Part shown: positions 1-64,000 of the stretch, in pieces
Position numbering within the stretch: position 1 is the stretch's first letter
Layout of the letters: the number at the start of each line of letters is the position of its first letter
Assembly (NCBI GenBank): GCA_951406725.2
Contig: OX597836.1
Span: 36,642,001-36,706,000, forward strand
Direction: 5' to 3'
DNA from: Octopus vulgaris
Lineage: Eukaryota
Length of the DNA stretch: 64,000 nucleotides
Translations under genes and position numbers: made by a program
Notes under the pieces: model-generated
Databases searched by the model: none
What the model saw: only the letters and a program-made list of their open reading frames with translations
Told to the model about the DNA's origin: nothing

Positions 1-1392
1 CACAATCAGTGTATACCCTAAACACCCTTCAAAGTTAACGATATTGCAAATATGCTATCCGAAGGCACATTAATGTTCTTTATAATATTTGCCAATATAT
101 TATCCCTTACAAATCCGCTTAAAAGGAATAATATCTAACTTCAAAATACCAGTACACGAGCTATATCTTTAGACTTCCACTTCTTATTCGCTAGTACACC
201 AGGTTCAATTAATTAAGAAAACTACAACTCCCTACCTGCATTGTTTACTACTTAGATACACACGAATAAGCATTATACATGTGGCAGTTTCTCTTTAGTA
301 AGCAAACAAATATGAAGTGCGAAAGAAATTTACTATTGTTATATGTTATGCTTGAGAGATACATTATATGTGTTTGATGCGAGAATATTGATTATTTTCT
401 ACAGATTTATGATATTTGACCGGGGAATGCTTTAGTAAAATTTCTGACTTTGTACAAAGTAGAAAACTGAAGAAGATATTTTTTTTTATTTGTTATATGT
501 CCTACTGATGTCTGTATTCACTCTTGCATGTACAAATCTATGAACAAATTTATCCCATATGCGACCCTCTGGTCATGTGAATATCACTATGACTCCATTC
601 TGTAACACAACGTTCTACAATTCCTGACGATATTGCATGACTTAATACAGGCGAACATGAATGTTAGTTTACTCAAGTCGTTGGCACTTGAATAATTATA
701 TCTAATATACGAGTGGAGGAAGCTTTATAGGTGCATAACATATTCAGGTGTGACATTGTCTTTTAATAATGGACAAAGTTCAGACAATTCATATCGTGTA
801 GAATTACCTCGACATAAACAAACATTCAAGTGTAAAGACATATGCATATGTGCGTAAGTATGCATATATATATATATATATACATGTGTGTGTGTCTTTT
901 GTTTGTATGGTTGTATGTATATGTACGTTTTAAATGTATATATCATTTTCCGAACTATACCGAGCATGTTCTAGCGTAGAGTAGTAATAACACTTACAGT
1001 TGAATACATCATAGAATTTCATGTGGCATATATTTTGAAATTTACTTTCAGTTTTAAGAAATGTTTTCTGTTTACGCAATAGATTTTATGGGGGATGAAT
1101 ATAAAATGAAATATGATGCTATACATTTCAATATATTTAGTTCAATATCTCAATACCGATTTCTATAAACGAAATCATACAACTACAATTTCGCAATAAG
1201 TTCTCTGGTATGTAATTGTAATAGTATTATATACTGCCCATTAATAGTAAGTATTGTAAGCGAAACACAGAGTGATGGATTTAAATTGACCCTAGACATC
1301 AGTGACATGCAAAATTCATCGATTTAACATCAACCAACTACATTGCCGTTAAATATTTACATCTGATTATACATATCACTTTATTTTGAAGT

Positions 1393-1492
<100 letters not shown>

Positions 1493-1494
1493 AA

Positions 1495-1662
1495 GTTAAT
1501 TCAAACATGAAAACAAAGAGAAAACACAACAACGTGAGGACGTGGAACAAGTATAGTATTATTGGACGCTCAGGAAAGGAAAGAAAGAAGGAGGATTTAA
1601 TGTTTCGAGCAGAGCTCTTCGTCAGAAACATAGGAAAAGGAAAGATCCAAGGAAGAGAAGAC
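1495..1662 (-). mobile_element. (TA)n-associated repeat (family F) with degenerate minimal hammerhead; probable Penelope-like terminal repeat fragment
   Basis: Closely similar to 19200-19350 and to the reverse complement of 62210-62370. Minus strand reads gttt-CTGACGA-a-gagc-tct-gctc-GAAA-c-ATT-aaat. Confidence 0.7.
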
Positions 1663-3255
1663 GCAAAACAGTTTGATTCAAATCTGTTGGTACTCTTGAG
1701 TTTCAAGCATGATGCTAGTCGCCAACCATTTATATATACATTCCGTATACTGAAGCGAAATTTGAAAATCTTGCAGCTCTGAAATGGAAATATTTCATTA
1801 GATATCATCGAGGCAAGTGAAAGATTATAGAGTCTATTTGATATTTTCTGACATCCTCTAAAAAGAGTATTAATAATGTCCACAATTTAAGGAAAATATA
1901 CATTTCCATATAATCGGATAGATATCAATATCCGGTAAACACGAGTAAATATTCTATCGTTGGGGATTTTATTTATAATTTATAATATAAACTCCGTGCG
2001 AATAAACTCGTGAAATGTCTGTTCCGAACTAGAATATATAGTATTTCAAATAAAGCTTTTTATCTGGGAAAATATTTACGGTTAGTGTCGATATAAGTGG
2101 TAGAGAAGTGAACAGATTTTCAGAAAGACGATGATTATCTTCTTAAAATTGGTGTTATTATTGGAATATAGATTTGTTCGAGCAGACCAACGATCACAGT
2201 TGCTCAAGATTTGGCCCTGCCGGTCTTGACACATTGGTTTATTTCAAGCAATATAGTTTAACTGTAAATATAGCCTCTTTGTAGCTCAATATTGTTAAAT
2301 ATATATGAGTGATACACTTTACAACATAATATTTTTAATCTCTTAACTTATTGAAGTTTACTTTAAATTGCCTAGTGAAAACGTGTCCTCTCAAACCTAA
2401 TAATGTCACTAATATTCTGTAAGTGGGTGCCCTAGTTTTTTCTATCCTAATTTCATTCTATCCTAATCTACTCTGGACATATTACGTAAATCTGCGTTCG
2501 AATTTCACCTGCAACATTTACAAGTCTCCAATCTTAATGCCTTGTACATTTTGGTTTCAATTATAAATATTTTTTTCGTGTTTCCTCGGTTTTTGATGCT
2601 ACTCTGTTCTTCCTAATCGTAATACTTTACAGAAAAATGTTGTTTTGGATTCATTTATCTTTCCGTGTTCCATTTTCGCATTTATACCATTATAAGAAGT
2701 ATCAAAACATATTTCAAGAAAGATTACTTAACACTACAACACTCCATTATATCTTGTTCCGTTTCTTTATGAAGACATGCACACAAAATCGAAATATATC
2801 GAATGATAAACGGACGCAAGGTTAGCAACTGACTTCTGAACGTTGAAGTAAAACATAGAGGGTCTCCCAAAGAACTGTCGCCGTTGCAAAATACTAAAAC
2901 TAGAAAAGGAGAGATGAAAAATGATACTGAGAACGAAGAGCAAAATATTGCTTCGGTCAGAGCCTTTACGTGCAAGTTTGACCTGATAGAATCAACAAAT
3001 AAATTTTACGTAAAACTTGTACTTTAGAATATAATGGATAAAATATTATATGCAAGTTGCTCTTAAGCAATAATTCAAAATCACAAACAAGAAAAAATAT
3101 TATGACGCTAAATATGGAAGAAATGCTTCAGATTCCTTATTCTCCTAACCCTGCTACATCTGCATGTCACCTTTTCAGATTATTATAATATTATTTTGAG
3201 AGAAAATAGAGATTGAGAGCGACATCATATGAGAGGCCTTCCATTGTGTATATCT

Positions 3256-3495
3256 TACTCCTTTACTCTTTTACTTGTTTCAGTCATTTGACTGCGGCCA
3301 TACTGGAGCACCGCCTTCAATCGAGCAACTTGACCCCGGGACTTATTCTTTTGTAAGCCCAGTATGTATTCTATCGGTCTCTTTTGCCGAACCGCTAAGT
3401 AACGGGGACATAAACACACCGGCTTCGGTTGTCAAGCAATGCTAGGGGGACAAACACAGACACAAACACACACACACAGACACACACACACACAG

Positions 3496-3571
<76 letters not shown>

Positions 3572-3728
3572 GACGGGCTTCTTTCAGTTTCCGTCTACCA
3601 AATCCACTCACAAGGCATTGGTCGGCCCGAGGCCAAAGTAGAAGACACTTGCCCAACGTGCCCAGTGGGACTGAACCCGGAACCATTTGGTTGGTAAACA
3701 AGCTACTTACCACACAGCCACTCCTGCG
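3256..3728 (-). mobile_element. SINE family A (tRNA-like head, internal (TA)n/(TG)n, agtaaaag tail)
   Basis: Same sequence recurs about 12 times in the window. Head has box A/B-like tggtaagtagc...ggttccgggttcagtccc. Confidence 0.9.
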
Positions 3729-3904
3729 TATATATGCAAACAATATTCCTTTGAGTCAAGATATCCTGTGGAAGGCTTTCTTTTAACTCATTCCCTGTCC
3801 TGTGCATCACAAGTGATACGCAGAATATATTTCCCCGTTGTTCATGTATCATATGTGATACACATTCCTAATTTTCTTCAAACAACAGAATAATTGTGAC
3901 GTAT

Positions 3905-4130
3905 ATTTGCCATTGAAATATGGCTAACCCCTAAGGGTGGATGCTACTGTAGTTTGTAGTCCCAGGAGACCACCGCCTCCAGCTGGCTATAGACACACTT
4001 TCTGTGCCCTATCAGTATTTGCAAAGGGAAGTCATCCTTCCCGCCTTCAACTTATGATACACACGGACTCGAGTTTCTGGGTATTGACCCGTCATCGGCG
4101 TGTGACAGTCACAGTTGCCGATGAGCTGAG
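3905..4130 (-). mobile_element. Structured HHR-containing element, homologous to 17855-18180
   Basis: Shares the HHR stem II motif (tgacggg.caa.acccagaaac), cccttYgcaaata and the downstream hairpin series with the 17.9-kb unit. Confidence 0.7.
4060..4104 (-). ncRNA. Type-I hammerhead ribozyme motif, CCGAUGA core variant
   Basis: Minus strand: CACACG-CCGATGA-c-GGGT-caat-ACCC-a-GAAA-C-tcga-GTC-CGTGTG. Stem I 6 bp, stem II 4 bp, palindromic stem III ACTCGAGT, GUC site. Confidence 0.8.
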
Positions 4131-5390
4131 ATTTATTATTAACAGAATAATTGCTAAGAAGTAAACAATAATAATTTGTATTTCTTCGATTCGAAGCGAG
4201 GTTTTATGTGCGGGGGATATCAAATGTGCAAATAGACAGAATTATCTTAACAATGAGACAAAGCGTTATCTTGATTAAATATATCACTTAAAACCAAAGA
4301 AGCATTTGTTCCTTTCCTATCTTGAAATGCAACAGGAAATTATTTCCATTCAAATAGTATATATTTTTTTCCACTATACTCCACAACTTCTTTTCTGCTG
4401 GGCCAGATTTAATGCGCTTTCTTGTATTAGGAAAATTTAAGTATTCTAACTTCCTTTCGAAATTAACTGACGTATAATGACTAAAAGACGATAAAAGGCA
4501 GCAATCCCTTCATATCGAGTCAATTTTCTGCCTATTGTTTCTTTACTGCATCGATTTTTAAAAGGTTTACAGCATTCACCGCCACATATGGTGCGTTTTC
4601 AGAGAATTGTCTTCGTATAGTTTATTAGGTTCTTCAATTTAAATACAATTAAGACAAACATAATAAAAGAATATGAAAAGTACACAAGTTGGAATACAAC
4701 CTCTAAGGGATGCATCCAATAATGTGGACATATATTTTATAATAGCTTTCACTAAACACTAATATTTGGATCTAGAAAGCAAAGGTACTTTACAATGAAA
4801 TTTATCACGTATTCAATTGGGTAGAGATCTTATAACTGGTTGCGGTAAAGTAAATCTTGACCGAATGATTATTATTGACGTAGGGCAGTGAGTGTATGGG
4901 ACATATAAGCATACATGCAAACGTGAAAACATACATTCATACATGCATACATATATATATATATATATATTAGAAGAAATAAGGTACCCAGAAATTAGGA
5001 TGGATTTATATTTACAGACATTTATTTGGATATTACATGTTTTTACACATCATATAACGTATATCATATATATCATCTCCAAACCTTCTAATATATATAA
5101 TGCCATGATGTCGAAATTTATAGTATATGTTCTCTACGAGATATTTTATTGAGTGAAGAATTCTTCAAACAATGTAATGTTCAGCTCTATGGAATGCAGA
5201 ATTCTATAAAGAGTGCAACAATAAATTTTACTACTCCTCACAAGAATGCATTTACTAAGTCTCGAATAATTCTATGTACACATAAACACACACACACGAG
5301 AGCAAACACACATATATATATACACACACACATATATATATAGAAATGCATATGTATATGTGTGTATGGGTATGCATGCATGTATGTATA

Positions 5391-5439
<49 letters not shown>

Positions 5440-5976
5440 TTACTCTTGATGTAGAAAATTTATTCAAGCGCAACTTTCAAATGTTATAGAATTCCAGATT
5501 CCATAAAATATTAATTTGGTTTGTTTGAAGACTTCTTCACGCAATAAAACAATATCCTGTGAGCATATAACATGCAACACATTATTGTGCACTTCAGCAC
5601 TTCTATTCTGATGCTCTGTTACGGAAACCTCAGAATTACAAATCTAAAATGCCCTTTCCGCTTTGTAATCGTATCGCCTTCATACATTACCACTATAGTA
5701 GTTAAATCCCCACCGAAAATCTGTTGATGGATCACAGTTCCTGTTTTATATTTTTATTTTTCAGGTAAATCAGTAAGCTTTTGAATAATTTAAAAACCAT
5801 TGATATGTATATTTTACCTTACATTTTGTGTTACGATAACCCGACAATCACGAGAGAGAAAATATTCGATGATTTTATGTATGACTTTGGTTAAGTATTT
5901 GCTTCCCCACAATGTTGTCTTAGTATAAATCCCACAGCGAGACAACCAGCTGTTCGTAAACTTAAAAAAGATTGGC

Positions 5977-6012
<36 letters not shown>

Positions 6013-6136
6013 CTAGATAGATAGCTAGATAGATAGATAGATAGATACACACAAACACGTATGTATCTCTCTATATATATATATATACATATATGTATAC
6101 ATATATATGCATATATGTATATATATGCATATATAT

Positions 6137-6172
<36 letters not shown>

Positions 6173-6321
6173 TAGCTTGTGTGATAAGTAGCTTGCTTAC
6201 CTACCACATGGCTCCGAGTTCAGTCTCACTGCGTGGCTCCTTCGGCAACTGTTTTCTATACCCGTGGGCCGACCAACCCCTTGTGAGTGGATTAAGCAGA
6301 CAGAAACTGAAAGAAGCCCGT

Positions 6322-6389
<68 letters not shown>

Positions 6390-6650
6390 TGTGTGTTTGG
6401 GTGTGTGTGTGTTTGTGCTGTGTCTGTGTGTGTGTATGTTTGTGTGGCTGTGTTTGTACCCCACCATCGCTTGACAAACTATGCTGGAGTGATTACGCCC
6501 CCGAAAACTAGCGGTTCAGCAAAAGAGACTGATAGAATAAGTACTAAGCTAAAAAGAAAGAGTCCTGAGGTCGATTTCTTCAGTTAAAGGTGGTACCCCA
6601 GCATGGCCGCAGTTAGATAACTGAAACAGATAAAGAATAAATGAATAAAA
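6173..6650 (+). mobile_element. SINE family A, diverged copy
   Basis: Aligns by eye to the other family A copies end to end. Confidence 0.85.
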
Positions 6651-6973
6651 GAATACAAAAATTAAAAGGAAATGGTGATTTACGATTGACATATTGTAAA
6701 TATAATTTATTAACATGGAATTATATTGCAATAAACATAATATGATGTCATATGAAGAGAAATACAAATACTCACCCTATAAATAATGGGCAGAAATATT
6801 TTTAGATTAGATTAGCATTATTAAAAGAGCACAAGAATATTTATGACCCTTATACTAATTTTTTTTATTATTTCATTTATCTGGAATTTGTAGTTCCATT
6901 TGTGTCTATTACATTTCTACATTATTGACTTTACCGTCTTTATATGTAATTTTGCCTAATTTTGTCAAATATT

Positions 6974-7051
6974 TTCCTGAAGAGATTCATACCCATAAAT
7001 ATGATTTTTTTATAAAGTTTTATTGGATATGAATCGAAACAAATTTTAGGA
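6974..7051 (+). ncRNA. Degenerate hammerhead motif with long stem II
   Basis: ttc-CTGAAGA-GATTCATA...TATGAATC-GAAA-c-aaatt-TTA-gga. Stem III is mismatched and stem I is weak. Confidence 0.55.
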
Positions 7052-7274
7052 TTTAACACCTGCAGTTCTATTCATAATATATTATAAATTATTCATCGTA
7101 ATATAAGAGTATGTTAATAAATTGTATTTAAAATATGTCAATCTCCATGTTCTTTTAAATTGTGTACATTGAAAATATAATATTTCGCTTTGTGAAAAGT
7201 TTGTCGCTACCATATTGGGTGTATACTGAAAATCCAGTGGAAAATTGGATGGTTTTCCATCCTTGGAAAGGAAA

Positions 7275-7334
<60 letters not shown>

Positions 7335-7644
7335 TATAATATAATCAAAAGGGTAATAATATAGATTACTACCAGTGGCCCAGCACAAAGGACGAATTAG
7401 TCATTAGACAAATATTTTTCATATAGAAAAATATTATTCATATAGAAATATAATTAAGGGCTCCTAAATAAGGATGCCAAGTGCTAGGGACACAAAAAAG
7501 GGATAAATTTATCGAGAGTGAAAATCAAAAACATTTACCAATAACAATACACACACATATATATATATAAGAATTTTTTCCGTAATGAGATAAAAAAAAC
7601 AAGGCTATGTAGATATTAGAACATTCATAGATAGACGGACCTTC

Positions 7645-7679
<35 letters not shown>

Positions 7680-7818
7680 ATTAAGTACGGTAATTAATTC
7701 ATCGACCCCAAAAAGGTGAAAGGCAAAGGCGACCTCGGTGGAATTTGAGCTGAGAACGTTAAGCAGACGAAATAACGCTAAGTATGTCGCCCGATGTGCT
7801 AAGGTTTCTGACAGCTCC
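7680..7818 (-). mobile_element. SINE family B, 5' part
   Basis: Matches aaaggcaaagtcgacctcggcggaatttgaactcagaacg of the copies at 50-53 kb. Confidence 0.8.
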
Positions 7819-8277
7819 CACTCTTCTGAGAAGTATAGTATTGGTGGAGGAAGAGCATTTTCCTGTATGTCCTATAAATAATGATGCTTAAATTTACTTG
7901 TGGATTTACAGATCCTCGATCAACAGCATCCTTTCTGTGACCTCTTCATTTTATTAATGATAATTCTAAACTTGCTTTATGTAATATATCCGGGAGGGAT
8001 TTCAAGTAGCTTTGTGTCATTTAAGTAAAATGCATATGAATATTGTTCCACACAGGACTTTGGCTCTTGAATGGATGTTCAAGTGGAAGAAGCTTTATAG
8101 CAGAGTGAAATACTACGGAAAAGAAATTTCAGTAATAATGGACAGAGTGTTGAAAAAGCTTTTGTGTATGAATACGCTTGCTCAGAATGGAGATGACTAC
8201 GTCTCTCCTTCTATCTCCTCCTCACACACTCGCTTTGTATATGATATGATATGTTGATATTTATGTATATATATATG

Positions 8278-8313
<36 letters not shown>

Positions 8314-8476
8314 CATATACATATATATATATATGTATGTATATACGTATGTTGATATGCATAGATACACCCACACACTAACACACACATACATATATAT
8401 ATATATGTATATATATGTGTATACACAAAAATGTACGCGCATATAAATATACCTCTCCCCATATATATATATATAT

Positions 8477-8518
<42 letters not shown>

Positions 8519-8526
8519 TGTGCGCT

Positions 8527-8565
<39 letters not shown>

Positions 8566-8604
8566 ACAAAGATATGCATGCATATATTCACACATGTAAT
8601 CCCA

Positions 8605-8674
<70 letters not shown>

Positions 8675-9525
8675 CATTCATACATGTTCCCATTTATTCA
8701 TATGTAGGTATATCTATAGATATACAAGTAAATATATACACACACATATATATATATATATATACCTATATATATATATGTGTATATATATATGTGTATG
8801 CATGTGTACATATACATATATATGTATGCATCATTGTTCCAAATATAAAGAAAAACTTTTCTCGCATATCCTAAGAATCTTATAGATGAACTTTTCATAG
8901 AATTTTAAACTTTATGCTGTTGAAAATAACTCTGTTATTTGAAGAATTCCTCTTGATGTAGCACATTCTTTAATGTGGAACACAATGCTGTACCATTTGA
9001 TTTTTAGCATCAAACCAAATCTCAGAACTACAAATCCACAATTGTTTCACCGTATGCAATGCCCCTTGAATAATGGGAAGTGCCTTATCAAAGTCAGTGT
9101 TGATTGAATTAAATTTTATATTATAGATATTAGAGATGAACTATGTCAGTTTAATAGCCAACACTGTAAATTTAGTTATGATGATTTTAAAACGAAATCT
9201 CCAAATTACTGTATTTCCAATTCTTATTTAAATGTATGGATAAATTACATTGTCTGAAACCAGTGGTTCATTTTGCTTCCGGGAACATCTTTAATTGAAG
9301 AGGTCAGAGATTGATTGTCCGACGCATTATGTAATATTCCTAACCATTCGTATATCACTTTCCAGGCAGATGCACCACCGATTATAATAAATAATAAAAC
9401 CATGTTCTTCAACTTCAAAATGGAGGAAAATAAATGCATTTCTAATATAATCACATTCCTCATTATAATATAGTATACATAGCTAAAGGTGAGTAGAGAA
9501 ATTTTCTGTTATCCCCCTTTTAATG

Positions 9526-9567
<42 letters not shown>

Positions 9568-9591
9568 TTTGATTTAATATATATATATATA

Positions 9592-9678
<87 letters not shown>

Positions 9679-10487
9679 TATATCCATATATATATATGAA
9701 ATATAGATGTAAATATATATATATATATATATATATATTAATCAAAGTAATTGCAACTTTGATTTTCAGGTTTTATTTACAATGATATAATATAATGAAA
9801 TAATAGAATACTAAATGTTCATTCTTATTGAACCAGTACTTTCATGCACTAAACTATGCAATCATCACATTCATTTAGTAGTGGAGACAGTTGTGTTTTA
9901 CAATTACCAACTGTAGTGAGATGGTTAAAATGTGTGCCTTATATACACTTGTAAGGCTCCAGAATGTTAAGTTTTCCAAACTCTGTTCTGACCAATCAGT
10001 GTATGGCTTCACCAAATTACTTAAGATGATTGGTGTTTGGTTTAGGCGTCACGGTTTGTTGAATATGTAAAGACACCTGTTTGTTGACCCTAGCCAAAGC
10101 ATTAATTCCATGGATATTTTTAGAAATAGGGATTTTTACATTTCACATATCAGAATCACCATTATCCTCACCTTTATTATTATTATGTAACTATAAACCT
10201 CATACCTCTTTATATTTTGAAATGTTTATCTCCACTTCAGTTCCCCGTTCTTTTGATTCCTTTTAATATATCTATATATTTTATAAATTTTATGCTATCA
10301 TTATTATGGTCTGTGACATAAATACATCTTTACCAAGTTAAGATTTTGGGGGATTATCAAGTATATAATTAAGTCATACTCCTAAATTTTAAAGGGTCAC
10401 TCTACGTTTAAATGATACCACAATACATAGCCATATAGTATACCATCATATACATTAAGATTTTAATAACCAATCTTACACGAAGAA

Positions 10488-10880
10488 AGCCGCGAGCTGG
10501 CAGAAACTTTAGCACGCCGGGAAAAACGCTTAGCGGTGTTTCGTCTGCCGCTACGTTCTGAGTTCAAATCCCGCCGAGGTAGACTTTGCCATTCATCCAT
10601 TTGGGGTCGATTAAATAAGTACCAGTTATTCACTGGGGTCGATATAATCGACTTAATCCGTTTGTCTGTTCTTGTTTGTCCCCTCTGTATTTAGCCCCTT
10701 GTGGGCAGTAAAGAAATAGGTATTTCGTCTGCCGTTACGTTCTGAGTTCAAATCCCGCCAAGGTCGACTTTGCCTTTCATTCTTTCGGGGTCGATACTGG
10801 GGTCGATGTAATTGACTTAATCCCTTTATCTGTCCTTGTAAGTCCCCTCCATGTTTGGCACCCTCTGGGAAATAAAGAAA
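10488..10880 (+). mobile_element. SINE family B, internally duplicated
   Basis: Head gcgagctggcagaa followed by two copies of the ttcgtctgccg.tacgttctgagttcaaatcccgcc unit. Confidence 0.88.
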
Positions 10881-12204
10881 TTAATACATTAAGATTTTAT
10901 GTCTCCCTAACCAAGATTATACTTTGAGAACGACTGCCAAACTATCAGATCTTTAATTCGATTTATCCACCCGTATGAATGCAACTTTGAATACAGCTGC
11001 ATGGATAATGCTCCCCAAAATGAATATATACTGCAACAACTGAATGCACATAAATGCTACCTCGAGAGGTGTAAGGATATTTATGCAGCAGAAATTCATC
11101 TCGGGCATGAAATATTGAAATCTACCGTGAATACTGTAATGGAGATGTATAATTTTCCATTCGTTTTTATAATGTTTTGGAGATACATAATTTTCCATTC
11201 GTTTTTATAATGTCTTGGATATAAAAAACATTGTGTATATAAACATTGTGCGTGTATATGTGTATATATTGTTCGTGCTTATATGTTTGTATACATACGT
11301 ACACAGGTATATATGTATATGTATATTATTGATGGACATGTAACAAGCATGTTCTAACATGAAGTAGGAAAACTTAGAAGTGTTTTAGAATTTCGTGTTG
11401 TTTGGACGTAATTTTTTCCTATGGCTATGCGAAGAATACTTCTTTCAGTATCTTGTTCTAAAATGAATACATGAAGATCGAGATTTTATGCAATTCAGTT
11501 GTTCCATTCCTATCAAATATAAAAGAAACCTCACGAGTATACACATAGAAAGAGGCCAACCCCTTTTTACTTTCAAAGCTATTAAACATTACAGCTTAGC
11601 AAAAGCTTGGCAAAGTGTACTTCTATCGTCCTAAACATTCTCTTAAACATAAAGCATTTCAAATATACCTACCCGTTTAATCTCACAGAAAAATGTAAAA
11701 TGCCTTCAAAGATCCAATATATCTGGTATCAGAAACATAAAATATATAGTATGGTTTTTAAGATAGACTGATCCGATATTAACAGTACTTAAACAAAGGA
11801 GAAGTAATCTAGAATTACCTTTGAATTCTACCTGGAGAGATTTACTGTCGTGATGTAAGTATATAATACGATAAAATGAAAATCAGTGTTTTCAGATGGC
11901 TTGCCATCACCGGAATATATTTCTTCTAAGGAATTATAAATCACTTGGACGAAAAAGATATTTTGTAAAATAAAAGAGTTAAGATTCTCATGTTATATGC
12001 AAATCTACATATTCTTCTTACGTATCTTTATATTATTCGGTCTGTTTCTTTTCAATGTTTTTAATACTTGAATCCAGTTTTTATATCGAGTTAAAAACGG
12101 TCTTAGTTTTATAACTTTATTCAAATTTCGTGTTCCGGTTGTGTTTCTTTTGAGTAAACCCTGATCAATGCCATTAAAGAAATATATGTATGTAAATATA
12201 TGTG

Positions 12205-12281
<77 letters not shown>

Positions 12282-12289
12282 AATATATG

Positions 12290-12326
<37 letters not shown>

Positions 12327-12423
12327 GTATATATATATATATGTATGTATATATATATATATATATTTGTATGTATATATATATATATATATATATAATA
12401 TGTAAATATATATGTAAATATGT

Positions 12424-12494
<71 letters not shown>

Positions 12495-12546
12495 TTCTTT
12501 TGAATGAAACAGTTCTAGTCCTGTAGACGCTCCTTCTATAAAATAA

Positions 12547-12599
<53 letters not shown>

Positions 12600-12759
12600 A
12601 TTCAACTTCAATTTACTTTTAAGTAATTATTAGTCTGTGTAATTTCTGTTGTCAAAATACTAACTGTACTATTCCATGTAGCGGAAAATTTGCATAAAGT
12701 GTATACCTAAGGACTTTGTAGACTGTGCGATTTCCAAACACTTTCACATTGAGAAGTAA

Positions 12760-13400
12760 TTGTTTGAAATCAGCAATATTAAAGATTACGTCTTCCCAAA
12801 GCGAAATTTAGTCTTGCGTTTTTAAAGAATTTATTTTAAGAATATTGAGTTTCTGTAGCGTCATTCTTGCAATATGTAGCTTAGTATTATCGTCGTGCAA
12901 AATTTATCACGCCGTTTCATCAATGCAGATCACATGCTTTGCAAGTGAGCATGCATTTCAGCGATTTGATTGCAGTAAACCTCGGCTGTAATTCTCTGAT
13001 TTGCTTCCAGAAATCTGTAATGGACAACACCAATTGCAGACCACAAGACGGTCACCATAATCTTTTGCTGATGTAAACCCTTGTGGCTGATGTAACTTTA
13101 TTTCGGAGATTTATCACGATCAAGCCATTGACCTGATCCACTTTTCGTCACAAGTGACTATTCGGTCAAGAAAAGCATCATTGGTGTTTCACAGAAAGAG
13201 CATGGAGCACACTTCAAAACGCCAAACATTTTGATTTTCATTGAGCTCATGCGGCACTCATTTTTCGAGCTTTTTCATCGTACCGATCTTCAGCAGATTG
13301 CGTGAGACCGTTACATTACCGATACCAAATGCAGGGGTTCTTCAGTTTTTCTCCCAAGGCTGGACCTCCAACAAGACATTTCCCGATTCCTTGCAAGCCA
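12760..13400 (-). mobile_element. Decayed mariner transposase fragment
   Basis: Minus-strand translation gives FLDRIVTCDEKWI, LHQQKIMVTVLWSAIGVVHY..L, ITAEVYC.Q and HDDN..H motifs, with stops and frameshifts. Confidence 0.85.
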
Positions 13401-13727
13401 GTTACATTTCATTACTCACAAATGTGTATAGTTACCGTTATAGCTATATGTATATATATAGTATGTATGGATATATATATATGTATACTCACACCCACAC
13501 ATACATAACATACTATATATATATATAGCCAAATCTGTCGCAAGCAATCAGCAGGAGATTTAAAATTCTTTATAACAAAGTATTAATGTCTGAAATCAGC
13601 ATTTTTTTTTTCTTTTCATTATCCTCTCTGTTTTTCAGGTAGTTGGTTGTACGGGCGTCTGAAATGCGACTAATACAATTCTCATTATATTGATATATAT
13701 TATAATTCCAAATACATATACGTATAT

Positions 13728-13770
<43 letters not shown>

Positions 13771-13919
13771 TATATAAGTATGTATGTATATATGAATACA
13801 TATATATATATATGTTTATATACACACACACCCCTAAATATATATATATATATTTACATACACACATAAATATGTGTATCCATACATGTATATATATATG
13901 TTTACATACACACACACCC

Positions 13920-13964
<45 letters not shown>

Positions 13965-14061
13965 CATATATGGATACACATATATATGTCTATATGTAAA
14001 TATATATATATATATATACGTATGCATGTATATATTACATATGTATACTCTGTATATATAT

Positions 14062-14103
<42 letters not shown>

Positions 14104-14336
14104 TTATTTATATATGCGTACGTGTATGTATACACACATACATACAAAAAACACAAATACTCACAAAAAACACATATACACACAAAAATTGCATATAATG
14201 ATTTTCTATAGATGGAAAAAACCACATTCTCTACTGTGCCTCTTTCAGATTTCTTGGACGCATTAAGCCATTATCGGCATCTAAAATGATAAATCAGCTA
14301 CTGAAATATATCGACGACGCCCAACAGTTATTCAGT

Positions 14337-14395
<59 letters not shown>

Positions 14396-14625
14396 CTAAT
14401 TATTTAGTTCCGACATAACTTATTCTGCTATATTCTATTATGGTGCATATCATTTCGTATTTCGCTGTCATATTTACTATGTACTTGTAATTAATGTGTC
14501 AGGAGAATCTCTCTTAGACTTGGACGGTGCGTCGTGTAATAGCCGCTCAGTCTGCAACCACATTTGCTTCACATTCCTCAGGATACATTTAACACAATAT
14601 ATATGTATGCCTGCGTGGGGGGTTG

Positions 14626-14705
<80 letters not shown>

Positions 14706-14949
14706 CACACACTTATATATATATATACATATATATATATATAAACATATATACATATATATATATGTACACACACACACATATATATATATATATATGC
14801 GTACATATATATTTATATATATATATAGACAGACACACATATATAGATACATATATGTTTATATGTATATATGTTTATACCTGCATGTATGTGTATATAT
14901 AAATATAAGCACATATAATAAATATATATTTGTATGTATTTTTAGGCTT

Positions 14950-15000
<51 letters not shown>

Positions 15001-15475
15001 ATATATATATATATTACGAGACGATGACATTAATATAGTTATACATGATACACATCATAAAGACATGGTTTTCTAAAGCCTGAAAAGAAACATTTTCGTG
15101 GCTTTCTCAACATTCTTTCATTTGGTATTACTTAAACTATTCGACGGACTCTATAACTTGCTCAAATACATGCATACTTGCCTGTTTGTTTATATCAACA
15201 TGACTCTGCAGCAGATTTAAGTTTCATATCACAAGACAGTTTGTCTGCGCATGAAGTTTGAAGCCTTTAGGCTAAATATTTTTATGGAAGCCAATAAGGA
15301 ATAAAATCCGTTGTATTTTCTTAGTGAACAAACTTTTGGCTAACTTTTACTGTTAGCAAAGTTAACAGAAATTTATTCCGTTTTATTGCTTTCTTTAAGT
15401 CACAAAACTTAGGTCATTATGTTGATGCTTGGGTGTATGTGTGTGCCAATTTGTATAAGAGTATTTACATGTGTG

Positions 15476-15728
15476 TGGAGGCGCGTGGCGTAGTGGTTAG
15501 GGTGTCAGCATCATGATCGTAAGATTGTGGTTTCGATTCCTGGACCGGGCGACGTGTTGTGTTCTTGAGCAAAACATTTCATTTCACCTTGCTCCAGTCC
15601 ACCCAGCTCTCAAAAGTGAGTAACGCTGCGATGGACTGGCGTCCCGTCCAGCTGGGGAACACATACACCATAGAAACCGGAAAACCGGGCCCATGAGCCT
15701 GGCTAGGCTTTAAAAAGGGCGCATTTAT
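15476..15728 (+). mobile_element. tRNA-derived SINE (family D) with 15-bp target-site duplication
   Basis: Box A tggcgtagtgg, box B gtttcgattcc. TSD gtatttacatgtgtg at 15461-15475 and 15729-15743. Confidence 0.9.
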
Positions 15729-16001
15729 GTATTTACATGTGTGAGTGCGTGTGTGTGTGCATGTGTGTGTGTGTTTGTGTGTGTACGTGTGTGTTATTTG
15801 GGTAGAGTCAGTGTATTGCAACTCTCAATTTCGTCTGTGGGAACACAGGATCTTCAAGCAGGTAATGAAGCGTGTAACTCATAAGTGAAGGTCCATAATT
15901 TTTCTAAAACCCAGTGCAACAACACGCGAAATTCAATGAGGAGTCAGGCTGATTCGAGAAATATAATTATAAGTATTATTATTTTTTCTTATTAATTAAT
16001 T

Positions 16002-16170
16002 AGGAGTGACTGTGTAGTAAGTAGCTTGCTTACAAACCACATGGTTCCGGGTTCACTCCCACTGCGTGGAAACTTGGGCAAGTGTATTCTACTATAACCT
16101 CGGGCCGACCAAAGCCTTGTGAGAGGATTCGGTAGACGGAAACTGAAAGAAGCCCGTCGTATATAGATAT
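16002..16170 (+). mobile_element. SINE family A, 5' half
   Basis: Matches the family A head up to the internal (TA)n. Confidence 0.85.
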
Positions 16171-16175
16171 ATATA

Positions 16176-16365
16176 TCACCGTGACTGACCAGGTTATCAG
16201 ATGTTGCTACACATCGCCGGTCACAATGCGAAGCACATTGATTTAGCCTTCAAAGCACGCCAACCCGCTGGCAAAGCGAACAGGCCAACATAAGAAAGAG
16301 TGAGAGAAAGTTGTGGCGAAAGAGTTCAGCAGGGATCGCCACAACCACCTGCTGGGGCCGCGGGC
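16176..16365 (-). mobile_element. SINE fragment sharing the central domain of family C but with a different 3' tail
   Basis: aagagtgagagaaagttgtgg.gaaagagt.cagcagggatc matches 52172-52212; the flanking tail differs. Confidence 0.7.
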
Positions 16366-16904
16366 TCCGACATGCGCATTTTTGTGTCATTCCAGTGTTT
16401 TTGCTTTTTTTTAATATTTAGCTATTATTTGTTTGAGTAGAATTTAAACTGCATCTTGTAGTGGGAACCTAGTACGGGGCTTTCAGGGTTTTGATTAGTG
16501 TGCAACAATCTCTTGGCCTCTATTGTTCCCAGGACTACACTGACAGAGTGTAGTATTTCCTGCTTGAGTTTCCGTCAGTCCTGGTTACGGGTTAAATAGC
16601 ATGCAACCAGTCAAGACAGAGTGACTCAACATGGCGGATGTGAGCTATTTTGTGTCAAGGGTGATCGGACGAAAGGGCAACAACCTGTCAACGGACAGGA
16701 CCAACCAGTTCAGTTAGCGAACTACAACTATCATCTGTCTTCATGACATGCACTGTTGAGGTATTTCAATTACCTTCATTCACACCTCATTGCTCGACCT
16801 GGCGTGGAAAGGCTAAATTGGTCCGGGCAAGTCACCTAACCAAGTTGGCTTGATAGGCTGCTTTGAATTTTATTTTAAAATTGTATCAATGACATTTGCC
16901 TATT

Positions 16905-17005
16905 ATTTGAGCGACATTAAGTGACATGTGACCGCATTTGAGTGGCATGTGACCGCATTTAAGTGGGATTTGAATGGCATTTGAGCGGCACGTGAGCGGC
17001 ATTTT
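16905..17005. repeat. Degenerate ~11/22-bp minisatellite (gagtggcatgt/gaccgcattt)
   Basis: Repeated units visible directly. Confidence 0.7.
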
Positions 17006-17854
17006 ACACTTTAGTACGACTGAAATTATATAAGTACATTTTGAGTAGGCTTTGTGTAAGATTGAATTTTGTTGTTGATTAGACGTTATTATGCATATCC
17101 ATTGAATACAACATCAATGTTGAAGTAAGGCTTAAGGATTCTTTGAATGGTAGTGAAGTGACAAATAGGCAACATTTTCATGACATTTGAGAGATGATTA
17201 AGTGTTGTTTCAATTATCTTTCACTAGTACTAATGGAAAGATACTTCGAAAGCATATCTAGTTATTCTGTGATTGCCTTTTCGGTGGCCTACACGTAGTA
17301 CTTAAATGATGTGTCAGTGGTTTTTAAGTAGAATAAGTACATTTCTCCCGTCTCCAGACGACAAGACGAGCAATCACTAATCGTTAGATTGCCATGATCA
17401 ATATAAACGTTGGACGCTTACAGAATCGTTAATACGCCGGACAAAATGTTTAACAGCATTTTTGTTCCGGTCGTTTACGTTATTTTTCTAAGAATGAACA
17501 GTTAGAGGAAATGCCTCAAATGGAATAGAGAAAGCAGTAATTTTCATTTGCAAACTGCGCCCAACTGATTTTTGGCTTGTCTTTTTTGTCGGAACAATTG
17601 GGAATGTATGTATGCTTGACCAAATCTGCCATACGGTTAAATAACAGAAGTTAAAGAATGGGACTCTACCTGGTGGTTTTGTCTGCTGAAATTATGCTAA
17701 ATTTTCTTTCAGTCACAGCGTTATGTTTTGAACAAAGAACGTGTTGGATAATGCAGGCCTCTCTACACATTATATATGTTTGTCTAATATATATATATAT
17801 ATATTAGTCCTGCTATTTGATAAATTCAATTTAGAAATTCAATATTTCTAATAT

Positions 17855-18180
17855 CGGTGACCAGTGAATAGATTTCACTGAAAATATATATATTTGCGAA
17901 GCCTTGGCAGGCATCTCAACTAGCAGGACTTACTATCCTGGACTGATGACGGGCAAGACCCAGAAACATGCATGTCTCTAGATGCAGGCCTAGCTGGTGG
18001 GGGTGCTTGCCTCCCCTTCGCAAATATAAGGACACAGGAAATGTGTCAAAGCCGACAGGAAGCCTCGATGCTCCCTAGGGCTAAATAGCGGTGATGTAAC
18101 TCCCTTTACGGGACTGTCACGTTGTGTTGACAGTATACAACCGCTCTATCGCTCCACCACTGCTCATGTCTCTCTGAGAC
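17855..18180 (+). mobile_element. Retrozyme-like structured unit flanked by a 26-bp direct repeat
   Basis: atttagaaattcaatatttctaatat at 17829-17854 and 18181-18206. The interior holds an HHR and a run of hairpins. Confidence 0.7.
17938..17981 (+). ncRNA. Type-I hammerhead ribozyme motif, intact core
   Basis: CTGGA-CTGATGA-c-GGG-caaga-CCC-a-GAAA-C-atgcat-GTC-TCTAG. Palindromic stem III ACATGCATGT; predicted cleavage after C17976. Confidence 0.88.
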
Positions 18181-18203
18181 ATTTAGAAATTCAATATTTC
18201 TAA

Positions 18204-18601
18204 TATAAGGAAAGAGATATAGATAAAGTCTTACAGCTGTTTCTGAGATATTACAGATATCCCTTCATCAGAGACGATGTGAGATTGTTAAATAGAGGTA
18301 AATATTTGAGTTCGAAATAAGGAATTATTATGGCAAGAGGGAAGATCAGGAATATAGAGGGAAATGAGAGACCGAAAGTAGAAATAAAATATACAATATT
18401 GTAGTTGAAGTTCCATTATTCTCCTTTTTCGTTCATATTTCTGGTTTCATCTTCTTATTTCCCTCCATATTCCCTTTCTCTTCCTTTTCTATAATAATTC
18501 CTTATTTCGAACTCAAATATTTACCTGTATTTAACCTTCTCACATCGTCTCTGATATCCCAGAAACGGCTGCAAGACTATATCTATATCTCTTATCTTAT
18601 A
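18204..18601. mobile_element. Inverted pair of HHR-bearing terminal repeats (Penelope-like)
   Basis: Arms at about 18204-18365 and 18455-18601 are reverse complements, e.g. aggtaaatatttgagttcgaaataaggaattattat / ataataattccttatttcgaactcaaatatttacct. Confidence 0.8.
18228..18275 (-). ncRNA. Type-I minimal hammerhead ribozyme motif, intact core
   Basis: Minus strand: GTCT-CTGATGA-a-GGGATAT-ctgta-ATATCTC-a-GAAA-C-agct-GTA-AGAC. Palindromic stem III ACAGCTGT, GUA site. Confidence 0.88.
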
Positions 18602-18651
18602 AATGTCCAGAAAACTCCTCACAGCTTTAGCTTTGTTATATCCTTTTGTCT

Positions 18652-18717
<66 letters not shown>

Positions 18718-18850
18718 TGCTAATGCAAGACTCACATAAACTCCTCACTCGTATCACTATCGAACCGAGCGTTTAACTACGGTCTATCCATAGCACTTAC
18801 TTAGCGTTACCTGCCACACTTTGGCTCTTCTAGATACCAATAACTTATGC

Positions 18851-18915
<65 letters not shown>

Positions 18916-19142
18916 AAATAAGAAAATGGAGAAATACATCTTAATCAATAATAAACTACCAGATAATACCCAATCAAATAATTTATTATAACCACTACAT
19001 ATGAACATTAAGGTCAAACATAATAATATAGAACAAAACAATGTACATCAATGAGTAATAAGATACAATAAGTACAGTATGTATAAGTGAATATAAATAA
19101 ATACAAATGGTGGGTTGCACTCACAACCCCTATCTCAATTTG

Positions 19143-19198
<56 letters not shown>

Positions 19199-19199
19199 A

Positions 19200-19400
19200 A
19201 TTTAATCCAAACACAACAACGCGAGGACGTGGAACAAATATAGTATTATTTGCCGCTCAGGAAGGAAGGGAAGAAGGAGGGTTATACATTTCTAGCGGAG
19301 CTCTTCGTCAGAAACACAGAAAAAGGAAAGATCCAGAGAAGGGAAGACGGAGGGAAAAAAATCGCCAACGGTACACACGCGGCCACATTTTGAATGACCG
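19200..19400 (-). mobile_element. Repeat family F with degenerate hammerhead (19281-19315)
   Basis: Homologous to 1495-1662. Minus strand gttt-CTGACGA-agagctccgcta-GAAA-t-GTA-taac. Confidence 0.7.
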
Positions 19401-19487
19401 TAAGGAAATGGGTGAAGAAAAGTTCTTTCAAAGACAGGAGAGTGCAAGAGGAGGTATGTGTGTGTAAGTGTGGATATGTGTGTGCGC

Positions 19488-19537
<50 letters not shown>

Positions 19538-19802
19538 TTTTCCCTCTATACCTACGTGAATTATTTTTGAGTATACAGTGTATGGGAGACTTTTCTTATA
19601 GTAGAAGATATAGCTAACATTTTTCGGCTGCTATTTCTAAAAGTTCGGTGTGTGGTAAAGTAAATTTTTTTACCTGAACCCTAATTAGATAACGTAATGT
19701 TTTAAATATACCGTAAATGGTCTTTTTACATACTGAACACTACTTGGTAAAATTAATTAATAATTAATTAATTTTACCCTTTTATTATTGACTATATACA
19801 TA

Positions 19803-20215
<413 letters not shown>

Positions 20216-20801
20216 AAAATGAAATACATACGTTTATTACACTTAGTTTGCAGCAGCCGCGCTGCAGATGCGAACATTCGATATTTTTCATGGACATTAA
20301 GTCTTTAGGACTACATTATTAAATGCTTCATTTTTTTTTTTCAAGTCGTTACTATGCACTACAAACGTTCTGCATAAGAATGGAATTAGCTGTTATCAAA
20401 AGAACCTTCTAAAAACTAAGATCCGAAATAGGCTCCATGGATTCCCGTGGTATATACGAGAATATTAACGGTTGTTAATTAGAAATTGTAGTTCCTCTAT
20501 TTTTTTTGAAGAGAAATATAATCAAGAAAAGAAGATCGATAAAGCACCAGTCTTTCATCATTGATAATTAATTAAAACAGGCCAGTAAGAATAAATGAAA
20601 ACTCCATTAAAATCTTAAATCAACAAAAAAATAACTTCGTAAGGTTCCCAATCAAACGTTATTCCAGTAAAAGAAGTAGTTAGAATTTAATAGCCATCGC
20701 TCAATCCTTCGATCTCTTGCCCTTTCTACACTTTCGTCCTCTCTCTATATACGTGTGGGAGTCGCGTGTATGTGGGGCGTGTGGGTATGTCTTTATATGC
20801 A

Positions 20802-20860
<59 letters not shown>

Positions 20861-20873
20861 CATATATATAAAT

Positions 20874-20919
<46 letters not shown>

Positions 20920-20924
20920 CATAT

Positions 20925-20969
<45 letters not shown>

Positions 20970-21171
20970 GAGAGGGAAAAGGAAAAAGTTAGTCAAAAAT
21001 TATCTAATTTTTTCCTTCTTGTACACAATGAACATAATGAACTCACTGAACGTTAAACGAATAACTTAATGCATTTAACTTTCTATATCATGCTCCACAA
21101 GAGACTTGATGGTTTGCAAATATGCTTGTATATATGCACATACAAAAACACACACACACATATACACGCAC

Positions 21172-21571
21172 GTGTGGTAAGTAGCTTGTTTCCCACCCAC
21201 ATGGTTCCGGGTTCAGTCCCACTGCGTGGCATCTTGGCCAAGTGTCTTCTACTATAGCCTCGGGTCGACCAAAGCCTTGTGAGGGGATTTGGTAGACGGA
21301 AACTGAAAGAAGCCTGTCGTATATATGTATGTTTATTTATATATATGCGTGTGTGTGTTTGCGTGTCTGTGTTTGTCCCCCTAGCATTGCTTGACAATCG
21401 ATGCTGGTGTGTTTACGTCGCCGTTACTTAGCGGTTCGGCAAAAGAAGACCGATAGAATAAGTACTGGGCTTACAAAAAGAATACGCCCCGGAGTCGAGT
21501 TGCTCGATTAAAGGCGGTGCTCCAGCATGGCCGCAGTCAAATGACTGAAACAAGTAAAAGAGTAAAAGAGA
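21172..21571 (+). mobile_element. SINE family A
   Basis: Nearly full-length match to the family. Confidence 0.9.
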
Positions 21572-21815
21572 GTATGTAGATACGCACTCATAAAATTATA
21601 CGGACTCTTGTCATTTTCAATGTATTTACTCAAAAACGGGGAATAAACAAATACATAGTGTTTCTACATATTCTCCTTCCTTTTCGATGCATTTGGTCCG
21701 GCGGTCCACAAGATTGCGTCGTTCCCCCCACCAATGAGAAGGTATGTGCAAGAAAATGACTTGTTGAAAGAAAAGCAAAGAAATGGAAATCTTGTTGATT
21801 TCTTTGGTTACTATA

Positions 21816-22098
21816 CTCTCTCTCTTTTACTCTTTTACTTGTTTCAGTCATTTGACTGCGGCCATGCTGCAGCACAGCCTTTAATCGAACAACTCGACCT
21901 CGGGACTTATTCTTTTGTAAGCCCAGTACTTATTCTATCGGTCTCTTTTGCCGAACCGCTAAGTAACGGGGACATAAACGCACCAGCATCGGTTGTCAAG
22001 CAATGCTAGGGGGACAAACACAGACACACACACGCACATATATATATATATATATATATATACGACGGGCTTCTTTCAGTTTCCGCCTACCAAATCCA
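21816..22098 (-). mobile_element. SINE family A, partial
   Basis: 3' half plus part of the body, inverted relative to the copy at 21172. Confidence 0.88.
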
Positions 22099-22117
22099 AT
22101 CGATATTTCCGAAATAT

Positions 22118-22172
<55 letters not shown>

Positions 22173-22924
22173 TTGATACATCATTCATCTGTCGTTAAAT
22201 ATTCATTTATTTATACACATACACCACGATAGTCTTCTATCATTTTCCGTCCACCAAATCCACTCACAAGTGTTTGATCACACCAAGCTTATATTGGAAA
22301 AAAGAAATGCAAAGTTAACTGTTAACGGATAGGGATATATCAACACCCTCCCGTAGCTTGTATAACGCATGTACGCTCGCTCACACAAAGATCCACGAAC
22401 ATATATCTCTACATGTACAAATACATATATGTGAGTGATTGTATGCATGTATATGAGCATGTTTATTAGTGCTTGCTTTATGTAGCATTTGACTCAAATT
22501 CATTACCACTGCATTGTGCGAAAGTGGATTTATGAGCAGGTATGCATTTGAATAGTTATTTCCGCTTTGTCAACAACTGTTCAAATTTTATTAATTTATG
22601 CTTTGCTGAGAGTTATCTTTCTTTGCTTTCACCCCACCGCTTCAAGATATATAATGCTCAAAAATCTCTTCATTTACCACGTAGTCTTACCTATAGGAGT
22701 TTGCGGAAAATTCTAGGTCAACGCCCGGTGTGCACGGTGTTTCTAAATGTCTATAAATAAATTTGCCCTCCCCCACTTTAAGAAGCATTTTCTTCTCGCC
22801 GTTACTAATTAAGTATGTATGCGTCTGCATGTGTATACATCTATGTGTTTGTGTGTATGTGTGTATGTGTGTGTGTGTGTTTGTGTGCGTATATATGTGA
22901 TTGTGTGTGTACGTATATATATAT

Positions 22925-23126
22925 ATGCGAAGTGGCGCTGAAAAGTACAAGGCTTTAAGGTAATCGCGAAACGTGTGGTTGGGGACACAACCTCCTGAGT
23001 TCTTTTACAGGGCTAAGAAAAACTGAAGTCCAACTGAAATAAGTGTGTGAATCTTAAATGGGAATATGTTGAATATGATGCATTTTATTTTACAGAAAGC
23101 CAGGAAATTTTCCAGCAAGCTCGTAT
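22925..23126. mobile_element. Mariner-type MITE
   Basis: Imperfect TIRs cgaagtggcgctgaaaagtacaaggcttt / aaagccaggaaattttccagcaagctcg, flanked by TA. Confidence 0.65.
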
Positions 23127-23148
23127 ATATAACTCTCTAAATGACTAT

Positions 23149-23174
<26 letters not shown>

Positions 23175-23179
<5 letters not shown>

Positions 23180-24235
23180 ATGCATGAAATACTAACTACT
23201 AAGGTACACAGACACAAGGACAGACACAAGGGCACTCATTCTTCATCAGTTATTAACCGTAAATACTAATGTGCAGTTTCGTGCATTTAACTATAAGACT
23301 GAGAACTTCGTATAAGTGCGACACTTCCAAGATTTCTGTAGAATTAGGACTCGACCAATCAAAATAATATAGGGTGGACGCATGAGATTAAACAAAAGTA
23401 ATTTATCGTTAAAGGCACGAAATTGCGTATTAGTATTTTCGGTCGATAACCAATTATGCATTAGGGTCCATGTATCTGTCTACGTGTACGTGTGTAGTGT
23501 TTAATGCATTTTTATTTATGGTATAACTGAACGCCACGCATCCTCACCTTCCTTAACAATAAGTTTGTATATGTTTTTGTGACTCTATTTTTCTTTGTTT
23601 TTTCTCTCTCGTCCTAATATTCCTTTTCTAGCATCGCTACTTCCTCTCTCCCGCTCTCTCGTCTTCTCACACTTCATTATATACTTTCCTCCTTCCTTCC
23701 CATGTTGTTTCTCGCTCTCTATTTCTCTCTTTCGCTGCCGTACTCTCTCTGTATATATCTCTATCTCTGCCCTACCCTCCCTCTCTCTCTCTCTCCCTCT
23801 CATCCTCCTTCCCACACATGAGCGGCGCTACCCATACGTGACCGGTGATTGATTGTCAATTTTCTGTCTTTCGGCCATCGAACGCCTAGCGTGCTCGTCA
23901 ACTCTTTCGCCCCTCTTCTCCTCACTAATTCTGTTTTCATATACATTTGAGGATTACTTCCAGGCGTTACTCCATCATTCTCCTATTTGGCCCATTTATT
24001 TATTGTCATCTATCGTTTCCAATTACTTCTGTTTAGTCTCGTACGTTCACCCTGTATTATTTTGTTCGATCGAGCCCTAATTCTACGCAAATCTTGCGGG
24101 TGCCGCCGTTACACGAAGCTCTAAGTGTTATTGTTAAATGCACGAAATTGGATATTAATATTTTCGGTCCATAACTGATGAAGAATTAGTGTCCTTTTGT
24201 CTGTGTACGTTAGTAGTATTTAATACATTATATAT
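23175..24235. repeat. Unclassified repeat present as three partial copies in inverted arrangement
   Basis: 23175-23403 is the reverse complement of about 24015-24235, and 23405-23510 repeats part of it directly. Confidence 0.75.
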
Positions 24236-24299
24236 AATTAGTGCACGTTTTGTAGGGTGCAGTTAAATACATATATGTATTTAACTGTTATTCCTTCAA

Positions 24300-25350
24300 A
24301 TGGAGGTGAGAAAGGATCATACTCGGCATATTTTACCTAATGAGTTCAATAAAGGCAACAACGCAACACAATGTGCTATGAATATTAATGTAATATATGG
24401 GAATTAGACAATAAGCGGAAGCCAGTGTCAACGGTGGTTCCAGAATTCCGAGCCGGAAAATACAGCGCAGAAGACGACCCTCCTTCTGGAAGATCTGTAG
24501 AGCTCGACGTGGACGTTTTGGAAACCCTGGTGGCACAAAATCCCATCTGAACTGTTGAGAATCTAGTAGAGAAGCTTGGGATTGGTCATTCAATCATTGA
24601 ACGACACATCCATGCTATCCGAAGAGTCAGCGAATTGTGTCAAAGCGTTCCTCAGAATCTTTTCGAGTCTAATCACGTGCAGAGAGGGAATGTGTGCTCT
24701 ACTTTGCTGTCATGTCTCACGAATGGAACAGTTTTTCGCTCCAATGGTGACTGGTGACAAGAAATGGGTTGTATATTAAATTTTGAAATATGCATGAACA
24801 TGTATATGAAATGGGTAAGGAAAGGAGAAACAACTGCATCTCAGATTAAAGAAGGTTTTCATCCATGTAAGTTCTTGCTATCTGTTTTGTGGAATATGAA
24901 CGGTTTAGTGCAATTTGAACCTATAAACCCAACCCAAGTGATAACTAGTAAAGAGATATACTGCGAAAAGCTGGTGCGGCCAAAAGTCAGCGCTAGAAAA
25001 ACAAACCCACCATTTTGTGGTTTCAAGACGGAAAGTGTTCTTCCTCAGGATAATTCTCGGCCTCATACAGCGATGAGATGAAAACCTTTTGGAAAGCTGG
25101 AGTAGTTTCAATGGGAAACGCTGCCCCACCCATCATACTCAGCGGACATTGCTGCATCTGATTATCATCTATTCGTAGTCGTTAACATCATTTGGACGGA
25201 AGAGATAAAAATTTTGTAGACGCGGTCAGAACAGATGGAAGAACATTGTAGAAAATGAAGGAGAGTATATTTTAGATTAAAAGAACTTTGCTTATCTAAA
25301 TTTTGAAAAATAAAAATAGGTTAAAAACGCATTATTTATGTGATGGCTAT
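24300..25350 (+). mobile_element. Decayed mariner element (near full-length transposase pseudogene plus 3' end)
   Basis: MEVRKDHTRHIL..EFNKG.NA start, VTGDKKW, QDNSRPHTA, HPSYSADIAASDYHLF, stop at 25278-25280. Multiple frameshifts. Confidence 0.92.
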
Positions 25351-25391
25351 ACATACATACATACCACCCCCACACACACATATATATATAT

Positions 25392-25620
25392 TCTTTCACT
25401 TGTTTCAGTCATTTAAACGCAACCATGCTGAAGCACCACCATGAAGGATTTTAGTCGGGCAAATCGGCCACAAGACTTATTTTTAAGCAGCGTGCTTATT
25501 TTACGTGGCATTAAACTCCCCAACGCTGGTTTTCAAATGGTGATGGAACAAAATGACACAAAGTCACAAACAAACACAGCAGAAACCCATGTACACACAC
25601 ACACACACATACACACACAC
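25392..25620 (-). mobile_element. SINE family A, old partial copy
   Basis: cttgtttcagtcattt...ccatgctgaagcacc tail match. Confidence 0.7.
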
Positions 25621-26616
25621 ATATATATATATTTATATAGCTAAAACTCTAGGGATGTTTGCCTATACCATAATCCTCTCAGAAATAGTGTATTTTATCT
25701 TAATTGTCTTTGCATATTTATATATATACTTACCTTCGGCAGCGCAGTACAAGTGTTTGTGGCATTTGGGCCACTATTTATTAATGAAAACGAGTAATCA
25801 CAATTTTGGGGGGAGAATTCACAAAAAAAATAATAAAAAAATAAAGACAGGTGGTGTAGAAAACAAATAGATGTATTAGTTTAACCCTCGGGAAGTGGAC
25901 AGGAAAAAACGTCTTCTGGGACGTCAACACACACACACACATGCACACATAAAGAATACACGCACATATAGTGAATGCCATGGCGGGTCAATGAACACAA
26001 ACACACGTCAGCTGTCTATGACACACACATAGCATAGTCTTCGACTTTTTGAGGTGCACAATATTTTAATCATTTAGAAATATTTTTAACTGAATATGAT
26101 TTCAAATATGTTAGTTTTTTTTATACAGTAAGTATTTATATTCTAGCTTTCTTTAAACGGGAAATATTTTAATGTTTCTTTAAACTTATTTTCAAGTAGT
26201 TAATTTCTGTGAAAAAATTTTGTTTATTTACATTTGTTTTAAAAGGAAAGATAGGGAAAGTGAAAGACGTATGTACATGTATATCAAATGCACGTGTGTG
26301 TGTGAAAGAGAGAGAGAGAGAGAGCGGAAAATAAAGAGCGAAAGATAGAGAGAAAGAGAGAGAGAGGAAGAGAATGATATAAAAGAGAGAAAGAGAGAGA
26401 GATGAAGAGAGTGAAGGAAAGAGAGAGTCAGTGAAAGGGATGTGTTGTCATGTATACGTACGTACATCAATATATATAGTTACATTTTTTGTATATAGGT
26501 GTGCATGTTTGTGTGAAAGAGACGGTGAATGAGTGAATATGTGTATGTGTAAGTGGCACACACAGACACACACACACACTCTTACTCTCTCTCTCTCATA
26601 CACACACACTCTCACT

Positions 26617-26647
<31 letters not shown>

Positions 26648-27052
26648 ACTCTCTCTCTCACACACACACACACGTACATTTCATATACATGTTCATGCAT
26701 ATTTCACTTTCTCCACTTTTTCACTTGAAAACAACAGCAAATAAACAAGAAAAAAAACAAACGGAAAGTAACAACCAAAACCAGCTGATTTGGATGGCAG
26801 CCCTGACAATTAAAGCGAAAGATCGCTTCACAGGAATAGCATTACGAAAATGTTTTTACCGGTGCATTCAACGTATCTCAGCTCCAAAGACATGGCTCCT
26901 ATTTCTAGCAGCCTAATACCACGTAACAAGTATTTGCGATTAAGGAGCCAAAATACTTGTTACGTGGTAGCAGAGCATTGAAGAAAACCATGAATCAACT
27001 CCGTTACTGGGAAACTCAGATTTCTCTGGTGACCCAACGGCGTCACAATCTA

Positions 27053-27103
<51 letters not shown>

Positions 27104-27129
27104 TATATGTATATATATATATATATGCA

Positions 27130-27170
<41 letters not shown>

Positions 27171-27305
27171 CATATATGTATATATATATATATATATATA
27201 TGCATATATGTATATATATATATATATATATATACACGCATATATATATATATATACATATATACATATATATATATACGGATATACATACAAATATATT
27301 TACAT

Positions 27306-27366
<61 letters not shown>

Positions 27367-27369
27367 TGC

Positions 27370-27560
27370 ACGGACTTTGTCAGTGAACAGGTCGCGGATT
27401 TTACCGACGAAAATATTTTGACAAATTAAACTTAAATGTTGAAGTGAATCGAACGGCTTTTGTGTGTTTCTTAAATGGCTTATAAACACCTTCCACGTTG
27501 CAATTGTTTTCGTTTGAGCACACGATCTCAGATCAAATTACTTGCTATGCGAGTACATCT
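27370..27560. mobile_element. Foldback MITE-like repeat (family E), one arm
   Basis: Matches 62595-62735 directly and 62500-62590 and 63148-63270 in reverse; embedded in (TA)n. Confidence 0.75.
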
Positions 27561-27565
27561 CCGTA

Positions 27566-27612
<47 letters not shown>

Positions 27613-27643
27613 CACGTATATATATACATATATGTATACGTAC

Positions 27644-27805
27644 ATGGGCTTCTTACAGTTTCCTTGTTCCAAATCCAATCACAATTCTTTGGCCGGTCCC
27701 AAGCTATAGTAGATGACGTTTTCTTGAGATGCCTCGCAGTGGCACTGATCCCGGAATCACGTGGTTGAGAATCAAGGTTCTTACCACACAACTACGCCTG
27801 CGCCT
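27644..27805 (-). mobile_element. SINE family A, diverged 5' half
   Basis: Head match ending ttaccacacaactacgcctgcgcc. Confidence 0.75.
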
Positions 27806-28617
27806 TATATATGCATATATATATATATATATATATATATAAACATGATAGTAGATATGGTTATGTACGAAGATATATGAATAGAGAAAGAGAGAGAGAG
27901 AAAGAGAAAGAAGAAGACAGAGAGTGAGACAGACAGACAGACAGACAACAGTCAACACGCAGAGAAAAAGACAGGTGAAACCGTGGATACTAAAGCGACA
28001 ATTTTCGTTAGTAGTGTAAATTTTCCCACGTAATTGAAAATCACCGGGACATTCCCCTGGGAAGCTGAGCAATTAGTCAGCGTAATTTGCATATGTCTAG
28101 CAATCAAGATAGATGGACAGCATGTATTAACCAAAACAACACTTGTATGTAGTGTCACACTGAACAATGATTAGTTTTAATTACTCAGTGATGTACAAAT
28201 TAAAATCCAAAACCTGAAAAAATTTGCAAAAAATAAATAATGGATTTCTACGTGAAGATATTTTAAAAAAGAAATATGCAAATACGTTTATGTATATAAA
28301 GGTGACATTTTATCTGAGTTGGTTATATGTTATGAAAGATGGGTTGACTATGCGAAAGTATTAATAATCTTTCCTTGTTGTGTTTTTGTTTTTGTTTTGT
28401 TATATTTTGTCTTGTTTCTGTTTTGTTTTTCTTTTTTTGTTGTTGTCTTTTTTCTTGTGATAAGAGAAGAAAATTAAATTAGATGGTGAACTTGCAAATA
28501 TTGACTGAAATTACGTTCTTATCAAAGGAATGTTTTTGAAGTTCAAAATACGCGTTGTTTTTGTTATTTGTTTTTTTTGTGTGCTTTTTTCTTGTTCTTT
28601 GCTGTTGGCCTGGCCCC

Positions 28618-28997
28618 GATGATGATGATGATGATGATGATGACGATGATGATGATGATGATGATGATGACGATGATGATGATGATGACGATGATGACGA
28701 TGATGACGATGATGACGATGATGATTATGATGATGATGATGTTGATGATGATGATGATGATGATGAATGATGGTGATGGTGATGATGGTGATGATGATGA
28801 TGATGATGATTATGATGATGATGATGACGAGGATGACGATAATGATCATGATCGTGATGAGGGCAGCGATAACGGCGAAGGCGAAGATGATGATAACGTT
28901 GATGACGATAACGGTGATGACGACAACGATCAGAATGGTGATGGTGGTGATGATGATAGTGATTATGATGGTGGTGATGATGATAATGATGATGATA

Positions 28998-29044
<47 letters not shown>

Positions 29045-29056
29045 AATAATGATAAT
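28618..29056. repeat. (GAT)n/(GAC)n degenerate trinucleotide repeat
   Basis: Direct reading. Confidence 0.95.
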
Positions 29057-29317
29057 GTTATTTGCTTGGTGTTTCTTTTGACGGTTTTCCATATATATTT
29101 GTATTTCTTTTTCTTCTTCGACATGACTTAGGTTGATTGATTACTTGAATGTAACCTGATGGCATTATTAACTGAGGTTGGGAAATTATGCATAATTTAA
29201 TACGAAAAAGAATTTTCAATTTTAATACACAACACAACAGAAAATCATAACAAATAAAAAGAAAGTAATTCCAAGAAAACAAGTATACTCTTTACTGAAA
29301 TAGAACAATAGAATATG

Positions 29318-29360
<43 letters not shown>

Positions 29361-29397
29361 ATATGTATGTATGTATATATGTATGTATGTATGTATG

Positions 29398-29431
<34 letters not shown>

Positions 29432-29511
29432 TGTATGTTTGTATATATGTATATATATATATATATATATGTGTGTATGTATGTATGTATGTATGTATGT
29501 ATGTATACATG

Positions 29512-29563
<52 letters not shown>

Positions 29564-29929
29564 TGTGTGTGTTTGTGTGTGTGTATGTGTAGGTTTTTCT
29601 CTTGTTTTTATTTCAATAATGAAAACTTTTGCTTTCTTCGAGGCTTTTCGTATACATCAACCCACACACCCACCCACCCATCCATCCATCCATCCATCCA
29701 TTCATCCATCCACGCATACATGCATATATACACGAATACATACGTGTATATATATATATATCTATATATACACATATACATATGTGTGAGTGTATGTATG
29801 CATATTTACGTAGCTATATGTATACTTATATTTGATTGTGGAAATATATATATATGATTTATATAGACTTTCAACTATCTATCTATCTATCTATCTATGT
29901 ATATATATCTACCTATCTATATATATATG

Positions 29930-29965
<36 letters not shown>

Positions 29966-30733
29966 TACATATATGGATGTGTGCATGTGTGTGTATACGT
30001 ATGTATATATATATATATATAGACACACATACATATATAATACACACACATACACACATACAAGTAACGAATCCAAATTGGTTTATGTTATACTTCAAAT
30101 TATATACTGTACATTATATTTTTATCATTGTTATATTCTTAATTTGATTATTCTTTACTTTATTTTTTCCATTAATATTAAATTTCATGGCTGACAGTTT
30201 GAAATATATCAAAAACTTTTAAATTACATGAATTTATTAAATTGTTTACCATAAGTGAACTATTATATTTGTGTGTCTGAGTATATGCAGTGCGTATGCC
30301 TTTGTGTATGTATGTATGTATGCATGTATGTATGTATGCATATATAAATGTATATGTGTACATATATACATATATATATATTTGTATATATATGTGTGTG
30401 TGTGTGTGCATGTACGCATGTATGAACGCGGTAAATACGTACACATTCTTATACAAAATGTTCACTAATATATTTACGTACATCTATATATTGTATACGC
30501 ATAAACGCACAAATATACACAGATACGCACTCACACAGACACAAAGACAAACACAACCATAGACCAACACACGAACACACACATACGCACACCATGAGAC
30601 AAAGTAAGATATTGAGAAAACAAATATTTGTGCGTATGAAAATAACATATAAATAACATATTTATGTTATATAAAAGAACATACATAACATTGACAAGCA
30701 TCTTACGCAACTATCTATGTACCTATCTATCTA

Positions 30734-30780
<47 letters not shown>

Positions 30781-30801
30781 GGATATGTATATATATATGT
30801 G

Positions 30802-30833
<32 letters not shown>

Positions 30834-30908
30834 AGTTTGTGTGCGTATGCATATACATAAGCAAGCATATTCCTACATATATTCATATATATACATATAT
30901 ATACATAA

Positions 30909-30943
<35 letters not shown>

Positions 30944-31059
30944 CACGCATAAACAAATGAACAAATAAAAGTGTATATGAAAATATATAAAATCATTCAC
31001 AATCACGTTATATATATGGTAGTGTGCGTACACACACTGACACACACACACACACACAG

Positions 31060-31099
<40 letters not shown>

Positions 31100-31809
31100 A
31101 TGCATATATATATATATACATACGATCTCACATACAGAGGCAAAGTTAAGGAAAAGAAAACAAGCATATGGTTTAAATTACGATGTAGTAGATTTGTCTC
31201 CTTCGCTTCCTAAATACATGATGTAGCTTGTATTGTTACTGGTAATCTTTTCAATCTAATCTGTCATTACTTAATGTGTGCATTTCAACAAGAACACTTC
31301 AAAACTGACTCTTAAGGGTGACATCTGCGCGTTTCCATTAGAGGAAACTGTAATGGCGAAATTTCAGAGCATAGGTCTACTTGAATTACTGAACAGAATG
31401 AAAATACTGTCTATGAGGATCATCGACTCAGTTTGATAAAAAGTATTATACATTTTTTTGAAAGATCTTTAGGTTATTTTTGTTTTGGCTAATATAGGTA
31501 TTTCTATTGATCCGTGACACTTGTTAAACTAATAGACATCTTCAAAAAAATGTCCCACACATTATAGGCTCTCCTCAGCACCAGTCAAACCACACTCCCT
31601 AGGCTGAAACAGTGTCGCATACCAATACATATATGTATGTATATACCATACATATATATACCTACATATAAGTGTATATATACATATATGTGTATATATG
31701 TATACATACATATATATATATATATATATAAACATATAAATGTATCTTTAAGTATACGTACATATAAATATATATATATATACACATTTATGTATATATG
31801 GATACATAT

Positions 31810-31855
<46 letters not shown>

Positions 31856-31935
31856 AATGTATATATGTATATACATATGCATACATATATATATATTATA
31901 TGTATATTTATACATACATATATATACATATATAG

Positions 31936-31980
<45 letters not shown>

Positions 31981-32076
31981 AATGTATATATTTATATATA
32001 TATATATAAATGTATATATGTATATACATATGCATACATATATATAGTATATATGTATATTTATACATACTTATAT

Positions 32077-32128
<52 letters not shown>

Positions 32129-32519
32129 AGACACACATACATATATATTTGTGTGTGTGTGTGTGTGCATAAATGTGCATATTCATACGAATATGAAAAA
32201 AAAACTACTCAAGTACCATGTGGAGTATTATAAAGCAAGTAGGAATCGAACAATTTAACAGTATATAAAGTTAGACTAGAAGAAGAAAAAAAATATGTAT
32301 ACATATATATACATCCATACATATACTCCTTCACGGAAACATACATCTATGGATAGCATACGTATGTTTGAGCGCGCACTGGTACGCGCGCGTCTGTGTG
32401 TTTGTGTCCTTATCACATTCGAAGATGACGCAGGCGAACAAGAGATTGGTTTCTGTATCGAGAGCTTTGTTATTGTTGTTAGCGATATCATCTTCATCCT
32501 CATCGTATTCACACACATC

Positions 32520-32715
32520 AAAATCAACATCATCATCATCATCCTAACGAACAGCATCATTATTGTCATCGCCAACATTACCATTGTTACTACTGTCCCT
32601 GCTGCTCCCACTACTACCACTACTGCAGTTGCTATTTCTACTACTATTACTACTACTACTACAACCACCACTATTAGTACTATTATTATTATCTTTATTA
32701 TTATTATTATTTTTA

Positions 32716-32788
<73 letters not shown>

Positions 32789-33029
32789 TATCATTCTTCT
32801 TATTATTATTATCTTTACTAGTATTATATGTTTTATTATCTTTATTATTATTATCAATATTATTATTATTATTGTAATTATTATTGTTGTTATTATTATT
32901 ATTATTATCTTTACTATTATTATATGTATTATTATATTTATTATTATTATTACTATTATTATTATTATTGTTATTATCATTGCTATTATTGTTATTATTA
33001 TTGTTGTTATTATTTTTATTATTACTATG

Positions 33030-33065
<36 letters not shown>

Positions 33066-33185
33066 TTTATTATTTTTATCTTTACTATAATTATCTGTAT
33101 TATGTTCTTTATTATTATTGTTATTACTATTATTATTAATATTGTTATCATTATTGTTATCATCATTGTTTTTGTTGTTGTTGTT
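32520..33185. repeat. (ATT)n/(ACT)n/(ATC)n degenerate trinucleotide tract
   Basis: Direct reading; explains the 316- and 337-aa poly-Ile ORFs. Confidence 0.95.
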
Positions 33186-33899
33186 ATCTTGCTCGGCCGA
33201 TCAATGTTTATTGATTTCAACATAAAGTATAGCAAATCACACTGATAGTAACACTCAAACCGTCTATTCAGACACACAAACACACACACACACAGACACT
33301 CTCTCCTTCATGCACAAACACACACATACACACACACGCAAACATACAGATGTACGCATGGCTCTCAAACACACAAAAGCACGCTCAGCACCCGTACACA
33401 CATACATAAGACACACACAATGACATTTGTACAGAAAAAGGAAAAAAAAAAATCAAAACTGATAAAATTATCGATATACAGAGACACGTTAAGAAGATAA
33501 AATTATTTCTTTCCATGAACCAATTATATTGAACGTAAATCAAATTTTGAAATCATCTCAACTTGTGAGGATTTTATTTTTTTTTTTGCAGATTACATAT
33601 GTGCAGCAGAGATATAATGTGGGTCAAGGGCATTTGTATCGCGAATGAGTTCCCTGGCTCCTGACCCCACCCAGGACAAATGTGAATCATTGCTGGAATC
33701 CATGAGAGTTTAATGGCATTGGAGGTGATTGTGCCAAAAATAGCTAAAAGGTTAAGGTATTAGTTCTGCGTGTGTATATGTATGTATATATGAATACGTA
33801 AGTATATACACACACGCATACACATATATATATATATAAACACATGTATGTATGTATATATATACATACACACATATATACTTATACATACATATACAT

Positions 33900-33966
<67 letters not shown>

Positions 33967-33970
<4 letters not shown>

Positions 33971-34175
33971 AATGTAATATGTGACAATTATTCGGCAGCC
34001 ATGATAAAACTCCGAGTTTCGGATGCCGGGGTGGAATTCCACGCCGCCGCCGTCTCGGAGTCTTATCATGGCTACTGAATAATTGTCACATATTACATCT
34101 ACAGATAAATTCTTCTATTTGCATAATATCGAGGTATATTTCTTTCTTTTGTTGTCTTACCATTTTTATCAATAT
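33967..34175. mobile_element. Foldback copy of an HHR-bearing repeat (same family as 63480-63676)
   Basis: About 50-bp inverted arms (33967-34016 / 34054-34102). The loop contains the reverse complement of the family's stem II; the tail matches 63600-63676. Confidence 0.78.
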
Positions 34176-34259
34176 ATATATATATATATATGATTGACCG
34201 TTAGCTCCTACACGCATTTTTTCTCTCCTTGTTTCTCTCCTTGTTTCTTTTTTTGTGTA

Positions 34260-34297
34260 TCTTTCTGTCGAAGAGCGTAGGCTCGAAACGTAAAAGA
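34260..34297 (+). ncRNA. Minimal hammerhead motif with a CUGUCGA core substitution
   Basis: TCTTT-CTGTCGA-a-GAGC-gtag-GCTC-GAAA-C-GTA-AAAGA. Stem III is only the palindrome ACGT. Lies in a family-F-related repeat (34200-34395). Confidence 0.72.
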
Positions 34298-34393
34298 CTT
34301 GTTTTATTTCTATTCCTCAGCGACATACTAATACAATTGTTTGTTCGTACTCCACCTGCCTTCGTCTTTTGTTTATTTTCGTAGACCTTCACG

Positions 34394-34438
<45 letters not shown>

Positions 34439-34440
<2 letters not shown>

Positions 34441-35332
34441 TGAGGTTTGAACAATAAGTATCTGGAGTGTTGACAGAAACGAAGCTAAAGCACGCAACGT
34501 ATCACTGCTTTCCACAGCTGGACCTTGAATTTTGCTGTGCAGGTGCACTCAGTTTTAACGTTCCAACTCAGCTCCGCTGTTTAAAGCAATGCTTTCAAGA
34601 AAGACGCCCGACGCGCGACCGTCGCATTTATCACAACAGAGAAAGTTGTCATGGCGATTCCTGTTCAAAGGTTTACGCAAAGTTACAGAAAGTGTATGAA
34701 CAGAAGTGTATGAGCTGCACACAAATATACGAATGCTTTACATGTTTCCAAGATTGGAAGGAAAATGTCAATATTGAAGAACGTTTTCGGAGACCCACAA
34801 CCAGCAGAGCTGAGAGAAACATCGCTGAGGTGCGTGCAGCTGTGAGAAGAAATAGTCAAATCACCATCCGTGCGTTACCAGATGGTGTGCAGATTAGTTA
34901 CGGTTCAATTCAGTCCATCATCACTGAAGATTAGGGTATGAGGCGTAAGTCTGCCAAGTGTGTGCCACAACTACTTTCAGCTGACCAAAAATACACGCGG
35001 GTTTCAATTGCACAAGATCTTCGTTGTGCCGAGAACAATGAAAACATTTTGAAAATATTGAGTAGACCTCAGAAGCAGGTATTGCCAAGCCTTTGGCAAA
35101 ATTTGATGCAGATTCTCTGCTCAACATTCTCTGTCATGGTCAGTGCGAGGATCACACGCTATGCACCTTCCTTCAAGCACTGATGTAAACAGTGAAAGTG
35201 AGCTATAAGGTTGAAGCTTATTGCGCATGCATAGCAGAGTGCAAAGTCTATCTGTGCCAAGCGACTTCACTCTGCGTGCTCTAGCCTCGTTACTATGGAA
35301 ACTTTACGAATACTTATTGATCAGACGATGTA
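34439..35332 (+). mobile_element. Internally deleted mariner derivative
   Basis: Transposase N-terminus (..EERFRRPTTSR, ITIR, SYGSIQSIITED.GMRRKSAKCVPQLL). Imperfect TIRs gtttgaacaataagtat / atacttattgatcagac. Confidence 0.85.
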
Positions 35333-35358
35333 TATATTTATATATACATATATATACT

Positions 35359-35393
<35 letters not shown>

Positions 35394-35651
35394 GTATTTA
35401 TATATGTATTTATATGCATATATAGGTGTATGTATATGTATATAAGTATGTGTGTGCGTCAGAGAGATGAGTGTGTGTGTGTGTATATTCATATATATAT
35501 ATTTGAATATATGCATATGCACGCACACACTCACAAATACATAGAGATAGAGACGAGAGAGGAACTGAGGTAACCTAGTAGATAGACTAAGGCATACATG
35601 CATAAATTGATAGATAGTTGATAATTATATCGATAGGTAGAAACATTAGAT

Positions 35652-36045
<394 letters not shown>

Positions 36046-36511
36046 TGTGTGTATGTACACATCTCAATATCTACTTGTACACACAGAGGTACGCCCAAAC
36101 ACAGACCGTGTACGCAGAGTTAGGTACCACTCCAACAAAGCAAATGCACTCAGAACCACCAAAAAACGCATTCTCATGACCACCTTCTCTCAAAGACGCA
36201 TCGACTCTGTCTACAACGTGACAGATCGAGTTTAATGAGGGCATGTCATTCGTGAGGTCACGATTGGCTATGGCAGCATTCTGACAACGCAATTGCTTGA
36301 ATAATCAATCAAAAGATTAATGAAAGAATCGATCGGTTAAGCAGATTGACTATTTAACTGATGGACTAATAATATTATTAAATTAAATAGGACATACTGG
36401 ACACATTTATTGACAAAATATCCCTCTTGTGATACGACTTAATCATACATTAATGCTGCTATCTCCCAAAATGTGTGCTTCTTTCTGTAGACACATACAT
36501 TGTTGTTGTTG

Positions 36512-36585
<74 letters not shown>

Positions 36586-36604
36586 ATCATCATCATCATC
36601 ATTA

Positions 36605-36810
36605 AGGCGGCGAGCCGGCATAATCGTTAGCGCGCTAGACGAAATGCTTAGCGGTATTTCGCCTGTCGCTACGTTCTGAGTTCAAAATCCCACCGAGGTC
36701 AACTTTGCCCGTCATTCTTTCGGAGTCCATAAATTAAGAAGCAGTGAAACTCTGGGGTCGATATACTCGGCTCATCTTCCCCCACGCCCAAACTTGCTAC
36801 CCCTGTGGAA
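36605..36810 (+). mobile_element. SINE family B
   Basis: ggcggcgagccggcataatcgttagc head, flanked by (ATT)n. Confidence 0.85.
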
Positions 36811-36851
36811 AAAAATCTGAAATTATTATTAATATTATTATTATTATTAAA

Positions 36852-36891
<40 letters not shown>

Positions 36892-36964
36892 ATTATTATT
36901 ATCATCATTATTGTTGTTGTTGTTTTTTTATTATATTATAATAATAATTATTATTATTCATATG

Positions 36965-37682
36965 CACTCAACATAATCTTGTATAATCTTGCTAACCCTG
37001 CCCTTGGGTGGAGTCCTCCATTCATATTCAATTATTTCCAATTCTTCTGTCTAGCTTCGGTAATTCAGTTTTTGTCCAATCTACAAAAGTTGTTGAGTGT
37101 CTAACTAATAACACTGCCCAAATATTTACAGCCTTCAATAGATTCGGAGCATTTAGCTTTGACACCATTAACTTCCTCACCCTCCTGATGTACCCCTTCT
37201 CAATTTTCGTTTTCATTTCTGTAATTAGTACTCTGTCATATTCTAATACACCTGGATATTTATAACTTTCTCACCCTTTCAATGTTTTTACAGTCTGATC
37301 ATCTCGTAATTGAATGCCTTCGCTGTTGACTATTTCTCACCTTCTGATGACTTATGTTGCACACATATCTATGCCAAATTCTATGCCTGTATCTTGCTGA
37401 AGTCTGTATTTAGGAATCTATCTCTTTTTCATCCATCCTAAAAAGCATTCAGGTATAGCAAATGGTTAATTTCTCCATTACTATTTGGGGACAACGAGTC
37501 CCCCTGGAAAATTCTTCTTTTGATATTAACTTTTCCTAAGAGTGTGTCACCTGAGTAGAGATCTGCTTTCCATTTCTTTATGCTAAAAGCTAATTAATTC
37601 TCTTATGTTCTCTGCTATATTGAATATACTCAACCATTCACTTATCCATGAGTGTGGAATCATGCTATAGGCTTTCCTATAG
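36965..37682 (-). mobile_element. R4/Dong-type non-LTR retrotransposon RT fragment
   Basis: KAYSMIPHSWI, FQGDS, YKYPG and YIRRVRKLMVSKLNAPNLLKAVNIWAV motifs; abuts (ATT)n. Confidence 0.85.
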
Positions 37683-38126
37683 ACGACGTCGACGACGACG
37701 ACAAGGATTTGGGGGAAAGGGATGCGTATAACAATAAATGTTTATGTGATTATTATAGGACGATATTAAAGTGACCTTTGTGTAGTGTTTGCGATGAAAG
37801 AAAAATTTTAAAGATGCTGTGATTGAAGGCAATAACATAAGAGACACCGGTAAGAACTGATACGTGTATAAGTGATGGTGGCGATAGTGGCGATGGGAGG
37901 ATGTAGAAAGTAATGGCTCTGGTAGTAGTGGAATGTGTGGTGGTGGTGGTGGTGGTGGTGGTGAGGGATGTGCTGCTATAGCAGTTGATGGTGACCATGA
38001 AAGGAATGAAACATTTTCTACACAAGATATAAGCCTAAAAGCAATGAATTATTATTTATTAGTCACACATCACTCAAGTTCATACAAACAAAAATTAAAA
38101 CATATTCGTACCCCTAATATGACAGC

Positions 38127-38504
38127 GGAGGCGCAATGACCCAGTGGTTAGGGCAGCGGACTCGCGGTCGTAGGATACCGATTTCGATTCTCAGACCGGG
38201 CGTTGTGCGTGTTTATTGAGCGAAAACACCTAAAGCTCCACGATGCTCCGGCAGGGATGGTGGTGACCCCTGCTGTACTCTTTCACCACAACTTTCTCTC
38301 ACTCTTAATTCATGTTTCTGTTGTGCCTGTATTTCAAAGGGCCGGCGTTGTCACTCTCTGTGTCACGCTGAATATCCCCGAGAACTGCGTTAAGGGTACA
38401 CGTGTCTGTGGAGTGCTCAGCCACTTACACGTTAATTTCACGAGCAAGCTGTTCCGTTGATTCGGATCAACCGGAACCCTCGTTGTCGTAACCGACGGAG
38501 TGCT
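38127..38504 (+). mobile_element. tRNA-derived SINE family C
   Basis: ggaggcgcaatgacccagtggttagggcagcggactcgcggtc...gatttcgattc head; reverse complement of 51975-52354. Confidence 0.9.
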
Positions 38505-38523
38505 TAAATAAAATAAAAAGTAT

Positions 38524-39270
38524 TCTGTCAGATTCTAATACACCTAGATACTTATAACTTTCTCCCCCTTTCAATGTTTTTACAGTTTTACAGTCTGATC
38601 ATCTCGTGATTGGATGCCTTCGCTGTTGACTATTTCTCACCTTCTCATGACTTATATTGCACACATATCTATGCCAACTTCCATGCCTGTATCTTGCTGA
38701 AGAGTCTTACAGTCTGTATTTAGGAATCTAACTCTTTTCCATTCTTACTAAAAAGCTGCAGGTCATTCATGTAGATCAAATGGTTAATTTCTCCATTACT
38801 ATTTCTGAACTGATACACTGCCTTTGCCTTCATTAATACTAAACAGAGGGAATTCAAATATAAGACAATTATTAAAGGGAACAACGAGTCCCCCTGGAAA
38901 ATTCCTATTTTGATTTTAACTTTTCCTAAGAGTGTGTCACCTGAGTATAGATCTACTTTCCATTTCTTTATGCTAAAAGCTAATTAATTCTCTTATGTTC
39001 TCTGCTATATTGAATATACTCAAACATTCACTTATCCATGAGTGTGGAATCATGCTATAGGCTTTCTTATAATCTGTCTATGCTACTGTTAGATTTTTCT
39101 TTCTAGCTTTTAGTTCATTTAGAACTCTTTTGTCTATATACTGTATAATAGATCATGTGTTCATTAAGCATTTTTACTGAAACCTTTCTGTTCTTCTGAT
39201 AGTGACCTTTGGTTATCAAGGCGCTCGTAAAATCTTTCTAAAAGCATTCCTTTTAACATGTTCCACACTA
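38524..39270 (-). mobile_element. R4/Dong-type RT fragment (duplicate of 37228-37682, less deleted)
   Basis: KAYSMIPHSWISE, IKIGIFQGDSLFPL, INHLIYMNDLQLFS. Confidence 0.88.
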
Positions 39271-39529
39271 ATGGTAAGTCAATTTCAGGTGCTCGTATTG
39301 ACTTTCTCTTCGAATTCTCTGAGGTATTTCCCATAAATCGTTTTCCTTTTCCAGTTGTATATTCTGTTCTTCATCTTGTTCGTTAAGTGTTTTGGAAAGT
39401 ATCACATTTTCTGAAGATGTCGTTTTACAATTTTCTAACAGCGACAAACGAATGTTCAGTCTACTCTTTGTCGAACCATTGTTTACGTCACTGACAACAC
39501 AGATCTTGCATCCCACGAGGACACTTTCT

Positions 39530-40060
39530 CTCTATCCGATGTGGATAGACAGCGGGCGCAGTCTATCCACATCGCTTGTTTTAGGTACAATTCCTTGTCT
39601 ATTGTCATCACGTACCTGGATTTGGTCAAGCCCGTTCTTTATCAACCTAAAGCTGCTGCGCAGTATAGCATTAAGGAAACAACCCACGTATTCATTGCCT
39701 TGACTTTGTTCTTTCCATTGATTATACTCTCCATAATTAATTTCGTTCTTCTGAGGTATTCTCGCATAAAGATTTCCTTCATCTTACTATCCTTGATTTT
39801 CTCAAATATCCCCAGAGATTGATATCCATTCATCTCAGTATACCTGATTCTTTCTCCATTTAATAGTTCTACACCATGAAACGCTACCTTGCCTTTTTTA
39901 TATGATAAACAAGCCACAGATTTTAATCCCAAATTCTATCCCGATATCATTACTGAATATCTGCAGTGCTCTCATATAAGACTATCTATTTCACTTTCGC
40001 TCTTACCGAAGATCAATAAGTCATCCGTATATAACAAATGATTAAAATTTTCCTCCTTGT
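39530..40060 (-). mobile_element. R4/Dong-type RT fragment, second subfamily
   Basis: NHLLYTDDL, FSNDIGIEFG, YLRRTKLIMES.INGKNKVKAMNTW. Confidence 0.85.
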
Positions 40061-40213
40061 TCGACCTGATTAGCCTTTATTGGACTCTCCGACACAGACT
40101 AAGCAGGTCCAAACTTCGAAGTCATTGTCAGCACAATTCCTGTTATAAAATGCGTTGGTTAATTCTTCAGTTTAATGCGAATCGATACGTTTTTTTTTAC
40201 ATTTAAACGCACT

Positions 40214-40482
<269 letters not shown>

Positions 40483-40635
40483 TTCCAATTAGTCCGAGCT
40501 TTGCTTTAACAGATCTTCAGATTTCTCGTAGCTGGTCTACACAGGACAAAGAGCTGAAAGATTTAGGATCGTGTGCGTCATTATAGCCAATTGAAAGAGA
40601 TAGTTTAGTTTGGATTGCTTAACATGAGAGAACCA

Positions 40636-40856
40636 TACTCTTTACTCTTTACTCTTTTATTTGTTTCAGTCATTTGACTGCGGCCATGCTGGAGCACCGC
40701 CTTTAGTCGAGCAAGTCGACCCCGGGTCTTATTCTTTGTAAGCCCAGTACTTATTCTATCGGTCTCTTTTGCAGAACCGCTAAGTAACGGGGACATAAAC
40801 ACACCAGCATCGGTTGTCAAGCAATGCTAGGGGGACAAACACAGACACACAAACAT

Positions 40857-40911
<55 letters not shown>

Positions 40912-41074
40912 TACGACAGGCTTCTTTCAGTTTCCGTCTACCAAATCCACTCACAAGGCATTGGTCGGCCCGAGGCTATAGCAGAAGACACTTGCCCAAG
41001 ATACCACACAGTGGGACTGAACCCGGAACCATGTGGTTGGTTAGCAAGCTACTTACCACACAGCCACTCTTGCG
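40636..41074 (-). mobile_element. SINE family A
   Basis: Full-length match to the family. Confidence 0.9.
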
Positions 41075-41371
41075 CCCTATTCTTGCGCCATATTCACATA
41101 CTCTTGCGCCATATTCACATAGGCAATAATATTAAGAATCTACTTCGAGGTGGCATATTGTATATAAGTGGGAAGATGCGTGGCTTTGAGCAGGAATAGC
41201 TATGAAGATGGTGGTGATGATGGTGGGGCTGATGATGACGGCATTGCAGGTAATGATGGTAAAAAGAGGGTGGGGTGATGGTGGTGTTAACAGCTTAGCT
41301 ATGATGACGACGGTACTTATGGCAGAGATGGTGATATTCACAAGGATGGCACTACTGAAGATGACCACGCC

Positions 41372-41403
41372 GACGATGACGATGATGATGATGATGATGA
41401 TGT

Positions 41404-41435
<32 letters not shown>

Positions 41436-41472
41436 CTGATGATGGTGGTGGTGATGATGATGGTGGTGGTGG

Positions 41473-41513
<41 letters not shown>

Positions 41514-41517
41514 GTGG

Positions 41518-41577
<60 letters not shown>

Positions 41578-41595
41578 CGGTGGCGGTGACGACAA
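41372..41595. repeat. (GAT)n/(GGT)n repeat
   Basis: Direct reading. Confidence 0.95.
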
Positions 41596-42717
41596 CGGCG
41601 AGGATTTTGGGGAAAGGGATGCGTATAGCAATAAATTTTGATGTGATTATTATAGGACGATATTAAAGTGACCTTTGTGTAGTGTTTGCGATGAAAGAAA
41701 CATTTTAAAGATGCTGTGATTGAAGACAACAACATAAGAGACACCGGTAAGAACTGATACGTGTATAAGTGATAGTGGTGATAGTGGCGATGGGGGAGGA
41801 TGTAGAAAGTAATGGTTCTGGTAGTAGTGGAATGTGTGGTGGTGTTGGGGGATGTGTTGCTGTAGCAGTTGATTGTGACCATGAAAGGAATGAAACATTT
41901 TCTACACAAGATTTGTAGGTGTCTTCATATGGGCATATGGGCATATGAGAAGATGTGTTATGTTCTTTTGTGGGGAAGCCTATGCATGTGTGCATGTTTG
42001 TATGTATGTATATATGCATATATATATGCATGTATGTATGTATATATGCATGTATGTATGTATATATGCATGTATATATGCATGTATATATTCAAAAGGA
42101 ATGAATTATTATTTATTAGTCACATATCACTCAAGTTCATACAAACAGACACTCATACATATTCGTACCATTAAAATGATAGTTCTGAGGACTCAGAGCT
42201 TAGGGGAAGGTCATAAAAGGATCCATATAAAAAGAAAACATATGCGATCGGAAGGCGTAGGACAACGCCAAATTGCGGTTGGATACGACGAAATCGAGAG
42301 TAAAAAGCGTATGTGTGCTTAGGGCACGCAGTGCGTATGAGCTAAGATATGGCCGCTGAAATCTGAAGGACGGGATAGAAAAAATTTACTCAGTAAAGGA
42401 TGCGCTAACAAAGCGAAGCTAGAAAATGTCAAGCGTACCAGGCCCTTCAGTAGCACCGTCGTACCAGAGCCCTTGTAAGCAAATGAGGTATAAACTACTA
42501 CGACGAGGATTGGAATATCGATCAGCTACGACGTAAAGAGCAATGAAATGATTTTTGCCAAGAATGCATTAAGAGAGCAGATTCGAAATAAAATAGATCG
42601 AGAACGAAGAATCACTCTTGCATGACAGTGGCCGACAACCAATGCTCAATGTCAACGACAGAATACGGTAATACAAACACACATACACACACACACACAC
42701 ACACATACACACACACA

Positions 42718-42759
<42 letters not shown>

Positions 42760-42819
42760 GACACTCCCTCTCACGCACACACAGAGAAAGGCGTTTCCAT
42801 ACATACGTAATAAACGAAT

Positions 42820-42974
42820 ATTCTTTTATTCTTTTACTTGTTTCAGTCATTTTGATTGCAGCCATGCTGGAGCACCACTTTCTTGGTCGAGAAAATCGAC
42901 CCTAGGTCTTATTCTTTGTAAGCCTAGTACTTATTCGATCGGTCTCTTATGCCGAACCGCTAAGTGACGGGGAC
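42820..42974 (-). mobile_element. SINE family A, 3' part only
   Basis: Tail match, 5'-truncated. Confidence 0.85.
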
Positions 42975-45234
42975 AAAATGTTTAGCTGTGTTTCTTCTTT
43001 TTTTACAATAGAAATTATTATTATCATTATTACTCTCATCATCTATATCGTTTTATTATTATCTTAAATTCTGTTTTAAATTGAGTATTGTTTTTACGAT
43101 AGCAGGGTTTCTCTTTTACACGTTTTAGCACTTTATATTTAATGGTTCTAGTATATTTCTTATACCTCTGTATTTCTTGGTATTTTATTTTTTTAAAGAA
43201 GAATTACCGAAAGGAAATTTTCTTTCACTTTAAGGTTATCAACAACATATCGACTAGTTTATAAATTACGTGTCTTAAAGGCGGTAATAGAACATTTAGT
43301 TGATAAGCGTCTGCGCTCTGACGCAGACAGATGTTAACAACTCCCATTTCTATAGAATGAGTTATTGGTGCTCGGGAACATTAACTGTTCAGCTGTGTTC
43401 TTAGTAGCGCCGTCCTACGATTGATGCCATTAAGACAAACCACTCCAGATATTTCAAGGTATCGAAATCTTCGCAGAGCGAGTTGTCTAACAATAATCCA
43501 TATCATCTAATGAAATGGCTGGAGATTTTATGACCCAAATAATGATTATTATTTAATACGACATCATGTTATGTAATACATCGTGTGCAAATAAATTACC
43601 ATGCTATTGAGACATTTGTTGCATTAATTGATCTATTGACCATGCATTCAACTCCATTACACACATATATATATATATAAAGAGAAAGAAAAAGAAAGGG
43701 GGAGAGTGGGAGAGAAAGAGAGAAAAAGAGTTAGAGAGAGAGGGGGAAAGAAAGAGATTGACACAGAGACAGAAAGAGAAGAAGAGGAAAACTGTAGGAA
43801 AGCGAGACACGTTTTAATAAATGATTTGATAATTTAACGCGTAAAAGGAAGGTTTAGAGTTTCTAAATTCAGAATTTTTTTTTTCATGAAATGAAATAGA
43901 TAAGAGAAGAATAATGGGGGAGTTTGGGTGAGAAGCAGTATAAAATTACAGAGGAGAGTTTTAACAGATACGAGGGCATGTAATTCTATGATTATTTTGA
44001 ATACACCTATATATTCAGACTCTTCTGCATTAAGAGGCAAGGGGCGGCGCGATTTATAGGTGTCTTCATATGGGCATATGAGGAGGTGTGCTATGTTCTT
44101 TTGTGGGGCAAGCCTATGTATGTGTGTATGTGTGTATATATGCATGAATATATGTATGTATGTATGTATGCATGTATGTATGTATGTATGTATGTATGTA
44201 TGTATGTATGTATGAATGTATGTATGTATGTATGCATGTATGTATATATGTATGTATGTATGCATGTATGTATGTATATATGTATGTATGTATGCATGTA
44301 TGTATGTATGTATGTATGTATGTATGTATGTATGTAGGAATTTATGTAGAAGTACGAAAGTGTGTACGTGTATTTGCCTGGGATAACGGGCATGTGGATC
44401 GGATCGTTGGTGTGTAGGGGTATACGTGCGACAAGAGCGTGAAAAATGGATTAGGAGGTAGAGAGCACGTTTGTGAAATGAGAAGGAAGGTAAGAGGAAT
44501 GGGTAGTACGTGGTACAAGGTATATGTGGGTAGGGGTATGGATATGAGACGCTGTTTTTGTAAACCATTTTCTTTTCTTTTAAACTCTTAGTATAAGACG
44601 ACTGTCATCAAACATTATAACATTTTACAGATGTACTCGTGTTTGTGAGAGGGGTTTCGCCTCTTTTATTGTTTGTTATCCGTTGTCCTTTCTGTTGCGT
44701 ATGATTATAGAGAATATGCTTCTTCCTTGTGATGATTCTACCCAGGAAAGGCTCGGTAGCACGCATTGTCCCCCATGAATAGCAAAGGACAACCCTTTGA
44801 TTAAGCCGAGAAACAGTTAGACAAGAAAAAATACCCTGACCAAATTTTGACACTTTTCCTAATCCATGAAGGCGTTTTATCTTACAAACACGGCTTGAAT
44901 TCTACTGCTTTGATAAGTCATGATTAGCTTGCCTTGGTTTTTCTTCAACCACCGTTTTCAAATGCTCAATACTGACAGCTCCAGATAGAAGAGATTCTGC
45001 ATGACAACAATTTCTCGAGTGGAACTAACTATCATTGGCATATCTAGACACTTAAAGCTTTATATCCATAAACAAAGCGAATATTTCTTATCGCTTCTTT
45101 TGCTGATTCGAAAAGAGACGTACATCATGTACTGTATGAAATGGATCTGATCCATACTCATTCCAAATGGTAAATTGTATGCAAATTTGATCACTACGCA
45201 TTAAGTAATTTGCATACAAGTAAAACAGATATTT

Positions 45235-45441
45235 TCCTATTCTTTGACTTGCTTCTGTTATTGGACTGCGGCCGTGATGGAGCACCGATCTGGGGGGTAT
45301 AATCTTTGTAAGTCGAGTACTTATTCTATGGATCTCATATGTCTAACCGCTAGTTTATGGAGACATAAACACAACAACATTGGTTGTCAAGCGACGGTGA
45401 GTGGGGACAAACACAGACACACGCATACGCACACAAACACG

Positions 45442-45538
<97 letters not shown>

Positions 45539-45700
45539 CATAAGACGGGCTTCTTTCAGTTTCCGTCTACCAAATCCACTTACATGGCTTTGGTCGGCCC
45601 GAAGCTATAATAGAAGGCAATTACCCAGATGCAACGCAGTGGGACTGAACCCAGAACCATGTGGTTGGGAAGCAAGCTTCTTACCACACAGCCACGCCTA
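45235..45700 (-). mobile_element. SINE family A, diverged
   Basis: Head and tail both recognisable. Confidence 0.85.
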
Positions 45701-45904
45701 TGCATCTACCTATCTAGATAACTAGCTAGTTACCTAGCTAGCTATCTGTCCGTCTGACTGACTGCTTTTCTGCCTGTTTGTTTCTCCATGCAAGCATAAT
45801 AAATACTTGAATGCATACATATATACATACATACATGCAGGCATATATACACTCATGGGTGCACACATAAATTCATACATACACACATACACACATACAC
45901 ACAC

Positions 45905-46348
45905 ATGCATACATACATACATACATACATACATGCATACATACATACATGCATGCATACGTACATACATACATGCATACATGCATACATACATACATAC
46001 ATACATGCATGCATACATACATACATACATACATACATGCATACATACATACATACATGCATACATACATGCATGCATACATACATACATACATACATGC
46101 ATACATACATACATGCATACATACATACATGCATACATGCATGCATACATACATACATACATACATACATACATGCATACATACATACATGCATACATAC
46201 ATACATACATACATACATACATACATACATACATACATGCATACATACATACATACATGCATGCATGCATACATACATACATACATGCATACATACATAC
46301 ATACATACATACATACATACATACATACATACATACATACATACATGC
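45905..46348. repeat. (CATA)n/(CATG) microsatellite
   Basis: Direct reading. Confidence 0.95.
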
Positions 46349-47693
46349 TTGTTATATATTCGTTCATGCTAATTAACTTGGGTTATATTTCTTTCCCTGA
46401 TTCCTAACTTCTTTAGTGACAAGACACGAAGTGATATGAACACAATAAATCCATTATGACATCAGCAGATTTATTCATACTTTTTACAAGAATAAAATTT
46501 GTATTCTGTTAGAAAATGAAAAACAAAAATCGAAACCAAATAACGTTTTTTTAATAATTTCGATGCCAAACTCCTGATTTCAGAGACGTCTAATGGAAAA
46601 TATATTATTTACACATTTCACAATATGAGGTAATTCATGATACGTCATCTACCTGTCTCCTACTGACAGATAATTTATAATTTTATATCACAAAGCAACA
46701 GTGCTTCTTGCTGAGAGACTAACGTATTTTGTTTAAGAGGAAGAAGAGAAATCAGAAAAATACTGGAGGAGACTATGATGGTGGTTTTAAGTAAACGAAG
46801 GTACCTGATGTATGAAGACATTGCTTGATGCTTTATAATTAGAAATTAATTAGGATGCCGTGATAACAATATTAATATATATGGTGATAAATATCTATAA
46901 AAACGAACAGAGATTCGAAATTTATTAAGGGAACGACAGCCATTGAAGCTATAGTGCATTAATGTTATATTAAATTGTTATGAGATATTTATTCGCTATG
47001 ATATATTAGGTTGTTAAAAGTTATATTCATCTACTCATTTACTCTTTTACTGCCTCACCTCACTGGGCTACTGCCAATCTGGACAGTACTTGTATGTGTT
47101 TTTAGATTTGTATGGAAACCAGTAATTTTATAGTAGATTTTATAGTACGTATTGTATGATATTATCATGTCAAAATGTTTGGCACCGTACTAGTTTTTAC
47201 AGAGATGATGCTTAGGCACATACATACTCAGACAAGCACTACGCCTCCGTTGGTGAAGGTTGTGTCACCAACGTGGACCGCATGCCTAACAGTCGCGTTA
47301 GGCATGCGGTCCATCGTACGAACCCGCTAATCACTGCTCCCGAATAGCCAAGCAAAGAGCTGCACAAAAGTATTACATCTAATTGGGATTACCGACTTGT
47401 GACTATGTTGTCAGACTGTGTCTGTTACTCGACTCATCGAAGACATTGGAGTACTTAGTTTGTGAGAGCCAGTCGCATAAGCACTTGGGATTTTCTAGCA
47501 AGTTTCTTTTTTCGTCTTATTTAATTTTCTTTCTTACTAAACGTTATTGCCGTTCCACTTTATATTCAACATTACTCCCGTCTACGCCTGCTAAGGTAGG
47601 TGACTGAGCAGGTGTCTGTAAGCAATGCGGGCAACGAAACACGAATTCAGTGTCTAGTTAACAGATCCATTCTTAAGCTCGGACTAATTGGAA

Positions 47694-47748
<55 letters not shown>

Positions 47749-48551
47749 TTATTTATCTATCTATCTATCTATCTTTCTATCTATCTATCTATCTATTTAT
47801 TTATCTATCTATCTACCTATCTATCTACCAACCTACCTACATACATTCATACATACATGTATTGGAACTACAGATCAAAATTTATGCTGCGTGTAACCAA
47901 CAACCCCAAACTGTGGACAATCTAGTAATTTATAACTACTTGTCTACAGAATACCTTATCAAGCTACGATCTGAATGACCTGATGTGATTTGCCTGCGTA
48001 TGTCCACATAGGTACATTATAGAAAACCGTTTGCTACAGCCTGGGCAAGTGTACGAGTCTTTTGCATCTCCACTTCCATATTTTAAATCAACATAATTCT
48101 AGCGAGTATCGAAGATGATGTTCTCTTCTTTTAATACTAAAAAGCAAGGTGTTTGCTGCAAAATACCTTGATAGCGAAACGTCAGACCCTTTTAGATTAC
48201 TACTAGTCTGAAGTTATGGCATTTGCTGCTGATTACGTCCAGCACCAATGATTTTCCCTGTTTCTAGGAAGTTAGTTTGAATTGCAAAATCCAGATGTAT
48301 CCCAAACAACTCAAAAATCACATCTCCTTGTTCTGTCTTCTCTTTACCGTAGATTCTGCGAAGACTTGTGTCTCATAAATTCTGATCTGACTGATGATGC
48401 CAACACGAGTCTAGTCACCTGCATTATTTGAACTGTTGGCCTTGCTTCCAAGATAACCCGCACCACAGACAGTTAACCTGCTTTACTGAATGAGAGCATA
48501 TTCGCTAGATAGGGGAACTTGAAATGGAACAATTTATACCTGATAATTATG

Positions 48552-49516
48552 GGTTCAGAAATTCCGAGCCGGAAACTACAGCTTAGACGATTATATAGGA
48601 ACTGGAAAATTTGTAAAGTTCGAAAAGGACGACCTGCAAACCTTGCTGAAACAAAATCCCATTGTGACTTTAGAGGAACTAGCAGATAAGATTGGATTTG
48701 GTCATTCAACCATTCATCAACTCATGCGTGCCATCGGAAAGTTTAGAAAATTGAATAAATCGGCTCCTAACAAATTCTCGGAGTCTAATCGCACGCAGAG
48801 TGAATGTGTGCTTTTCTTTGCTGCCACAAATCGCGAATGAAGCTTTCTTGAACCGAACAGTGACTGGTCACAAGAAATGGGTTCTCTATAAAAATGTAAA
48901 GCGCAGAAGAGAGTGGGTAGGGAAAGAAGAAACGCCAGCACCCCAAGCTAAAGAAGGTCTTCATCCATGTAAGTTGTGGTTATTTGTCTTGTGGTATATG
49001 AAAGGTTTAGTCCACTTTGAACGTATAACCCCAAACCAAACGATAACAACAGATCTACTGTGAGCAGCTTCAGCGACTTAAATCAGCGCTAGAAGAAAGA
49101 AGACCATCTTTGCTTTCAAGATGAAAAGTGTTTTTCCATCAGGATAATGCTCGGCCACATACTGCAAGAGGGACATTCCAAAAGATGGAAAAGTTTGAAT
49201 GGAATACGCTACCCCAACCAACATATTCGCCGGACATTGCCCCATCTGATTATCATTTATTCCGCGGTCTTCAAAATCATTTAGACAGAAAAAATATGAA
49301 TTGTGTAGAAGAGGTCAAAACAGTACTGGAAGGGGAGTATTTTTCGTCACGGACAAGTAAATTTTGGAGTTGGGACCTCGCAAGTCTACCAGATCGATGG
49401 AAGGGCATTGTAGAAAATAAAGGAGAGCATTTTCTAGGTTAAAAAGAACATTGTTTCCCTTAATTCTGAAAATTAAGAGTATAAAAGAACCGCATTTTCT
49501 ATGGTATGGCCTAATA
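48552..49516 (+). mobile_element. Decayed mariner element, same family as 24300-25350, 5'-truncated
   Basis: FLNRTVTGHKKWVLY, FHQDNARPHTA, PTYSPDIAPSDYHLFRGLQNHL, LPDRW. Confidence 0.93.
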
Positions 49517-50164
49517 ACTGTTCGCGTTATGTAGTCAGTGCGTATAATGTTTGTGCGTTGATGCATACCTTTGATTAATGCGCCATTTTATTGTTGGCTT
49601 TCTCATTGCTGTTGGTTCTCATTGTAGAATGTGTTGCATTTGTGTTTGATGTGGCGTTTTCAGTGTTGGTTTGTCTGTGCATGGTAGTTGTGGTAGTAGA
49701 ATTCGTGTTGATTTCGTATTATGGACATTGTTTCCTTTCAAATATCCTAGCTCTTTGTGAGAATAGAATTGTTTTATTCTTTTCCGTTCTTTTATGCTTT
49801 CTTATGTGTAGAATTTCCTATGTCATCGTTTCCGCCTACATGAATTGGAATATCTGAATGATATGTATTGAAAAGATGTATATCTTGTGCTGTAGAATTC
49901 GGTTTCACGCCTGTTTCGTAGTTGATGTTGTTTATCATAATTTGTCATAACTGGCGTTCTGTCACGGATTTCTTTTTGCTTTGTTCTGCTGCTGCTGTTT
50001 CGGTCAGTATTATTGCAGTTGTTACCGCAACTGCAGGTTATACAAGAGCAGTCATTGTGGCTCCTATTATTGTTGTTGCGGGCTGTTGATTTTATTCTTG
50101 TTTATCAGGTGGCAAGCAAGTATATAGCTAACGTCATATTGGTAAAGTCATATTATTTCCTCCC

Positions 50165-50766
50165 CTAGGCGCAAGGCCCGAAATATTTAGGGAGGGGGCC
50201 AGTCAATTAGATCGATCTCAGTACGCAACAGGTACTTAATTTATTGACGCCGAAAGGATGGAATGCAAAGTTGGCCCCGGCGATATTTGAACTCAGAACG
50301 TAAGGACAAACAAAATAACGCTAAGCATTTCGCTTGGCATACTGATGTTTCTTATTTATTTATTGCCCACAAGGAGCTAAACATAGAGGGGACAAACAAG
50401 GACAGACAAATGGATTAAGTCGATTTCTTCGACCCCAGTGTATAACTGGTACTTAATTTATCGACCCCGAGAGGAGGAAAGGCAAAGTCGACTTCGGTAG
50501 AATTTGAACTCAGAGCGTAACCGCAAACGAAATACCTATTTCTTTATTACCCACAACAGGCTAAACGTAGAGGGGACAAACAAGGGCAGACAAAATGATT
50601 AAGTCGATTAGATCGACCCCAGTGCGTTACTGGTACTTAATTTATTGACCCCTGAAAGGAGGAAAGGCAAAGTCGACCTCGGCGGAATTTGAACTCAGAA
50701 CGTAACGGCAGACGAAATACCGCTAAGTATTTCGCCCGACGCGCTAACGTTTCTGCCAGCTCGCCG
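50165..50766 (-). mobile_element. SINE family B with tandem ~184-bp internal units
   Basis: aaaggcaaagtcgac recurs at about 50479 and 50663, with a diverged third unit near 50262. Confidence 0.9.
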
Positions 50767-51365
50767 CATTCTATGGAATGCTCTTATGCAACAGATTTCA
50801 GGTATCATTTTACATGGTTACACCCATCTAATTTTTCTTCTGCCCTATACTCTTACCATCTCACACCTTGGTTTGATTCTTGTGTATTTTGATATAGCGA
50901 GATTCCCCCTTCGTCCTACCTTAGTTACCAAATATTTTGACTCTGGTTAGTACTCTGCATTTACAGGTATTCCGCAATTTTTGGTGTTCTCAGTTCAGTC
51001 GCAAACGATCAAGGTATTTAAACATTCATGGTTGTTGCTGTTTTGAGCGATGACCGAGTGACTCTAGTGGTTATTGTTGCTATTGTTCTCGTGGTGATGG
51101 TGGTGGTGGTGTGTGTGTGTGTGTTCGTGTTAGTGTATGAGTGGCGTCTTTCTTTAGTCGTGTGAAAACAGAGTTCTGTATCGCTGAAGTGGGCGTCTAT
51201 AGCATTGTTATTCCTCTTGTCATATCGGATCCTACAGACGTAACGGTGGAGCGGGTTGTGATGCTATATCTTTGTTCTTTTAGGTGTTGTCCATTTACAA
51301 AGAAGATGGCAGTTATTTTATATTTGTTTTTGTTGTAGTGATGGTTACACTTCTTGCTGTTCCTT

Positions 51366-51466
51366 TTCTACGCTAGACACAAGGCCCGAAGTTTTGGGGG
51401 AGGGGACCAGTCGATTAGATCGACTTCAGTACGCAACTGGTACTTATTTAATCGACCCCGAAAGGC
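51366..51466 (-). mobile_element. 5'-truncated SINE family B with 20-bp TSD
   Basis: tacacttcttgctgttcctt at 51346-51365 and 51467-51486. Confidence 0.88.
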
Positions 51467-51970
51467 TACACTTCTTGCTGTTCCTTACTTTTGTTGTCAT
51501 CTGTATTGGTGGAACAATACTTTAACTTACAACCGGTAAGGTGGTGGGGAAAGAGATGAGAAAATTAGTTCCAAACACGATTACCAATCCTCGAGTACGC
51601 TGTTAATAACTTCGACGCCATATTTTGTTGTTTTAAATAATGAGCAAGTTCTAGAACAGAAAACAAAAAATTAATTTCCGCCCCGAAGGACTAAAACAAA
51701 ACAGAATTCGTTAATTTCTAAGAATCTTGATCAATTTAGAAACAAAACAAGATATTAACGGAAAGCTCTTTAAACGAGTAGCGAAAGTTTACAAGCGATA
51801 CGACGAGGCGTCTTCCACTTTCAGAAAGAAAACAATAGCAATAAAATGGTATTATCAATAATAGCTATCGTTATTATAATTATTTTTATGATTATTATTG
51901 AGTGAGAAGTACTGCATGCCGTCAAAGTGACACCGGGGTAAAATATACGAAGCCCAGTATACCCATCATG

Positions 51971-52355
51971 GGAAGCACTCCGTCGGTTACGACGATGAGG
52001 GTTCCGGTTGATCCGAATCAACGGAACAGCCTGCTCGTGAAATTAACGTGTAAGTTGCTGAACACTCCACAGACACGTGCACCCTTAACGTAGTTCTCGG
52101 GGATATTCAGCGTGACACAGAGAGTGACAAGGCCGGCCCTTTGAAATACAGGTACAACAGAAATAGGAAGTAAGAGTGAGAGAAAGTTGTGGTAAAGAGT
52201 ACAGCAGGGATCACCACCATCCCCTGCCGGAGCCTCGTGGAGATTTTTTAGGTGTTTTCGCTCAATAAACACTCACAACGCCCGGTCTGGGAATCGAAAC
52301 TGCGATCCTATGACCGCGAGCCCGCTGCCCTAACCACTGGGCCATTGCGCCTCCA
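51971..52355 (-). mobile_element. SINE family C inserted with a 10-bp TSD
   Basis: acccatcatg at 51961-51970 and 52356-52365; reverse complement of 38127-38504. Confidence 0.92.
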
Positions 52356-52994
52356 ACCCATCATGACTACCCGTCTGATAAGGGTACACTAGGCGCATGC
52401 ATGACAACCATATGTGCGTGACATGGTGATCTCATATCAAGAAGAACAGCGCATGACCTTGCATGTGAGGCCCAGTCAGAATTTTCTTCTGGTCGAGTAG
52501 CCCATCCACTCAAAAGGTCCATGAATAAGGATTGTCTAAGGATGTTGAATGAACCACCCATTTTTCCAAAGGTAAACTATCCAAACCTCAAAGAATTCCT
52601 TTCAACACACTGCTATGATGTTTCCCCACTACTTCTGCTCGTGATCGGAGATGCACATATCGTCAGCCACTGACAGGCAAATCTGTGGTATTGAGCAAAA
52701 TATATCCTGTAGCCCATCTTTTATACCAAAACAATGTACATGATAATACTCCCAATCAGTTAAGATCAGCAGTCATGAGAGGCCAGGAAGTCAGAGGTGA
52801 GTCATTATTCAGTTCTATTAACTCCGTTACTTTTCTGCTACTCTATTTTATAGACCCTCAAAGGACGAAACTTAAATTTGACCACAGCCGAATTTATGGT
52901 CAGAATATAAAATGTCAGAAGAAATGCCGCAAAGCATTATCGTACGACAGCTTAACAATTCTGCCACCTCAATACAATGACAATAAAGATAATA

Positions 52995-53575
52995 ATCTTT
53001 TCTACTCTATGCACAAGGCCCGAAATTTGGGGTGGGGCCAGTTGATTAGATCGACCCCAGTATGCAACTGGTACTTAATTTATCGACCCTCGAAAGAATG
53101 AAAGGCAAAGTCGACCTGGGCGGAATTTGAACTCAGAACGTAACGGCAGACGAAATACCTATTTCTTTACTACCCACAAGGGGCTAAACACACAGAGGAC
53201 AAACAAGGACAGACAAAAGGATTAAGTCGATTACATCGACCCCGGTGCGTTAATGGTACTTATTTAATCGACCCTGAAAAGATGAAAGGCAAAGTCGTCC
53301 TCGGCGGAATTTGAACTCAGAACGTAACGGCAGACGAAATACCTATTTCTTTACTACCCACAAGGGGCTAAACACACAGAGGACAAACAAGAACAGAAAA
53401 AGGATTAAGTCGATTATATTGAGCCCAGTGCGTAACTGGTACTTATTTAATCGACCCTGAAAGGATGAAAGGCAAAGTCGACTTCGGGTGAATTTGAACT
53501 CAGAACGTAGCGGCAGACGAAATATCGCTAAGTATTTCGCCCAACGCGCTACCGTTTCTACCAGCTCGCCGCCTT
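52995..53575 (-). mobile_element. SINE family B with three tandem ~184-bp units
   Basis: aaaggcaaagtcg at 53101, 53285 and 53468; single head near 53575. Confidence 0.92.
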
Positions 53576-53737
53576 AATAAATAAAGATAATAATCATTAA
53601 AGTGATGACAACAGTGATGACGATGAGGCGGAGGAAGAGGAGGAAGTAGATTTTTATCAGTCATAAGAGTATCTTTGGGAAAAAAATTACAATACACATA
53701 GTGGTGGTAGTAGTAGCAGCAGCGGTAGCAGAAGCAA

Positions 53738-53983
53738 CAGAAGAAGAAGAAGAAAAAGAAGAAGAAGAAGAAAAAGAAGAAGAAGAAGAAGAAGAAGTAG
53801 AAGAAGAAGAAGAAGAAGAAGAAGAAGAAAAAGAAGAAGAAGAAAAGAAGAAGAAAAAGAAGAAGAAGAAGAAGAAGAAGAAGAAGAAGAAGAAGAAGAA
53901 GAAGAAGAAGAAGAAGAAGAAGAAGAAGAAGAAGAAGAAGAAGAAGAAGAAGAAGAAGGAGGAGGAGAAGGAGAAGAAGAAGA
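53738..53983. repeat. (GAA)n polypurine tract
   Basis: Direct reading. Confidence 0.95.
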
Positions 53984-54228
53984 ACCTGTGTTTCAGCGTA
54001 AAATTCCTTATCGAAACATCCGTCTCAACAACAGACAATGCATTTCTAACAATGTGGATCGATTTTGGGTGGGGTCGGGGTTAATCTCTCTATAAATTTC
54101 TCGAAATACATATATTCCGAATATGGAACCTAGAAACCGAAAGGACCCTTGTAATGATATGAATTCTTTGGGAAAAGTAAACGACATGCAGCTACCCGCC
54201 AGGACATACATATATGCATGTATACTCA

Positions 54229-54285
<57 letters not shown>

Positions 54286-54464
54286 TAACATAGAGAAAAG
54301 GGTGCTGCTAGGTATCACACATATATTATAACACATTACGTAGAGAGATTCAATAGCCTAAGATACTAAAATCAAAGCAAAACATTTAATATATCCAAGG
54401 CGAAATAGTTGCGCTCAGTAATGCAGAGAAAGAATGCGATACAAATTTGTCAACGGAACAATAA

Positions 54465-54683
54465 TAATTTCTACAATAGCGCAATGCCTGAAATTTGGCG
54501 GAGGAAGGTTGTCGATTAAATCCGCCCAATATACACAACTGATACTCAATTTATCGACCGTGGAAAAAATTGAAAGGCAAAGTCGATCTCGGTGGAATTT
54601 GAACCCGGAACAACGTAGCAACGGGCGAAATACCGTTACGCGTTTCGTCCAGCGTGCTAACAATTCTGCCAGCTCACCGCCTT
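54465..54683 (-). mobile_element. SINE family B, diverged
   Basis: gaaaggcaaagtcgatctcggtggaatttgaac...ctgccagctcaccgcc. Confidence 0.8.
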
Positions 54684-54707
54684 TATAATAATAACAACAG
54701 CAATAAC

Positions 54708-54740
<33 letters not shown>

Positions 54741-54744
54741 AATG

Positions 54745-54792
<48 letters not shown>

Positions 54793-54796
54793 TTAT

Positions 54797-55111
54797 GATA
54801 GCAAAAGGGGCTGTTTGGTACCTAACTCAGAAACCAGGAAACGCCAAAATGACAGAAATTCAAACGATAGTGCTCATGGGAACTGCTCATATCCTACGCA
54901 AAATACTTTCTATGTAATCTCAAGTTTTAAAACAAACATCATTTTCGTATGTTTTTTTTTTAGACATTCACTAGTAGAACACTAAATACAAAACCAAATT
55001 TATGGCACACTAGGCATAACAACAACACGAACTTCCAACCTGTTGTATCTTGAGGTCTCTGGGTGAGACTTGGAGCCAACTTGTACAGATATAAATCAAA
55101 AGTCAAACATA

Positions 55112-55112
<1 letters not shown>
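54797..55112 (+). mobile_element. 3' end of R4/Dong-type element (ORF C-terminus plus 3' UTR) between (AAT)n tracts
   Basis: EIQTIVLMGTAHILRKILSM*; (AAT)n on both sides. Confidence 0.8.
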
Positions 55113-55171
<59 letters not shown>

Positions 55172-55177
55172 AAATAA

Positions 55178-55560
55178 CTCTGGATTAAAAGCTGAAACGG
55201 ACGGACTGACTTTTGCTACACCAAGTCAGTGCCTGGCTATGAACGATTACAAAAACAAAATAATGAAAACAGGTCCTAGTACTAAATGCAGAAAATGCAG
55301 TCATCGCAATGCGACAGTTGACCACGTCATGTCTGGATTTTCAGTCCATGCGAAATCTGACTATGAATATAGACACGACTAAGTAGTTATATCCACTGGA
55401 AAATATGCCAACACTGCATCATTAAAGCTGACAATAAAATGGTATAAACATGCACCGAACAAGGTTCAAGACAACGACCAGGGCACAATCATATGCCAGC
55501 TCAAACGGACAAAGAAAATAAAGTTAACCGACCAGACATAATTATCAAGAATTGCGGAAG
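55178..55560 (+). mobile_element. R4-type zinc-knuckle/restriction-like endonuclease fragment
   Basis: SGLKAETDG...KCRKC....TVDHVMSG...YEYRHD and NRPDIII. Confidence 0.85.
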
Positions 55561-55564
55561 AAAA

Positions 55565-55925
55565 CATGCTTTCTGTTGACCAAAAAGACACTCGGGTTTC
55601 AGTTGCATATGATCTCCCTGATTGTGGCGAGAACGATAAAACCGTTTGAAAACTTTGCATAGGCTTCTGAACAGGTATCCCCAAACTTTTGGCAATTTGA
55701 TGCAGATTCTCGGCTCAACTTTCTCTGTTATGATCTATGCGGTGATCACACGCTACATACGTTCCTTCCAAGCACTACTGTAAAAAAAGGGTCAAAGCTA
55801 GGACGTTAAAACTTAGTGCGCGTACATAACAATGTTCAAGGTCAATCTGTGCCGAACGGCTTTATGCTGCCTGCTTTAGCTGCGTTACTATAGCAAAAAT
55901 CCGGATATTTATTGATCAGTCAACT
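55565..55925. mobile_element. Mariner-derived fragment related to 35090-35332
   Basis: Shared aatttgatgcagattctc..ctcaac.ttctctgt segment and ttattgatcag terminus. Confidence 0.75.
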
Positions 55926-58200
55926 TAATCTAAAATGCATATTTAGTTGCGATTTTAAAACGACTTCTGTGAAGGGATTGTTATGGTCATTGTATTGTGA
56001 AAGGGGAGAATCTGGAGCTAAGATGTTCGATCGGATATAAAGGACTTGTGTACAGCATATACGAGGAAGTAATGGTTTATTTACGTAGGACCGCTAATCA
56101 AAGTTACATCAACCGTACATTGAGATAATTAGATAAATGCATCAGTGTTGCTTATTAAAGAAAAGTATTTGAGAAAATCAATACAGTAAGGATTTCTAAA
56201 TAATATATAGACAGAGGCAAAAGCGATGTCAAAAGACGAATGACAGCTTATACGAATCAAAATAGACTGATTCGACATTCCAAAGAGCGAAAGTTTGGCG
56301 GATATCAGAGTATTCCTAACCCTGCGCGCGTAGTTGAGCCAGGGTTATTGCAGCCGCTTGTATCAGGTGGACTGATAAATCGAAATGTAATTCTTTTCCT
56401 TTGTTACTTTTGCATAAACGATCAGCAGGGGAAAAAACTGTTGATGTCATTTTCTTGACATATGAATTTGTCTGATAATATATTTATTAAAATAAATTCT
56501 ATTTTATCTTTGTATGCGCGTAGTGTATGCCTCACCTCTTTAGTTTTCATTATATGTGTGCCAATAGGATTGGATAACTTAGGGTAAAAAACACAAGTCT
56601 AAACAGAATATTCACTTAAAATTCATAAATATAGCTTATGTATATACCAGGAATATATTTTCAAGCAAATTTTCAATTTAAATTCCAAATATACATATTT
56701 GGTAATTTATATTTCTTAGAAAGTTAAGAAATCTGTCACTACATACAACGTACTGTCTTTATTAAAATTTTACAGAACACCTACGCCATTTCTATTTTAT
56801 TGTTTTACTATAAATAAATTAGGTTTTATGTAAGGTATAAAAGCAAAACATTGAAAAGGATTACAGATAAATAAAACTGAAACTACAAAAGCCAACAATA
56901 TTTTTGAAATAACGTACAAGTAATTATAAGAGTCACATACTTATACAGGGAGCTGAAGTTCAATTCTTATGTAAGTATTAAATTCTGTACAAAGAAAAAA
57001 ATAATGCGAAAATTGCTGCTTAGAAACTCGTGTGTCATAACAGCACACAACAGCTGTAACTTGTGGAACATTCCAAGCACTTTTTTGGGGAATTTTCTGT
57101 TTGTGGTGTGCCATGTCATCATTAAAGAATTTTGTGTTTTTGAGATTTACTATTTTGGAAATTCGGATAAAGGATTATCAAATGTCCCTGATTAAGAAAA
57201 TTCGCTACAAAAAGAAATTGCGGACCAATGAGCTCTGTCCGTTGAAATCAGACTATCAAGTAAATAATTTTTCAAACGTGAACGTTCGGGAACAATAACC
57301 TCGCACGCACCTACAGGATGCATTCAATCGGCCAAACGGCGTGATTTCGATCACAACTCTTGTTCATAGATGAGGTTCTTTACTCATTATATTTCCAATA
57401 TTTCTTTTTGTTGCCTTACTATTCTCTGTTTTACTCTTGCTATACATCTGCCTTGTTGATTTTAGTTTTCAGAGAAGGTATGTTCATGAATGTACGCATT
57501 CTTCCACCTATGTAACTCTCGAATAATGCTACAAATGCAAGTTCCACCATCATCTATCAAAACCTCATTAGTATACTACTTAAGTTCATTAAACATATGC
57601 TCATATTGTTCGATATAACAGTTGGGTAATATTCAAATATTGTTATCTAGTAAGAGTAAATTCTCAGCCACTACTGATGTTTCAGCTGTCTCAAAATATG
57701 CACGAAAATTATAATTATTTCAATTTGCAAATTGATAATACTGCCATGTTCTGCAGTTAGCGCATTCAATTATTCAATTTTTAGTTAAGTAATTAGGAAA
57801 TATTCTGTTGTGTCTGGGGTAGTTTTGAATCTATTGAAAAGGTTGCAAGACGCAACGAAAATTTTAGGAATATAGAAATAAGAAAAAAATGGAAATTTTA
57901 CCGGTGAGGGTGTTATATTATAAGAAAATATAAAAGAAAAAGAAAATGTCTCTCCCCAGACACAACAGAATATACTTCAACACACAAACTCATATAAAGA
58001 AACTTGAAAACCAAATCCCAAAACGAAATTAGGAAATATTTTATTCCCATTTTATTCATTTATAAGTTAATCTTTCTGTGTTTCTTTGTTCAACCGCATG
58101 TTAGCCTTACTCCAGTAGACTTCTAAGCAGAGACAATCCATCAGTGAGTGTCTACACTTTTTATCCAGAAATAGTGCATCTAACACAACATTATCCTATA

Positions 58201-58402
58201 TACTCTCTTTTACTTGTTTAAATCATATGACTGTGGCCATGCTGGATCACCGCTTTTAGTCAGGCAAATCGACCCCCAGGACTTATACTTTGTAAGCCTG
58301 GTACTTATTCTATCGGTGTCTTTTGCTGAACCGCTAAGTTACGGGGACGTAAACACACCAGCATCGGTTGTCAAGCGATGTTGGGGGGACAAACACACAC
58401 TC

Positions 58403-58493
<91 letters not shown>

Positions 58494-58652
58494 TACGACG
58501 GGCTTCTTTCAGTTTCCGTCTACCAAATCCCCTGACAAGCCTTTGGTCGGCCCGAGGCTATAGTAGAAGACACATGCCCAAGGTGTCCAGTGGGAATGAA
58601 CCCGGAACCAGGTGGTTGGTAAGGAAGCTACTTACCACACAGCCACTCCTGC
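58201..58652 (-). mobile_element. SINE family A
   Basis: Full-length match. Confidence 0.9.
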
Positions 58653-60339
58653 GGCTCCATGCTTATTATTATTTTTTTATGGGGGTCTTTTTTCTTTTGT
58701 TGGGGTGGGTTCTCTTTTGCTTTTATTTGTCGTTAGGTTATGGCTCGGGATGCTTTTCAATATATAGTCGTATCTTATGACAGTCAATGCAAATATTACA
58801 TAACATGAATGATATTTTCCATTTGCCAATGTGTTTGGTTTCCTGAAGATTGAAAATACGCATTGAGGGAACTTAACATTGTAGGAAGAGATCATGTGAC
58901 TACCGATGGAAGGGAAAGTCAAATGGACCTGCTAAGACAGGTGGTAGGCGAAGATATAGTAATATAATTAAATGAAATTTAGTTTTCAGCATCAGAAAAA
59001 AGTATCATCGAACAATCAGATCCATAATAGAGCCACAGATACATAAGTGAGAGATAATTCCCATTAATTTTATTTTACCCCAGAAGAACGTCAGCAAAAA
59101 TTGACGCAGTTAAATATTTGAAATGAAAACGCTAAGAGATGAACAGTAATTGTAACACCGATTTCTGGTAGGAGAAAACTTTCTGTAGCACAAGCGGCAA
59201 GCAGGAGAAATTTGTAGAGGGAGAACATTCGTTGAGCAATTTTTTGGCCCGCTAGGTTTTGACACTCTAAGGGAGCCGGGTCTGCGTTGGTCATCAGTCC
59301 CAGTTTTCCTCATACCGTTTTCAAAACGAAACTTTTGAGATAGAAACTTTATAGGCTGGACAATAGAGATAATACTGCTTTCTAATTAAGCACTAAATAT
59401 GGGGACAGATATTAATTGATTATATGAAATGATCTTGCGACAAATAGTACTTGATTGTATCGATCTCAGTATCACATTAGTGTATTTATCGAGCAATAGA
59501 GATCCACTGCGTGACAACTGATCTTGTTTAAGGCAGAGAAGGAAGAATTATGAGTCGAAAGCATAGACTTCTGTATTGAAGTGATGCTTGAGGACTTTAT
59601 TTTATTGACCCTAAAGGATGATATATACATATATATGAATGTATATATATGTGTATGTGTGTGTATAAATAAAGAGAGGGAGAGTGAAAATGAGAGCTTG
59701 AACACTATTACGGAATTCAGCTAACTGAATTCATAGTTGCTAATTTAATGCTGTAGCGGTTTCCCGTCAAAAGTAAGACGAGGTTAATATGTGTCATCTA
59801 GTAGGAAATATATTTATTAAAATTGACGCTAATATTACTTGTGTTTTATTGTCCCCAAAAGGATGATACGGTAAGTTGAAGTCAACGGAATTTGAACCCA
59901 GAGCTTAAGAAATACCACAAATCAGTTTTCCTACGCTTTAGTTTTTCTGCCAGCTCGCATCCTTTGCAGCCAGTACAATACTGAAAATACATTTTTTTTA
60001 TGGATAAGGAGGCATAACGATATACAAATCAACTGTATTTTGTTTCGAATTTTTCAATAAATGGCAGCTGCATTTCCCTCTCTTCACACTCCGACATTCG
60101 TGGAAACATGCAGGGCATTAAATAATTCAGTCCTAGATATTATATACGTGAATAGAAAATGAGTTGGTTCCGACTGAAATACCTTTGAGCATCGATCATC
60201 TGTTCTTGACAGCTAAATGGTCGCTCGATCAAATAAAAAGAGCAAAGAAATATTCATCGTGCCCCAAGCCACCAGCACCATGTTAAAAATGAGTATGAGA
60301 TATTGCCTTCAAAGTTTGGTGCAGTGTCGGCAATTTGTT

Positions 60340-60528
60340 GGGGAGTTGGGGTGAGGGTAAGCTGATTACATCAACCCCGGTAATCAACTGGTACTTATTT
60401 TATCAACCCCAAAAGAATGAAAGGCCGAATCGACTACGCGAGAATTTGAACGCAAAACAGAATGACAGACGAAATACCCCTAAGCGTTTTTGCCTGGCAT
60501 GCTAATGATTCAGCCAGCTCGGCGCCTT
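60340..60528 (-). mobile_element. SINE family B, diverged
   Basis: caactggtacttattttatc...gccagctcggcgcc. Confidence 0.78.
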
Positions 60529-60768
60529 AATGGGTATGAAATATTAGTCGCAATTATCTGTAAACGGCAGAATTGTCAGGGCTGGTCTGGTCTGATTAGT
60601 TCTAGCCAGGTGTACTGTAGAAAACATTTGAGTTTTACGTTGCGGAGAGTCGACAGCGGGCAACACGACAACATCGCAACATCATCAACATTAATAATGT
60701 CTATAAATTGCGTAAAGAGTGAGCAAGATCAAAGTCTTAAGGATATCAACGTTTATTTAAAAAAAAAC

Positions 60769-61168
60769 GGCTGTGTGGTAAGTAGCTTGCTAACTAACCA
60801 CATGGTTCCGGGTTCAGTCCCACTGCGTGGCATCTTGGGCACGTCTCTTCTGCTATAGCCCCGGGCCGACCAATGCCTTGTGAGTGGATTTGGTAGACGG
60901 AAACTGAAAGAAGCCTGTCGTATATATGTATATATATATATATGTATGTGTTTGTGTGTCTGTGTTTGTCCCCCTAGCATTGCTTGACAACCGATGCTGG
61001 TGTGTTTACGTCCCCGTCACTTAGCGGTTCGGCAAAAGAGACCGATAGAATAAGTACTGGGCTTACAAAAGAATAAGTCCCGGGATCGGGTTGCTCGATT
61101 AAAGGTGGTGCTCCAGCATGGCCGCAGTCAAATGACTGAAACAAGTAAAAGAGTAAAGAGAGAGTAAA
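60769..61168 (+). mobile_element. SINE family A
   Basis: Full-length match. Confidence 0.9.
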
Positions 61169-61465
61169 GACTATCGCAATGAGTAAACAAGTTTTGCTAA
61201 TAAAAAAAACAAATTTAACCTATTTAACCTAAAAGGCAAATAGAGAATTACTGTGGAGTCAGGTGACATTTTATTGAGGAAACTTATAAACAAGATATAT
61301 GTGACACTTTAATATTGGAATATCTAGTTCGTGAAATGGAAATAAAATTATTTGAAAAAATGATATTAATATAAATGTAGCAATGTCATTTGTAATTTTG
61401 TAAATATTTAGATATACTTCAATTGAAATATTCCGTTTTGTACATTACGTAAACATTTGGAAGTG

Positions 61466-61507
<42 letters not shown>

Positions 61508-61903
61508 GTGTGTGTGTGTGTGTTATATTATATTATATTATATTATATATATGTATGGATAGATAGATATGAAATGTGGCATCCCACTTTAGCACGTTTA
61601 CCCGATAGCTTATTCAACTCACTGGCGGCCAGACCGAGTTCGCAACCGCTTGCAGCGAACTACTATACCCTCATATATGTATATATATATGTGTGTGTGT
61701 GTGTATGTGTGTTTGTGTGTGTATGTATGTATGTGTATGCATGTATATGTGTGTGTGGTTGAGGGGTATTTCGTTAAGAAGTACAAAATAGAGTTCGTTC
61801 AAAATTAGAATATAACATAATATAATATAGTATATTAGAATATAACATAAATAATATGAATAATTCAATCTCAGAATTTGATTGAAAAAGTAATCGCTCG
61901 ATA

Positions 61904-61989
61904 ATGTAAAGTATAGAAGCCATCTTATCATGGCTAACCCCCCTCCCCAATGTGGTTAGCCATGATAAGATGGCTTCTATACTTTACAT
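61904..61989. repeat. Perfect 36-bp inverted repeat with 14-nt loop
   Basis: 61904-61939 is the exact reverse complement of 61954-61989. Confidence 0.95.
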
Positions 61990-62168
61990 AAGTAATATAT
62001 TTTCTAGTAATATATTGAATTACACTCAATAAGCAGCAGCTGCTAGTTGGATTATTCCGCAAATTTCAAACAGTTTCAATGCATCTTAGGAAGATTATCT
62101 TACAGATTCTCGGGAGCAAATATTGGTACGTCTTAAGCGTGAGGAGACCAAAAGGATATATATATATA

Positions 62169-62209
<41 letters not shown>

Positions 62210-62216
<7 letters not shown>

Positions 62217-62370
62217 CTGGATCTTTCCTTCTCCTATGTTTCCGACGAAGAGCTCCGTTCGAAATGTAAAGCCTCCTTCTTCCCTTCTTTCCTGAGCGTC
62301 CAATAATACTATATTTGTTCCACGTCCTCGCGTTGTTGTGTTGTTTTGTGTTTTCTTGTTTGGATTAACT
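62210..62370 (+). mobile_element. Repeat family F with degenerate hammerhead (62238-62272)
   Basis: gttt-CCGACGA-a-gagc-tcc-gttc-GAAA-t-GTA-aagc; flanked by (TA)n. Confidence 0.7.
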
Positions 62371-62429
62371 ATATATATATATATATATATAAGTGTGTGC
62401 ATGTATGTATGTATGTATGCTTTTACTGA

Positions 62430-63438
<1,009 letters not shown>

Positions 63439-63514
63439 CGGAGGCAAGCAGAGTTATAACACAGTAATTTCCCTTTGTATAACGGTATTTTTTCATAGTG
63501 TTTTCAAATAGCCA

Positions 63515-63572
63515 GATAACCGAAGAGATGTCGTGGATTCCCACTTCGGCATCTGAAACTCATAGTTTTATC
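63515..63572 (+). ncRNA. Degenerate type-I hammerhead motif with branched/bulged stem II
   Basis: GATAA-CCGAAGA-GATGTCG-tgg-attc-cca-ctt-CGGCATC-t-GAAA-C-tcata-GTT-TTATC. Confidence 0.72.
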
Positions 63573-63671
63573 TTTACTATCGAGTAATGTAACATATTAT
63601 TGTATAGATAAATTTCCTCTATTTACATAATATTGAGGTCTCTTTCTTTCTTTTGTTATCTTACCGTTTTA

Positions 63672-63751
<80 letters not shown>

Positions 63752-63891
63752 TGTAGGTTTCATACGAGTGGGTACATAATTTTTAAAAAAGAAATTTGAA
63801 AACGCCACTATATAATATATTTTTTTAATTTTCTTAGGGATTTTGCATGTTTCGGTTCTTCTTGCAAAATTATTGTTAATTATTGTTTCTT

Positions 63892-63945
<54 letters not shown>

Positions 63946-63948
63946 TAG

Positions 63949-63986
<38 letters not shown>

Positions 63987-64000
63987 AATTCATTCAAGCA

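Follow-up and report, generated by a model that had tools for sequence, protein, structure and literature searches.

A truncated, non-coding octopus repeat with a hammerhead motif belongs to one of five lineages that share a predicted RNA head and probably insert through it by a Penelope-like route

Introduction

The closest described systems are the metazoan non-LTR retrozymes (PMC7229834), non-coding units of 150-450 bp (350-390 bp in mussel) arranged in tandem, each with one type I hammerhead and a GC content under 50%, without LTR features, and with longer target duplications and a self-paired monomer. Their expression, cleavage and circular RNAs have been demonstrated, and Penelope-like elements have been proposed as their movers (PMC7229834). 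The sequences are species-specific, and the parts of that account consulted here describe no conserved non-ribozyme domain, fixed end points or twin arms. A second study (bioRxiv 10.64898/2026.07.22.740005), with no mollusc in its sample as described in the portion consulted, also finds retrozymes co-occurring with Penelope-like elements, as monomers, dimers and multimers, and proposes that they are non-autonomous derivatives of these elements. In Xenopus this link is drawn from distribution and from homology to the terminal repeats, and one of nine Xenopus dimers was cleaved. Both the copying enzyme of animal retrozymes and its recognition target are proposed, not demonstrated, in the literature consulted.

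A tail and an inverted truncated copy are hallmarks of Penelope-like elements (PMC8557442), and a Penelope-like protein, that of PAc from Anolis, uses two internal start sites in vitro that bound the tail, cutting and extending both strands of AT-rich targets (PMC11167929). PAc is autonomous, carries a hammerhead upstream of its start sites, and has a tail of 30-40 nt in the start of its ORF.

The octopus units described here, known from sequence alone, resemble metazoan retrozymes in every one of the structural features listed above. The kind of element is therefore already known, as is the proposed Penelope link (PMC7229834; bioRxiv 10.64898/2026.07.22.740005, as far as consulted). What the present analysis adds is a covarying, non-catalytic head that five lineages have in common and on which both start points can be placed. 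The literature searched yielded neither a domain of this sort nor a retrozyme from cephalopods, and the main text of the octopus repeat annotation PMC13282606, as far as consulted, contains neither 'ribozyme' nor 'hammerhead'.

Results

Related units in the window

The window (the whole 64-kb stretch of DNA that was analysed) comes from a genome of 2.8 Gb that is AT-rich and rich in microsatellites. It contains a copy at 3.9 kb comprising 233 of the 352 bp of the subfamily A1 monomer, truncated at its 5' end, and a lineage B copy at 17.9 kb made up of one full monomer plus about 24 bp (Table 1). The original prediction had recognized a shared module order in these units, and all of the modules are indeed found at their places in both minus-strand 4125-3893 and the plus-strand 17.9-kb unit. 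Local alignment of the two units scores 123.5, compared with 52.7 ± 6.8 (maximum 82) for 1000 dinucleotide shuffles, and the likeness extends far past the hammerhead core: the region downstream of the hammerhead scores 83 by itself, against 33.6 ± 5.5, with none of 1000 shuffles as high. The relatedness that had been proposed thus stands, but these are not two lone members of one family; they are copies of two high-copy lineages that are about 56% identical. A third insertion of the superfamily consists of two short back-to-back arms without a ribozyme, with one end near each of the fixed points described below (judged by eye), and is the same variant as at locus L244.

Table 1. Positions in the window of the insertions and their parts
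Feature	Position	Strand	Remark
Main arm	3893..4125	-	5'-truncated subfamily A1 copy; 223/233 identical to A1 consensus
Type I hammerhead motif	4060..4104	-	read from sequence
Hammerhead stem I	4104-4099 with 4065-4060	-	6 bp, from sequence
Hammerhead core	4098-4092	-	carries U4C
Hammerhead stem II		-	3 bp, closed by C-A mismatch
Hammerhead stem III	4074-4067	-	palindromic
Long rod extending stem I, 5' strand	4016..4031	-	from consensus monomer folds
Head hairpin H1	3992..4008	-	stem sequence-conserved, loop variable
Head hairpin H2	3958..3988	-	outer and inner helix around internal loop
Helix H3, 5' strand	3950-3943, within 3909..3950	-
H3 multiloop hairpins	H3a 3938-3927, H3b 3924-3909	-
Inverted arm, 15 nt	4126..4140	+	read against A1 consensus
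Target-site duplication copy 1, 13 bp	4141..4153		exact direct repeat with 3884-3896
Target-site duplication copy 2, 13 bp	3884..3896		exact direct repeat
Lineage B copy	17829..18204	+	357/377 columns identical to B1 consensus
Lineage B copy, hammerhead	17937-17982	+
Lineage B copy, rod	17891-17901 with 18016-18026	+
Lineage B copy, H1, H2	18031-18047, 18050-18082	+
Lineage B copy, H3	18088-18095 with 18156-18163	+
Lineage B copy, H4, H6	18169-18179, 17862-17880	+
Third superfamily insertion	61861..61990		HMM match E 2.7e-4; 36-nt perfect inverted repeat

A dispersed superfamily of five lineages

A first look at the genome gave 2334 candidates for the 3.9-kb unit and 2877 for the 17.9-kb unit, each unit belonging to a dispersed family, and the 40 scored for each were 88-96% identical. 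Lineages A and B have monomers of 352-353 bp in head-to-tail arrays, the one at locus L061 holding 8.9 copies of 352 bp, and adjacent inverted partial copies were found beside dispersed copies. This nine-unit array was considered as proof of copying from one circle and set aside, its variants being interleaved. Pattern searches and further loci resolved 11 subfamilies in lineages A, B and E (monomers 351-356 bp). Lineage Y (362 bp, 2.2% from consensus) came to light in a locus retrieved on other grounds, through a sequence HMM of A, B and E built without it, and has the same head when folded; lineage G has a monomer of 353 bp. The five reconstructed lineages, with monomers of 351-362 bp, are 56-65% identical counting gaps, and constitute a dispersed superfamily of non-coding hammerhead retroelements of the non-LTR retrozyme type, short non-coding units present both in head-to-tail tandem and as dispersed copies. 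The exact ribozyme pattern for lineages A and B occurs at 658 sites and a degenerate head pattern at 7374, with none in either control, these being pattern matches and not curated copy numbers.

No tRNA (by ARAGORN) and no relevant small-RNA family of Rfam was found in samples of the five lineages, and an origin as a tRNA- or 5S-derived SINE was rejected accordingly. Neither the unit nor the 64-kb window contains an ORF with reverse transcriptase and GIY-YIG domains, so these are not autonomous Penelope-like elements. Among the rows listed, an Rfam scan of the whole window returned microsatellite-driven miRNA noise. The A1 unit is covered by contigs of four sequencing runs with three organism labels (the RNA labels are guessed), contigs that do not give ends, strand or level. 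None of the listed runs is on record as RNA. Private changes show no strand-asymmetric A-to-G excess of the kind left by editing (A>G/T>C 13/22, 17/21, 8/8 and 27/20).

A sixth lineage is probably represented at L281 642-808 (-), L227 and L252, about 70% identical to B1 in the head; L281 adjoins an apparent coding exon.

The hammerhead motif

As read from the sequence, a type I core with stems I-III is present in all of the lineage consensuses. Rfam does not recognize a hammerhead in either window unit at E<=10, and the five lineage samples are likewise without a match. The cores depart from the usual form, with U4C in A1 and a 10.1-11.1 mismatch; U4C, which the original prediction omitted from the core of the 3.9-kb copy, is present in 18 of 100 listed rows of the exact ribozyme pattern, and is reported to lower activity considerably in vitro (PMC3088659, in the part consulted). 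In single-strand minimum-energy folds of A1 the full active core is not formed, and cleavage of the window copy is predicted between 4066 and 4065. The suggestion that stem I had been replaced between the two units while still pairing needs qualification, since some of the pairing quoted for the 17.9-kb unit involves mutations private to that copy.

In eight consensuses confirmed by script, with six different sequences among them, and in G also by eye, stem III forms a perfect palindrome. A simple hairpin would not need a palindrome, and this fits the double-hammerhead mode described for Penelope-like elements, whose hammerheads likewise have a short palindromic helix III suited to it (PMC4209133, as far as consulted). 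The U3-A8 core covariant of those hammerheads also occurs in lineage Y. They differ from the present ones, in which helix I (6 bp) continues as a long rod and helix II is short; most lineages here also have a mismatch in place of the conserved G10.1-C11.1 pair.

Other hammerheads were seen in the course of these searches. An A-lineage variant at L276 1140-1700, next to a truncated Penelope-like fragment with a TA tract between them, has a canonical 4-bp stem II with G10.1-C11.1. A canonical hammerhead pattern occurs at 1065 sites genome-wide (90 in the control), many in recurring families unrelated to the head, and 30 loci of other hammerhead families contained no head (best E 0.16).

A conserved head beyond the ribozyme

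Cut at the predicted cleavage site, every lineage consensus is predicted to fold with stem I extended into a long rod that is closed by a branched head, made up of hairpins H1 and H2, the long helix H3 with hairpins H3a and H3b inside it, and H4 and H6. The consensus monomers fold far below their shuffles (z -6.6, -10.4 and -8.3; 60 shuffles each), and are thus highly self-paired with GC contents of 43% and 46%. The pyrimidine-rich module after the ribozyme, originally taken for a free downstream domain, is in this fold one strand of the rod; the strand with which it pairs is found upstream of the ribozyme in full monomers, a part that the 3.9-kb copy lacks. In that copy H2 is partly decayed, and the 3' strand of H3, which is situated past end point 1, is absent. 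Two further hairpins, a third one of the H3 multiloop and one preceding H6, were rejected as parts of the head, as they are not conserved across lineages.

The original prediction held that compensatory change points to selection on RNA structure, and for the downstream helices this is borne out. RNAalifold recovers the whole architecture from a sequence-only alignment of the five lineage consensuses, and from 25 real copies picked to span the lineages, also aligned by sequence only, it predicts 28 pairs, 15 of them with change on both sides. Among 36 named pairs, 18 are changed on both sides (12.9 expected), as are 77 individual cells against 28.3 ± 3.9, and 89.8% of cells are paired compared with 83.7 ± 0.5 for shuffles and 30-46% for slid controls, the shuffle and slid controls ignoring relatedness; further pair types show no excess (36, against 39.1 in shuffles). 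The changes are unevenly spread: 7 of the 8 pairs of H3 are changed on both sides and 5 of 9 in H2 (2/4 and 3/5), but only 1 of 6 in H1 and none of 4 in H4. For H1 and H4 it is the sequence that is conserved, and covariation is slight or absent, which qualifies the earlier claim.

Two further comparisons used other sets of pairs. Helices anchored by hand, with the first column of H3a dropped, give 44 columns of which 17 are compensatory among A1, B1 and E; automatic placement finds 36 of the 44 pairs in Y and 35 in G, the shortfall being partly register shifts. In a stricter test, in which the minimum-energy pairs of one lineage are carried through a sequence-only alignment to another, three of six deep comparisons and neither of two shallow ones are significant, and the two-sided changes mostly keep pairing (17/23, 14/21, 12/19, 13/20, 18/21 and 15/19).

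Changes within copies follow a different pattern from those between subfamilies. In the hand-anchored helices, pairing is kept by 27 of the alternative pair types that distinguish subfamilies and broken by 7, compared with 126 private changes that keep it and 248 that break it within copies (Fisher p 3e-7); the private changes occur at the same rate in paired and other sites (0.0258 and 0.0253). By these equal rates and the preponderance of broken pairs, the genomic copies decay neutrally after insertion, and selection therefore acted on the replicating templates and not on the copies.

A Penelope-like insertion footprint

The 3' ends of arms cluster at two points, about nucleotides 167-179 and 215-237 after the cleavage site. 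In lineages A, B and E, 167 of 196 arm ends fall within two generous windows that cover about a fifth of the unit, and Y and G arms end at the same two places. Point 1 is in the unpaired part of the H3 multiloop and point 2 is behind H4. In all five lineages the units therefore have the two fixed 3' ends separated by a tail that are seen in Penelope-like elements. They also share with those elements 5' truncation, partial tandem copies and an inverted truncated copy alongside.

The window copy illustrates this arrangement. Its main arm ends at point 1, the final 4 bases overlapping the target duplication, and a 15-nt inverted arm, which matches the A1 monomer up to point 2, lies back to back with it; the whole is a back-to-back insertion flanked by a 13-bp duplication. 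The lineage B copy at 17.9 kb also ends at point 2. Back-to-back arms were recorded in 53 rows (one locus being counted twice), 15 of which have an end off both sites. In the 38 with both ends at sites, 29 combine site 1 with site 2 (17.9 expected; p 2.4e-4), nine have site 1 twice and none has site 2 twice (5.5 expected); a single Y insertion has its two arms at site 2. Of 26 twin-arm rows outside microsatellites, 9 are flanked by exact target duplications, with lengths of 10-16 bp that include chance overlap with the element ends. Flanks are AT-rich (84% AT in the first 12 bases), and 48 of 160 ends run into (TA)4; those of lineage G are AT-rich and mostly not TA repeats.

In 79 arms that were not selected for the ribozyme, 40 reach the cleavage site and 35 of these continue past it, which argues for a template that was either circular or an uncut multimer. 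A cleaved linear monomer was rejected as the main template, with 5' ends at the cleavage site in 5 of the 40 and no pile-up.

The footprint, with its tail, inverted copy and two start sites, is thus of the Penelope-like-element type. It resembles that of PAc in its AT-rich targets and its upstream hammerhead, and differs in that PAc is autonomous while the template here is a non-coding RNA with a tail of about 43-59 nt; PAc also shows no strand preference between its sites in vitro, whereas opposite arms here mostly use different sites (PMC11167929, in the part consulted).

Candidate enzymes in the same genome

A GIY-YIG search returned 6136 candidates, and 148 of the 150 scored are matches, many in open frames of 781 aa. 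Locus L092 (430-5672 of G000:C16) is an intact young Penelope-like element whose 781-aa ORF encodes a reverse transcriptase, a cysteine linker and a GIY-YIG domain, a Neptune-type layout as described in the part of PMC8557442 consulted. It apparently has an upstream reading frame, and there are many near-identical copies. Its terminal repeats (456 bp, 99% identical) end at two points about 40 nt apart with TA flanks, it has a U3-A8 hammerhead variant, and a long predicted helix encloses both end points.

Neither the ends of this element nor the other Penelope-like families examined show homology to the retrozyme head, and no autonomous element with a related head was found in 34 + 20 + 12 loci around GIY-YIG or Penelope-like matches. 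The family HMM and BLAST detected only separate insertions at GIY-YIG loci (L080, L258 and L261). At L135 a Penelope-like 3' region appeared to be fused to lineage E, an arrangement rejected as a one-off, being absent from the other 11 of 12 family copies examined. By eye, short motifs around point 1 appear to be common to autonomous families and retrozyme lineages.

Discussion

We think it likely that the 3.9-kb copy, a truncated non-coding 352-bp repeat with a hammerhead motif from one of five lineages that share the head, was inserted in the Penelope-like manner by way of this head. A Penelope-like reverse transcriptase-endonuclease would use the head as its landing and start site. That the domain might be a recognition signal for a reverse transcriptase acting in trans, as originally proposed, gains indirect support because both fixed 3' ends map into it in five lineages, although end points mark where copying starts and not what the enzyme binds. 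The Penelope link drawn here thus rests on the footprint and on end points lying in a covarying structure, unlike the Xenopus link, whose terminal-repeat homology has no counterpart in the octopus loci compared (bioRxiv 10.64898/2026.07.22.740005, as far as consulted).

The proposed cycle would begin with transcription of tandem copies, in which two adjacent hammerheads may pair through their palindromic stems III and excise a unit-length RNA; we infer such paired hammerheads because the palindromes are perfect yet differ in sequence from lineage to lineage. The unit RNA may be ligated into a circle, as in other animal retrozymes, and is predicted to form a long rod capped by the ribozyme and, at the opposite end, by the branched head. 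The enzyme would then cut AT-rich DNA in both strands, some 10-15 bp apart, and use each for priming: point 1, within the H3 multiloop, would serve one strand, and point 2, which follows H4, the other. For this step the end points, the pairing of arms and the target duplications are observed, and a Penelope-like enzyme is the putative agent. Copying continues past the cleavage site, as the arms show, on the circle or uncut multimer, with the arms joined back to back, and the inserted copies then decay neutrally.

More tentatively, the head might serve a Penelope-type reverse transcriptase as a viroid-like, structure-encoded replication origin. This branched domain, kept across the lineages, might hold a dimeric enzyme in place to prime each cut strand at its own fixed point of one circular RNA, a parasitism by shape alone in which all sequence likeness to the autonomous elements has been lost.

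An alternative that we consider unlikely accepts the same element and Penelope-type insertion, and supposes that what maintains the head is its use to the RNA itself (for circle stability, ligation, binding of host proteins or silencing of the ribozyme in the monomer), with the enzyme starting in the two AU-rich single-stranded stretches that happen to be accessible in the fold. The whole unit including the rod keeps its fold and length, as a compact circle might require, and extensive self-pairing is predicted for the circles of animal retrozymes (PMC7229834, in the part consulted). The unpaired stretches that hold the two end points are the least conserved (41% and 50% identity across lineages), and sequence likeness to the ends of autonomous elements is lacking in the loci compared. 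A stable circle needs no set branched shape, however, yet the order and spacing of the helices are kept in five lineages. H1-H2 is also the most conserved part of the unit, with 69% identity across lineages compared with 64% for the ribozyme core, which suggests a specific partner, and the strictness with which arms at site 1 are joined to arms at site 2 points to a set geometry.

The sequence conservation of H1, with its single pair changed on both sides, could instead reflect an internal promoter or processing signal acting at the DNA level in H1-H2, leaving only H3 as RNA structure. A non-autonomous unit must provide for its own transcription, and by eye the first part of H2 has a loose likeness to a polymerase III A box in four of the lineages. 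H2 covaries, however, lineage B lacks the resemblance, and the tRNA and Rfam searches of the five lineages gave no match, so that we regard this explanation as very unlikely.

It is highly improbable, in our estimate, that the units are detached terminal repeats of an unsampled autonomous Penelope-like family and do not replicate independently. Xenopus retrozymes are homologous to such repeats (bioRxiv 10.64898/2026.07.22.740005, as far as consulted), and the Penelope-like loci examined are a small part of the genome's total. Upstream of the ribozyme, though, every lineage runs into the previous monomer and not into an ORF, no in-phase ORF lies beside 27 heads sampled by position, and the L135 head behind a Penelope-like fragment is not shared by its family. 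A remote origin of the units from a Penelope-like terminal repeat is likely all the same. Finally, thousands of copies with a conserved structure might suggest exaptation as a structured RNA serving the host, which is scarcely credible given that private mutations in the sampled copies fall equally on paired and unpaired sites and mostly break pairs, and that the window copy is truncated with a decaying H2.

Five lineages that are 56-65% identical amount to a natural mutagenesis series defining a conserved non-catalytic RNA domain. The superfamily moreover offers two predicted start sites at nucleotide resolution together with intact candidate enzymes from the same genome, and the preferred reading, that the head is the landing and start site of a Penelope-like enzyme, is thus directly testable in the existing in vitro assay (PMC11167929, as described in the part consulted).

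Other features of the window

The 3' end of the lineage B copy adjoins a 400-bp fold-back (18204-18601) with arms that are 83-85% complementary. Its minus arm contains a further hammerhead-like motif, at 18271, whose stem II has 7 bp and whose stem III is palindromic, and on this account the fold-back is probably a twin-armed insertion of another ribozyme family and not a MITE. More hammerhead-like core motifs, with C at position 4 and stems of 4-7 bp, lie at 62242 (+) and 63520 (+), and a similar C4 motif occurs within an inverted repeat at loci L066 and L273. A very common dispersed SINE-like repeat (3550-3735) lies just past the 3.9-kb unit, and a different SINE-like repeat forms a tandem of 2.6 x 184 bp at 53040-53524.

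Follow-up and report, generated by a model that had tools for sequence, protein, structure and literature searches.

The element under study lies on the forward strand of the window, i.e., the entire 64,000-nt stretch of DNA that was analysed. A complete monomer of 352 nt (17829-18180) with a GC content of 46.9% and without an open reading frame (ORF), its period being given by partial tandems at other loci, is followed by the first 24 nt of a next monomer (18181-18204), which end at a site termed 3' end A. Terminating there, the copy has a length of 376 nt and carries a single hammerhead. The subsequent AT (18205-18206) completes an exact 26-nt direct repeat (17829-17854 and 18181-18206), which the preliminary description had reported correctly and had interpreted as a target site duplication (TSD) around a unit of 326 bp. 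Neither the length nor the TSD was borne out, as the monomer measures 352 nt and 24 of the 26 nt already belong to the next monomer, forming its start, which is where most copies terminate. The absence of an ORF was confirmed, the longest ATG frame comprising 38 codons when read round the 352-nt circle. On the left, a (TA)n run (17787-17804), the likely insertion target, leads into a short inverted arm on the minus strand (17804-17820), which corresponds to unit positions 88-104 with 15 of 17 nt matching and had previously been overlooked. None of about 400 random 28-mers of the window without TA runs matched as well. No TSD is visible at this copy, the locus adjoining the TA run.

The type I hammerhead (17935-17983) consists of stem I (17935-17942 / 17977-17983), the CUGAUGA core, a 3-bp stem II, GAAA, and stem III. 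Its core was found as described earlier (CTGATGA at 17943-17949, GAAA at 17963-17966, GTC at 17974-17976), while the designation as canonical has to be qualified. The core residues C3 U4 G5 A6 N7 G8 A9, G12 A13 A14 A15.1, and U16.1 H17 are all present; the Watson-Crick pair at 10.1-11.1 is absent, stem II (GGG/CCC, 17951-17953 / 17959-17961) being closed by C17950·A17962 instead of G10.1-C11.1, a mismatch that occurs family-wide. A relative at locus L181 carries G-C at the same place, which fixes the register and thus assigns the C·A to 10.1-11.1. Cleavage is predicted between 17976 and 17977, after the C of GUC, which is a C in 54 of 58 copies; we take this cut point to follow from the established hammerhead numbering. 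The C·A may weaken cleavage. G10.1-C11.1 is called highly conserved in the hammerheads of Penelope-like elements (PLEs; PMC4209133, PMC8557442, PMC11167929), Perreault et al. rejected matches with such mispairs (PMC3088659), and Li et al. report cleavage for one of nine predicted frog retrozymes (10.64898/2026.07.22.740005). Our literature search returned no report of a C10.1/A11.1 mispair, which the work of Lunse et al. on PLE hammerhead variants may describe. The C·A closure suggests that strict hammerhead searches undercount such families. Within the window, Rfam gave no hammerhead match at the gathering score or at E values up to 5, its sub-threshold matches being confined to neighbouring DNA, where mostly miRNA hairpin models matched the inverted repeat alongside. 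A relaxed type I scan recovered four matches, three of them with a palindromic stem III, compared with 0.025 and 0 per window, respectively, in 40 shuffled windows.

Stem III of the copy is a 10-nt palindrome (17966-17975), and it is palindromic in each subfamily with a length of either 10 or 8 nt. The 10-mer yields -13.3 kcal/mol when self-paired and +1.7 kcal/mol as a hairpin, so that cleavage as a dimer is predicted to be favoured, in keeping with descriptions of metazoan and PLE hammerheads (PMC4209133). In the window copy, the active hammerhead lies 4.9 kcal/mol above the fold of minimum energy. Folding of 17855-18180 as linear RNA, a check proposed by the preliminary description, gave -123.2 kcal/mol (z -5.0, none of 100 shuffles being as good), and the circular 352-nt fold reached z -7.65 on the plus and -5.06 on the minus strand (40 shuffles each).

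The monomer-start hairpin (17831-17851) is paired in nearly all of 23 monomers without covariation, and its second copy (18183-18203) directly precedes 3' end A. The hairpin at 17862-17880 is kept in a sister family with two-sided changes. It is followed by an interrupted long extension of stem I (17889-18028), of which the outer 13 pairs are 97% paired in 58 copies with three pairs changed on both sides, and by two hairpin modules (18031-18082) in common with the sister family. A multibranch domain (18087-18164), closed by 18087-18096 / 18155-18164, holds two hairpins and an AC-rich loop hosting 3' end B (18140-18155; unit positions 312-327, mode about 320-321), the terminus of other copies. 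All nine arm pairs listed earlier are present at their positions. The AGCGGT/ACCGCT pair among them exists in this copy but needs G18143, which is A in 29 of 34 aligned pieces; it is paired in 113 of 138 cells, compared with 209 of 230 for the pairing of 18087-18096 with 18155-18164 in the same 23 monomers. Over the 58 hammerhead regions compared, pairing of stem I amounts to 95.7%, three of its pairs showing two-sided changes, and the middle pair of stem II switches between GC (33) and AU (13). Two-sided cells amount to 57 versus 18 in shuffles, a control that ignores kinship. In this alignment, stems II-III of the subfamily with the 8-nt palindrome (10 of 58 rows) are displaced, and part of helix 2 as well as helix 3 is drawn out of register, so that the whole-structure figures are understated. 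The hammerhead stems covary and the core is conserved.

A search of the genome (2.8 billion bases) with the unit yielded 2,489 first-look candidates, the best 40 of which were scored and showed 88-93% identity on many contigs. A 29-mer spanning the monomer junction has 320 exact genomic matches versus none for its reversed control, and one strict hammerhead pattern, which omits the subfamily with the 8-nt palindrome, has 106. The preliminary description had regarded a lack of other genomic copies as fatal to its reading; the many dispersed copies instead support an element of retrozyme type that is mobilised and non-coding and carries a type I hammerhead. Copies longer than one unit continue upstream into the end of the previous monomer, in register and with the 352-nt period, which identifies the 26-mer as terminal redundancy of a partial tandem. 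Such partial tandems reach about two units. The sampled copies, biased toward best-scoring ones and toward a pattern spanning junction A, mostly comprise one to two units, and no array beyond about two units was seen in the family of the window copy. Two hammerheads occur at few loci (L003, L037, L056), compared with one at the window locus, and within the 5' half of the hammerhead region, stem II included, nine positions distinguish the two units of L003. Monomers are about 94% identical within one insertion versus 87-88% between insertions, and nearest neighbours among 48 monomers have a median identity of 93.7% and a maximum of 96.6%. For the second subfamily, identities of the best matches range over 92-97%. 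Departure from the majority amounts to 0.154 at CpG sites versus 0.068 elsewhere. Judged from its sequences, the family is old and largely fossil.

Literature searches combining octopus or cephalopod with Penelope, retrozyme, or hammerhead ribozyme retrieved no report of such a family, the term "hammerhead" does not appear in the main text of the octopus repeat annotation (PMC13282606), and a metagenome pattern scan gave no match. In public sequencing data, pieces of the family occur under four organism labels; 8 of 24 runs were compared, on the level of contigs that carry no information on start, end, strand, or level. Contigs of putative RNA runs contain family pieces as well as the neighbouring repeat, with no back-joint listed. 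Two joints reaching back about one monomer come from one DNA-labelled and one unlabelled run and, owing to this origin, do not show circles.

For the analysis of insertion boundaries, four loci repeating an insertion were dropped, leaving 72 insertions with 94 3' ends. The vast majority of the latter (82) fall at the two fixed sites, 51 at A (unit positions 22-27 of the next monomer) and 31 at B, which are about 56 nt apart, and 12 lie elsewhere. Using the other subfamily as query, 18 further insertions added 25 ends (A 10, B 14, other 1). The 5' ends are variable and spread over the unit. In total 22 of the 72 insertions are two-armed, with inverted arms, and 14 of these combine A with B, as do six of seven in the further set. 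All 29 two-armed insertions divide into 20 A+B, two B+B, and seven with one end elsewhere, L102 among the latter being probably A+A. Under free choice, 20 of 23 A+B would have a chance near 0.0002 by hand arithmetic on a sampling that is not random. One locus hosts a four-armed palindromic insertion of the family (L103:895-2341) with ends in the order A, B, B, A and arms 95-98% alike. Among the 50 one-armed copies no shared non-unit 5' flank was found; the one pair sharing its 5' flank up to the junction does so by an inverted arm below the identity filter.

A TA run adjoins the scored 3' end in 21 of the 72 insertions. TSD-like matches of at least 10 nt were observed in 15 of 72, or in 12 after dropping three microsatellite-like cases, mostly with a length of 12 nt, while only 30 of 5,112 mismatched flank pairs reached such a match. 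True TSDs have 10-13 nt and differ per locus, a check that the preliminary description had proposed for its flanking repeats; the sequence of the 26-mer instead ends unrelated insertions on many contigs. Fixed 3' ends with an optional tail, 5' truncation, inverted arms, and AT-rich targets together constitute a PLE-type footprint. PLEs are described as forming partial tandems and inverted 5'-truncated copies with a tail of 30-40 bp and a microsatellite bias (PMC8557442). For a lizard PLE, two internal start sites of reverse transcription (RT) were found in vitro to bound the tail inside a stem-loop that is AC-rich, with AT-rich targets (PMC11167929). The tail of about 56 nt in the present family exceeds the published range and speaks against a full match.

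The machinery for such insertions is present in the same genome. A GIY-YIG search returned at least 148 matches among the best 150 of 6,136 candidates scored, many of them in identical open frames of 781 codons with RT and GIY-YIG domains. The 781-codon PLE protein P0001 combines both domains with a cysteine motif before the nuclease, which, read according to PMC8557442, points to the Neptune or Nematis clade. Two PLE families possess their own hammerheads with palindromic stem III, stem II of one of them having U·U at its base; both families terminate in TA runs, at two sites separated by about 30-35 nt. Neither blastn of 41 PLE loci nor profile search of 61 PLE loci detected a terminal repeat with homology to the unit. 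The possibility raised earlier, that all copies are terminal repeats of a PLE ORF, thus finds no counterpart among these 61 loci, and no flanking frame with RT and GIY-YIG was found at the window locus or as a shared flank among the 50 one-armed copies. The four best profile matches (L079, L099, and two in L181) proved to be separate retrozyme-type insertions near PLEs rather than homologous pseudo-LTRs (pLTRs), L181 being set apart from the ORF by a TA run. PLE machinery and footprint match the family; no parent or partner PLE was found among the 61 loci.

Several observations concern these PLEs themselves. A young family (L091-L098) encodes the open 781-codon RT and GIY-YIG frame in front of a long repeat-rich 3' region, L094 and L095 showing an additional upstream open frame of more than 430 codons, and its hammerhead has a U3-A8 core variant. 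The hammerhead of the second family (L099:3904-4200, L169, L172, L180-L184) has the core CCGAAGA or CUGAAGA, and the base of its stem II is formed by U·U. L099 also displays inverted arms, only one of which includes the tail.

Taken together, the locus very probably represents an old insertion of a dispersed, non-coding 352-nt type I hammerhead family, i.e., a non-LTR retrozyme, likely copied by the RT and GIY-YIG nuclease of a PLE. This reading builds on the observed family with its monomer length and head-to-tail junctions, on 3' ends fixed at two sites and 5' ends that vary, and on inverted arms, TSDs, and covarying stems. From these we infer a sequence of multimer transcription, cleavage, circularisation, and PLE binding, nicking, and priming, the first three steps being those of the published retrozyme model (PMC7229834). 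Source loci with at least two hammerheads would be transcribed, and the transcripts would be cut after GUC, probably as dimers via the palindromic stem III. Monomers might then be ligated into circles of 352 nt, instead of the ~330 nt expected earlier. A PLE protein would bind the 3' half of the RNA and nick both strands of AT-rich DNA, as derived from the lizard PLE (PMC11167929), and reverse transcription would begin inside the RNA at site A or B and proceed backwards past the monomer junction. For insertions with two arms, the start sites of the two DNA strands would usually have differed. The window copy would have been started at A, run for 376 nt, and been closed on the left by the 17-nt inverted piece. 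Having a single hammerhead, it cannot release a monomer alone and allows at most one cut of a read-through transcript. The 12 ends elsewhere, the two B+B insertions, and the probable A+A insertion L102 argue against a model restricted to A and B.

The circle step is evenly balanced, with about equal chances for and against. Templates could equally be linear multimers from tandem source loci, the hammerhead only trimming them or being dispensable, and for this step we rate that alternative slightly below an even chance. It fits the finding that hammerhead mutants of the lizard PLE left insertion in vitro unaffected, with unprocessed RNA as the main substrate (PMC11167929), and it accommodates the two different variants in tandem at L003, which a single circular template leaves unexplained. 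The identity of about 94% within versus 87-88% between insertions is as compatible with a shared source locus as with a circle and does not separate the two. In favour of circles, these have been demonstrated for the like-sized retrozymes of coral, mussel, and axolotl (PMC7229834), and the monomer folds nearly as stably closed as open.

Concerning the nature of the unit, it could also be the pLTR of an autonomous PLE, provided that the sample missed the copies with an ORF and that all observed copies are 5'-truncated remnants. Every insertion hallmark is indeed PLE-like, ORF-less PLE remnants are common (PMC4209133), and PLE fragments lie within 1.5 kb at six of about 94 family loci. Nevertheless we consider this improbable. 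All long copies extend into another monomer and not into ORF sequence, the closest cases are insertions into old PLEs (L106 splits one ORF, and L107 begins in mid-ORF, past the 3' end of the element), the sister family forms a pure 352-nt array, and the ORF-linked terminal repeats of the genome are AT-rich and unrelated, the unit being far more structured and GC-richer. Likewise, a pair at L102 lying 2.9 kb apart was inspected as a possible pLTR-ORF-pLTR arrangement and rejected as a duplication. Hardly credible are a unique insertion with a 26-bp TSD and the alternative that a hammerhead arose by chance in a tRNA-derived SINE or a fold-back DNA element. The identity of the two 26-mers is what speaks for a TSD, yet its 24-nt part is family sequence, and the family copies, their upstream monomers, and the 320 exact matches of the junction 29-mer against none for the reversed control refute it. 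A tRNA-like head is absent, with no B-box pattern in L002, terminal inverted repeats are lacking, and the core is conserved and the stems covary.

Within the preferred reading of a PLE-copied retrozyme, a more specific scenario can be put forward tentatively, although we regard it as rather doubtful. A 352-nt circular RNA lineage with a C·A hammerhead, of a kind dropped by strict pattern searches, might parasitise PLEs by structure alone, without pLTR kinship, a PLE dimer nicking both strands and priming cDNAs at A and B of one circle. The arms would then record second-strand priming, and the AC-rich multibranch domain would be a portable PLE-substrate signal.

Metazoan non-LTR retrozymes are already known from coral, mussel, and axolotl, and their mobilisation by PLEs was proposed in 2020 and supported in 2026 (PMC7229834; 10.64898/2026.07.22.740005). 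Cervera and de la Pena (2020) described units of 350-390 bp in mussel and 330/350 bp in axolotl (PMC7229834). The present family shares with them a non-coding unit that measures a few hundred nt, contains a type I hammerhead, and has a GC below 50%, together with head-to-tail junctions, TSDs above 4 bp, and PLEs in the same genome. In terms of the class definition, each unit contains a type I hammerhead, variant at 10.1-11.1, the head-to-tail period of 352 nt falls within 150-450 bp, no LTR pair surrounds an inner region, and TSDs of 10-13 nt occur in 12 of 72 insertions, whereas the tRNA-like head with B box of a tRNA-derived SINE is missing. The axolotl ribozyme HHR_Amex2 bears a U·U mismatch at the base of helix II, the counterpart of the C·A here. 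Differing from the described metazoan retrozymes, the copies mostly comprise one to two units and are old; the two fixed 3' ends and A+B inverted arms have no description that we found in the accessible text of PMC7229834. According to Li, Clavereau, and Pollet (2026), who covered 35 genomes of vertebrates, insects, and a coral, animal retrozymes are non-autonomous, PLE-mobilised PLE derivatives with dispersed monomers being common (10.64898/2026.07.22.740005). Their evidence is co-occurrence and pLTR similarity, ours is insertion anatomy with no homologous pLTR found, and the window copy lacks the two consecutive complete hammerhead units by which they define activity. With the pseudo-LTRs of EN+ PLEs the family has in common a palindromic stem III, 5'-truncated copies, partial tandems, inverted arms, the optional tail between two RT start sites, and AT-rich or microsatellite targets, in contrast to the missing ORF, the tail of about 56 nt, and the lack of G10.1-C11.1 (PMC4209133, PMC8557442, PMC11167929).

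New is the family, which is a further animal non-LTR retrozyme. Earlier proposals as to the mover of animal retrozymes drew on co-occurrence and on similarity of pLTRs (PMC7229834; 10.64898/2026.07.22.740005); in the present family the copies bear the PLE footprint itself, including two fixed starts resembling those determined in vitro for a PLE (PMC11167929). This footprint points to one RNA domain, with two start sites, as testable with purified PLE protein. The weight of the finding is limited by the class being known, the family being decayed, and younger material being at hand in the sister family.

The sister family was met at 3895-4135 of the window on the minus strand, in a 5'-truncated copy with a CCGAUGA core that ends at site B. 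It is 59% identical to the unit (alignment score 234.5 versus 92 for shuffles) and comprises 2,947 candidates with copies about 95% alike. Its stem I is different yet paired, the C·A and the downstream hairpins are those of the unit, and its site B is homologous as well. One array (L164, G000:C2:14084500-14091500) has the 352-nt period with nine hammerheads and units 98% alike; being young, it offers better material for cleavage and circle tests than the decayed window family.

A hammerhead family unrelated to the element (1,208 candidates) abuts its 3' end as a two-armed inverted insertion at 18204-18653, the arms ending at two sites about 50 nt apart. The motif is intact on the minus strand near 18277; its 7-bp stem II starts from an A·A at the base, and its palindromic stem III comprises 8 nt. 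Other copies of this family share several hundred nt upstream, and it may therefore be a PLE 3' end. The segments 17770-17804 and 18636-18670 form a 35-nt direct repeat, 89% alike. The left junction at 17770-17804 resembles the 3' end of the neighbouring hammerhead family followed by a TA run and is possibly the remnant of an earlier insertion. At L079:1-231, a relative of the retrozyme lineage combines the core UUGAUAA with A-U at 10.1-11.1, and its stem III is a palindrome of 6 nt.
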